Shown here: positions 1 through 64,000 of the stretch, one piece after another
Numbering within the stretch: the stretch's first letter is position 1
Layout: each line of letters begins with the position of its first letter
Source: Lytechinus pictus
Lineage: Eukaryota
DNA: 64,000 nt
Reading direction: 5' to 3'
Assembly (NCBI RefSeq): GCF_037042905.1
Contig: NC_087245.1
Location: forward strand, 5,334,001-5,398,000
The notes under the pieces: model-generated
Told to the model about the DNA's origin: nothing
Databases searched by the model: none
Seen by the model: the letters and a program-made list of their open reading frames with translations, nothing else
Made by a program: the position numbers and the translations under genes

Positions 1-924
1 TATGTTTGTTGCACACTGACTTTACACCTTAAACAGATACTCCAGGCTGAGAATATCATGATATGATCCTATGGATTTGATATGATAGCTGCAAAACTGA
101 AAATTTCGTTGAAAGTGGATGATATAATGAAATTATTGCAATTTTCATTAATTACTATTTTTATTGTATGAAATCTTTCAAATGTAATTACTCTTACATT
201 TTTATTCATTTTTATCTCCATTGTTAGATGCAAGTATAATCAAATTCATAGCAATACTTAATACTATGTTACATTATTAAAGCCACGAGTGAGGAGGAAG
301 GAGATTACCGCCCCTAGCTTTAAAAAGGCGCACTGACGGCCTATACCAAAACTTAACCCTATCAAAATACATGTATAGCATCATTACACCACTTCAAGGA
401 GCAGAATGTTGATTTCTGACGATGAAAGAGCAGATATCATTTGCAGACTCATTGCATATTCTTAATGACTGTTAGAAAGAAATAACGCGAAATTTCAAAA
501 TGACATCATTCCGCCATTTTACATCCAATTTTGATTACATTTTCATTGCTTTGCTTGAATTATTTCACTTATTTTATTTTAATATATATGTTTAACCCGA
601 GTGTCAATTTCATGAATTAGTGAGAATGAACGTGACTTACGTGAAGCAGAATAGATGGGGGTAAAATTAATACTTGAAAAAAAAAACATTCAAATTGAGG
701 TAGGCCCTGTGGTCCGTCTCACTATTCTTAATTTTGCTTCCTTCAAATCCCTTCTATTCCACAATTTTGAAATTGGCTACCGAGAGTGTTAATTATGTTC
801 ATAAAAATGTACAAGATATATTATAAAATGTCTCTTAATATTGCATATTTCATCAACGTTTTCATAAAACTGAGTTTTTAAAATACTGTTTTTTATTGCA
901 ACAGAACAATCCAGGAGAACTTCT

Positions 925-1030
925 TTAGCAGTAGCTTGAATCCCCGGATCTGGATGTTTGGATATCACATATCATTTGTGCCTGACATGATGCATCACAC
1001 GGACCTGCGTCGTACTGGCGATGAAAAAAC
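925..1030 (-). CDS. SMPD1: SMPD1-like terminal coding exon ([34 protein letters not shown])
   Basis: ttttatag| acceptor, four C-terminal cysteines, TAA at 927-925, AATAAA (minus) at 897-892. Confidence 0.9.
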
Positions 1031-4000
1031 CTATAAAAGCAAAGACAAGATTGGAGTTATATGACTTTACTTCTTTGAAACTATGATCCATTTTATTAAA
1101 TAGATTTTCATTGTTGTTCCTTTCCCAATTAACGCAATGACCAAGGGAAACAAATTGTATACAATAAAGACCTGTCATTGGCGAAATGAGCCAAAAAAGG
1201 TACTATTTTTTTTTTTAGATTTTGACATAACATTCAGAAAACAATATCATATATCACCTCTCTTTCCCATTTCTCTTTTTTTTTTTTTTGGGGGGGGGGG
1301 CGCTTGCCCACACCCCGTCTGTACACCACTGATGTATCTTTGGTTTCAGCAAGTAATATTGACATGTAATCCGTTCATGGTTGAATTGTTATTATTATCA
1401 TAATGAATTTGATTCTATTATGATAAGTTATCCTCCTCATCATTATCATCATCATTATCATCGTTGTTATTATCCTTATTGCTGTTTTTGTTATTCCATG
1501 CCACCCATTAACGTCAGAGTGGATGCCTCTTGAATATTTATTACTGGGAAGAATATATCCCAAGAAACTAACATAATTCACACAGGATTTAACATTTTGA
1601 TCATGCATATTTACAAAATATTTATACAAATACGATAACTAGAAAATGTTCATTAAGAGCAAAGAAATCCAGTACGATTTCTTACTTTTTAATTGACATG
1701 AAATCACTCTTAAAACTTCGTGCCAAAAGTCACCATTGATTGATAAAAATTACTTTCAAATAGAGCACTGTCGCAAATGGCATGAACAACTCTATATGCT
1801 TTTTTCTCCCCCCCCCCTTCCACAATTCACCCCTTTCAAGCGATCTCTTTCATACCTGTAATATTGATTGAAAATCGTAGTATTTGACTTCATTTCATCG
1901 ACAACTCTGTTCCATTCACTGGGTTGCAATGATGTCATGTTAAAGGCATTCTGAAACAAACCAGTACAACTTGATAAACATATTTGTTCAGTTAAAACAT
2001 TTTCTGCATTCAATAAAACGATACAAATTAATACATTATGAAAGAAAAACGCTTAAAAAATCCATATCATGGTTCCAAGTAATTACAAAAAAATCCCAGA
2101 TTTACCCGGAATGAAGTCTCAATATTTATTGATAATTATTTCTCAGAAGCAGTTCTATAGGTCAAATTTTTAATTTCAGTTCAAATAAACATTTATTTTC
2201 GTCTATTTGTCACAAAATATTATTGTTAAATATAAATTATACAAAATCATTTGCCATAATATAATATAAATATATAACATAACGTAGTTCCCTGAAAGCC
2301 AGAGCTTGTGACGGGATATGCCTATAACAGAATAAGGGATGGATGCTACTTCCTTTTTGCTTTTCAATGTAAATAAACATCTTCAAAGTAAGGTACTACA
2401 ATTTGTGAGGCTACATTAGAAAAATTGCCAGACATCCAACAGATGTTGTTTTGATATGCATAAAAACCAAAGTCTAACTTTTCCCCGATTTGAGGAAATT
2501 CCCTGGCTTTTCTCTGACTGGAAAAAGGTAAAATATTTTTTTCTCATTTACTTGATGGGCTTAAATCCGGATTATACTTCCAAATACTCACCCTTAAAAG
2601 TAAACAAAATAAATAAAAGTGTAAGGGAAATTATCTATTTCATTTTTTATACAATAATTTTTTTTATAACATATAATTTTCAAAGCAGGGGATCTTCATA
2701 GACTGGATGCATAATGTCGATGCGAAATAATCTAAGGTGTATAAAATTTTAATTTCATACCAAAGGAATTTCCAAGGAAATATTCGAATACATTAGTATA
2801 ATTGGAACAAAATAGAAATGTGTGGGAAATATATATTGAATGAATCAATTATAATTAAATGGAATTGCTAAAAGTCATAATCATGAGGAGAGTGCATGAC
2901 ATGATTATACCTTTGCATGGTACTCCATACGCCATATTGGTTTGTCAGTAAGGTTGGCTTCGGTGAGGTTGAGATAGTAGTTATCATGATCCAATACAGC
3001 CTGTTTATCAAATCATAGATAACACATTTCTAAATTGAGACTTTTTGATGAATAAATAAGTTAGGACGACAAGGGGAATATTAGCCAAGGAAAAAAGAGG
3101 TATTCATGATTGGAAATCATCTAGTCTACATGGACCTGATTCTGAATCTCATCAAGTCGAGCTGAAAAGACAAGAGACACACTGCGAACGCACTTTGAAC
3201 AAAATGAACACACTGTGAACACACTAAACACATTGTGAACACACTGAACACACTGTGAACACACTGAACACATTGTGAAAACACTGAACACACTGTAAAC
3301 ACACTGAACACACTGTGAACATACTGAACACACTGTGAACATACTGAACACGCTGTGAACATACTGAACACACTGAACAAATGTTAAAAAGTTGTGAACA
3401 CTCTGATTACATTTTGAACATACTGAACACACTGTATACGTACTGAACACACTGAACACATTGTAAACACACTGAACACACTGTGAACACAAACTGTAAA
3501 CACTGAGCACATTGTGAACGCACTGACCACACTGTAAACACACTGTGACCATACTTAACACACTGTGAACATACTGAACATACTGAACACACTATGAACA
3601 TACTGAACACACTGTGAACACACTGAACAAATTTTAAAAAAGTTGTGAACACACTGATTACATTTTGAACATACTGAACACACTGTATACGTACTGAACA
3701 CACTGAACACATTGTAAACACACTGAACACACTGTGAACACACACTGTGAACACACTGAGCACATTGTGAACACACTGAACACATTGTACACACACTGAA
3801 CACACAGAACAAATTGTAAACACTGAACACACTATGAACATACTGAACACTCTGTGAACATACTGAACACTCTGTGAACACACTGAACACATTGTAAACA
3901 CACTGAACACACTGTGAACACACTGAGCACATTGTAAACACACTGAACACATTGTGAACACACTGAACACATTGTGAACACACTGTGATCACACTGAACA

Positions 4001-7000
4001 TATTGTGAACACACTGACCACACTGTAAACACACTGTGACCATACCTAACACACTGTGAACATACTGAACACACTGTGACCATACCTAACACACTGTGAA
4101 CATACTGAACACACTGTGAACATACTGAACACACTGTGAACATACTGAACACACTGTAAACACACTGAACAAATTTTAAAAAAGTTGTGAACACAATGAT
4201 TACATTTTGAACATACTGAACACACTGTATACGTACTGAACACACTGAACACATTGTAAACACACTGAACACACTGTGAACACACACTGTGAACACACTG
4301 AGCACATTGTGAACACACTGAGCACATTGTGAACACACTGAACACATTGTACACACACTGAACACACTGAACACATTGTAAACACTGAACACACTATGAA
4401 CATACTGAACACTCTGTGAACATACTGAACACACTGAACACATTGTAAACACACTGAACACACTGTGAACACACTGAGCACATTGTAAACACACTGAGCA
4501 CACTGAACACATTGTGAACACACTGTGAACACACTGAACACATTGTGAACACACTGTGATCACACTGAACATATTGTGAACACACTGACCACACTGTAAA
4601 CACACTGTGACCATACCTAATACACTGTGAACATACTGAACACACTGTGAACATACTGAACACACTGTGAACATACTGAACACACTGTAAACACACTGAA
4701 CAAATTTTAAAAAAGTTGTGAACACAATGATTACATTTTGAACATACTGAACACACTGTATACGTACTGAACACACTGAACACATTGTAAACACACTGAA
4801 CACACTGTGAACACACACTGTGAACACACTGAGCACATTGTGAACACACTGAACACACTGAACACATTGTAAACACTGAACACACTATGAACATACTGAA
4901 CACTCTGTGAACATACTGAACACTCTGTGAACATACTGAACACAATGAACACATTGTAAACACACTGAACACACTGTGAACACATTGAGCACATTGTAAA
5001 CACACTGAACACACTGAACACATTGTGAACACACTGTGAACACCCTGAACACATTGTGAACACACTGTGATCACACTGAACATATTGTGAACACACTGAA
5101 CACACTGTAAATACACTGAGCACACTGTACAAACTGAACGCATTGTGAACATACTGAACACACTGTGAATATACTGAACACACTGTGAACATACTGAAAA
5201 CACTGTGAACACACTGAACACAATGTAAACACACTGTGAACACACACTGTGAACGCACTGAACACACTGAACACACTGCAAACGCACTCTGAACACACTA
5301 TGAATACACTGCACTGACGTGCAATGGGGAGGGTGGGATGGCTGCAAAGCTAGATGATCTGGAAGTCACCAAAACACTTTCGTCAAGACAAAAAGATAAG
5401 ATGTGATGTTGGATGAGATGTTTATCTTGATAAGAAGAAAAGAATACTGTATTTTTTTTGCTCAGTTTCATTTTTAAATGATTTTATCTTTTTGTTTTGG
5501 TGTCCAAATGAAGTCTGATCTTACTCAGGGTTAGGAGGAAGAAATGAAGGAAGGAAGGAAGGAAGGAAGGAAGGAAGGAAGAAAGGAAGGAAGGAAGGAA
5601 TGCAGGGGCGGATCCAGCTTTCGCCAATAGGGGGAGGGGGCTGCGGCCTATTCAGCCTCCCCTGGATCCACCAATAGAATGAATGAATGACTGTGACTGA
5701 ATATCTTAACATCTACTCTAGATATCAAAATCCAGTCCTACATTATTTTGTAAGAAAACGATTTAAAACTATTTGATTATCATAGCCATAATTTTGCTTA
5801 ATAAATCTATGGGAATTCATAATTTCTATTATATCTTTTGAATGTACCCATGTACAGTTCGTGTAGTTGCCATCAGCTGTGTAAACGCGATAGCCCGGAT
5901 TTTGTCCGCTCGGTGTAACAGCTCCCGCAATATAAACTACGCTGATTGGCCGATGGGAAGTGGCGTTCTCGTAAAAAAGTGTAAACTGGTCCTTATGCCT
6001 GTGGCCAAAGAACTGTCCCCGAATTGTGCTCTCGTATCTGGAATGGGGAATTCATGAAATGAGAAAGAAATATAAAGATCGAAATCGAGGCATAGGCCTA
6101 CCAAAGTTGAATTAGCATAGCTGCCATCGATGGTATAAACACGATAACCCGGGTATTGCGTATCGGGGGTAATAGCTCCTCCCACATACACCACGTTGAT
6201 TGGTCGGCGAGTTTTGACGTTTTCATAAAACAGGTGAAACTGATCGTGATGGGTGTGGCCAAAGAATTGTCCTCGAATAGTACTCTCGTATCTATGGGAG
6301 TAACGACATATAAACTATTGGGTTATCGTGATCACTCTTTCAAACCAACATCTCTGAATACAGAGAGCTTTTCTTTAAAACACACGGATTGATATTTTTA
6401 GACTGATTAAAAAACGTTCTAGAAATTCCTAATAAGCGTCTGCAAAATTTTACAAAGAGAAATTATAGAATTAGAATGTAAAGAGCAATCTATAACTGGC
6501 CCGACATAATTATGTTAATTTAACAAGAGTGATTCCCTATTTAACTGGATTAAGATACATTATAGACTGGTATGTGATTACAAATTAATAAGGCCTAATC
6601 TATGAGAGAATGGACTGGCTAATTCATCTAGAAGTATGTCAAATCTCGCCTCCTCTGAAAACACACGTCTTTCAGAATGTTTGACTAAGTGAGGTTCAAT
6701 CTGTTTGAATATCCCTTGATATTTATAGTGTAAATGTTTGATTTTTAAATCTAAAATTCTAACAATTTTCCAGCTTTCCTCACGCATAGAGACCTGGGGA
6801 GCGTTTCATGAAAAGACTTGTCAGACTTTTTATCCGACAGTTACCATAGGAACTGTCATCTTCAGCCAATCAAAATCAAGGAAGTTGTCAGATCTGACAA
6901 CTTGTCGGACAAAAATGTTGATGAAACACTCCCCTGTATGTGTTACGCGTCTGTTAAGAATTGTACTATTATTATCATCATTATAGGTAAAAAAAAAAAA

Positions 7001-9826
7001 AAAAAGGGGGGGTCCTAACACGTAAGCGTCTACAGGGCAAGAAGATATGAACGGCCTGTTACCTCTTGACAATAAGCTCGTAGTTCTTGCTCCATACTGG
7101 TAATGTACCACTTGGTGGAATGTGACCTAGAATGTGTACCTTCTCTCCCGCTGCCTCAGCTGCTTGAAGGACACCAATCAACCACTGTAATTGACCATCG
7201 GGATCAGTACCATTGATCTGTAACCACCTAAAACAGAATAATACAGGTGAATGCACTGTTGAAATAACAACAATAATAATAATAACAATAATAGCTAATA
7301 ATAATAACAATAATAATCATCATGAGATGTGAAAAAATGCGGATCTTTTTTACACGTTTGTAGATGATGATATGGGCTAGACTGGTGGGCTTGGCGTATA
7401 TTGAAATTTCAAATACACAACAGTTCATAGATTAATTTAATAGACCTATCACACTAATCAGCCACTGTCTTTGAGGGTAGTGAACACATTGATCTTTAAA
7501 CGGTCACTATCAGAAAGTTACATGTTATGCTGTTGGGAATTTATCGTCAATTAGCAGGTTCAACTAACCGTCTTGGACGTCTACAAGAAATCTCAGATTG
7601 CACCAATAATTTATACCAATATCTGCATATCTGTTTTCTGATTTATTACTACAATTCTTGTAAAATAATCAAGCAGCAAACCAAACATCTTTATGCTTCA
7701 TGTATGCATTCACAGAGATAACATTAACTTATTACTGATAAATTATTCATGTATCATTTGCTTTATTGAATATAGGATATGGCATTACCAATTCATTGGG
7801 TTTCCAGCATTCGAGTTAAGTGACACAACACGAAGACCCGGATACACAAGGACATCGTAATAACCACCACTGGAGTGAACAAAACAATGGAAAATGAAAT
7901 ATAAGATTATTTCTTAATCAATACTTCTCATTAAAAAAAATTTATTGGGCCAAATTTGAATGAATAGTTCATGACAAGGAAGCTCGTAACAAGAAAGTTT
8001 GATGTTCTTACCGTTGAATATTTGCACGTGTTGCATTAGGCAGCCAACCAGCTTTATCTATCCAATTATGAGCCATAGTGTTATATAACCAAGTCTCTGA
8101 TTGGTCACCTTTTATGACGTCAGTAGGTGGAAAGCTGGAAGAAAAGCGATTGTTTACAAGTAATGTGTAAACCTAAAAACACCCATGAATGCGTCTACAC
8201 AGTTTCAATAAGTTTTAATAATGTTGCTGCTGCTGATGATGATGATAATAATAATGATGATAATAATAATAATACTATAAACAATAATAACAACAACAAT
8301 AGTAAAGATTATAATGATAATAATACTGATAATAAATATTGCTTTCTGACAGAACATGGAAAGCGCAACTATATATAGCGAAAGATACCACTCATTGCAC
8401 TCAAGGAAGTAATCCTACCGGACACACATTTGCCTCACCTGGAAAGGGAGAGCGATGGCTTAAATGGAAAGGAATCAAACAAGGTGAAAGTAAAGATCTC
8501 CACAATTATGCTTATGGAATGACCAGACAGAATGATAACGTAACATTCAAATAAATGATGTTGCACAGATATCTGAAGTATTCTTAAAACTCATCTAATC
8601 ATTGCCGGACTTTCCGCGAACTTCTGAAGATGAAACTGATCTTCGGTTTACAAGCTGCTGCTTTATTAGGCCACCCTTTCCCTTTCGACGGTTCATTCTG
8701 GTTCTTTTTATTGTCATATCTGAAATAAACCTAAATCAATAATATAATCATGATTATTTCACTATATTATTTTAAGAAGGCTACTAGTCTTTGTCACCTG
8801 TTTACGGGGGCACTTTCATGATTGCCAAGAGCCCCATAAACTTTGACCCCTGGGAAATATTTCAGGAAAAGATCGGTGACGAGGTTAAAAATACCAATGT
8901 TGTCGGATCGAGTCTGATTCCAAACATCATGGGCAGGAAGATCACCTGTCATGTAAATCATATCGAGCTGAAAAAAAAAGAAAACAATAAAAATATCAGT
9001 ATAACCTTTGATCATGGATGGTGCATGGAGTTGGAAGGTGCTAGTGAATTATGTGTTTGATAATGTCAGGTTCATTCAGTAAAAGATACGCATTTCAACT
9101 TTTCAACAATAACGATTAAAAATCATTTTGACTCTTCGTTTTATAAGAACTATATATATATACAGTATATATATACTAACTAACATACTCATGCGACGCC
9201 AAAGGGGGCGTATACTTTGTGTATGTAATTTGATGTGCATAAAATTATCTTATATGTACAACATTCTAAATTCATTAAAATAATCTACTGAAGATAACAT
9301 GATTGTGTAGTTGACGGACATTATGGGAACAAATTATATAAATGCAACAATCTAGACGATTGTTATGATTATTTCATACCTTTTGTGTCTTTGATATTTC
9401 TTGGAGAGTATTAATCATGAGTTTCAGAGAAGCATCACAACCTCGCAAGTCTCCCCATTTACCAGCTCCAGGAACGCCGGGGGCTATATCGATGACGAAC
9501 GAGGGAGAGGCGATAAATTGAGGTAGATGAAAAGTGAGAGAAAATATGAATATTTAAGTGATGGTAGTAGCAGGGGCACTAGCGTATCTACGGGGGGGGG
9601 GGGAAGGAGGGGCACTCTGCCCCCCCCTGACGAGTCACAACCAAAATACGTATCTTTGCCCCACCTGACGGGCTTGAAAAATCTTTTTGCCCCCCCCCCC
9701 CTGGCGAGCTTGAAGACCTTTATATTGCCCCCCTGACGAGCTTGAAGACCTTTTTTTTTTTTTTTTTTTTTTTTTTGCTTGTCAATTTTTTTCTGGTACG
9801 GATTCCTTTATTTGTGATCGAAGACC

Positions 9827-9857
<31 letters not shown>

Positions 9858-10032
9858 TGTCAAATTTTTGGCGGACGGTTTTGCCCCCCCCCCCCTGTGG
9901 AAAATCCTAGGTACGCCACTGAGCAGGGGTGTAGTAGAAGTAGTGTAGTAGGCCTAGTAGTATTTGTTGCTGCATCGCAGGATAAGTAGTGGTTGCAGTA
10001 GTATGAGTATAATGTAGTAGTAGTAGTAGTAT

Positions 10033-10068
<36 letters not shown>

Positions 10069-10153
10069 GAGTAGTAGTAGTAGCAGTAATAGTCATAGTA
10101 GTAATAGTAATAGTAGTAGTAGTAGTAGCAGCAGCAGCAGTGGGAGTAGTAGG

Positions 10154-10218
<65 letters not shown>

Positions 10219-10234
10219 AAGAAGTAGTTGTAGT

Positions 10235-10285
<51 letters not shown>

Positions 10286-10309
10286 TAGTAGTAGCAGAAG
10301 AATAAGAAA

Positions 10310-10345
<36 letters not shown>

Positions 10346-10380
10346 CAGTAGCAGCAGCAGTAGCAGCAGCAACAGTAGTT

Positions 10381-10413
<33 letters not shown>

Positions 10414-13400
10414 TTTTGTTAATTAACTTGGACCGTTTTTGTTCCAAGTTATCTCTTTTGAAGTGTTACCATTGTTGAGTGGCCAGCATATTCATGTATG
10501 TCTGGCGTCCAAATTGTGAAGAGTTTAGTAACCGAAATGAAAGGCGTCGTATCAAAGGAAGAGGTACAAATGAAGATGATAAATATAAAGAACAATGATG
10601 ATGGTGGTTAGCTACCTGGGGGACCATCGTTGGATCTGCAGCATATCGGTTCCCCACAATCTGTGTTTGACCCAACCTCATACATCCGATCTATGTGAAG
10701 ATCACTGATGTGAAGAATACGCAGAGTTGGTGAACCTTGCTGAGAAAGAAATAAGGAGGGGGTTGAAATTAGAGGATCTATAGAGGAGGACGAAGTGGAT
10801 TTTGATAACGATGATCATGATTCTCACGTTGATATCGGTGACGGTGATATGCCTATACTGTTGATGAAATTGTGGTGATGAGGATGATGATGCGGAGGAG
10901 GAGGATGCTGAGTATGATGCTGCTGCTGATGATGACGATAATGGTGATGATGACCATGATGATGACCATGATGATGATGATGATGATGATAAAGACGATG
11001 ATGATGATGATGACGATGATGATGATGAGGAGGAGGAGGATGAGGAGGAAGAGGATGATGATGATGATGATGACGATGATGATGGCGACGATGATGATCG
11101 ATAATTTGGATCGGAGGTGAACATTTAGATTATGATGAGGATGATGATGACGAAGAAAATGAAAGAATTGAGGAGAATGATGATGAAAATGACAATGATT
11201 AAGATGATTTCATTCAATAAACATATCAGGTTGCATATTTTAAATGTAGAAAATTAGAAAAACATATCATTGAAGGATTGTAATCAAAAACAAAAAAAAA
11301 CAATCACTAGCAGAGTAATTAATTTTCGAAGATCAAAAATTTAGGCGTCAGATCCCACAATTTCAAAAACAAAATTGAAAATGAATTTTTTTCTGCAGTT
11401 TAGCAGATTGTTTCATGAAACGTGTATGTCTTTATCATGTTTATACCGATTTTTGTAATTTCACATAATGCTCGGTAAATTTAAATGTTTTTTCTCAGTG
11501 TTAATAACTGTTTTATTGTCTCTAGGTACGTCTTATAGACAGATCAAAATAACATAACGAAAGACCAGGTTTTCAACAGATTTTGTTTGATTTATTTCAC
11601 TTGAAATACAATAATCTCTGGGTTTTTTTAAGAATAAGATTATCCCAGTCATATTGTCTGTTAAAAAAGAGACAACTCCATGATTGTCTTAAGAATTGTG
11701 CAATAAATTGCAATGGTTCTCGAGACTCCGCTGCATGCAGGCATTTTTATGTTTAAATAAGACACTATCTAATACTGACTACATGTAGCCCATTAGGTTA
11801 AGTTTAATATGACAAAAATTATCATTTCTTAATGGTTTGTGGTTAGAACTATAATTCTTTAGAATAGAAGCAGTTGTATTAACATTTTAATGCGGAGGTA
11901 AACTCATTTCCAATTGTCTGTCATTTTATGAAATGATTTTACCTGAAAACTGACACATTGATATGTTCGAATGTGGCGTCACAAAATAGAAACCTCAAGC
12001 ATCCATGACACAAAGTATTAATTTCTTTCAATTATGTGTTTTATTAGGAAATCAATAACAAATCACAAAATTTACAAACAATTTGTCTGATTGGTAAAAG
12101 ATTTTTTTTTTAAAGATAAATTTCGTCTTACCTTTGGTGGATTCACAGGAGTGACTGGTGGTTTGGGGATACTTGGAAACGTCACATTCCAATCTGCGTT
12201 TGGGTCATAGGTCACTGCGCATGACTCTCCAAGCAGAGTGCCACAAACTTGATCTGGGCTCAAGTAATGTAAGGTCGCCACATCGATTACCTCTTCCTGC
12301 ATGTGCAGAATTTTGTATTAAAAAAAATAATATAACTGTGAGTTTGGCTCTGAAGGAAAATGAAGACAATGAATATTCATTCAGCGCATCATAGATATTT
12401 TTTGATGGGTGAGCAGATATCAAGTGATGTAGTAATTTTCGAAAGCAAATTGATAACAAAAATCTAATGGGAAAGTATTACCCGATTCACCTATTAATTC
12501 CAGAAACATATTTTCATAGATATCAGAGGGGTACTGATGCTTGTACAGAAAAAAAATCACAAAATTAATAGATTTTTTGTGTGTGAAGGATCTTTTTCCT
12601 TTATTTGGAATAAATTAAGTGCCTCTCTGAAATTCTATGATATTTACGTAGTTTGTTTTGAGAGTGTAATTAGACAGTTGGTGAAGTTGCATGATACCAA
12701 CCTAGGGTTGCGACTGGGTATAAGGGCGACGATTTATTTCCTTTAATTATAAAGTACGTTCCCGGATTCCGTTACTCGACCACAGTTTATGAAAAAACAA
12801 TAATGATAATAATGATGACAATAATAATGATAATAATAATAATGATAATAATGATATAATAACAACAATAATAATGATTTGTAAAAAAAAAACAAAGGGC
12901 AGATTCCACTCGCCGTAATTAGTCAGGTGCCATAAGTAAAAATAGCAACTTTTATCAGAATAGTTTCGATTATAAAAGCTTAAGCATTCACCTGATATTT
13001 CATTAATGATTGACTAAGAGGGTCTGAAACTGATAATAAACTCATAATTAGTTTCGGTTGCAATATGATAATTCAAATGATACAGAGAAAATGATGAGGG
13101 GCCATTAATGGAGACTTATAGGACTTGGAAAGCTGCAGTCTATCTTGGAACACAGTCGTACTATCATGTTTAATCATACATGTCAAATATGCTTTAAGTT
13201 AATTGGAGTTTTGATGGCGAGAAAGAAGAAAGTAAGACAAGTGCTAAATTAAGGGAAAATGGGAAGAATAGAAACGATTATATAAAGTATGAAGGACGTG
13301 CAGATAAAAAGTAAGTGAGAGGGGAAAACAACATGAACAGATTAGTGCATTAAGGTCTTCTTATAATGCCAGTTCAATGCATTTGAATTTGAATTTTTTA

Positions 13401-16400
13401 CAAATTTGAAGAAAAGAGAATTAAAGGAAACCAAGAGAAGACACATCAACAAGAAGGAAAATGACTGATTATAAAAAGAAGAAAAAGAAAAAAAGGATAA
13501 GAGCAACATGAAGCAGAATGGCAAAGATAAGAGCAAGTGATATTAAAGGATTTTTGGCGAATTTCGTGAAATGTTTTAATAAAAATGAAAGTTTTCAAAA
13601 CTTCTGTGGGTCAGCTCGAATTTTGTCCTCCCAGAATGTAAATTGGGTATACTGGTTGCGTATATACTTGTAGAATAATAATTATTTTATTTTGTTACAG
13701 ATTCTTGTATGAAAATATGAAATAAATAATTCATGTATAATAAGAAAAAGGACATGACAACATCAACCCATCTATAACGTATTAATGACGGAAATCATAT
13801 ATCAGTTTTTAAAAAATATTGCCAAACTTTGAAATTCAATAATTCATAATTTCTTCATCATTTTGTTGTAATGTTTTACGCTTTTCTCGTTTAACTTAGC
13901 TATATTGATTTATTTTCAGCCTGTAAGACACCCACCTGAAATTCTCTGACGACTAGATCACACACACGGTCATCCTCGATCTTCAGGATCTTACAAACCT
14001 CGCCTGAGATTTCAACAATGAGGTCACGTGATATATCAGACTGGATTAGGACATCGATGACGGCCACGATTTCCTTGCAGAGATCACAGCCGATGTCGAG
14101 ATGGTAGATAGATGCTGACTCTCGTATGATGTTATCCCTGTTTCATAAAAAAATGGAATCGACTTGTCACTTGTGTTCCTTTCCCAATGTTTAGATATTC
14201 TTTATTTAAATTGGTGTTTCACATTCCGTTCATTATCTTCTTTAATTATTACACATAGTCATCAGGGAACAACAGACTGAATTACCACGATGTATCTCCT
14301 CATTTTTTTATTTAAATTTATTCTGTTTATCGATCTCTTCTCAGCGTATTTTCACTTTCTCGTACAGTATATGAATTTTCTTTCTTTTTGTAATTTTATA
14401 TACTTTCTAAACTTTTCTAGCAATAATCAGTCAAGGATTTGTCGTACGCCATGATCATAATCTTATCCTATATCATTTTAGACAATGAAGAGTTTATCTA
14501 TATCTTGCTTATCGTCATCAATAGCAACAATTATATTATTATAATCACTTACTGTTGTCTTCAACACGATTAGGCCTACATTTTGAGCTCTAATTGATAA
14601 GTAACTTGGTCGGCACAGTTTGTGTGATCGCCACGTATAGCAATTAGTCTTATTTCTAGATAGACTATCCGTTTGGTCTCATATCATACACTGTTTAAAA
14701 AAAAATGATTTTACAGAAAAAAAATAAGATTTTGCAGAAAGCAATAACAGAATCATTCTGTAAATTCATAAAACAGGAAATTTTCTGCAATTTAACAGAA
14801 CAGGTCTGTTTAAAAAGGGGAAAATGGTGTTTTCTTTAAGGAAATTTGTAAGGTTCCATACACCAAATACCAATTTCCTGTAAGATTACGCAATCTGGTA
14901 AGATTTCAGGTGTTCTCGAGACTCTGCTGCAGGAACTTCTTTTTTATTTTAAGGATAAATTTTCTAACAGTGTAGGTACCACTTAGTCTAAAGGCCTCCA
15001 TGATTCGTTGAACTGCTTATGGTCCAAATTTTCATTTGACAAAGTGCGAAAATTTAAGGAGACGATATTGAAATTATACAAGACTGAATGACAGTTAGGT
15101 CAAGTGAGTGTTAGACCAAGTGACGGTTTAACATAAATGGCAATTGGACCAAATGGATCTAGTAGTAGTAGTAGTAGTAGTAATCTCAATAATGTCTCAA
15201 TAATTTCACATCATTTGCTTTGCTTTTAAGCCTGTGTTTTATTGATGATTGTATCTTCTTTTACTTGCCATATACTTTGAGATTACTAAATAGGTTCATT
15301 ATTGCCTATTGTTCCCGCGTTCGTGCGTACGGTCCTGGGGATTGGTATAAATAGACTACGTTATCAGATAATTTCCGCCACTTGATAAAGAGTTGCAGCG
15401 GCACTCGAAAGCTCGTGAACTTGTAATAGTCCAGTCAATCTAGCCAGAATAGGGGGGTAACCCACCACTAATTGCAACACGAGATATTCCACTGAAATGC
15501 TTTCCAGGAAGGTCCCCTAAACAACATACTAAAAGTCCCAAGAAATCCAAGCAGTGGAAATTTATGAAATTTGCATATTATGCAAATTAGCCATGAAAAA
15601 TTAGAAAAAGAAGGGAAATAATCCAAAGATTACAAATGAAATGTCCAAAATAATTTGGTTTGAATGGAAATTCATGATAAATAACTGAATTCAATGTTTT
15701 CAATCAAAAGTGCATAAATTTCTACCTCATTTGCATATTATGCAAATAAGCATCCTTATATGGAAAAAATGTCAAGATATTGTGATTTTTCTCATATAGA
15801 CTACTTGAAAACATTTCATTAATGTTGACATTAATATGCTACTATATCACTAAGCATGAGAATTCATCCCAATGCCTGAAAATTAATTTGCATATTATGC
15901 AAATTAGCCATTAAAAAAAATAGAAAATGAGGAAATTAATCCAAAGATTACAAATTAAATGTCCACAGCAAGTAATTTTGAACATGATGAATAAATAAGT
16001 TCACTGTCTTTATTTAAAATAACTAGCAAATCTGCCTCATTTGCATATTATGCAAATAAGTATCCTTATATGGAAAATGTCAAGAAATCTAGATTTTTAT
16101 CACATTGACTGCAGTAAAAACATTTAAGTTTTTCAAATTAATATGCTGCTATCACTAAGCATTCAAATCTATCCTAATATGATTTATATTCAAGGAAAAA
16201 TACTGGAAATATGTTTTTCGCTTCCTAAGCGTTAGTCTGACAAGATGATGGGATTGGCAAGAACAAAGCACAGTATTTGAATTGGTGTGTAGTTTGTTAG
16301 AGTTGACAACCCTTTCTTATATGGATGGGAACGACTTAGACTTTCTTGAAATTTCACTGCATAAACATGATAAAGGGAGGCCAGGAAAAGCAAACTTATG

Positions 16401-19400
16401 GCAGGTAAGATCTGATGAGTAGTCTCATTAAGAAGTGCAGCAGATATTCCGTCTGGCCTAGTAGCTTCATGCAGGTTGTTTTCTTTAACAATTTCTTCAG
16501 TAGTCTGGCTACAACTGCTTGACTAAACAATATGTTATCTGGCCATATCTGGGTCAGGACTGGGTCCCAGGACTTGTATCGTCATCCTCATCATGATCAG
16601 TGGTGAATACTAAGACTAAAAATCTTTGCTTTCCTTTAATAATGATATTCCAATGTAGTCATAGCTATTGATATTAAGGGCTCCCAACATGCTAATTGTT
16701 ACAGCCTGGATCATTGTCAATCCGGTCAACAAATTATGTATTATAAGCTTGTCTACAAACCCTCTTATGGTCCTCTTTAATGCATTGTAGCAATTCTGAG
16801 CTTTACCTTACTGATGCTTTTGGAGCTCTAAAATGTGCAAGCCTTCCTAGACTTTCTCTAAAACACTTGACATCTTCCGACACAACTTATGTCCATTCCC
16901 TCATTGAGGCAACTTGTGTCGGAAGAAGACATGGTTAACGATGTGTTCTTGTTCAAGTCCTCTTGATTGGCATTCAGTCTCCTATGCTCGACTTGTCGGA
17001 TTTCAGTACAGAGAGTTGTATGATTGTCCAAAGTACATCTGCATGACACTATTAAAGTCAGCATTCCTCCAGAAGAACATCCTTAGTCGTACCATAAAAT
17101 GTTTATTCCTCTGGATAACCTCACAGTATACCCATGAGTAGCACATTGTGGCAAATAAATCTTGGAAGTGGTACACACTGTCTAATCAATGTTGGATGGT
17201 ATTTGATGGTGATGTTAAGGGTGTTCCATTATGTTGTGTCCTCTTGTTGGAAAGGCAATAATCTGGCTTAGTTCTCCATCTGGTTTGTTCATTGTCTCAC
17301 TGAGGAATTTTTGTTTACCATAAATATCAGGAAATTAATATTATTATTTGCATACGACTTACTTAGAAACTATAGCTTTAATATTTGGAGATGGTTGCCA
17401 TAGGAGATTTATCAAAGAGGAGAGAACAGAAAATGGATGCTTCATCATGAAGCAGCAACTGGATTCAGCAAGAACGTCTAATTACGATTTCTGTATCTGA
17501 GAAAGATGCCTATAATGCACTTTAAGCCTTCATCATAAATTTATGAATGGCTTTCATGTCGCTCGTATAGGCAAATGCCCATTGTTACTCTTATTAAGCA
17601 TGCCCAGAGATCTTGTGATCCAAGCAAGTACTCATATTCACCACCAAGACAAGTGATGATGATGATGATGATGGGTTCTTGTAAAGCGTCGGTATACGCC
17701 TCAGCTGGGCGCTCATGGCGCTTGCTCAAAAATAGGAAATATCTCACAAATTTCAATGTCTTCAAACAGTGCTTAGGATCATCATTCAGTTCAAGTACTG
17801 TCCTAGTAATGCTACAATTGAGTTATTCTTGTCTTGGGATAATGTTGGAGTGGGGAACAGAAAGGTCTTCAGGTAAGACTCAAAAGTTGATTGGGTCTCT
17901 GCTCTCCTGATAAATTGGGGAAGGCTATTCCACAGCTTTGGTCCAGAGATGTAGAAGGCTCTGTCACCCCAGGTTGTGTGGCTGAGAGATTCCCTCAGCA
18001 ATGCTTGAGCTGCTGATCTGAGACTGCGTGTTGGTCTATGCTGAGATAAAAGCTCTGAGATGTAGGGTGGAGATTTATCGTTAAGCGCTGTAAATACAAG
18101 GATCCCAAGTTTATAAGCTAATTGGTGTGCTACAAGGACCAAATATTCGAAGCTAATGGGCTTTTATTTGTACGGGTGTGACATCTTGTGCTGATCACTT
18201 GGCAATCCAGGAGTTGCTAGCGTGGACTATACTCGCAAGAAACACAAAGTCTCTACAAAGTCAAGAAGATAGCAAGACTTGGATAGAAATAATGAAACAT
18301 TCAAGCAGTGGGATCCATGTAGAATTGACTCATCATTGTACAATATGAGTGGGGTAACTGCTCGTGACAAAACTCAATATCAACCAAGCAAGAAGTGTAG
18401 GGAAGGTCATCATGGTTAATACACATAATCTACATGGAATTTTAGAGGAAAGTATCACTTATGTGTTTCCTTGAATATTTATAACATGTCGGATGCTTAT
18501 TTGCATAATATGTAAATTACACTTCAGTTATTAAGCTGATTATTAATGTATTTGCCATTCTTAGTGATCAAATCATATTGATCTAGACTGAAATGTTTTC
18601 ATACTGAAATGTTTTCATAACTGTTTTTGTGAGAAAAATCAAAATTTTTGGATTTTTCCATATAAAGATGCTCATATATATGCAAATGAGGTAGATTTAT
18701 TTACGATTTTTTATTTAAAACATAAATAAATTTGTAAAACTTGTCATGGGCTTCAGTTCAATTTGTATTGATTGCACTTGATTTCCAATATTTGGATTAT
18801 TTTCCTTATTTGTAATTTATTATGGCTAATTTGCATAAAATGCAAATTTTGTGATTTTCCCATATGCTTGTATATTTAAGGACTTTTAATATGGTGTTTA
18901 GGAAACCTTCCTGTAAGGTATTGCCATATTCCAATTTCTACTTGCAATTTTTGAGGGATGTATCACCAGTGTGTTTTCTTGAATATTTATAACATGTTAG
19001 ATACTTTTATTTGCATAATATGCAAATTACACTACAGACACTAAGCTGAATACAAATGTATTCAACGTCCTTAGTGATAGCAGCATGTAAATTCCAACAT
19101 TAATGAAATTTTCAAGCAGATAATGAGAGAAAAATCACAATACCTACACATTTTTCCATATAAGGATAGTTATTTGCATATTATGCAAATGAGGTAGATT
19201 TTTTTGCACTTTTGACAAAAAACATTGAATACAGTTATTTATCATGAATTTTTGCTCAAATTAAATTGTTTTGGACACTCAATTTGTAATCTTTGGGCTA
19301 TTTTCCTTATTTTTCTTACTTTTTATGGCTAATTTGCATAATATGCAAATTTCATAAATTTCCACTGCTTGGATTTCTTGGGACTTTTAGTATGTTGTTT

Positions 19401-20030
19401 AGGGGACCTTCCTTGAAAGCATTGCAGTGGAATATCTCGTGTTGCAATTAGTGGTGGGTCAAATCCTATATTGACTGGACTATAAGCTAGTGAACACTTT
19501 TTGCGAGAGTGATCACGAATTTCCTAGAAAGCTAGTGAACACTTTTTGCGAGAGTGATCACGAATTTCCTTGTTGACCATAGTAGATTGCGAGACAAATG
19601 AATACCCTCTAGCGATTACTTTAAGATTGTTCCACATGTATTTATGATTACATTTATGCCTATGTTCTGATTATGATGTTGTATTGTTATGCTATGTACA
19701 TTGTCTTACGGATACATGTGAGACCAACTTATACTGTTGAATGGGATTCCCTGGGTTTTTTTTAATAGGTAAATAATGATTTAGAAAAAAAAAGCTAACT
19801 CACATGTACGCATTAGAATCTTGAAGCTTTATAGTACTTTGGGTAAGAGATGCATTACTGAATTCGACAAGAAGAGGGGCAATCCTGTGAGCGAAGTAAG
19901 TACTAGCCTCCTTCCCGAGCTGATCCTCGTATTTCATTGATGAGATCGGTATGGACTTCGTAGAGCCGATGATCATGACGAAGATACATAGTGGATATAT
20001 AAGATTTAGGTTGATTCCTTTGCTAGCCAT
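925..20030 (-). CDS. SMPD1: Acid sphingomyelinase / sphingomyelin phosphodiesterase (SMPD1-like), multi-exon gene, 613 aa
   Basis: Hand-spliced exons (minus): 20030-19804, 14137-13936, 12296-12132, 10739-10616, 9483-9380, 8967-8798, 8134-8012, 7869-7789, 7227-7063, [6291-6102 OR 6037-5848], 3000-2911, 1950-1856, 1030-925. All introns are GT..AG with matching phases; total 1842 nt. Motifs: hydrophobic signal peptide, saposin-B cysteines, Pro-rich linker, [23 protein letters not shown], GHxH, NPGYR-like, C-terminal CxxxC...C...C. Confidence 0.93.
1856..1950 (-). CDS. SMPD1: SMPD1-like coding exon 12 ([31 protein letters not shown])
   Basis: gtttcag| and AG|GTATGA. Confidence 0.92.
2911..3000 (-). 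CDS. SMPD1: SMPD1-like coding exon 11 ([30 protein letters not shown])
   Basis: aaacag| and AAG|GTATAA; VLDH..Y.LNLT.AN signature. Confidence 0.94.
3175..5315. repeat. Minisatellite of ACACTGAAC/ACACTGTGAAC units with higher-order blocks
   Basis: About 2.1 kb of 9-11-nt variants; a landmark (AAA..AAAGTTGTGAAC..GATTACATTTTGAAC..GTATACGTAC) recurs near 3380, 3630, 4171 and 4702. Confidence 0.97.
5537..5600. repeat. (GGAA)n microsatellite, followed by a ~75-bp G/C-run mini inverted-repeat element (5603-5676)
   Basis: Direct inspection; GGGGCGGATCCAG...CTGGATCCACC. Confidence 0.85.
5848..6037 (-). CDS. SMPD1: SMPD1-like exon 10B (alternative duplicate): [63 protein letters not shown]
   Basis: 190 nt, cattccag| acceptor, TGG|GTACAT donor (same donor as SDR exon 1 in this window), open frame, same phases as 10A. 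Confidence 0.85.
6102..6291 (-). CDS. SMPD1: SMPD1-like exon 10A (alternative): [63 protein letters not shown]
   Basis: 190 nt, cccatag| acceptor, TTG|GTAGGC donor, open frame, GHTH metal motif. Confidence 0.92.
6797..6933. mobile_element. MITE, PIF/Harbinger-like (CWG target)
   Basis: TIRs GGGAGCGTTTCATGAA / TTGATGAAACACTCCC, flanked by CTG on both sides. Confidence 0.7.
7063..7227 (-). CDS. SMPD1: SMPD1-like coding exon 9 ([16 protein letters not shown]...[10 protein letters not shown]...)
   Basis: ttttag| and AG|GTAACA; DP..QLQWL and GHIPP motifs. Confidence 0.95.
7789..7869 (-). CDS. SMPD1: SMPD1-like coding exon 8 ([26 protein letters not shown])
   Basis: ctccag| and TG|GTAATG; GGYY...PGLR..SLN signature. 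Confidence 0.93.
8012..8134 (-). CDS. SMPD1: SMPD1-like coding exon 7 ([24 protein letters not shown]...WLP...)
   Basis: cttccag| and CG|GTAAGA; phase-consistent. Confidence 0.93.
8798..8967 (-). CDS. SMPD1: SMPD1-like coding exon 6 ([16 protein letters not shown]...[12 protein letters not shown])
   Basis: GD and GNHE catalytic motifs; ttttcag| and AG|GTGACA. Confidence 0.96.
9380..9483 (-). CDS. SMPD1: SMPD1-like coding exon 5 ([34 protein letters not shown])
   Basis: AGxWG..CD motif; tag| and AAG|GTATGA. Confidence 0.93.
9577..9921. mobile_element. Non-autonomous hAT-like MITE
   Basis: 8-bp TSD AGCAGGGG (9569-9576, 9922-9929); imperfect TIR CACTAGCGTATCTA / TAGGTACGCCACTG; subterminal G/C runs. 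Confidence 0.8.
9990..10412. repeat. (AGT)n microsatellite
   Basis: Direct inspection. Confidence 0.97.
10616..10739 (-). CDS. SMPD1: SMPD1-like coding exon 4 ([35 protein letters not shown])
   Basis: DxHxD metallophosphoesterase motif; tttctcag| and G|GTAGCT. Confidence 0.95.
10860..11200. repeat. (GAT/GAG)n microsatellite
   Basis: Direct inspection. Confidence 0.93.
12132..12296 (-). CDS. SMPD1: SMPD1-like coding exon 3 (end of saposin B plus Pro-rich linker)
   Basis: [26 protein letters not shown]...[20 protein letters not shown]; cag| and AAG|GTAAGA. Confidence 0.93.
13936..14137 (-). CDS. SMPD1: SMPD1-like coding exon 2 (saposin [10 protein letters not shown]...[21 protein letters not shown])
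   Basis: Acceptor aaacag|, donor CAG|GTGGGT; saposin cysteine spacing. Not in the ORF track. Confidence 0.92.
14689..14972. mobile_element. CACTA/EnSpm-like MITE
   Basis: TA|CACTGTT...AACAGTG|TA termini with 2-bp duplication. Confidence 0.65.
15379..15417 (+). ncRNA. Minimal type-I hammerhead ribozyme motif (U3-A8 variant), Penelope-like relic
   Basis: CAC-TTGATAA-A-GAGT(TGCAGCGGC)ACTC-GAAAG-CTC-GTG: stem I CAC/GTG, stem II GAGT/ACTC, palindromic AGCT stem III. Confidence 0.55.
15427..19482. mobile_element. Degenerate long-TIR (foldback) DNA transposon, Academ-like
   Basis: Termini TAGTCCAGTCAAT...ATTGACTGGACTA, TAA on both flanks (3-bp TSD), inverted arms alignable for at least ~430 bp with internal sub-duplications; no intact ORF. 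Superfamily call rests on TAG termini plus short TSD. Confidence 0.8.
17654..18140 (-). mobile_element. 5'-truncated L2/CR1-group LINE (ORF2 C-terminus, 3' UTR, (ATC)n tail) nested in the foldback element
   Basis: [23 protein letters not shown]...RSLRS...[19 protein letters not shown]....F...LKTFLF is the typical L2-clade ORF2 tail, followed by AAGCGC..GAG..CGCTTTACAAGAA and (ATC)n. Confidence 0.88.
19804..20030 (-). CDS. SMPD1: SMPD1-like coding exon 1 ([28 protein letters not shown]...; signal peptide)
   Basis: ATG at 20030 just after an acceptor (tttatctcag|20044); donor AT|GTGAGT; phase 2 fits the next exon. Confidence 0.8.
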
Positions 20031-20689
20031 GTTGATCCGATATACTGAGATAAACAGAAAATAAATCAATTGAGATATTAATCATATAGGCTAATCAGAT
20101 AGGTAGTGCATGTGGACTACATTTCGAAGGGGGTTGGGGGTACAAGAGGAATTAATTAATTAATCTTATAATTGCCGATGGAATCTAAAATTTCCCAGGA
20201 GAAATAGATTTTGAAAATAAATCGATATAATTATGGTCATACAATTTTGACGAAGTTTAGGGGATAAGTACATGGACAGTTTTTAAAATACATATGACTC
20301 TCTATATGGCCCTATTTGGGACAAGGAAGCATCTAAGGTTAGCATAAAACAGTATAGCGAACAAATGAGAAATGAAAAACGGAAATTTCAAGAAGGAAGC
20401 CCATTTCTATCTAAAATATAATTTTCATACATGAGAGTAAATAATTAGAAATTTGGAGAGAAACGGTATAGAAATTTTAAAACCAAACAAAACCCTTGCT
20501 AACAATATTGCTATTTCAAAAAACGGAAGCGACGCAAGCTGTAGTTACGAAGATGTTATTACATTTCTCTTCTCTTTTCCCCCCAAAGTGATTGAATGTG
20601 AAGCACATCTCTAACTAACAGTACAGCACTGTACATCCAATTAAGATTAATCTGTCACTGAATAGAAAGAGAGAATATACTTCAGTATA

Positions 20690-21530
<841 letters not shown>

Positions 21531-21859
21531 GCCAGAGGAGTTTGTTAAAGGACAAATCCACCTCAACAAAAAGTTGATTCACCTTCCAGCGCCTGACTGA
21601 GATCCGATCTTAGGATGAGATTTTTAGGGCTGACTCGAACCACTGAACATGAATACGGTGATTTGAAGCACAGACACAAAATAACGAGGCTACAACTTAA
21701 ATGCATTTCAACCATGACAGACTAAAAATAGGACCATCTGCCAGTTAACAGGCCCCTGTAACAGGCCACAACAATGTTTCCCTTAAAAGGAAAGAAAAAG
21801 ATACTGTCCATGTATAAAGATCGTAAAATAACTAATCTACAGTATAACAAATAGCCTAC

Positions 21860-22062
21860 CTTCATTTAGAATTAATGTAGGCCTATATAGCCAGTGAATG
21901 TAGTACTTCAGGTGAAAAGGGAAATACTGGTGTATCCCACTTTATAACTTGTCCGGGAAATTTGTGAAATTATGACAGCAGTGTTGTCGAGTGGTTGTAT
22001 CCCGGTTGTATTTTGATTTCATAGAACTATAGACAGCAAGCAATATGACGAGTAGGCGGGGC
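21860..22062 (-). promoter_or_regulatory. Possible non-coding first exon/promoter of the SMPD1-like gene
   Basis: The ATG exon is preceded by an acceptor, so an upstream exon is expected; candidate donor AAG|GTAGGC at 21860/21859 and GC-box-like GGCGGGGC at 22055-22062. No transcript evidence. Confidence 0.3.
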
Positions 22063-25000
22063 AATGCAAACAAACTGAAACCAAAATACAAAGGTATATT
22101 CAGACGATTCTCGTATAAAAGGAAAGGGGATGAGTGATTAAAAGGGAAATATTGCCAATTATGTAAATTTCAATAACTGTCCATTGTCGAAAAGGATCAC
22201 AGTATAATCATAGTTCGACAAAGGAAGAAATACAATTATGATTTATTCTAACAAATTGTACGAAACGAAACAAAGTGGTATACTTCATGACTGATGTAAA
22301 AAATTTCATGGTCAGTGTATATACTCTCATTCTCTGCGTGGAAAATAGCATGGACCATTCCTCCCCCGATTATACTTCCAAGCAATTAGCAAATATCGAA
22401 CAAGAATGATCGCGATCGATGACTCATTAGTAAAAAAAAAATTAATAGGCCCCTGAGTTGTATGATTCTTCTTTGAATCATTTTTTTGAGGGAATATATT
22501 TTCATAGGTCTGCAAAATTAACTGAAAACATTTAATTGCATTTTATGAACAAATGAGATTTACAAAATAAAAGGAGAATAACAACGATAAACAGGAATGA
22601 ACTTCAGAGGAAATATCTAGCGGAATGGACTTTGCTCGGTCATTATGAAATTTATCATTGATACTGAGCCTAAACTTGGCAGTGTATATTATGTACACAC
22701 AAAATCAACACATGATCACATTTTACCTTATCACATGCAAGATAACAGAGTTAAATTTGGAGATAGCGTGCCAATTATACAGGAAATAATCAGAACGATT
22801 CGATGGGTGAACAAACTAATATAGGGCCATGACCTACAGAGTTGCCTGAGAGGTGTACAATAATAACGATAATAATAATAACAACAATAATAATGATTGA
22901 TGATATAAATATTAATGCATTTCGAGGTGGGTTTATCTTTGCTTGGTCGTCATGCACCCCCCCCCCATCCTAAATAATGATCTATGCCTCTCGTATAATC
23001 GGTCAACACGAGATCGAGGGAGGGGGGGGGGGGATATTCGACTCCCGGGATTCGACTGTGCAATCAGATGTGTTACTATGCCAGTGCATAGTATGTAATC
23101 TTTAGTTTGGCACACTCAAGCAATGACCGTACTGTACGCCAACGAGAACGACGAGGGTTGGAACTATAGGTCACAATTCAAAATATTCTGTTATATAATA
23201 TACGTTTGTCCGAAACCTTCCTGTAATTCGAGTTCAAATTTTTATCTAAATATAAATTGAATATATATTACCGGTGCACCGCGGTGTAGTAACAATTTCC
23301 TGACAAAAGCAGATCAATGATAACTCTTCACTAATTCCTTAACTTTTTTTTTTACTATCCCTTTCATCTTCTAAGCCATCTTGTATCACTTTCCATCCTA
23401 TAACCCCTATAACCAAGGAGATATCACTCTTAACACTTTGTGATTCGTTTCATTTTCATTGCCTCATGATAATAATATAGAGTATTTGTAAGCGCCAAAT
23501 CCACATTATGTGCCCAAGGCGCTGCGAAAAGGAAATAAGCGAAAAATTACATGGAGCAGGAAGGGACAAGGATAAAAGAAGCACAGTCATGACAATGAAA
23601 GGAAACTACTGGAAGGCAATTTTAAACATATCAGTGTGTTCATTTTGTCCTCGTTCTCTCCGTCTCGTTCACGTCTTTTTTGTCAACATTTCTTTCAGCT
23701 TGACCCCCCCCCCCCTTTCAAAAATCCTGCGTACGCCACTGGGCGATGATATCTATAAAAAAAATCTAGAGGCGCGGTTTGACCTCAAAAGAGGAAGATA
23801 TTTAATAATCAGAAGGGTCGATGTTGCCCTATTGTTTCACATATACCTGGTATACCGATCCAATCGTTTGCTTCCGAAGTTACTGTTTTAATGAATATAC
23901 GAGCGAGCACAGCGAGAAAGGACAAAATAATATGAAGTTCTTTTTGCAGTTGTCTTTTTATAATCAAAATTTTAGATAGGCCTTTCAATATGCAGAAGGG
24001 ATATTCATTCATTTTCATCAATTTTAGTCTCAAAACTTGAAAGATTGGCTTACTGTCCAAAATAGGACAAGGCATGTAGAGTCCTGTCAATAAAATAGCT
24101 TGTTCAAATTGCTAGATTTGTTATAGTTCTTGATTATACAAATGTATTTTGAACGAAGCGAGCCATTGACAAAAGCAAGCATATTCTTTAGTCATCTAAA
24201 AATACAAAGGAGGCCTGCAACTTCTGAATAATTAGGGAATAACCATAGAGGTATTAATACTCTCGACTCTATGGGAATAGCCAATTGAGATGTATTCTCT
24301 CTATGGGATGATCAGACACTTCGCCCCAATCTACATAGTCATGGGAAATGTTAAATGTTATGATGATTAACATAATGTCGTTTTAATAAGAGTGATCACT
24401 GCCTGATATCAATAAAACAAGCACAGCACAGACAGGACAGAGACCCTGAATTTCTTTTACATGCATGATTTTATATATATATATATATTCGATTATATAT
24501 ATCATTACTCATTGCTTGATTTCTATTCATGATTAATTCATCATAATCAACATTTTCATTGAAACAGAAATGAAATACACGAAGCAATATTTCTTTTGAT
24601 AATATAGACCTTTAATCAACATAAGTTGTTCTGATATGATAAATCATTAATCACAATTTACTAAAATATGAAAACATATCCTGACGAACGTCCCAATCAA
24701 TAGATGAGAAAGATATAATCATAACGATAGAATCAAAATATAAAATGCTAACAAAATCATACCATAAAAGAGTTGAAACTATATACAATGGCTGGAACAT
24801 ACATGTACCTGCAACTTCGCAAGCCCCAACCAAAAATATATTATAAACAGGTACGTTTTTTTTTATTGACTACTCGAATTATTTGGAACGCTCCTACATC
24901 GATGAGGACAGTTACAGATTATGCAGACTCCAGAGAGACTTCATCAAATACTACACTTAATTTGGCAGTTGTTTTACTATTCTTATCATTATTATAATAC

Positions 25001-26862
25001 TTCACGATGAAAACATCAGAAGACAAAAATGATGATGATTACAATAATGAAAGAATAATAATTATAATCACATTCATCATTATGGATTTAACCATTCAAT
25101 TTAAGAATTTAAACCTGAATATAACAATGATGATGATGATGATAATCATTATATTTATCATAATTATTCTATGTTATATGTCTGTTTTGCTATAGCAAGT
25201 CACATTGAAGAATAATATAATTTTGCATTGAAAGTCAATATTAATATATGTATACAAGTTACACATAGACTATACCTATAATGTATTTTTGAAAAACATT
25301 GAAAATTATTTTGAAGCAAAGTACAATAATAGGTAATTAATGTATTCATAGCATAACATAAGTTGTGGCCAATTAAAACATGTATAACTTATATGCATGT
25401 AGTTGTATAAAGTACTTCAAAATAATATATTTGATGTGTTATTAACGGTAATACAATATTTCATATTGTAGTGGTTGGTTTATCACTTCATCCCACCCCA
25501 CCCTCACACACATACACAAGCAAACTTAAGGTTTTCAATGAATTTTCATTCATTTTCATTTTAAAAAAGTATCAAAAACCTCATACCATTAAGGGCCTAT
25601 AGTGGCCATTCTGAATATGCAGGATTTCTCATCAAAATGACACAGGATATGATTTATTTTGTTAGAAATTGTGTTTTCAGACATTTCACTCATGAACACA
25701 ATTATATGCATTTTATAGTCAATGTCAAGCTTAACCAAATTCTGTAAAAATTATTTTCCCCATTCAAATTGTACACAATGTCATGGTGGCCATTTTGAAT
25801 TATTAAATATAGGATTTAATAAATGATATATTTCACTAGAAATCCCCTTTTCAGACAATATTTTACTTATAAATCACAATTACATGCATTTTATTTTTTA
25901 CTCTTGTGACAATTAGTTTTGCATTAATATAGTTAGGGCCTATGGCAACCATTTTGAATGTCAAAATATATATTTATCACTTTCATGGCAAAAGAAATGA
26001 TATAATTTGTTAGAAATCATGTTGTCCGATATTATATCACTAATACATTGCAATTATACACATTTTGAATTCAAGCAATGTCAAATTCTTATTGTACATA
26101 ATATAAGGGGTATATGGCAGTCATTTTGAATATCAAAATACAGTATTTGTCACATACATGGCATATTGATGATATATTTTGTTAACAATCATGCTTTCAG
26201 TCAGTAGCCAACTCATAGCATAACAACATATATTTAAGTGCTCACTTCTGTGATATTATTTTCCTCAATCATAAAAGTATAGAGGGGTCTATGACAGCCA
26301 ATTTGAATATGAAGAGAATAAAGATAAGCCCCTGTACCTAAAATCATGTTTTAGACAGTATTTCACTCTTGCATCAAAATTACCGGCATTTTGATAGGCA
26401 ATGTTTTTGTGATTACCATGGGATATTTGCATATTTTGGCAGACATATTGAATTTGAACAATTTTGCCAATTCCCAATTGACATGAAACCATTAAAAAAC
26501 ATTTATATATCAAGAAAAAAGGTTGGGTCCATTTTCTATGGGGGCACGGCCTATCCTGGACTATTATTGGTGTTAAGCATCTGTTCCTGCAAAACAATAA
26601 ATTGGAATAGTACAGACACTTTTTTTTTGGGGGGGGGGGGCGCGAGATTTATCAAATTTTTAATGATATTTTATAAGGGTTACTTTCCTTTCATGAAATT
26701 CTTAATAATCACACTGAGCTTTGCAAAACTAACATACAGTCACTTCCAAACTAGATATTAGATGTTGCAAGAAAGTGACAAGTGTTGTATGATGCAGGCT
26801 GCTGGATGAATAATGAGATCCACAATTTGTGTTTGTTATAAGGTTAATAGACAAAGTCAGAA

Positions 26863-28296
26863 AACAAGGTGATTCACGAACGAGTCTCACCTGATTTTGT
26901 GTTCAATAAAATATGCGATATGATCTTTGACCCGTAAATGACTTTTGACCTAATGAACCTCTTGAACACTCATGTGTGGTATTACCCAATGATTATTTGT
27001 ACCAAGTGCATAAAAAAAATGATGCAGAAATAGAGAAATGAGAGCAAGTTGAACAAATACTTGAAAAACGGATGGACATGACCTCATATCATTCGACCTT
27101 TGACCCTGTCATCCTCATGAGCACACATGTGGTATTATCAGGATCATTTGAACCAAGTGTGATCATAATTGATGCAGAAATACGAAATGAGAGTATGCTG
27201 CACAAAAACTACAAAAAAGGAAAGGATGGACATAGCCTCATATCACTTGAACTTTTGACCCTTAGATGACCTTTGACCCCATCATCCTCATGGAGTCATG
27301 GACACAAATGTAGTATTACCCAAGTATCATATGAACCGAGTATGAACATTTGAACATAAATGATGTAGAAATAAAGAAATGGAAGCAAATTGAACAAGCA
27401 AGTGGAGCGCCTCTGGCAATCTCGCCTGCATTACGCAATTCAATAAAGCAGCAGTGCTGAATTTGAAAATAACTATAGAATAATCATTTACAAAAAACAT
27501 TCATATGATGATAAAACACTATGTCCATTGACCCTAAATGACATTTGATCGTGATCGTGTGACTGAAGACTTGTGCAACACGATCAGTGATAATTGATTA
27601 CCTTATGTCCACATTTCATGAACTAGATCCATAAACTTTCAAAGTTATGATGGCAATTCAACAAATACCCCCAACACGGCCAAAGTTCTTTGACCTTGGT
27701 CACGTGACTTGAAACTCGCGCAGGATGTTCACCGATGCTTGATAACTCTTATGTCCATGTATCATGAACTTGATCCATGCTTTCAGAGTTCTGACTTTCA
27801 AAACACTTAACCTTGGTTAAGATTTCATTTTGACTCCCCAACATAATCTAAGTTCATTGACCCTAAATGACATTTGACCTTGGTCATGTAAACAAGGGAT
27901 GTTCAGTGATACTTGATTACTCTTATGTCCATGTTTCATGAACCAGATCCATAAACTTTCAAAGTTATGGTGGAAATAAAAAAATACCCCCAATATGGCC
28001 AAAGTTCATTGACCCTAAATGACATTAGACCATGGTCATGTGACCTCAAACTATGGCAGGATGTTCAGTAATACTTAATAACCACTATGTCCAAGTTTTA
28101 CGAACTAGGCCAATATACTTTATAAGTTATGATGACATTTTAAAAACTTAACCTTTAAGCTAAAGATTTGATGTTGACGATGCGGCGCCTGTCTCGCTCT
28201 GCTATGCAAGCAAGACAAAAACTGTAACATTTTTGTAACAGATCAATAGGAAAAGTGATCACTAGGCTTCTGCCGAAATTTGTTCAGGTGAGACAA
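26863..28296 (-). mobile_element. Helentron-type non-autonomous element (HINE-like) with a second one nested at ~27398-28220
   Basis: Outer subterminal IR GTCTCACCTGA / TCAGGTGAGAC; inner (A)TCTCGCCTGCA / TGCAAGCAAGAC with GCCTCTGGC hairpin; ends read ...CTTGT(T) on minus; internal tandem units rich in TGACC. Confidence 0.65.
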
Positions 28297-28717
28297 CAAA
28301 AAGGAAGGCATTACAAGTATGTTTATCAGAAGTGACATGACTCACTCTGAGAGAAAAAAAAAAGTTATAGTATTCGAACAAATTTACAAACATAATATCA
28401 TGTTTTGTATTTTATCTTGATCAACAATGCAATAAAAATATAACAAGGATAAACATATTAATGTAACTTAAGCAAACAGTATGAGCCATTCAGAAATAAA
28501 ATAGAATGAAAAGAATGGAGATGAAAGAGGGAAGAATGACAATATAAATATACTTCATGGCCAAATTAATTATAATAGAAAAAAGTGTAAAAAAAGGATG
28601 CATCAAAATGACTGGCACGAATAATAATACAAGCACATTAAACGTATCACACACTATTTATGTGAGAGGAGACAGAGAGAGAAAGAAAGAGAGAGAGTAG
28701 GGAAATACATGACATAG

Positions 28718-31700
28718 GGTGCATTTATGCGCCACTTTTTTACCCTAGAATCATGATCTGAATCATGATTCTGCAGAATCACGATTGCAATTAGTCAAAA
28801 GTGAAAATAAACGTCTATCAAATCACAAACATGAAACACGGAAAAAGGGGCGTTTGGAAAGACGTTTTTGTAGAATCACGAACGAAAAAGGTAGTATAAA
28901 CGCAATCGCGATTTGAATCATGATTCTATGATGTCACTTAATGTTGTAACCCGCACCCGTTGCGGTACGGGTTAACCTGCCGGTATGCCCCCGATCGCGG
29001 AATGCGGGCCGGGCCGAGTTCATTCTCAAACCCGCAGACCGTCATGCGAAAAAAAAGGGAGAAGTAACGACGCATAATAAAAACATTAACAATGAAAATT
29101 GAGTTAGGATCATGTGCTTCTTACGTGGCGGATTCTTTTAGAGACGTAGATATTTCCTTTTAAAAAAATGCTGGCGTGTTTTTGTCTTGTGAACAGTGAA
29201 CAGGACTGAGACAGTTCGACATAAATACATCGAGTTGCTCTTTCTAAGAAGGATCAGAGCGCGCGCCAGTGCAGCGCAGCACAGTCTAGTCAAAAGCAAT
29301 CGCATAGGCCAATGAAACTCAATGTCGAGTTTCCCGTCCCATTTTTTCCAGCTCATAATGAGGATTTCATTATTCATTATTTTCCAGAAGATGAAAGTTT
29401 GACCTTTTGTAACCTTTGAACGCACTTTTATTCTGTGGAACTGTCTTGAAGCCAGGGAGCAAATCAATCATTTTTTTCGGGGGTTCCATTTTCATTTTTT
29501 TGTAATATTTCAGGGTCTCCATTTCTACCGTTTTGGAGGCTACTTTTTTCATTTCGGGGGCTCTTTTCAAATGCTAAGTTTTTGTATTTTGAGGAATTCC
29601 TGTTCACTTATTAAATTAATTATTACTTATTGTTTAATATTGCATGATTTTAAAGTTATTTTTTTCATGCTTAGAATCTTGGATGTGGGTGTGTTTGTGT
29701 GGGTGTGACTATGAGTTGAACTTGGATATAAATGAATTCAATATCTAATTTCTACTCCATCTAATTCCAGTACTTGGCCATGTAATAAAGGCCCACATAC
29801 CCTAACTTTTCCTGATGTTCTTTGAAAACGCAGATCTCCACGAAAATTGCATTTCTCTATGGGGGAGTCTAAATTTGGTGAGAATGAACTCATTAATAAC
29901 TTAAATATACATGACAGTGAAGAAATCATCTAACTTTATTGGCAGTTTTGAATAATATTCCCGAAATATAAACTCTGTCTGAAACATAAAATCACCATCA
30001 TTGAGGCCTTTACAGAGCGAATTGTCCCCCAGAGCTCTGGCAGAGAGACAGAGCTCAGACTGGCTAGCTAGTACAAGCGCCAATGCGTACGTGCGTGAGC
30101 CTCCCGTCGGCCTTGTAAAACAGATTGAGTTTTGTTTGATGATTTTTTTGTCTGATATGCCGTATGACAACTCACCAATGCGAGGTTACTAGACTATGGG
30201 ATTTATTGAGGTAGCTCGACCAAACCTCGAGCGATGTTCGTGCAGGCTCCACTCCACTTCACTACCGCTACATCGGGTAGGTAGAGCGTAGTGTAGCAGA
30301 AGTGAAGTTGAGTGAAGCCTGCACGAACATCGCTCGAGGTGTGGTTGGATGAGCATGCAGTGTCATTCCATTCACAAGAAAAAAACAAGAAAAGAATTAC
30401 AGGTATTTACATGATATACAAGTAATTGTGACTGAAAAGCTTATATTAATGTTTTATATCAGTTCTGAATCTAGATCTATGTCAAAATAGTAAAATAATG
30501 AATTATTTTCAGAATTTGATTTTTAAACGCGGTCCAAATTTCAGAACGCGGGCGGGCGACGGGAAACTGAACATCGAATTTGCTGGGCAGCCTGGGCTAC
30601 ATGTAGCTAGCGCGCTCTGAGCTGCGGCTCCGATCCGAGGAGTTAATTGCGCAATGCTTTCGATTACGAGATCAGAGCCGACCCATTTCGGGTACAAAGT
30701 AACCCCCAAAAACATTTTCTCTCCGGAATAAAAGGCGAATTTGCAAATTGTAAGTAAATTCACTCTAGGCTAGGTTAGTAGTTGGCATATATTTTCGTGA
30801 TTTGAGCCTGTAGGATGGGGGGTCGGGTGTCCGGACACTTTATCTTTTTGAAGCCTTCTTTTTTGTCTTTGGATTACACTAAAAATATGAATTCAATACT
30901 TGTAATCATAATTCTGTTTTGTTCTTTATAATATTTCCTAACGTTTTGTACTAAAAATTGATGAAACTTCGCTTGTAATTTTTTCCAAATGACTTTCTAA
31001 AATTGATCGTCCGGACACACAACCTGTCCGGACACACAACAACTGGGTATATAGTATGGGGATTGCAGAAATAATTTTCATTTTTCAAAGATAAAACCCG
31101 ACGGGTTAGCGGGTCCCGCTTGCAAATTATTGGATTATACGGGACGGTACGGTTCGGGTTTTCACTTGCGGGTTACAACATTAATGTCACTGTGTCGGTT
31201 TGACTCTTGCCAAGCTCAAGGCGCTCTATATGCTCAGTGTTTGTACATAATTATGTGCGATGCATGCATTTCTTGTCATGTTCAAGTTCTGCGTTGGTCA
31301 TTGCATCGTCCACTACTTTTCATTTTTTGGTCATGTCTTCAACTTCAAGTTCTAGTAAATGAATTAACTGGACAGACAATGATCTCAGTTTAACAGTGTC
31401 AATATTAAATTGGATCTATGCTGAAATTCACTTCGGAACAACATTTTCGATAAACCGACAAGATGAATAGAAGCATGGACCCTATGATAAAAGTAAACAA
31501 AATGAGACTGAATTCTGGAAGCAAAGAGATTTTTTCAAGAGCCGAAACACGTGCGAAAAACTTCCTCTGTCAAACTGCGCACTAGTGATGCGCACTGGAT
31601 TGGCCCTAATCTGAGGAGAAACAGCATCGGAATGAAGGTCGTCTAAACGCTGATTCTGTGATATTGTGATTCATGTTTGTGATTTGAATCATGATTCAAA

Positions 31701-31734
31701 TCATGATTCTGGCTTGAGGTCGCGTAAACGCAGC
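28718..31734. mobile_element. TIR MITE (GGTGCATTTATGCG / CGCGTAAACGCAGC) interrupted by a hAT element
   Basis: Inverted ends with repeated GAATCATGATTC palindromes on both sides of the insertion. Confidence 0.6.
28939..31183. mobile_element. Non-autonomous hAT transposon, 2.2 kb
   Basis: Perfect 17-bp TIR TAATGTTGTAACCCGCA; perfect 8-bp TSD ATGTCACT (28931-28938, 31184-31191); CCCG/CGGG-rich subtermini; no transposase ORF. Confidence 0.92.
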
Positions 31735-32937
31735 AAAATTCTCTATAATTGTTGTATCCTTTAACTGCAAATGGAGGTAGCAGGTCCATTTCAGTAACAT
31801 CACACACAAGTGACACAACCAAAGAAAACTAAACAAATTCCAAGGCATACTACACAATATTTAAAGGCAATTTTTTCTCTCATATTAAATATTTAAGTCT
31901 GCAATGGACAAGTACGATTTGCAAACAAAATTGAATATGTTTACATGTAAACTATATAACATATGATTCTTTTTTGTTGTTGTTGTAAGTTTGTAACCAC
32001 ATCATAAAATATACTTTGTATACACTACTTTGTACATACTGTACATGTACACATTTTACATGAGATTGTACATTACATACAGTTCCTGATTTATCCTTTC
32101 AAACTATTGTTATGAACATATATAAAAGACAATCAAAAAGTATCAAAAAGATTGTACTTTATAATCATTATAGTCAGTATTGCATTTCAGCTGCATAAAA
32201 TCACAATCATATGCAAATAAATTGTTAATGTCTTTGTTTCGTATTTTTCTTTGTTTCCTTTTTGTAAATCAAAGGAAACAGGTGCACATATTTTAGAGAA
32301 AATTTTTACATTCCAATTTGAACAGAAATTGAAGCATTACATTATATCGTATGCTTGTTGATTTATTTTCTGTTGATTCAAATCAACTTGCCAGAGGGTG
32401 GGACTAGACCGCTAATTTTGAGGTAGCATATACAAACAACAAAGAAGAAAAAATGCAGATGCATAGAAGTATTACTGCCATTTCACTTTCTCTTCTTCAG
32501 AGTGGATTATTCATGTTAAATAAATTCTAGTCAAAGTTAAGCTCAGAGTCTAAGACCGAGATTTGTGTTTGTTGTGAATGTAATAATCACCCTACCCCCA
32601 CATATTACAAAGGCCAGAAGATTGTGTACATTGTATCACAATTAGGCATCACCTACAACTTGATGACTGTCACTATGTCTATCACTGGCTTTCAGTGAAA
32701 CATCACACTGGTTTTAATACACATTTTAATAGCTAAACTTCATTGTATTTTCAAATTTTCTTCTCAGATTATTCTGCTCATCCACTTCTAGTTACATTGC
32801 ATCTTGTAAATCCACAAGGTCAGGTATGGAAGATTTCCTTTACTAAATGGTGCCTCACATTATGTAATGATTTCACAAACCCATGATCAAATTTGTAGTA
32901 CTGTACATTGGAAAACCCTTAAGAATCAAAATATCTG

Positions 32938-33212
32938 GGCCCCGTCTTACAAAGAGTTATGATTGATCCAATTAATCACAACTATGGAAAGCCAGCGACA
33001 TCAACATCTAAAATGCATGCTTCTTAAAATACTTTTTAAGTATGATGTATTATCATACATTCACTGTTTTCTTGACAATTCAGTGTGCTCCTCTTTATTT
33101 TTAAAGGAAATTGTGCAAATTTCCTAAAGAAAAACATATGACAGTGATGGATTTCCAAAAACTTGAGTTTGATCTGATCAATTGTACATGTAACTCTTTG
33201 TAAGAAGGGGTC
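32938..33212. mobile_element. MITE, Harbinger-like (CWG target)
   Basis: GGCCCCGTCTTACAAAGAGTTA / TAACTCTTTGTAAGAAGGGGTC, flanked by CTG and CAG. Confidence 0.7.
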
Positions 33213-33968
33213 CAGGTATGCGAGGTGTGAACTAAATGTAGTTCTTGAAGGCAAAATGACAGTGTTCAAATTACCAACCGTTTACTGTGATATCCCTCAG
33301 GGATACCCTGGTGAGTGGGAGATCCCCTTGAAAACACAGTCTGACCGCTTGAGAGAAAAATTCTGTCTCCCATACCGAATCATACCATCCCCCCCCCCCC
33401 CCCCCGTTTTTGTTTTGAAAGGGTAGGCAATATTCCACCGAACACCCATTCAGTTTATGCAGAGACAATGAACTGCTTCACCACGCACGGCAGTAAGCAC
33501 AGACTCGTCCCCAAGAGATTGAGGGACGTGTGAACGCTCTGTTCTAAAACAAATTAACCATCCTCTGGTAAACCTTAAGTAACAGGGGACAGAGTAAATC
33601 CCAGGTGAGATTCAAGCGTTACTATAATAGGACTTGAACAAGGATGGTGGAAGATGTCCGCTCTGTAAACACTTTCCTCTTTCTTCCTATTCTTTTAATA
33701 ATCAATGAAGCCCTGATTACTTAGTCGCCTATTCATTATACACTTATGACGTGATACAGGTGCCAAATTCCCCCACAGCAATCACTTCATGACATTGACA
33801 ATAATTGGTGTTTTATGCCATCCTAGCCATAGTTATTTGGTTTAAAAATCTTTGTGATCATATCACATGCATCATATTCATGCAACTTGTTACCACAACT
33901 TGTGAGTACATGTAAGTCATCTTAGTCATCTTGTAGTGAGGCTGCGAATATAAGTGGTTTCGTGCCTT

Positions 33969-34065
33969 CTAGCTTTTCCTTGGTCCTTTGAAGTTCCTGA
34001 GAAAGCTGACTCCACCTCCTCCGCTAAAATCCAGAAGAGCTGTGAAGGCACTAACTGGTAAAATA
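33969..34065 (-). CDS. SDR16C-like terminal exon (ILPVSAFTALLDFSGGGGVSFLRNFKGPRKS*)
   Basis: cttcttccag| acceptor in the right phase; ILP...D..G...F.G C-terminus typical of the family. Confidence 0.85.
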
Positions 34066-37000
34066 CTGGAAGAAGAGGATAGATATATCAAGAAAGAAAA
34101 GGAGAGAGAGAGAGATAAAAGAGAGAGATGAACAGAAAAGAAAGAAAGTGTGATAGCGTAAGAGATGACAATGGTTGCAAGATGGGAAAGTATGATTACA
34201 AAAAGATGGAGGATGAGACAGACATAGGCACAGGTATGTGCATTCACATAGGAGACAATAGGGAAAGCAGGAGGAAAAAACAGGAGAAAAGAAAATAAAT
34301 TAAAGTATCTTTAAGCATGGTAATTCAACAGGGATCATTTTCATTTATACAAGAAATTTAAAGATAAAAGTATTGTTTAGAAGTGGGAGAGGTTGATATA
34401 ACTACCAGTACTTTTTTAATAGCTAGAATTAAAATGATTACATAAATATATTTGTTAGATTGTAATTACAAACACAGTTAACATATTTTTTTAGTAAAGT
34501 TGGTTATTCATACTGTATATTGAAATTTGTACTGGGTTTCTTACAAAGTCACCCATGTGAAGAAGATTGAGTTCCTGCGAATATGTGAGTACAATCCATG
34601 TGCACATTCAAAGTGGGAAGCTCTCTGCAAAAATCATTGGACCTTTTTTTTTTTTTTTACTATGATTATCATAGTAAAAAAAAAAAAAAAGCTCCAATGT
34701 GTGAAACTTGAATTATTTTCAAAACTGAAAAGTCACCAGACTATACATGTATATGTGAAAAGGTGACTTAGGTCAGTTGGGTGGATGTTTTCATGAAATT
34801 GAGACAATACAGACCATTTTTGATAGATTTAAAAGCAAATTGCTGGCTGATAATGACAATTGCTTGTGATTTACAATGTTAATGGCAGGGATTCATTAAA
34901 AAAAAATATCAAAATGACTTTCAAATCATAATCCAAAACTCCATGCAAATTATCTTCTATATCATACACCCACATGTTAGCTTTGAATTCACCACCCTGA
35001 AATGTACCGGTACTTTTCTAATTACTATGTTTCACATATCTGTTCTAAAGGGCAAGTCTACCCCAATAAAGGTTAATTTGTGGTTCAATCAAGCTGTTCT
35101 TTAAGTACTGTCAAATCTGTACACACTGTAGTATTGTATACTAGTAGTTCATACACTAATTTTCATTTTTAATATTTAATAAAGGAGTAGCACATCATCA
35201 ACTCCCACATTGTATACTGTTTTGTAAAAAATAAGTGAAGCTTCAAAATTATTTTATTGATTTTGATGTACAATATTTTCAGATTGATGCTATCTTGATT
35301 TTTGTCTATTGATTCAAATGAACTTACATGTATTTTTGGGGAGGAGTCGACCTTTATAAACTTAATGACAGAGTGGTAGGCCTTCATATTTTCAACACTT
35401 AACTTATAGTATGTCACTTCAAAGTTTGATAAAATGTTCTATCAAATCTGTAACATATGAATGTACCATATGAAATCGAGACTACAAGTCCATACTGAAT
35501 GACTCGTAAGGACGTTCAATTTACATGTAATACAGGAAAGTAATCAAAACAAGGATATCATGTGATTTGATCAGGTAAAGTACTACATTTTATATGACAA
35601 AATCTGGTCATGTGACAGAATGTAAGCTAAGTGTTGTGTACATGTACTAAAGGCCACAAGGCTCATAATACCATTTGCCATTTCATTTGCTCCTGAATGC
35701 AACACTTGTTCAAGACTATGAAAACCTGCACAAAATAGCTTTTGAGGAGTTAGTGAAAAGGAGTGAAAATAAATGAAGAGTGTAAAATAACAACCCTTAC
35801 ACATTGTCGGTGGTCATCCAACTCTCATAGCACCAATCAACAATGCAAACCCAATTCAGAGAAAATCAACTTCAAAGTTTACTATAATTTTCACATTTAG
35901 TTCCCTAGCCTAACAACATATTCACTGCTAGAACAAGTGGAATGCCTCTGGCTGTCTCGCCTGCATTACACGATTCAATATAGCAGCAGTGCTGACTTTG
36001 AAAACAGCTATTGGGTGATTCCATACGTGTCGTACGGGACATTTAGAGAACATTTGACAGTTTTTTGACAAGAAAAACTAAAAATATTCCAGTAACTAAA
36101 GGTGATCATCAAGTACTACCAGAGTGTTAGAAAAACCAAGACTTAACATGACTTGAATTCACATCCTGTATAATACAGATTTAAAATAGTAATGTGTCGT
36201 ACGGACGCAGAAAAAGTGGCTTTTTTCGAAATCTCAAGTTTGTACTCTAAAGTCTGTGGGTTGGACAGATAATTTTCATAGAAACTGAACTCAAATTGAT
36301 ATTCAATTACCCAAGAACAAACACATCTATGAAAGAAAGCAAAATAAACATTCATGAATAAATAAAGCAAATTACAATTTTCGAGAACATTGTGGCGTAC
36401 GGGACACTCAAAATGTGTTGTACGGGACATCTCTAAATTGAAGCCAAAGTTTCTTACTTCATGTCTCTTTGACTTCTTCAATCACTTTATAATGATAATC
36501 CTATCAATCTAAAGACATTCATTATGTTAGAAACCGCTATTAGCTGAATATTTATGTCAATATATCTTAAACAAAATAATGTGTCGTACGGGACACTTGT
36601 GTGTCGTACAGGACACTTGTGTGTCGTACGGGACACTTGTGTGTCGTACGGGACACTTGTGTGTTGTACAGGCACTTGCGTGTTGTACTGGGCAGTCTGA
36701 ATAAAACAATGAACTGTTTATCAATCAGAAGGGGAGCATTGCCCCTTTTTAATGGAAAGTCTTTTAATAAGTAGTCATTCAGGACAATATAATTAAGTAA
36801 CCTCAATATATACAATCGGGAGCGATATGTTATCATTTTTTTTCATGATGGGAAATGTACAAGGGTTCACAGCATTTTTACGAGCTGAAAAACTTGAGGT
36901 TTTGTGTGAAGTAATATTTTAGTTAATTAACTGATGATTTCCAATACACTATTTAAACAATGAATGAATGAAACTGTTTGTGTAAATTATGGGGTGTAAA

Positions 37001-40000
37001 TTATGGGGCTAAAATGTTATAATTTTTCATATAAAATGTATCTACATACATGATATATGTCACAACTCTCATTTGTAATTTCACAAAATATTTTTTTTCT
37101 AAAGAAATGCGGTTCTACTTTTTCAAACCTTTCTGCATTTCATGAAACCATATGGTTTGTCTTATTTTCCAGAATTTTTTTTACAACTTGAAAAAAGTAA
37201 GGAGTTTCAATATAAAACAAGGCAAACGCCAAGCGTTGTCTTGCCTGCATATTGCAGTCATGAAGAGACTGTATGTCAAATCTGAAGGGTAACATTAAAG
37301 AAACTTTGACAGCTTTTCTATTGTACCATTGGCAAATTTGTGTGAATATTATAAATGGTGCCAAGAACTATAGCTCATTAAATAAATAACAACAGTTTTT
37401 AAAGAATAAACACGTAAAATACAAAATCTGGTTCAGGTATAGAGAGTACTGAGTTCTGAAGTAAAATGTTAGTGTTAAAAAGTATAAAATTATAAAGTTC
37501 ATGTCACTAGAGGAACAAAGTAGTGTGAAAGTTCATTGACCTTTGACCTTAATCAAATTCAACTCACATTCGAACCTGACCTGCACCTTCAAGAGATGGA
37601 CCTCTTTTACGAGTTTGGCGATCCCACCTCGAAGCTATAGAAGTTATTGTGTGTACAAAATAGCACAGTGCCAGTCATGGAAAGTTCATTGACCTTTGAC
37701 CTTAATCAAATTCAACTCACATTTGAACTTGACATGCACCTTCAAGAGATGGACCTCTGTTACGAGTTTGGCGATCCCACCTCGAAGCTATAGAAGTTAT
37801 TGTGTGTACAAAATAGCACAGTGCCAGTCATGGAAAGTTCATTGACCTTTGACCTTAATCAAATTCAACTCACATTTGAACTTGACCTGCACCTTCAGGA
37901 GATGGACCTCTGGTATGAATTTGGCGATCCCAACTCGAAGCTATAGAAAGTTATTATGTGTACAACATAGCACAGTGCCAGTCATGGAAAGTTCATTGAC
38001 CTTTGACCTTATTCAAATTTGACTCATATTCGAACTTGACCTGTGCCTACAGGAGATGGACCTCTGGTATGAATTTGGTGATCCCACCTCGAAGCTATAG
38101 AAAGTTATTGGGTGTACAACACAATTGTTGACGACGACGACGCCAACGCCGGAAATAGTGATACCTATGTCTCGCTCCACTATGTCTCTGATGCCAATTA
38201 AACTAATACCCCCAACACGGCCAAAGTTCATTGACCTTTAATGACCTTCGATCTTGGTCATGTGACCTGAAACACACACAGGATATTCAGGGATACATGG
38301 TTACTCTTCAGGGGCGTAGATCCATTTTTCAGATTGGGGGGGGGGGCAAAATCATGAATCAACGTTCCAAAGGCGCTCGATCACACAACCCACCCACACA
38401 CACACATAGGCCTATATATGTATATATATATATTATGACTCATGAGAAAGAGACACATATCACACACAAAAATTATAATGTGAGCGCGGAGCGCGAGCTG
38501 AAATTTTTTAGTATAGTGACCTGTCACCTGAAAACAGGAAAAAGTTACCCGTTTAGGACTGTTTGTAGTAACTCACGAGGAGGATACATATCTCACTTCA
38601 CAGATAATGCGAGTGCCGAGAGCGAGCTGAAATTTCTTTATATTCTGACCTGAAAACTTGACATTCTAATTTCTAAGCATTTTTGGTAACAATGATTAAG
38701 ATGGGTATCTAAAAGAACAATAGATGCGAAGCGCTCGTTCTGAAAAAATGACAGCTTAATGGACGTTTTTATTCAAGAACAATATACATATCCAACAAAA
38801 GATTATTGCAAATCAAAGTGGCCCGGTTTAGACCTGAAATCGGGACATTCTATTCACCTTTTTAATCATGAAAAGTATGGGTTTTTCCTAAAGAAAATGA
38901 TGCGAGCGCGAAGCGCGAGCTGAACATTTTTACATTCCACTCTGAAAAACAGACATTTTGAGCACGATTTTAAATAAGGAACGAGTTGTGTATCTCGATC
39001 AATCTCGCTTGCCGATATCTGTGTAACATTACAATTTTATTTCATTTTTGCACATCCGGAATTATTGGGGGGGCAAAACGATATGTTTGCCCCCCCAATA
39101 TTTTCACTGGTGGGGCGATCGCCCCCCCTGCCCCCCAGGATCGACGCCTCTGTTACTCTTATGTCCAAGTTTCATAAACTAGATTTATAAACTTTTAAAG
39201 TTATGACAATTCCACATATACCCCGAACCTTATAAAAGTTTGTTGACCCTAAATGACCTTTGACCTTGGTCATGTGACCTAAAACTCGCACAGGATGTTC
39301 AGAGATACTTAATTGCTCTTATGTCTAAGTTTAATGAACTACATGTAGATCCATAAAATTTCAAAGTTATGATGACATTTCAAAAACTTAACCTTGGTTA
39401 AGATTTCAATGTTGACGAAGCCGTCGTCGCCACCATCGGAAAAGTGGTGCCTATAGTCTCGCTCTGCTATGCAGGTGAGACAAAAATGCATGGTTGGAAA
39501 GACTGAGCCAATTGCTTGACATTGGTATCTTTATTTTACACAAAACCAAGAATCAGAGATAATATCGCAAAAGAGCTCACATGCTTGTAATTTTGGTTTG
39601 AGCGTTTTAGAATTTTCCTGTGCAAAAATGCCATATGGACACAATAACCCTGACTGCGATTTCAATGTGCGCGATCAGTTAATATTCAGGGATATTGTAT
39701 CGCCTTTTCATATGCAAAGTCAATGCAGTGCCAATACGATGGTTTGGCTGGCCGTGCATATTAAGTACGCACAGCTGTTGTTTGCTTTGCTACAGTATAC
39801 ATGTACGTCTCAAATGAGATTTGCGGATTTTATCAACATTTTGGATGGTATCGCCGTGAAAATTCCCACATATCTCAGAAACTAGAATAAATTGCTGCCC
39901 AGAAACTTAGTTATGTATAGAAAGGACTTTCAATTGCTGCAAAAATCTCAAAATCAAATTTTTGACCAAAATGGAAGAAACAACGGTTAGGATGAACCAT

Positions 40001-43000
40001 CATGAATGCCAACGACATGATCAACAAGAACAATGAAGATAAATACAGTCAAACCTTTCTGAAAAGTCACCTGTCCAGAATGAAAACCTGTCTTTAGTGG
40101 CCACCTAAATTGTCTCCCATGTTAGAGAACCTGTCTAGGAAGAGGACTTTCTTGACAGTAGCCACTATTTATGTTTCATTTGGGTGGTCTTAATAGACAA
40201 GTCTAGATGTTCAAACAAGATTTATATTCAATCACAAACTGTATATGGGTACAAAAGTCATATGGGGGGAAAAGACACCTTTTCATCAAACTTAATACGA
40301 ATGAAGCATTAAGATCATGAAATTGTGTAAAAAATAAAGAGATTGACAAAGAAGAAACTTACGATTTGACTGCTGGTATGTACTGTGCATACCAAGGTAC
40401 AAATATTCTTTTCTGATTGGTTAGGATTCCTTGAAGAATCATTTTAACTGCTCTCTCTGACTTCAAAGGTGCTGGAAATCTGCATGATAATATCAAAACG
40501 AGAGAAATGAATAATGCCGATCATTATAGTAGCCTACATTTAAAGTATGTCAGTGTCAGACTAGACCCTGCCTATACCCCCCCCCCCTGCATGAATTACA
40601 AACATTTTCACTAAATTTCCCACTCAATAGCCCCCTTGGTATCAAGAGGATTGCAATGCCTTTTTTTATTTCACCTTTTTAATCTGTCATAAAAAAAAAA
40701 AGAATTGACTGGAAGATCAAGAATGGTGGAGCATGGTGACCTTTGACCTCTTTTTTTTTGGGGGGGGGGGGGCTAATGATGCTGTATGCCCCCTTTCCTT
40801 TAATCCTGGATCCATTCATTTGTTATTACACAATTTCATACTTGTTTTTGTAATTCATTCAATTTTGTTATACATTTCCTAATTAAGTCCAGTATCTGAC
40901 CATTCCCATTGAGATCCATTCATGAGTCATATCAGCATTGAAAGTGAATGAATCATACTTAAAAAAGAAAAAGAAAAGGAATGCAAATATTATGAATTGA
41001 AAAACAGTGGGGCCAGGGGAAAGATGATTGTCACTGGGTCAGTGGCATACGCAGGGGGGGGGGGGGTTCAGGCGTTCAAACCCACCTTTCAATTTTTTTT
41101 TATACCCAAACCCCCTCCCCTAAGAATTCAAAGCCCCCCTAAAGAAATGTTGAAGATCTCTCTTTCTTTTTTTTTTTTGCTAGTCAAATTTCTTTTGGGT
41201 ACGAAATGACTGATTTTTTTTGGTAAAGACCTTTTTTTGTTTTGTCAACATTTCATTCAACTTGAACCCTTTCAACATTCCTGCCCACACCACTGCACTG
41301 TTTTACCCTTTTTTTTAAATATATATATCATAACATTTTTATTTTGTCACAATGAATTGATATCATAATGAATACCAATCAATTGAATAATAGTTTTTGC
41401 TCTTATTCTCAGGTTATGATAACTTTATCCAGAGGGTAATCATGTTCTGGAAGGCCAGCTTGGAGAAAAGTTCATAAGAGCTGAAGTGGCTACATGTACC
41501 CTGGGTAAATAAGACAACACCACCACCATCATCATCATCATCATCAACAACATTATTATTATTACTACTACTATTATCATTACAATACTATCATCTTCAT
41601 TATTACATTTTAATTTGCCATGGATGGGTAAAGATCATATCCTTCAAAAATTGCTTGGTTATTTGTTTATGAATGAACATGTTATACACTGAAAGCATAT
41701 TCTATGGGATATGGACCGAAACCAACAAGAGATTTGATAGAATGTATTCATGAAACATAAAGACCAGTTTATTAGTCACTATTTTAAAATGTAGAGTGGG
41801 TGTGTATTTTTACATTACAGGTAGCTAGCACATACGTCCTAGACCAAAGGTAAGTCATTTGAAAGTGCCAAAGTTATTTCATTGAATATTTTTTGGCAGA
41901 CATCTTGGTGTGATCATTATGTGGTAATACAATCTATGTCTCCATTTCCGAATATACATGTAAGTGTGAATTTCAATCCCATCAAATAAATTCTGCCCCT
42001 CCCCCAATCTGTATAAAGTGAATTTACCTAGATTTGCATTGAGCAAACATGCCTTCCTCCATGTAAGATGGACAGACTAAGGAAAGATGTACACTTGATA
42101 CTTTCATCTGTTTGAGCTCATAGCCCAATGCCTCTGTAAAGCCAATGATAGCAGACTTGCTGGCGCAGTAGTCAGCGAGGCCATTGACACCGACAAAGCC
42201 TGCCAGACTGGCAATGTTGACAACATGACCCTGCTTCCGGTTCAACATGTCAGGGAGAAAAGCTTTGGTGAGCTGAAAAAGGAAAAAAGGAAATACAAAG
42301 ATAACTAGATTTTAATTCGTCATGCGGACGAATTAGGTGGTCTGTCCTTATTCTCGCCATCATGATCACTATTGCCATGTTCATGGAGATTAATATGATC
42401 TTCATGATGACAACGGAATGTTCATTATGGATGGAATACTTGTGAAAGACGGGAGATGATAAAGCACTGTGAAAAGGGTCTCTTTGATATATGAAAATAC
42501 ATGTGATATGAAAAAAGTAATTATAATCTGTTTTATCTTGCTAACTTTTAACTTTCATACCTTTTAATTATCATAAAGGATCATGTACGAGGTGGTAAAA
42601 AGAAAAAAAAAAGAAAAAAAAAATCATCTTGTTCACCCCAGGACTCGAACCTGCGCCCCCGAGAACGCAAGTCAAGTGCGTTATCCATTGAGCCACGATA
42701 TTCCCCATAGAGATTACACGTAAGCAAATTTGAGAATTGCAAATCCAATTTTGCAAGCGAACAACGGGCATGATCCCGGCATCTGATCAAAAAATGGAGG
42801 GCACACTTCCGAAAGCTTAGAATCTGAGCTACATCATACTAAAAGCTCAGGGATAACTAAGAAGAAAAAATTGAGATATAGCTCACGAAATAGAGGAATG
42901 TAGAATCTAGTTTTGAGAAAAAGTCATGTCCCATAGAGATTACACGCAAAATGAGGAAAAATGACATGCCTCTTTTCATCGCTATTTTACGCCATGATGC

Positions 43001-46000
43001 GTTTTTCAAAATGAAAATTTATGTTAACTGAGGAGGTAGAGTACATTCTGAACTACATTATATCGAAATCTGGGTGAAAAACGATCAATATTTACGGAGT
43101 TATGATCAAATTTGCATAAATTTGATGACGTCATTTTTGAAAAAAATAAAATTTTCAGTTTAGGCGCAATTTTGATGACGTCATGATCAAATTGAGGGAC
43201 AATGGTGACATGAAATCAAATCTACAACTCATACTCTATCGATATATGAAAAAAAAAATTGGGGTCAACGGACTATTTAAAGAGCTACAGTGAATTTTCA
43301 ATAGACATGTTTTTGCCCATATATGGCCTGTAGTGAGAGCTCGCGCGCACACGTGCTGCAAAGTTTAACGGGTGTTAATTTCGTTATTAATGGTCGTAGA
43401 AGGTTGATCAAGGTATCAAATTGCTCAGAATTATATTTATTTGTTTTTTCTCCACTCACCTCTTTTAGATTTACCACATTTGCTTATTTACATGTATACT
43501 ATGGTTTCTTCATAATACACCCCCTCTCTTCTATATTTGCTTTTACCTTTTTAGGCAATTTGCTTCCTCTTTTTCACATATACAGATTTTTTTTCTTTCC
43601 TACTATATAGTCTTATGTTTTTTCCCGTCACACCTAGCGGATTACCATATCAGTTACACCATATGTGTATATATTTATATATTTTTTCATATACATTTCT
43701 TTTTTGGATATATTTATATACATATCACTTATAGATACATATTTACACTTACCTTCTTCTCTTAGTTTGTTTAATGCTTTATCATATATACTTATATGTC
43801 TTTTGCACATTATCAGTTGTTCCCCATTCTTTTTCTTCTTTCCCCCCCCCCCCCTCTTATGCACCAGTTTATTAAGCCTTTCTTTGTAACCTGTTTGACC
43901 CACCTCTCACTAATTCTCTAGTTATTCATCCCTCTATCACTGTTTTGTTCCAGATCCTGTTTGATGTTGCCTGCCTCATTATCTTAATCCCTCTTGGCCT
44001 TACTTACACTAACTTCCCTTTGTGTCTGCCTACTCCTTTTCTTTCATCCCCTTCACTAACCTGATTGGTCTTCTCTACTCCCTAATGCCCCTTTTGTCTC
44101 CTTGTTTCTAGTGTTGCTGTAGCTTGTTTGTGGTCTATATTATGGTTGTTCCACTTTATATGTTTGTCATTTTGCCTCCGACGAAGATTCTGCTAGGATC
44201 GAAAGCTTAGGCCCCTTTTTGACTTTAGAATTATATTATCAATGCAATGAAATTTTAAAAAATGGTGTTTCTGCGTTGCGTTATGGCGTTACGCGCGGAA
44301 AACGCGCGCGCATATGTGCGCGCGTGCAAATTTTTGAAATGCTTAAAATGACTTGAAACGTACCCAAAAAATGTTATAGGCCATTTGGAGAATTTGTTTA
44401 GCTTTGACGCGCGCATACGCGCGCGTCTTGACCTTTACATGACATTTGATGACATTGACAGATGACTTTTAACCTAAAGTTTATGTGATGTAAATATGGT
44501 TGATTATTGATGATCCAATATGTTGATATGATCAAATTGAGAATTTTACAAAATGGCGCGTAGATGACGTCATCATAATCGGATGACCTTGAAAAGCTTA
44601 GTATGCCGTCTCTATGATAGATAGACTCTATACATGACAGAAAAATCAGCCAAATTGATTCCGCCACTTCGGAGAAAAGTTGGCGACAAACATAGGTGCT
44701 AAAAATAAATAAATAAATAATAAAGAAAATTCTGACGAAATTAAGAGGTGATCTGTCATAGACAGACCACCTAATAATTTGAAGTACTATATGTATGCTG
44801 GACTATTATTGGTGAGGCAGTGGAACACTTTGTTAGATCCTCTTTCAATCACAGTTGGGAATTCATCTGCAGAGCCAAAGAATAAGCAACAACTTACAAT
44901 TAAAATGATCATGTTTTGCACATGGCCATGCGTCTTGAACTCGTACCATTGGTGTTATGTCGCCCAAATCTAATGATAGCACATCTATCAGTATAAAAAT
45001 GATTATAGCCTTATAGGAGTCAAAAATGCATAAAAACTGAGGAAGAGTGAACTGCTCACAAGTTATGAATGGTCAATTTTTAGGACCCCCAATATACTTT
45101 ATTTCAGACAACCATATTTGTTTTCTCTTTGCCCATACCATGAATTAGTTTTCAGATTTATATTGCTCAAGAAATTCCCTTTCAAATGATCATAACTTAT
45201 GGGGATTTAATAATTTCATCTTGAGGTAATTTGCAAAATTTATGTTAATTTCAAATATCGAAAACCAACATGTTTAAACAAGTTTTACCCTAAATTTCGA
45301 ATAAATCATGATTAATTAATAATTGTATGATGTGTATAGAGGTGTCTTATTAAACCTGATATTTAGCTGTAAAATTAGAGCAAAATCAAAGGCCACTCCA
45401 GCCCCTTGGAAACCAAAGTTATACAAGTTTAATACTAGCAATACAACAATCCCATAGAGTTGCATGTAATGTGTACTGCTTCCACCACCCCTCAACACCC
45501 CTTGTTTTATTCATTTTATCAAACAAAGTGACTCAAATTTTTATGCATATAAGCTTAAACTCAGCTTTCAAATTCAATTCCATAATGATACGTCTCCATT
45601 CAGCCAAGAAAATCACGTCATAAATTGTTCTCATGGGAGAATTTTTGTGTTTTTATATAGAATTTTAGGGAGTTTTTAAATTAATTATCGCTAATTCAAA
45701 TTACTTAACTGAAATAAATTGTCAAGAGTGTTAAATATTATACTACTCACTTCAAGCTTTAAAATGAGACAAAACTTAGGTCTCTAGCCCCCTATATACC
45801 AAAGTTATTCATGTTCAAAATATGAAACGTGACTTTCTCAGACTTTGTGTACACATGTATACCCCCCCCGATCATTGCCATTTTTCGTTCTATCAATCGC
45901 AGTGTAGCGAATGTACGTGCTATCGTGCTCATTTTTATGGACATGATAGAGTATATATTTTGCTTTAAAATGATACCAATTTGATGACCTCATCTGTCCA

Positions 46001-48751
46001 TTCAACCGAGATATCGCACGCTAAACTGAATAAAAATTGAAAAAGCGTAACAAAACCACCATTTTGGGGGGGGGCGAGTTCGAGACGTATGGCCATACGA
46101 TCAGGTAAATTTATTCTCATTTGTTTGCTATCATGACTTTTTCACTTTTCATGCAGGATTGCAATGGCTGTATAGAAACTAATTTACAACATTTCGAAAA
46201 TACTCAGAGATGAGAAATGATGACCCTTTTTCTTAAAAAAAGCGAGGGGAGCTCTCAAGATTATACAGGCTATAGATAGAATGATCAATATTGTAAGAGC
46301 AATCTATCATTTCACTGTAAAGTTTCTCTCACAACTTCTTTTTAATCTCAACCAATCATCAGATTGATAAAGGGAACGGATGCACTGTAATTTTGTAATT
46401 TAATCAATGCAATAGAATTAATGTACAGCGGAAGTAATAATTTGAACAATAAAAATATCATTCCGAATGCCACCAGCATTTCAAGTTTTGCATTGAGGTA
46501 TTTATTAAGGACAAGTCCACCCCAGAAAATAGTTGATTTGAATAAGAAGAGAAAAATCCAAAAAGCATAACGCTGAAAATCAGATGTAAAATAAGAAAGT
46601 TATATTTTTCAAATTTCACTTACCGGTAATTTCACATAACAATTATATGCACATCCTGGTCGGTATGCAAATGAGCGGACTGATGACATCACCCACTCAC
46701 TATTTCTTTTGAATTTTATTATACTGTATGAAATATGAATTATTCTTATTGGCTCCTCATTGTCATGTGACACAAAGTTTTATCCACCTGAACATGTGGA
46801 ATTAGCATTGTTTGACATTTTATGGTTAAGTCAAGTATGTCCTTATATAGTCAAATCTGTAAAAATGGAAATACTGTATAAAAAAAAAAAAAATAGTGAG
46901 GGACGTCATTGACTCTCTCATTTGCATATCACTGAGATGTGCATTAACCATTTGTGAAAAATAAGCGAAACTTTTGAATGTCATAACTTTCTTATTTTAC
47001 ATCCGATTTGATGAAATTTTTAACATTAAATGCTTGTTTGATTTAATAAACAATTTTCTGGGGTCGACTTGACCTCTATTCTAACACTGAATTTATTCAG
47101 TCTCTGTAGATAAACTCAATCACACAGGTAAAATGGGACCCCCCCCCCTTCATTTGCTTTGTTTCCGTCATTTATGTATTCATATAGAATTACAGAAAAC
47201 ATAATTTTTAATTCAAATGACAAGGTAGGCCTCCACTAATAAAATAGAGTACTAGTATACACAATTTCATTTATCTTGAGAGTTTTACAACTTGAGCCAT
47301 GGTCATAACAGTCATTCATCTCCTTAGTAAAAACAAAGATTGGGTCGATTTGCAATTTTGCTTTGCTAATCCATAGATCTAATTCAGCTTATCATTATTT
47401 TTCATGTACATGTACCATTAAGGGTGTGGTTCTATATTGCAAAGCAGGAAATGAAAAGATATCTTGAAGGCTAAGCTCGGTCAGATTACAGACCGACTTA
47501 AATAAACCCTGATATCTCACATACTCCATTGGTAATCCAAGGCCCACACATACAAATAAATACTGAATCTATTAATGTCAGAGTATGTTTTAAAAATGGA
47601 ACAGAACTTCAAGTAAATACCGGTATTGAGATCTCCATGCAAACCCACATGTATAGCCAAGATTTTTCTTTATTTTGAAAAAAAAATGACAATTTGAATA
47701 CATACTGTCTTCAGTACCCTCCAACATTCCACAACTCACCAAAATTTCCTGCATTTGGTGAGGCCAATGAATATTGTTTTAATGATAGTGAAGATTTGAA
47801 CTTTGAATTATTTTCATCTAGTGCCCTATCTCACTCTCAGTAACCATTTTAGTTTTCTTTAAAAAAATTGCCCTTTATATGTTTAATGCACTTTATCCAA
47901 CTTTAAAAGTAAATGGATATCACAAACAATCTATTCAATGCTTGATAAATTAAATGGTAAATTTTATATGCATAATCATAATAGGGCACCAGATTAAAAT
48001 AAATGAATCTGTCATAAATTCAAAAAAATTATCCAATCATTCAAACACATTTTATTTCATATCCTCCACCGTTTTAGCCTTTCACTTTCAGGGCATAGAG
48101 TCTATGAGCATTTAGACTAGTGACACTGCAGTTGACGGACACAATTTACATGTAGCAAACTTCATTAAAAGTTAACAAGTTAAAGTAGGTTATGACTTTT
48201 GAAATAAAGATAAATTGATGTACCCAAATATATGCCATGGTATTCACTTCAAAGACCTTCTCTATAGCACTATCTGAACACTGTAGCACTGGTTTTCCAC
48301 TCAAAGTAGCAGCATTATTTATCAATATATCGACGTGTCCAATGTCACGTTTAATTTGAGCTACAACTGAATATAAGTCTGTTTTTCTACTCAAATCGCA
48401 GTAGTATGCATGAGCACTTCTCCCTTTGCTGCACAGTTCCTCTGCCAATAATTTATTTCCTTCAATATCTATGTCCAGCAAGACAAGCTGAGCACCTCTC
48501 CTGGCGAACTCTTGGGCCAGCAGTCGCCCTAGTCCATTCGCTGAGCCGGTGATCAAAACAGTACGTCCATACACGTACTTGGGACTGGCAGGAAAGACGA
48601 ATCGGTAGAAGCTGCAAACAACATGGTAAATCATGCGACAAAACAGGACTATCACTTCAATCAATAATGACAAACAGTGATAAAAATATCCTAAGGGTAG
48701 TGAATTGTCTGAAAGATGTTCTTCCACAGACTGTCTCTCGGTTTCGGCCAT
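33969..48751 (-). CDS. Short-chain dehydrogenase/reductase, SDR16C family (epidermal retinol dehydrogenase 2 / RDH10 / HSD17B11-like), 328 aa
   Basis: Exons 48751-48224, 42272-42028, 40479-40363, 34065-33969 (987 nt, GT/AG, phases 0,2,2). N-terminal hydrophobic anchor, TGSANGLG Rossmann motif, LLDID, NNAA, IASLAG, YCASK. Confidence 0.92.
36581..36692. repeat. 20-bp tandem repeat GTGTCGTACGGGACACTTGT (~5.5 copies; dispersed copies at ~36027, 36194, 36391, 36415)
   Basis: Direct inspection. Confidence 0.9.
37527..38120. repeat. 153-154-bp tandem repeat, ~4 copies
   Basis: GAAAGTTCATTGACCTTTGACCTT recurs at 37527, 37680, 37833 and 37987. Confidence 0.95.
38309..39152. mobile_element. Non-autonomous hAT element
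   Basis: 8-bp TSD TTACTCTT (38301-38308, 39153-39160); TIR CAGGGGCGTAGATCC / GGATCGACGCCTCTG (13/15). Confidence 0.9.
40046..40210. mobile_element. Degenerate Tc1/pogo-type MITE
   Basis: TA|CAGTCAAACCT... start, repeated G(G/T)CACC motifs, degraded inverted right end. Confidence 0.45.
40363..40479 (-). CDS. SDR16C-like coding exon 3 (FPAPLKSERAVKMILQGILTNQKRIFVPWYAQYIPAVK)
   Basis: atgcag| and TC|GTAAGT; phase-consistent. Confidence 0.88.
41040..41295. mobile_element. Degenerate hAT-like MITE
   Basis: CAGTGGCATACGCAGG / CCTGCCCACACCACTG; flanks CACTGGGT / CACTGTTT (6/8). Confidence 0.6.
42028..42272 (-). CDS. SDR16C-like coding exon 2 (LTKAFLPDML...YCASK...CP)
   Basis: Catalytic S and YxxxK; ttttcag| and AG|GTAAAT. 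Confidence 0.95.
42631..42704 (-). pseudogene. tRNA-derived (Arg-like) segment / SINE head, not a functional tRNA
   Basis: A box TGGCTCAATGG, D-arm GGATAACGC, B box GGTTCGAGTCC, downstream T-run; acceptor and anticodon stems do not pair. Confidence 0.65.
43438..44226 (+). mobile_element. Non-coding Penelope-like retroelement fragment with terminal hammerhead motif
   Basis: 11-bp direct repeat AGAATTATATT on both flanks (43427-43437, 44227-44237); pyrimidine-rich body; hammerhead motif at 44174-44212. Confidence 0.7.
44174..44212 (+). ncRNA. Minimal type-I hammerhead ribozyme motif (U4C variant)
   Basis: GCCT-CCGACGA-A-GATTC(TGCTA)GGATC-GAAAG-CTT-AGGC: stem I GCCT/AGGC, 5-bp stem II with one G-U pair, palindromic AGCT stem III. 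Confidence 0.6.
44922..46096. mobile_element. Non-autonomous TIR DNA element, 1.2 kb
   Basis: ATGGCCATGCGTCTTGAACTCG / CGAGTTCGAGACGTATGGCCAT (20/22 inverted); superfamily uncertain. Confidence 0.7.
46506..47075. mobile_element. Kolobok-like MITE (same family as 59577-60943; fragments near 35047-35357, 21545 and 100-600)
   Basis: AGGACAAGTCCACCCCAG / CTGGGGTCGACTTGACCT, with internally palindromic arms. Confidence 0.7.
48224..48751 (-). CDS. SDR16C-like coding exon 1
   Basis: TGxxxGxG, CDLS, DILINNAA; donor TGG|GTACAT. Confidence 0.93.
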
Positions 48752-50084
48752 TTTTAAAGCCCTCGCAATAACAGCTGTATTTAATCACAATACCCGGTAT
48801 GTTCGGACCATACATAGATATGCTCGGACGTTTTTGCATACCGTATATGCGATTGCAAGATTAAAAGCACACTTAATAATATAATACGATCCGCGAGCTC
48901 CGAATATAAACAAAAGTGGACGAAACATTAACAGATGTGGGTCACAGTTCAAATGTCATCGGAAATGACCTACTTAAAAAAAACAATTTGGGACGTTGGC
49001 TTCGAAATCAAATTTAGATACAATACCCCGATAGGGCAAAAAAAAATAAGGTCTTCATTTTCAAACACTTCTGTTCCAACGGCATTTTTACATTACAACT
49101 TTTAATTGTGCCTCTTACAATGGGGGGGGGGGGGGGGGCACGGGCCGGCTTTGCCCCCTCCCCCCGGATCCGCCAGTGCTTTTGATCTTGCTCCTGGTCC
49201 GGGACTCTATTGCCTGTAATTCCCGACCAAAGTCAAAGGTATAAATTCTCGTAGCTCAGATATGTTGCCGAGTTATAGCTTCTTAAATTCATCAGGCACA
49301 GCACACAATATTAACGTTTCCCCCGGGTCTTTTGAAGTGAACCCTGCAAGGCTGCAAGCAAATACCTTATTTCAATCATAGCTCCATTGATTCATAGTGG
49401 AAATTACTCTTCTACCTATTGTGCCCCTTCGCCTCCCGCCCTTCCCCTCTGATCAAGAGCCAATTTGAGTATTCTCCATATTCTCTTACTTACTTCTGGT
49501 AAATGCCTCTTTTTCTAGTTTGTTTGAAATTTCCAGTTAGCATCCTGTCCTTTCTGCAGGGGTAAGCGGATTAACCGGGGGCAGCTAGTATAGGATCGAG
49601 TACTTTAATAGGGGAATCCAACCAAAATAAAAACTCGTTAAAAAGAACATCAGAAAAGTTGATAGTGGAATTAAATTTGAACATTATCAGAAAAACTTTT
49701 GAATTTTCAAAAGGTGTAAAAATTGGTAATCACTATACCCAAGGACTGACTTACAATTGGCCGCATAATTGTGATGTCATGGTGATTTAAGGCAAGGGCT
49801 ACTCTTCCATGTACTCCAATACATAAAATGGCTAAAATTTCATTTTTTTTTTCAAGAGTTATACTTCAAATCATATTTTTCTTTCATATGAGGACATAAC
49901 TGCTTACAACAAATTATTTGTTGTAATCTTATTTTCTGCCCTTTTTTTCTTTTTTTTTTACCTTGTAAATGTGATTATTTGTGATTTCTTCAATCTCATT
50001 GAATAACTGTAAATATTGTAATCTGATCTGATTCTTAATAAAAACATAAATACAAAAAAATATATACTACCTGGGTTATACTTA

Positions 50085-50545
50085 GATTACTGCCCCAGGG
50101 GAATGGGTACTTTATAGGAGAAAACCACAATAAGTGTAACCATTATGACAAGGGGCAAGGACAACTTTCCCATATAGGCCATGTACTTAATTATTGTGGT
50201 TTTCTCTTAAGTACCCATTCCCCTGGAGGGTTACCCTTCGTAATTCCGAAGATTCGTTATTCCGAAGGTTCGTTATTCCAAAGGTTCGTAATTCCGAATT
50301 GCCTATACCTCGATGTTCGTAACAAAAAATGGCTTGTTAATCCGAACATTATTTGTGGTGTTATTCCGAAGGTTGTCAGTTCAAAAACGAAATAACGTTC
50401 GTTGTTCCGAAGGTTCGATAATCCGAAAACAAAATAAGGTTCGATAATCCGAAAACAAAATAAGGTTCGTTTTTCCGAAGGTGCGTTCATCCGAAAACGA
50501 AATAAGGTTCGTTGTTCCGAAAATTCGGTAATCCGAAAAATGAAA
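50085..50545. repeat. Foldback arm pair (50085-50226) followed by a 15-bp-subunit MITE (TTCGT..TCCGAAGG)n
   Basis: CCAGGGGAATGGGTACTT..GAGAAAACCACAATAA / TTATTGTGGTTTTCTC..AAGTACCCATTCCCCTGG, then repeated GGTTCGTTATTCCGAA. Confidence 0.75.
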
Positions 50546-51351
50546 TAATCGGTGGCAAAGCCGGAAAAACTGGAAGGGTAAGCATGGTAAGCGTGGCAGG
50601 GAGGGGGGGGGGGAGAAACATCGTTGCTGTTCAATTGTTATGAGGATGGGGAGGCAAAAGGAAGGGTGGCGTATAGCAAAGAGGAGTAAAGTAGAGCAAA
50701 GCCTTTTTACTTTTACCTTACTAAAAATAACTGATAATAGAGTGATCCATCCGTATATTTTTAGTTCTCTGTGCGTTTCAAATTATCCAAATTGTAAAAC
50801 ACTTTGAAATGAATTCAATGAGAAGCTATATAAGATTAAGTTATTATTATCATTTTATCATAGTATCATTATTATTGTTATTATTATTTTTATTATCATC
50901 ATTATTATTATTATCATCATTATTATTTCATAATCATTATTAATTATTGTTATCATCATCATCGTCATTACATAAAGTATAAGTGCATTATATAGATCAA
51001 GCTTTTGATACTTTAAATTATTCATCAGAAGCTCCAAACCTCTCAAACTAAAGAAAACAAAACAAAAAACTTTTTTTATCCCTACTGTAATTTCATTTTT
51101 TTTTTAAATAAGTTTTACTGCACAATTTTATGGCCAACATGCACAAGAAATTGTGTTTTACGGGTTAAAATTTGAAATGAATGTCCGCTTGGTCGTTTCG
51201 CATATAAATTGGCTGCGGAACAATTTTGAAATGGAAAGGGGGGGGGGCTACGAATGCATTACATCACAATTTGATGGGATTTCCACTTTTTCACATGAAG
51301 TTTGCTGGAAAAATATGCATGTGTGTTTCGGGATGGGGTCCTAGACCCCTG

Positions 51352-52746
51352 CAAGGGCGGCGGAACCGGGGGGCGCACAGAGGAAGGGGGAGGGGCACTT
51401 GCCCCCCCCCCCATAAAATTCCTCGGAAATTTTTTTTTTTTTTTTCAAAATGGAAAGTGCATGCCCTTTTTCAAAATGAAATACCATTTTTGAAATACAC
51501 TGTAAAACACAATACAAATACAATACAAACACAATACAGGTTAGAAAATTACAAAATTGTTGGCTCGCGCTTCGCGCTCGCATCAATAATTGTTTAGTAA
51601 GGTACTCATTCTGTCCTTGGTTACAAAAATGCTCAGAATGTCCAGTTTTCAGGTTGGAATATCACAAATTTTTTGGCTCGCATCAATTATTGTTTAATAT
51701 GGTACTTATTTTGTTCTTGGTTACAAAATGGCTTAGAATGTCCAGTTTTCAGATTGGAATAACACAGATTTTTGGCACGCGTTTTACGCTCGCATCAATA
51801 ATGGTTTAATATGGAACTTAATTTGTTCTTGGTTACACAAAGTGTTAGAATGTCCAGCTTTCAGGTTTGAATATCATTATTTTTTTGCTTGCGTTTTGCG
51901 ATCGCATCAATTATTGTCAGGGGTGGAGATCCTGGGGGCCGGAGGCACAGTGCCCCCACTTTTTTAAGTACTGAAAAGGTGCCATTTTTACGCAAGAAAA
52001 ATTCCCCATCACGAAGGTGTACTGTGCCCTTTTCACCCGAGGAGGATTCGTTTTATGCCGTTAGCAAGTGTTCCTATGTGCCTTCTTATAGGTGCCCTTT
52101 CTCGAATCAGTGCCCCTTTTTACCCAAGAAAAGTGCCCCTCACGAACGTGTTCTGTGCCTCTTTCACCTGAAAATGACCCGTTTTATGTGTAAACGAGTG
52201 CCCCTTACATTTCTCATAGGTGCCTGTTCTTCATACAAGTTGTCTTATAAAAAACACTTTTTTTCGTGCCCGATGAGCATCCAGTTTCTTTATTTAGCGT
52301 TCTGCTTCCTATTGCAAGTGCATCCTTTAATCGCACAATCCCTTTAATAATAAGCGTGATATGCCCCTTTCGCTACTTCGTTTTCATTTGATAATGAAAT
52401 TCGTCCTTTTTAAGCTCTAATAACTAAATGCCCTATTTTAATATGTCCTTATTTACTTTTTATGTCCCTTTTAGTTTGTTCAAAATGTTCAGTCTGTTAA
52501 TGCTCTGGTGGCGTCCGTTTGCCTCTGGAGTAATGTGTGCCTGTTACATGATTCTGGATAAACACATTTTAAATCACAGCCATTGCCAACAAAATTGTCA
52601 ACAGGAACAGCCAGTGTTTGCAATACTAAGTGGGGTTAGATAAGTAATTTTGTCCCTTTGTTTTAAGATAGTGCCCTTTTCGAAAGAAAATGTGCCCTTT
52701 TCCCCTGTGCCCTCTCCCCACTTTCAACTTCGCTCCGCCGCCCTTG
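51352..52746. mobile_element. Composite non-autonomous hAT-like element
   Basis: Perfect 13-bp TIR CAAGGGCGGCGGA / TCCGCCGCCCTTG; flanks GACCCCTG / GACCCTGT; ~110-bp tandem subrepeats; a second left end CAGGGGTGGAGATCC at 51918 followed by many GTGCCC motifs. Confidence 0.8.
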
Positions 52747-53451
52747 GACCCTGTAATGTGCATGGTGTGGGGGACTGTTTTGCCCCTGCCTCATAATGCC
52801 TGGCTATGCCACTGTTTTCCTCCTTAGTGAAAGAAATTTAGCATGTTTTAATCTTATAATTCAGTGCAAGTTTTCACTGTTGGCTGTGGCCCCTTTCAGA
52901 AAGCGGGAGATCTTCTTCCCATGCAGTGATGCATGGTTTCATCCAATGGAAAAGCATACAATCTGAACGCTTCCCCATTCTTTTTTTAGATTCAGCATAA
53001 TATCGTTGAATCTGTAAATTTACCAACCAAAACACGAACAAACACATATAGGCTTAAATCTTACTTTGCTCTTCTTCGCAGTGCACAAGCATAAGGATAA
53101 AATTCCCTTGCAAAATTTCGTCGCAAAAAAAAAGATTCATTCTCTGATCCTTCTTAAAAAAAGAAGGAAGTAATCCGATAGAAATTATTAACTCGCCTGT
53201 TTGGAAATCATCAAAGACTAATAATTAAACATTCTTAGAATAAAATGGTCAGTGGGGCGATGTAGTGCATTTTAAATATTTTGTTGGGGGAGGGGGGGGG
53301 GGTGTAAAGACAAAGGTGACGTCATGTTTGCCTCATCATTAGTGGTAAGATTTACACCGAATAAGAGTACTAAAAGGGATACCATAACTGGGCCCTATTA
53401 AAGATATCACTAGGGATTTTCTGGTATCACAGCCATTAAGGTTGTCAATGG

Positions 53452-55737
53452 CATGGGCGGAAATCTGTCCCGAAAGGTAGGGGGGACAACAGGGGCTGAT
53501 CGAGCCTTCGCCAATAGGGGGGGGGGGGGCGAAAACATTTTCAGTCATATGTTAATCCCCGATCGGCAGCTCGAAGGTAATTTTTGTCTGTTTCATTGAA
53601 GGAGTAGTCCTCATGGTCACTTTTTAGCTTTATCCTTATAAATCAACATAAATATATGATATCATTGTCCTTATTTATATAATGCGAGCGCGAAGCGCGA
53701 GCAATTTTTTGGGGAAAAATTTATGTATTTTTTTCCTAAAATTTATACATTCTGGGCAATGTTTGTTATCCTGAAAAAGATGTATATACAACTAAATATT
53801 TACTACGACCGCGAAGTGCGAGCAGAGGTTAACTGATGGAAAAGGTACCTGTTAAAGACTGCTTGCAATTAGCCATGAAGACGTTACATATTTCAACAAT
53901 CAAATAATGCGAGCGCGAAGCGCGAGCCGAAATTTTTTGAAATTTTTACCCAAAGACTGGAAATTCTAAGCACTTTTTGTAACTTAAACATATAATAGGT
54001 ATATAACTAAACAATTGATGCGAACGCGAAGCACGAGCGGAAGGTTTTGAGATTTAGACCTTAGAACGAGACACTCTGTTCATGTTTTGTAAATCATGAA
54101 AAGGATGAGTAATTGGGGTCTTTCTTACACCCGGTCCTTACATTAATAAAGCGAGTGCAAAATGCAGCCAGAAAATGTTCATATACGTTTAATTTGAATT
54201 GATCGAAAGGGTACTTGTTAAGGACTGCTTGCACTTAGCCATGAAGACGTTACATATTTCAACAATCAATGCTAGCGCGAATCGCGAGCTGAAAATTTTT
54301 GACATTTTTTCAAAAAGAATCGAAAATTGTAATCAATTTTCGTAATCGTGAACAGGGTAGCTATATAACTAAACTATTGATGTAAGCGAAGCTTGAGCAG
54401 AAATAATCGAGATTTAGACCTAAAAACGGGACACTCTACTCATGTTTTGTAAATCATGAAAAGGATGAGTAATAGGGGATCCTTCTACATTAATAATGCG
54501 AGCACAAAGCGCGAGCAGAAAATGTTTGATATTGTGATCTGAAACTGGATAATGATTTAAATAGAGAACAAATTGAATATCTGAATAAACATGATCGTGT
54601 TTCAGATTTAGACCTAGAATCTCGGCATTTTACACATCTATTAGCGAGCGCGAAGCGCGAGCTTAAACTATTTGATATTCCGATCTGAAAAAAAGAGTCA
54701 ATTTCAGCTATATATTTCAAGCACTTTGTAGGAAAATTGTGAGGTGGATATGGATCACACTTAATAAAGAGCTGATATTTTTCATTATTATTTGAGTTTT
54801 TACATAGGACCGGGACATCCTTAGGACAAGTCATATGAAAATGATGACTATCTTCCTATTCCTCTTACTAAGCGCAAGATGAAACAAAAGGGACAATTTA
54901 ATCATTAAATTGATATCTTATTTATTAATGCATAATGCGGGCGAGAAATCTGATGATATTATGGCCTGAAAACTTGACATTTCAAGCACTTTTGTAATTA
55001 GGAATAGAATGCATCAGTTAAAACATTTTAACCATCAATGCGAGCGCAAATCGCGAGCCAAAATCTTTGATAAACTGTCATGAAAATCAATATTGAGACA
55101 TACATAAATCGCCAATGAAAATACGAGTAGCACTATCTGCTACGTTTTGACAATCAGACTTGAAAAGGGATATTTTCAAACTAAATGGAATACACAAAAA
55201 TAATAGGTAGGCCTACTGAATAAATCGAATTTTGCGAGCGCTCAGTGCGAGTAGAAAATGTTAATATTCAGACCATAAAAGCTATAACTTTTACAGATCA
55301 CTTTTTTAAACTCCGTTTGTAAATCACACAAAATAATGAAAGTTTGATTTCCGAGGTGAAATGTATAATGTATATTGACTTCCGAACATGATATTTAAGC
55401 TCCATATTGAAAAATCACCTAACAGGCAATGCGAGCGCGAAGCGCGAGCGAAAATTTTATATAGTGACATGAAAGATTCTTTTTATTTTCCAAGTTTTCC
55501 CCTCATCTTATTTTATTCACTCTGGAAAATTTGACAAGCAAAAAAAACAAAGGTTTTCGCCGAAAATGTAAGGTCATTTAGTCCAAAATACACGTATTAT
55601 TTCGAATGTGAATGATGCATTTTTCTCCATCATAAAAGACCAAAAATAGTAGGGGGGACATTTGATATTGTGTCCCCCCTACTATTTTTGGTAGGGGGGA
55701 CACGTCCCCCCTGTCCCCCCTGGGATTTCCGCCCATG
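53452..55737. mobile_element. Non-autonomous hAT element, 2.3 kb
   Basis: Perfect 14-bp TIR CATGGGCGGAAATC; perfect 8-bp TSD GTCAATGG (53444-53451, 55738-55745); internal diverged tandem units marked by GCGAGCGCGAAGCGCGAGC. Confidence 0.92.
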
Positions 55738-57163
55738 GTCAATGGTGAATACTTGGGACCAATTCGAGTCGCGGTTATAAAACAAATAGGAATGACATTA
55801 ATTATTGCTAACATCGACATAAAAGCCCGCAAAGAAGCACTCCTCCCTGTGTTATCATCCCCAACACGGTCGAACATCATAATATTTATGATGAATCATA
55901 ATTATGACAAATATGATAATGATGATAACGATCATGCATGATGATAGTATAGTAAGTCGTATAGACACATGATGACCATCAATTATTCTTTTCCGGAAGT
56001 TAATAATGTTAATTGTTATTGAATGAAACATTCGAATCCTTTCAGAAATTGTTCAGACAGATGGGGGGGGGGGGGAGAAATAAAACTTTCCAGAATGAAA
56101 AAGAATGATATTTTTTTTATACATTATAATGTTTAAAATTTACCCTCCCCGCAACCAAGCGCATGGGTGTGGCCCGTTTATTTTAGCAACCTTTAAGATG
56201 CAATTTCTTTTTTGTTGTTGCTTGATCCAGGTTTGTGATGTAAAATAAGTGGAGAGTATTATAAAAGAAATGAGAATTGGAATTTGAAAGCGTGTATAAA
56301 AGGGAAATAACTCGGTAAACCCAGAAGAGTTCTCTAAAATGGCTGCCGTTTTCAAGTTAACTTTACCAACATTTCAACGCGCACTTCACGCTCACATTAT
56401 TGGTCGTGTCCTTACACGCAAGTAGTTCCTAGTGAAATATAGCTACAATACTAAACTTCAGTCTTAAGGACTACCCCTACTGGCGTACAGATGTGAGGCT
56501 TGGGGGCCACGAATCTTCCCCAACTGAAGTTTCACGACCTAGAATCAGGAGAAAATGAAAGAAAAGGAAAAGAAAAAAGGTGGAAAATGTTATATTTTTA
56601 AAAATATCATGTCGAAATCTATAACAAAATTAGATTTTCGGAATAAAAAGTTCAAAAATTTTTCTCTCTCGCTCACTCAAAGTTTTTTTTTCTTTATGTA
56701 ATGTCTGGCCCCACCGTAAGAATTTTATACTTGTTACGCCATATATATATATACATATAGTACACTCAGAAACAATGCTTTATGTAATACATTATCCATT
56801 CATATACTCTTCGTTCACCTCTTCTAATTTACTTTAAAGTTTTTTTTTATTAGTTTCTATCAAAGTACACTATACTTTCAAAAGAAATAAGATTATCAAA
56901 ATCACTCTTAATTTTCAATAGAAGTCTTTTTTGTGTGTGATTAAGGAATCCATGGAAAAATGTGGCGGTAGTATATCCTACCTAAGAAAAGTTGCTTTCC
57001 TCCAACGGACTGTCGATCCTCTGCTGCAAGTTACTTTTTTGGTTGTTGAAAAGATAGCACAACAAGTTAAAGCGTTTAAAAGGTAATATAGTTTGACTGA
57101 ATTTCTCGTCTATTCCGGCATCTATTCCAACAACGAGCTAGTTGCATAGAGGAATCAAAAGAA

Positions 57164-57588
57164 GGGTAAACTGCCAATTCGTCTATTGCCAACTCGTCCA
57201 ATCATCACAGGTCTTCCTTCATTAAGTCTAATTAATGCCATTCTGTCCATTCACATTTCGTCTAACAGCCACTAGCTGACTTGGTACAATAACCATTTGG
57301 TCCAATAATCACTTTGACTAATCACTGTTCATCTATGACCATGTTTTTTCGTCTCGTATCCATTTGGTCCAAGTGCCCATTTGATTTTAATTCACTTCGT
57401 CAAATTAACACTTAGTTAATTTAAGACCAATTGGTATATGGACTAAATGGCTATTTGGCTCTATGGCTAGACTATAATCTGGTTATTAGACGAAATGACA
57501 ATTGAACCATGTGGATAGTGGACGAACTGATGCTAAACCATAAGATGGTAATTGGACGAATTGGCATTAGACCAATTGGCAATAAACC
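57164..57588. mobile_element. MITE with ~15-bp subrepeats
   Basis: GGTAAACTGCCAATTCGTCTATTGCCAACTCGTC / GACGAATTGGCATTAGACCAATTGGCAATAAACC inverted ends. Confidence 0.7.
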
Positions 57589-58884
57589 AAAGAAGCTTCT
57601 GCAGAGTACCACTGCACTGTACGGTCAAGAAGTGGTAATAATCCTTCCCTAAAAGCTGAAGCTTGAGAGAGCTAGCTCTAGATCAGAGGGACAATCATCT
57701 TGATCTTGCTCTTTGAGTCCATCGGAATGCACATTTTGTGTGTGTGATGGTGCTGCGTGGAAACGAATAGAGTAGGCTTTGCCTTTGCGTGTCTCCCATG
57801 CATGAACACACAATTCAAGTACACGCTGCGCTCACGGTGTAGTATTTAGCCGGCCAAGACACCTGACGAGAGACGATTTTGGAATCATCAGGTAAAATAC
57901 TATTTTTTTAACTTACGAAGTTCCAACTGAATGAGTAATTGTAATTATATTACAACTGGTAAACGATTGTATAAATTCATATGTGTTGCATTATTGTGTG
58001 AATTTCTTATTTGGCTTAAAACGTTAGTTTTTAAACTCTTAGCCGTAAGTTTTTTGCGATCGTGAGCACGCGGCCAGTCTGTGTGTTGTGTGTATGGTAC
58101 TTTTCTGTGTTGTTTGCGCAAATGGGACCGTGTAGTAGTTTGACATCGTGAGTAGACTGCAGAGTTTTCGTCTAAAACTTTTGTAAAGTATAAACTTTTG
58201 CACCATTTTCTTCCATATCTAAACTAATAGTTGTAAAAATATTGGTCATATGTGTTTCTTACAATCATACTTTAAACTTAATATTGCCTAATTTGTTGCT
58301 GTTCGTTGATTTTAAGGGTTTTATGGATCTGGAATATTGAAATCTTGTATAGATATGAGACGAGTCGTGACGTAGCAAGGGAATGAGGCCATAGGCATAG
58401 CAAAGAGCATGCAACCTGTTAACCGTGCCCGTATTAATGTGCAATACATTTCGGGAAGGGCATGGCCTTTGCATGTACCCAAAGCCATTGAGAGTTCATG
58501 TTGACAGAATATCGAGTGTTTTGCAACCCAGTTTGAGGGAGGGGGTTGTGAATCAATTTGTTTGTTCTGTTGATCATAAGACTTTTATTGTAAGAATAAG
58601 ATTGCACAAGTTTGACTCTGACATGACTGATGACACTCCCACTCCCAGTAACTAAGTAAGAGCTTGAAGTTGAGCTTAGAACTAATACTAGAAGTTAGAG
58701 TAGTGACTTAGACTTAGTTACAAACTTACAATCATGTGCTGGCTTCACATCTCACTTTTCTTGATTCTCAATTTCAATTACTATAAGTATAACTTTACCC
58801 CAACAAACAATGTGACAAGTCCTTGCTAATTTGTTTGACTTTTATTTTCTTTTTAAATTGTGATTATATTCAACAAGTTTCAGA

Positions 58885-59165
58885 TAATGATGTGAAGATG
58901 ATGATGGTATTAATGATAATGATGATGATAATGATGATAATGATAATGATGTTAATAGTAAAAGTAATAATGATAATAATGATAATAATGATAATGATAA
59001 TGATAATTATAATGATAATAATAACAATAATAATAATAATAATGATAATATTAATAATAATAATAATGGTATTTTGATAATTAATGATAATGATGATGAT
59101 ATTGAATAATAAGAAAAATGATAGTACTTAGTAATGATAAGTAAATTTATTTAATGATAATGATT
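58885..59165. repeat. (ATG/ATA)n microsatellite
   Basis: Direct inspection. Confidence 0.95.
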
Positions 59166-59576
59166 CAATAAGCCAGTCTAGTTTTCAGTTCAGTTATTTC
59201 AATTCACGAATATTTGTTTTATGTGTTTTCCATAATAAAAAGTGATCTTATACTGTAAAACCCCCAAATATGAGTTTTATCTTCCCCTAAAAGTCTAACA
59301 GTGCAGTCCTTTTCAATTGCATTTTATTTTGCTGGCCTGAGATTGTATTTTGTTGAGCCAAAGAGAATAGAGAAAATATAAGAATCTAAGTACATGTACA
59401 TGTAGGTATTATTATCGGGAATAAAATAAGCCCATCCCCATAGCAAAGTAGTTTTAAATTTCTTTGAATCTTCCTTTAAATTTCAGTCACTAAGAATTCA
59501 AATCCAAACTTCTAATGATAGATTGCATTTTAATATATTTAAAGCAATTCATCAGTAGTTTTATAATGTTGCTTAA

Positions 59577-60943
59577 AGGACAAGTCCACCCCAACAAAAA
59601 GTTTATTTGAATAAATCCAACAAGCATAACACCAGTCCTTCACGGTTATAATTTGGTGGAGCTCAATAAATTGCTCTCCTTATTTTTTTGAGGAGCTCAA
59701 TTGAGCTCCTCAGAATCGCTCTCCTTGAGGAGCTCAAATCAATTAAATATGATACATGTATGATAAACTGTAGATTTTTCTTAACATCGTATACATGTAT
59801 GCAATAGCTGTGTAGCTATTAATTAATCTGTGGTGAAACTAGGCCTGGGTCAATACGTTTACAAAATATCGCGCTCCTGCTTAAAAAAAATAATAATACT
59901 GTACAAAAAAATTGCTAAAATTTCACAATTTACATCTTTAAATCCATGAAATGGCCATCTATTTTCCATAATTCCTTTAAATTATTTTGATTTAGTTGAA
60001 AACTATCAGAAAAATGAAGAATATTCACCTCTTTCCCGACTCTGATTTGAATTTACACTCGGTAAATATTGTAGTCCCACATGTAGACTTCCATGGTGTT
60101 GCCACGAAAATCTACATATGGGACTACAATATTTACCGAGTTTAAAATCAAATCTGAGTCGGGGAAAGAGGTGAATATTCTTCCTTTTTTCGGTAGTTTC
60201 CAACTAAATCAAAATAATTTCAAGGAATTATGGAAAACAGATGCCTATTTCGTGAATATAAAGATGTAAAATGTGAAATTTCAGCAACTTTTTGTGAAGG
60301 CTTTTTTATTTTTTATTTTTTTTTAGGAGTGCGATTTTTGTTCTTATTTTTTTAGGAGCGCGGTAGGAGCGCTGGCGCGATATTGCTCCTCAAAAATGAA
60401 GGTCTGATAACACTGAAAATTTCATCAAAATCGGATGTAAAATAAGACAGGTTATGACATTTTAAAGTTTCGCTTAATCTCACAAAACAGTTATATACAT
60501 GTACACATCCTGGCTGGTATGCTAATGAGGAGACTATGACATCATTCACTCACTATTTCTTTTGTATTTTATTAATATGAAATATTCTAATTTTCTCATT
60601 GTCAAGTGATGCAACGATTAATTCCTCCCTGAACATGTGGAATTAGCATTGTTTAATACTATATGGTTCGGTCAACTTGGTCCTTATTGTCAAATCTATA
60701 GAAAATGAAATATTGTATAATTCAAACAATAAAAAACAATAGAAATAGTGAGTGATGGACATCATCGAGTGACTCACCTAGTTGTGCATACATGTATCAC
60801 TGTTTTGTGAAAAAATAAGCGAAACTTTAAAATGTCATAACTTTCTTATTTTACATCCGATTTTGATGAAATTTTCAGCACTATGCTAGTTTGATTTTTC
60901 TCTATTTATTCAAGTCAGCATTTTCCTGGGGTGAACTTGACCT
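59577..60943. mobile_element. Kolobok-like element (TTAA TSD) with a nested insertion
   Basis: TTAA|AGGACAAGTCCACCCCA ... TGGGGTGAACTTGACCT|TTAA. Confidence 0.82.
59633..60406. mobile_element. Nested TIR element with 7-bp TSD and a long internal palindrome
   Basis: ATAACAC duplicated (59626-59632, 60407-60413); CAGTCCTTCA / TGAAGGTCTG; hairpin with ~200-bp arms centred near 60098. Confidence 0.8.
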
Positions 60944-61993
60944 TTAAACAGATTTTACAGCCACCAGAGATTCCATGTGTAGAACATGTAAAGTGCTGCA
61001 GACTGCAATTGCTTGCAATTCGACTACTGGTAGTAGTCACAGAAATTTGGTAAAATGCTTGCAATCATTACAACTGAACTGTGATCAAGTACTTCATTTC
61101 TGGATAAGAAATGAAATCAAAATTCATACCCTCATAATTTTGATTGCCAACTGGGACACACTTGTAAACAATGGTTGGAATTTGATTGCTGTGGCCATTT
61201 TATTTTTTTAACAGATGACCATCCTTTATTTTTCAGCAGGGACCAGTATACCGCTAAAATACATTAGAAAAATTCAAAGACTTCTGAATATCATCCACTT
61301 TTAGGATTATTATCTAAATCTATCAAAACTCACTTGTGATGCTTCAAACCTTTAATCAACCTCAGTAGAGCTAGGGAAATAATAGTACCGGGCAGTATGT
61401 CTCCATTTCCTTGCTTGAATTAATTGTTCGATAACGTAATAATCCCAGTGTATGGGTGCAGCTGTGAGTTAGCTTTTCCACCGGACACTTGCAGCAGAGG
61501 AACTAAAAGTTGCAAAGAGAACAAAATGGCAATTTCCCCCAATATGAAAAACTAGCTGAAACAAAAATGAAAAAAAAAATTATAACCCAAATAAATTTCT
61601 CTCATGCAGGATAAATTTTTCCCTATGTGAAGTATGTAAAGCTTACATGGCTTCAGTAGTAGATGTTAACATGGTATTGTGCACTGGAGATTACATGTAC
61701 ACTTTAACATGCATACAGACTTAGTGTATAATTAAATGAGCAAAACCAAATGCATATACATGTAATACAGGAAGTTGGAGAGTGAGGGGTTGTTAAAGTC
61801 ATTATTCACTTCCTGTTCTGGCTGAAGTATCCATGCACACAAATGATCAGATAGGTTTTGGGACTTTTGGTGTACTTGTAAATTAACAATTTAAAGTGGA
61901 CATTTTTTCCCCACACCATTTTACCATTGGGATGAATGTTTTTGTTAAAGTCCTTTTTATGTAGGCCTGCATGAAGTATGGAATGATTTTAGG

Positions 61994-62857
61994 TAGGCCC
62001 GTTTTGAAAGTCCATTTTTGATGCACATGTACACGGCGTGTTTTTCGGTCGTGTACACATTGTAAACACTGAGAGCGAGTCATGTTTTCAGTGTTTCCGA
62101 CATTTCGACACGGACCCGCATCAACATGTCAATATAATATAAAAAGGGGTATATACAAGTATAGCCTAAGTCGCGGTTTTAAAGCTTACCTGAGAAGTCA
62201 GAAGTATCAATCCACAAAAATTGGTGGAATTAAAAAGTTTACTCAGCTTAGCAGCGCATTAAATTAATAAAGAATGCAAAAGAAAATCAGTGCAGGGCCC
62301 TAGCTAGCGCCGACGTTCGTTGGATGCGCATTTTGCATACTGTACCGTACATGCATGCACAGATCGCTGCAGAATTAAGTGTAACTGAAGTTATCGATTG
62401 ATTTTCATTATTTTATTGCCAATTTGAGGAGCGTTTCTTCGTAGGCTTGTAGCACATGTGTACGAGCGTATCAACACATAACTGTAGCAATGATCGCTGT
62501 CGCAATTGGTGATTCTCAAATTGGCTCTGAGTGTGATTGAACAACGCTTTCGAGCTTTCGAGACCGGAGCAGACCCATTTCGTGGTACAAAAACTTGAGT
62601 CTCCAGGATGAATGTGGATTAATCGGCGATTTTGGAAGTAAACTTACTCTAGGTTAATTGAAATATATTGACATATTAGTGATTATAACATGTGCAGTGT
62701 CTGAGAATTAAGAATTAATGTGAGGCTGTGAGCTTGTTCACTGACTTTACAGTCCCATGCAAGCTTTATGCAGATGCTACCGTTTACACGGTGATGGAAT
62801 TTAGTACACGTGCACTGACTTGACCGTGCGTGTACACGTGTACCCGAAACGGGCCTA
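61994..62857. mobile_element. Non-autonomous hAT element
   Basis: TIR TAGGCCCGTTT / AAACGGGCCTA; perfect 8-bp TSD ATTTTAGG (61986-61993, 62858-62865). Confidence 0.88.
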
Positions 62858-63511
62858 ATTTTAGGCAAGTCCAACGCGTGCGTTACGTATGGGACATAAT
62901 TTTAGGGGCTGGAATGACCTGAAAAATGGTGATAAGGGACTTTGATTGGATTAAATACCATCATGTTGGTTGATATCTTGGAGAAGAATAATCATGTAAA
63001 AAATAGTGACATACACATGACATGACCATGATCATTCGGAGAGAAAACATGTGCCGTTACGAATGTGATGCAGAAAAAAGACAATTCTTTAACTTTTTTT
63101 TTTCAAGTTGAGAATTCTCTGAAAGTATTTCATTTGACAACTTGTAACTCAGTGATTAAAAGACACATCACTCAAGTATATTGAAGGCAAGTTTCGTGTA
63201 ATAAGGCAAAACCCTCTAATAACAGACTCATATTAGAATTTATGACATGTTACATATGGGACAGTTCTGTATGGAACATTTTGTCCCCATAGAGAACGTA
63301 CACAATTTTCCCCATGATTTTAATTTAAAAAAATCAAATACATGTACCGTAATAAAAAAAAAATGGAAATAACAAAAGAGTTTTTTTATTTTAAAATGTT
63401 CTATTGAGACATATTTGATAAGGAGATTATCTGTAGCCTTTTAACATTTCCCCCCCTTTTTTTACATTTTCCCTCCATATGTTCCATTTTTTAATGGAAG
63501 TTCCATACAGA

Positions 63512-63957
63512 CACTGTTCTCACTACCTTCCTAAAACAAGTTTACTGGAAACTAGTTTAGTGGAAACTAGTTTAACGTGTAGTGAGAACGGTCAAAGCGA
63601 TCTTCCAATCCGGTTCAGAAACCCACCTCGTGATGTAGTTTTCAAGATTGCTTTGCAATGTTAAACTGGTTTTAGCGTAAGTGAGGACACAACCGCATTC
63701 GGGAAGCGATCTTTGCACATTTTGAGCACGCTACTCCACAAGACAGGTTTAGAATGCCTACGCTGGATTTCAAATTTTGCACGAAACGTGTTACCCCACT
63801 GAGAGCGTTTCCATAGCACCAAGATCGCTTTACATGAAGTGATTTTGAAAACCACTTTCGTGTGATCAAGTGGGAATGCTAGCAAAGCGATCTTCCAAAT
63901 TGGTTTCCTGAATCGATTTCTAGTAAACTAGTTTTAGAAAGTGTAATGAGAACAGCC
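63512..63957. mobile_element. MITE (~450 bp)
   Basis: CTGTTCTCACTAC..TTCCTAAAACAAGTTTACTGGAAA / TTTCTAGTAAACTAGTTTTAGAAAGTGTAATGAGAACAG inverted ends. Confidence 0.72.
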
Positions 63958-64000
63958 TCTATATATTGTAGGCGCTGCTTTTCCAACGGCGGCGTCGGTG

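What the first reader, a model, noticed from the sequence alone, without database searches (positions are those of the whole stretch)
5848..6291. Tandemly duplicated, mutually exclusive active-site exons in an acid sphingomyelinase
Seen: two consecutive 190-nt exons (10A 6291-6102, 10B 6037-5848). Each has its own AG acceptor and GT donor, the same entry phase (2) and exit phase (0), and no stop or indel. By hand alignment 44/63 residues are identical, and about 20 of those 44 codons differ synonymously. That pattern indicates an old duplication with both frames preserved, not an assembly duplicate or a decaying copy. Only this exon is doubled; flanking exons are single. Established: this segment carries the GHxH motif whose two histidines ligate the di-zinc centre of ASM-family enzymes. 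Inference: one gene makes two full-length 613-aa enzymes with swapped catalytic-pocket segments. I know of no described mutually exclusive exon pair in SMPD1-family genes, but could not search.
Basis: partly seen in the sequence, partly recalled or inferred. Interest (0 to 1): 0.9.

Follow-up and report, generated by a model that had tools for sequence, protein, structure and literature searches.

The report
Either-or catalytic exons in urchin sphingomyelinase
A sea urchin acid sphingomyelinase gene carries two old, intact copies of the exon that holds two of its zinc-binding histidines and puts one or the other into its mRNA, a real but ordinary kind of splice switch that public gene models already show although no paper I could find describes it.

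Summary
Exons 6291-6102 and 6037-5848 (minus strand) are both 190 nt and have AG/GT borders. They share 44 of 63 residues, and 20 of the shared codons differ synonymously. Both match solved ASM structures over the same residues, E 1e-14 to 1e-16.

The window encodes, letter for letter, two NCBI-listed Lytechinus pictus models, "sphingomyelin phosphodiesterase-like" X1 and X2. Both are 613 aa and differ only in this exon. L. variegatus has the same pair.

RNA contigs of the window's species, from two studies, join exon 9 to A and, separately, to B. Introns have zero depth, and B makes up about 27-33% by k-mer depth. Including both exons, neither exon, or the 64-nt spacer gives early stops.

Selection is purifying. 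A versus B gives omega about 0.08 with synonymous sites saturated. Exon B between the two species has 5 synonymous and 2 replacement changes.

Verdict: this is a genuine mutually exclusive exon pair made by an old, echinoid-internal tandem duplication. It is already in automatic annotation, but six literature searches found nothing in print (and 40 on structure). It is a new member of a known kind, of moderate interest. Whether the two enzymes differ in function is untested.

The parts
928..20030 (-). Coding part of the acid sphingomyelinase (SMPD1-like) gene. It has 13 coding exons per mRNA, and the tenth exists in two copies.
   Evidence: both 613-aa NCBI models (P0006 = X1, P0005 = X2) map exactly onto the minus strand in 13 blocks; both carry Metallophos (E 2e-15 to 2e-16) and ASMase_C (E 1e-17 to 9e-18).
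7063..7228 (-). Exon 9, the constitutive exon whose donor at 7063 is joined to either copy of exon 10.
   Evidence: mapping. joints 7063->6291 and 7063->6037, whose skipped parts end CT..AC on the + strand (GT..AG on the gene's strand).
6102..6291 (-). Exon 10A (190 nt, 63 codons plus 1 base). It has the GHTHHD motif and one N-x-S/T sequon. It is the major form in the RNA laid.
   Evidence: a 240-nt contig with no differing letters, depth 48.2 (X1) and 28.9 (X15); in X22, 33 reads (21 starts) across the 9->A joint.
6038..6101 (-). 64-nt spacer intron between the two copies. It is the shortest intron of the gene by far and is probably too short to be removed.
   Evidence: 64 nt against 142-5666 nt for the other 12 introns; branch-point-like yTnAy sites lie only 29, 42 and 47 nt from the donor; depth 0 in X1 and X15, but retained in a contig of X3 and in reads of X22 (a related species). 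No 6102->6037 joint is among the 15 joints listed.
5848..6037 (-). Exon 10B (190 nt). It has the GHRHKD motif, three N-x-S/T sequons and one extra cysteine. It is the minor form.
   Evidence: a 240-nt contig with no differing letters, depth 17.8 (X1) and 14.1 (X15), joined to 7063; identical to the exon in L. pictus isoform X2.
2911..3000 (-). Exon 11, the constitutive exon that follows either copy (start of the ASMase_C region).
   Evidence: mapping. ASMase_C hit, E 3e-5.

Best explanation
This is a pair of mutually exclusive exons in the single acid sphingomyelinase (SMPD1-like) gene of a Lytechinus sea urchin. The window matches the L. pictus models exactly. An old tandem duplication of exon 10, inside the echinoid lineage, left two 190-nt copies 64 nt apart. 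Each mRNA takes one copy: exon 9 (donor 7063) is spliced to A or to B, and the chosen copy is spliced to exon 11 (acceptor 3000). This gives two 613-aa enzymes that differ at 19 residues in positions 455-517.

Exclusivity is most likely enforced in two ways. First, the spacer is so short that a branch point for B's acceptor lies at most 47 nt from A's donor, so A cannot be spliced to B (inferred). Second, 190 is not a multiple of 3, so including both copies, neither copy, or the retained spacer runs into an early stop, and such RNAs should be unproductive (frames shown; decay inferred).

Both isoforms keep the two zinc-ligand histidines and the PGYRVY core, so both are probably active. They differ in four places:
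- beside the histidines (T/R and H/K);
- in the loop that in human ASM carries Y488 near the substrate (DTQY versus SGQN);
- in N-glycosylation sequons (1 in A, 3 in B, including the equivalent of human N503);
- in one extra cysteine in B.

The most likely consequence is two enzymes with different substrate or head-group handling, glycosylation or stability. That last step is inference only.
For: Anatomy.

Family: both exons hit ASM chains 5hqn, 5i81, 5jg8 and 5fi9 at the same residues, E 2.5e-14 to 1.9e-13 for A and 3.5e-16 to 4.7e-16 for B. SMPDL3A/B hits are much weaker. The full models carry Metallophos and ASMase_C.

Annotation: L. pictus X1 and X2 and L. variegatus X1/X3 and X2 carry A or B. 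X1 and X2 of L. pictus differ only at the 19 residues.

RNA: 6 runs of organism A, from 2 studies, hold 0.70-0.77 of the sampled words of 5848-6291. That is the share expected for both exons without the spacer. Of the 24 listed runs, 4 were laid. In X1 and X15, which show no differing letters in either exon, separate 240-nt contigs carry A and B. Each is joined to 7063 with GT..AG ends. Depth is 0 in the spacer and the flanking introns. The depth ratio gives B = 27% and 33%.

Frames: A alone and B alone are open. A+B, neither, and A+spacer+B all hit stops.

Selection: A versus B gives pS 0.73, pN 0.18, omega about 0.075. For window versus organism B, exon B has 5 synonymous and 2 replacement changes (omega about 0.11), and exon A has 1-3 synonymous and 0 replacement changes.

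Age: the tree puts A of Lytechinus with S. purpuratus (99/91) to the exclusion of B, inside an echinoid clade (99/95).

Spacer not spliced: it is retained in contig 17 of X3 and covered in X22, while the neighbouring introns have depth 0.

Structure context: H457/H459, Y488, R496, N503 and the beta7-beta8 loop, from passages of PMC5062611.
Against: They rest on the NCBI models and on unlaid contig ends.

The runs of organism A are labelled 'RNA?' or '?' by guess. That they are RNA is inferred from spliced joints and empty introns.

In the related organism B, the productive 9->B joint is weak: 0 contigs in X3, and 3 reads from 1 start in X22 against 33 reads for 9->A. Much of the exon B signal there comes with the retained spacer, a form that has an early stop in the window's sequence. 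So B may be rare or conditional in that species.

One search lists 15 joints and says 14 more are not shown, so a rare A->B joint cannot be excluded.

S. purpuratus (3 models) and Diadema (3 models) show no B-type isoform.

The AU test does not reject a Lytechinus-only duplication (lnL -9.05, p 0.166).

No protein-level or activity data exist here for either isoform.

The steric limit for sea urchin spliceosomes is not known to me.
Confidence: 0.85

Rival explanations
1. Exon B is mainly a regulatory or unproductive exon. Its use, especially together with A and the retained spacer, would make stop-containing RNAs that lower ASM output. The open 9-B-11 form would be a minor by-product with no role of its own.
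For: In organism B the exon B signal comes largely with the retained spacer (X3 contig 17; X22 spacer depth 2.4). The 9->B joint there has only 3 reads from 1 start. A+spacer+B has an early stop in the window's sequence.
Against: In the window's own species the spacer has depth 0, and B is joined directly to exon 9 at 27-33% of the total in two studies. B has kept an open frame, the metal ligands and the core motif. Omega is about 0.1 between species and about 0.08 against A, which a mere poison exon does not need. B scores at least as well as A against solved ASM chains.
Confidence: 0.08
2. Both isoforms are made and active but are functionally equivalent. The pair would be kept by chance or by dosage, with no division of labour.
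For: All catalytic-motif residues in the segment are shared. No expression difference between tissues or stages could be examined here, because the runs are coded and only 4 were laid.
Against: Synonymous sites between A and B are saturated while replacement sites are not, so both copies have been held for a long time. A redundant copy would be expected to decay. The differences are not scattered conservative swaps. They include T->R between the two zinc ligands, 3 of 4 residues of the Y488-equivalent loop, two added sequons and a new cysteine.
Confidence: 0.06
3. Assembly artefact, haplotype duplicate or decaying pseudo-exon.
For: None beyond the tandem arrangement itself.
Against: The copies are only 70% identical in DNA. 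Both are found in RNA contigs of two studies with no differing letters. Both are present in the models of a second species. There are no stops or indels.
Confidence: 0.01

Closest known systems
NCBI automatic models: L. pictus 'sphingomyelin phosphodiesterase-like' isoform X1 (XP_063966962.1) and X2 (XP_063967072.1); L. variegatus X1/X3 (XP_041480559.1, XP_041480574.1) and X2 (XP_041480568.1)
   Same: This is the same gene and the same exon pair. The window encodes L. pictus X1 and X2 exactly.
   Different: Nothing differs in sequence. The records are computed models without comment, and nothing in them says that the isoforms arise from duplicated, mutually exclusive exons or what the swap changes.
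Mammalian acid sphingomyelinase SMPD1 (solved structures 5i81, 5jg8, 5fi9, 5hqn; PMC5062611, PMC4961792)
   Same: Domain order, the di-zinc metallophosphatase core, the GHxH motif with both zinc-ligand histidines, the PGYR core motif, and a glycosylated Asn equivalent to N503, which B keeps.
   Different: The solved mammalian chains show one version of this segment. From recall, human SMPD1 has no duplicated exon and its known splice variants are inactive. PMC10499523 (passages) only cites differential SMPD1 splicing in sepsis. The urchin segment is one residue shorter at the Y488 position.
Mutually exclusive exons born by tandem exon duplication (criteria and atlas: Hatje et al. 2017, PMC5740500; OGDH exons 4a/4b, PMC7969005; alpha-tropomyosin exons 2/3, recalled)
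   Same: Neighbouring homologous exons of equal length and phase with their own splice sites. Joint inclusion breaks the frame; PMC5740500 passages report this for 20 of 28 validated orthologous cases. A short intervening intron places the branch point close to the upstream donor. For OGDH I saw only the abstract in the listing.
   Different: The gene family is new for this kind as far as my searches show. The steric limit has not been measured in echinoderms. No docking or selector RNA pairing was found.
Hyalella azteca KAA0194494.1 (partial hypothetical protein, 147 aa)
   Same: It contains two tandem copies of the homologous GHTH...NPGYR segment about 20 residues apart. This looks like a read-through of a similar exon pair with a short spacer.
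   Different: It is an arthropod, and the copies do not group with the urchin copies (echinoid clade 99/95), so the duplication would be independent. No DNA, splice sites or RNA could be examined, so this is only a lead.

Membership tests
Acid sphingomyelinase (SMPD1/ASM) family | Calcineurin-like metallophosphatase domain followed by the ASM C-terminal helical region | tested here: met
   P0005 and P0006 both pass the Pfam cut-offs for Metallophos (57.9 and 61.2 bits against 21.5) and ASMase_C (65.1 and 64.7 bits against 23.7).
Acid sphingomyelinase (SMPD1/ASM) family | GHxH motif supplying two zinc ligands (human H457, H459), in both exon copies | tested here: met
   GHTH in A and GHRH in B align to the GHTH of ASM chains. 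The ligand role comes from passages of PMC5062611.
Acid sphingomyelinase (SMPD1/ASM) family | N-terminal saposin B domain, which separates ASM from SMPDL3A/B | tested here: inconclusive
   the exon 2 translation hits SapB_1 at E 0.017, 15.6 bits, below the cut-off of 25.2. One search lists no saposin family at E <= 0.01 for the full models. The cysteine pattern is visible in the alignment but was not scored. The best solved matches are ASM, not SMPDL3A/B.
Acid sphingomyelinase (SMPD1/ASM) family | Hydrolysis of sphingomyelin at acid pH | not testable with these tools
   This needs an enzyme assay of both recombinant isoforms.
Mutually exclusive exons from tandem exon duplication | Adjacent exons with sequence homology, equal length, the same phase, open frames and their own splice sites | tested here: met
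   190 nt each, AG/GT borders, 44 of 63 residues identical, no stops.
Mutually exclusive exons from tandem exon duplication | Each copy is spliced to the shared upstream exon in RNA | tested here: met
   joints 7063->6291 and 7063->6037 in X1 and X15 (one contig each per run). In X22 there are 33 reads and 3 reads respectively.
Mutually exclusive exons from tandem exon duplication | Each copy is spliced to the shared downstream exon | tested here: inconclusive
   Exon 11 was left outside the laid stretch because a 2-kb tandem repeat lies between. Both 240-nt contigs run on for 28 unlaid letters at their downstream end. The NCBI models join both copies to 3000.
Mutually exclusive exons from tandem exon duplication | The copies are never, or only unproductively, included together | tested here: met
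   A+B, neither, and A+spacer+B all reach early stops; no 6102->6037 joint among the 15 listed (14 more not shown). The only joint form seen keeps the spacer (X3, X22) and is stop-containing in the window's sequence.

The most novel reading that the evidence does not exclude
The exon encoding the end of beta7, the beta7-beta8 loop and the following hairpin of acid sphingomyelinase may be a recurrent hot spot for enzyme diversification by exon duplication. Sea urchins would use an A/B switch to make two ASM enzymes from one gene. These would differ in head-group or substrate preference, or in glycosylation-dependent sorting between lysosome and secretion. Malacostracan crustaceans (the Hyalella model with two tandem copies, one of them close to a Homarus protein) would have arrived at the same solution independently.
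Probability: 0.2. Interest if true: 0.6.

Novelty: new member of a known kind. Interest (0 to 1): 0.4.

Why it matters
ASM sets ceramide levels in membrane repair, signalling and lysosomal lipid turnover. In mammals one polypeptide serves both lysosomal and secreted roles. An animal that encodes two alternative versions of the strand-loop unit next to the zinc site offers a natural experiment on which residues around H457/H459, Y488 and N503 tune substrate handling, glycosylation and stability.

L. pictus is a laboratory urchin in which isoform-specific perturbation is feasible. The case is also a clean example for testing the 'intron too short to splice' rule outside vertebrates and insects.

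As a kind, it is not surprising. Duplicated either-or exons are common in animals, and the isoforms already sit in public annotation.

Tried and rejected
1. Word-index protein searches with the single exons reached little. Exon B against longer proteins gave 1 hit among 6 candidates. Exon B against proteins of similar length gave none. Exon A against longer proteins gave 3 hits among 5 candidates, which did supply the named urchin models.

2. The look-up of sequencing runs listed no holder on record as RNA ('no RNA holder listed'). The RNA nature of X1 and X15 was inferred only after laying them.

3. Third, decayed exon copy: local alignments of A and B against 5300-5847, 6292-7062 and 2000-2910 scored 10-13, within the shuffled range of 11-21. 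The acceptor-like 'CCCATAG' 40 nt downstream of B, and direct repeat D7, are not followed by exon-like sequence.

4. Docking/selector RNA pairing: 4 inverted pairs were found in 5600-7100, of 12-19 nt and 74-92% complementary. None involves the 64-nt spacer, and there is no conservation data. I do not claim any of them.

5. Dating the duplication. The first AU tests, on a 'quick' tree, were invalid because the constrained trees scored better than the free tree. On the careful tree a Lytechinus-only duplication is 9.05 lnL worse but not rejected (p 0.166). The position of Diadema is unresolved. The tree used 29 rows: 8 urchin or Hyalella segments, P0001, and 20 of the 150 listed hits. I chose those 20 for full coverage of the segment, and they were found with exon B as query. 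P0013, P0014 and P0028 were left out as identical to rows kept.

6. Paralogue origin of B: the whole assembly has only the two matches.

7. Earlier notes of this scan: nothing for this place or sequence. The word search returned unrelated exon-pair cases in other genomes.

8. Single-exon Pfam scans were mostly below threshold.

9. I did not fold either isoform, because the tools return no coordinates from which exposure of the 19 sites could be read.
Full report
**What is there**

On the minus strand, 6291-6102 (A) and 6037-5848 (B) are two 190-nt segments. Each is preceded by AG and followed by GT. They are separated by 64 nt. Read from their second base, both give 63 residues without a stop.

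- 44 of 63 residues and 133 of 190 bases are identical.
- 24 codons are identical, 20 differ only synonymously and 19 change the residue.
- The repeat finder reports the pair on its own (D4, spacing 254).

**What gene it is**

Each exon alone matches solved acid sphingomyelinase chains (5hqn, 5i81, 5jg8, 5fi9) over the same chain residues. E is 2.5e-14 to 1.9e-13 for A and 3.5e-16 to 4.7e-16 for B. The ASM-like 3A/3B phosphodiesterases score far lower.

A word-index search with exon A found [quoted passage not shown] at 100% identity. Its 90% cluster holds 10 members. Among them are:

- L. pictus X1 and X2 (613 aa each);
- L. variegatus X1 and X2 (618 aa) and X3 (613 aa);
- three S. purpuratus isoforms.

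The alignment shows which exon each model carries:

| Model | Exon type |
|---|---|
| L. pictus X1, L. variegatus X1 and X3 | A |
| L. pictus X2, L. variegatus X2 | B |
| S. purpuratus, full-length and N-terminally short models | A only |
| Diadema, three models | one exon with mixed states |

Exact peptide mapping shows that the window encodes both L. pictus models letter for letter, in 13 coding blocks. The two models differ only in whether block 10 is 6290-6102 or 6036-5848. X1 and X2 differ at 19 residues, all within 455-517. Both pass the Pfam cut-offs for Metallophos and ASMase_C.

So the window is L. pictus, or an assembly indistinguishable from it at this gene. The either-or isoforms are already present in automatic public annotation.

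**RNA evidence**

The run search listed 24 runs.

- Six runs of coded organism A, from two studies, hold 0.70-0.77 of the sampled words of 5848-6291. That is what two 190-nt exons without the 64-nt spacer would give.
- Twelve runs of organism B, from five studies, hold 0.40-0.51.

I laid 4 of the 24 runs on 5740-7260. That stretch contains exon 9, A, the spacer and B. It leaves out exon 11, because a 2-kb tandem repeat lies in between.

In X1 and X15 (organism A) the picture is clean:

- Neither exon shows any differing letter.
- Exon A and exon B each sit on their own 240-nt contig.
- Each contig is joined to 7063 with GT..AG ends.
- Each runs on for 28 unlaid letters at its downstream end. 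This is the shape of a bubble between shared flanks.
- Depth is 0 in the spacer (bin 6046-6096) and in the flanking introns (5740-5841, 6301-6657). These data sets therefore hold spliced RNA and not genomic DNA, although their label is only a guess.
- Contig depths are 48.2 (A) against 17.8 (B) in X1, and 28.9 against 14.1 in X15. B is therefore about 27% and 33%.

Organism B differs from the window at 7 sites in exon B and at 1-3 sites in exon A. Two of the exon B changes are the amino-acid differences seen in the L. variegatus X2 model. The picture there is less clean.

- X3 has exon A joined to exon 9 in a 1712-nt contig.
- X3 carries exon B only on a 312-nt contig that runs through the spacer into the end of exon A.
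- The raw RNA reads of X22 give 33 reads (21 starts) for 9->A.
- They give only 3 reads (1 start, possibly copies of one molecule) for 9->B.
- In X22 the spacer has depth about 2.4, while the neighbouring introns have 0.

In that species and those samples, much of the exon B signal therefore comes from a form that keeps the spacer.

**Why only one copy per mRNA**

The frames were computed from the window.

- With A alone or B alone, the frame stays open through exons 11-12.
- With A+B, a stop comes 14 codons into B.
- With neither copy, a stop comes in exons 11/12.
- With A+spacer+B, a stop comes inside B.

The 452-aa S. purpuratus X3 model ends two residues after exon 9. That is what skipping of exon 10 would give, but this is an inference.

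The spacer is 64 nt. The gene's other introns are 142-5666 nt. Its only yTnAy branch-point candidates lie 29, 42 and 47 nt from A's donor.

In the classic cases this geometry blocks splicing between the two copies. Those cases are alpha-tropomyosin (recalled), the criterion described in passages of PMC5740500, and OGDH, for which I saw only the abstract in the listing.

Two observations fit an unspliceable spacer. The spacer is retained and not removed when both exons appear together (X3, X22). No 6102->6037 joint is among the 15 listed joints. However, 14 further joints were not shown, and the limit for urchin spliceosomes is unknown to me. I rate this mechanism likely but inferred. No convincing competing RNA pairing was found.

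**Selection and age**

Between A and B, the proportion of synonymous differences is 0.73, which is saturated. The proportion of replacement differences is 0.18, so omega is about 0.075.

Between the window and organism B:

- Exon B has 5 synonymous and 2 replacement changes (omega about 0.11).
- Exon A has 1-3 synonymous changes and no replacement change.

Both copies are under purifying selection, and the duplication is far older than the split of the two Lytechinus species.

I built a maximum-likelihood tree of the 63-residue segment. It has 29 rows, and the outgroups were found with exon B as query. The tree gives an echinoid clade (99/95). Inside it, A of Lytechinus groups with S. purpuratus (99/91), B of the two Lytechinus species group together (99/91), and Diadema is unresolved.

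B shares K (after the second histidine), N in the QNPGY motif, and the N-Y-T sequon with Diadema and with most outgroups. The A type of Lytechinus and S. purpuratus shares H, an aromatic residue, and S-Y-A at those places.

This points to a duplication before the Lytechinus/Strongylocentrotus split, with B lost or unannotated in S. purpuratus. The AU test, however, does not reject a Lytechinus-only origin (lnL -9.05, p 0.166).

The assembly holds no other copy, and there is no third decayed copy nearby.

**What the swap changes**

I anchored exon position 12 to human H457 and allowed for the one-residue gap that searches place at the Y488 position. The 19 differences then fall at human positions 458, 460, 464, 470-473, 477, 481, 482, 485, 489, 490, 492, 500, 503, 505, 507 and 509.

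Passages of PMC5062611 state the following about human ASM:

- H457 and H459 are the axial zinc ligands.
- Their conformation is constrained by the C-terminal domain.
- The beta7-beta8 loop is stabilised by that domain.
- Bound phosphocholine points its choline towards that domain.
- Y488 stacks on H282 and lies within 7 A of the zincs.
- R496 holds the core together.
- N503 carries a glycan.

Both urchin exons keep the histidines and the PGYR motif. They differ as follows:

- between and just after the histidines (T/R, H/K);
- in 3 of 4 residues of the Y488-equivalent loop (DTQY against SGQN);
- in sequons: A has one (NST at position 60); B has three (NAT at 24, NYT at 57, NCT at 60), and NYT is the N503 equivalent, which A has lost;
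- in a cysteine at position 61 that only B has.

An R between the two histidines also occurs in an unrelated full-length homologue (P0083), so it is tolerated in the family. B scores slightly better than A against solved ASM chains.

I infer that both isoforms are active and differ in substrate or head-group handling, glycosylation or stability. None of this was tested.

**Comparison with what is known**

As a kind, this is a textbook mutually exclusive exon pair from tandem exon duplication. It meets the sequence criteria and the upstream-junction test.

It is a member of the ASM family by domain content and motif. The saposin domain reached only sub-threshold scores here.

I searched the full-text library for:

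- 'mutually exclusive' + sphingomyelinase + exon: 64 papers, 20 listed, none relevant by title or abstract;
- 'mutually exclusive exons' + 'sphingomyelin phosphodiesterase': 1 paper, a zinc review;
- 'mutually exclusive exons' + 'sea urchin': 17 papers, 15 listed, none on this gene;
- SMPD1 + 'mutually exclusive exons': 4 papers, none on such a pair by title or abstract. I read passages of only one, PMC10499523, which just cites splicing changes in sepsis.

So I found no description in print, but subscription journals and supplements were not covered.

**A lead beyond urchins**

The exhaustive search with exon B gave 621 hits at E <= 0.001, of which 150 were listed. One of them is a 147-aa partial model of the amphipod Hyalella azteca (KAA0194494.1). 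It contains two tandem copies of the homologous segment about 20 residues apart.

Its first copy groups with a Homarus americanus protein (92/58; name). Neither copy groups with the urchin exons. This may be an independent duplication of the same exon in crustaceans. I could not examine its DNA or RNA.

**Verdict**

- The feature is real, old and expressed.
- It is already visible in public automatic annotation and belongs to a common kind, so its novelty is modest.
- The open and more interesting questions are whether the two enzymes differ in function and whether this exon is a recurrent target of duplication.

Noticed in passing
window 3120-5365 (intron between exon 10B and exon 11): About 2.2 kb of imperfect tandem repeat with alternating 9- and 11-nt spacing (units like CACTGAACA / CACTGTGAACA). 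It gives long spurious open frames on the minus strand.
   Followed up: no
window 6760-6963 (intron 9): A stretch of about 200 nt has k-mer depths of thousands to tens of thousands in all four runs laid, with many variants, loose ends and internal joints. It behaves as a dispersed, transcribed repeat family sitting in the intron.
   Followed up: no
window 5528-5618: A (GGAA)n-type microsatellite lies downstream of exon 10B (family D3).
   Followed up: no
window 9860-10465 and 10700-11210: Long low-complexity trinucleotide-type tracts lie in introns 3-4. They translate as runs of L, T, S, H or D in several frames.
   Followed up: no
P0016 (Hyalella azteca KAA0194494.1), not in the window: This partial amphipod model has two tandem copies of the homologous ASM segment about 20 residues apart. 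Copy 1 groups with a Homarus americanus ASM-like protein. It is a possible independent exon pair in crustaceans.
   Followed up: partly
P0011 (S. purpuratus isoform X3), not in the window: This 452-aa model ends two residues after exon 9. That fits a transcript that skips exon 10 and shifts the frame, as the 'neither' form does in the window.
   Followed up: partly
window 5847-6122 in run X3; spacer bin 6046-6096 in run X22: In the related organism B the 64-nt spacer is retained between A and B, while the neighbouring introns have no depth. The contig shows 8 gaps against the window, so the spacer length may differ in that species.
   Followed up: partly
window 7149, 7154, 7194 (exon 9): The RNA contigs of organism A differ from the window at three exon 9 sites while matching exons A and B perfectly. 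These are probably ordinary polymorphism.
   Followed up: no
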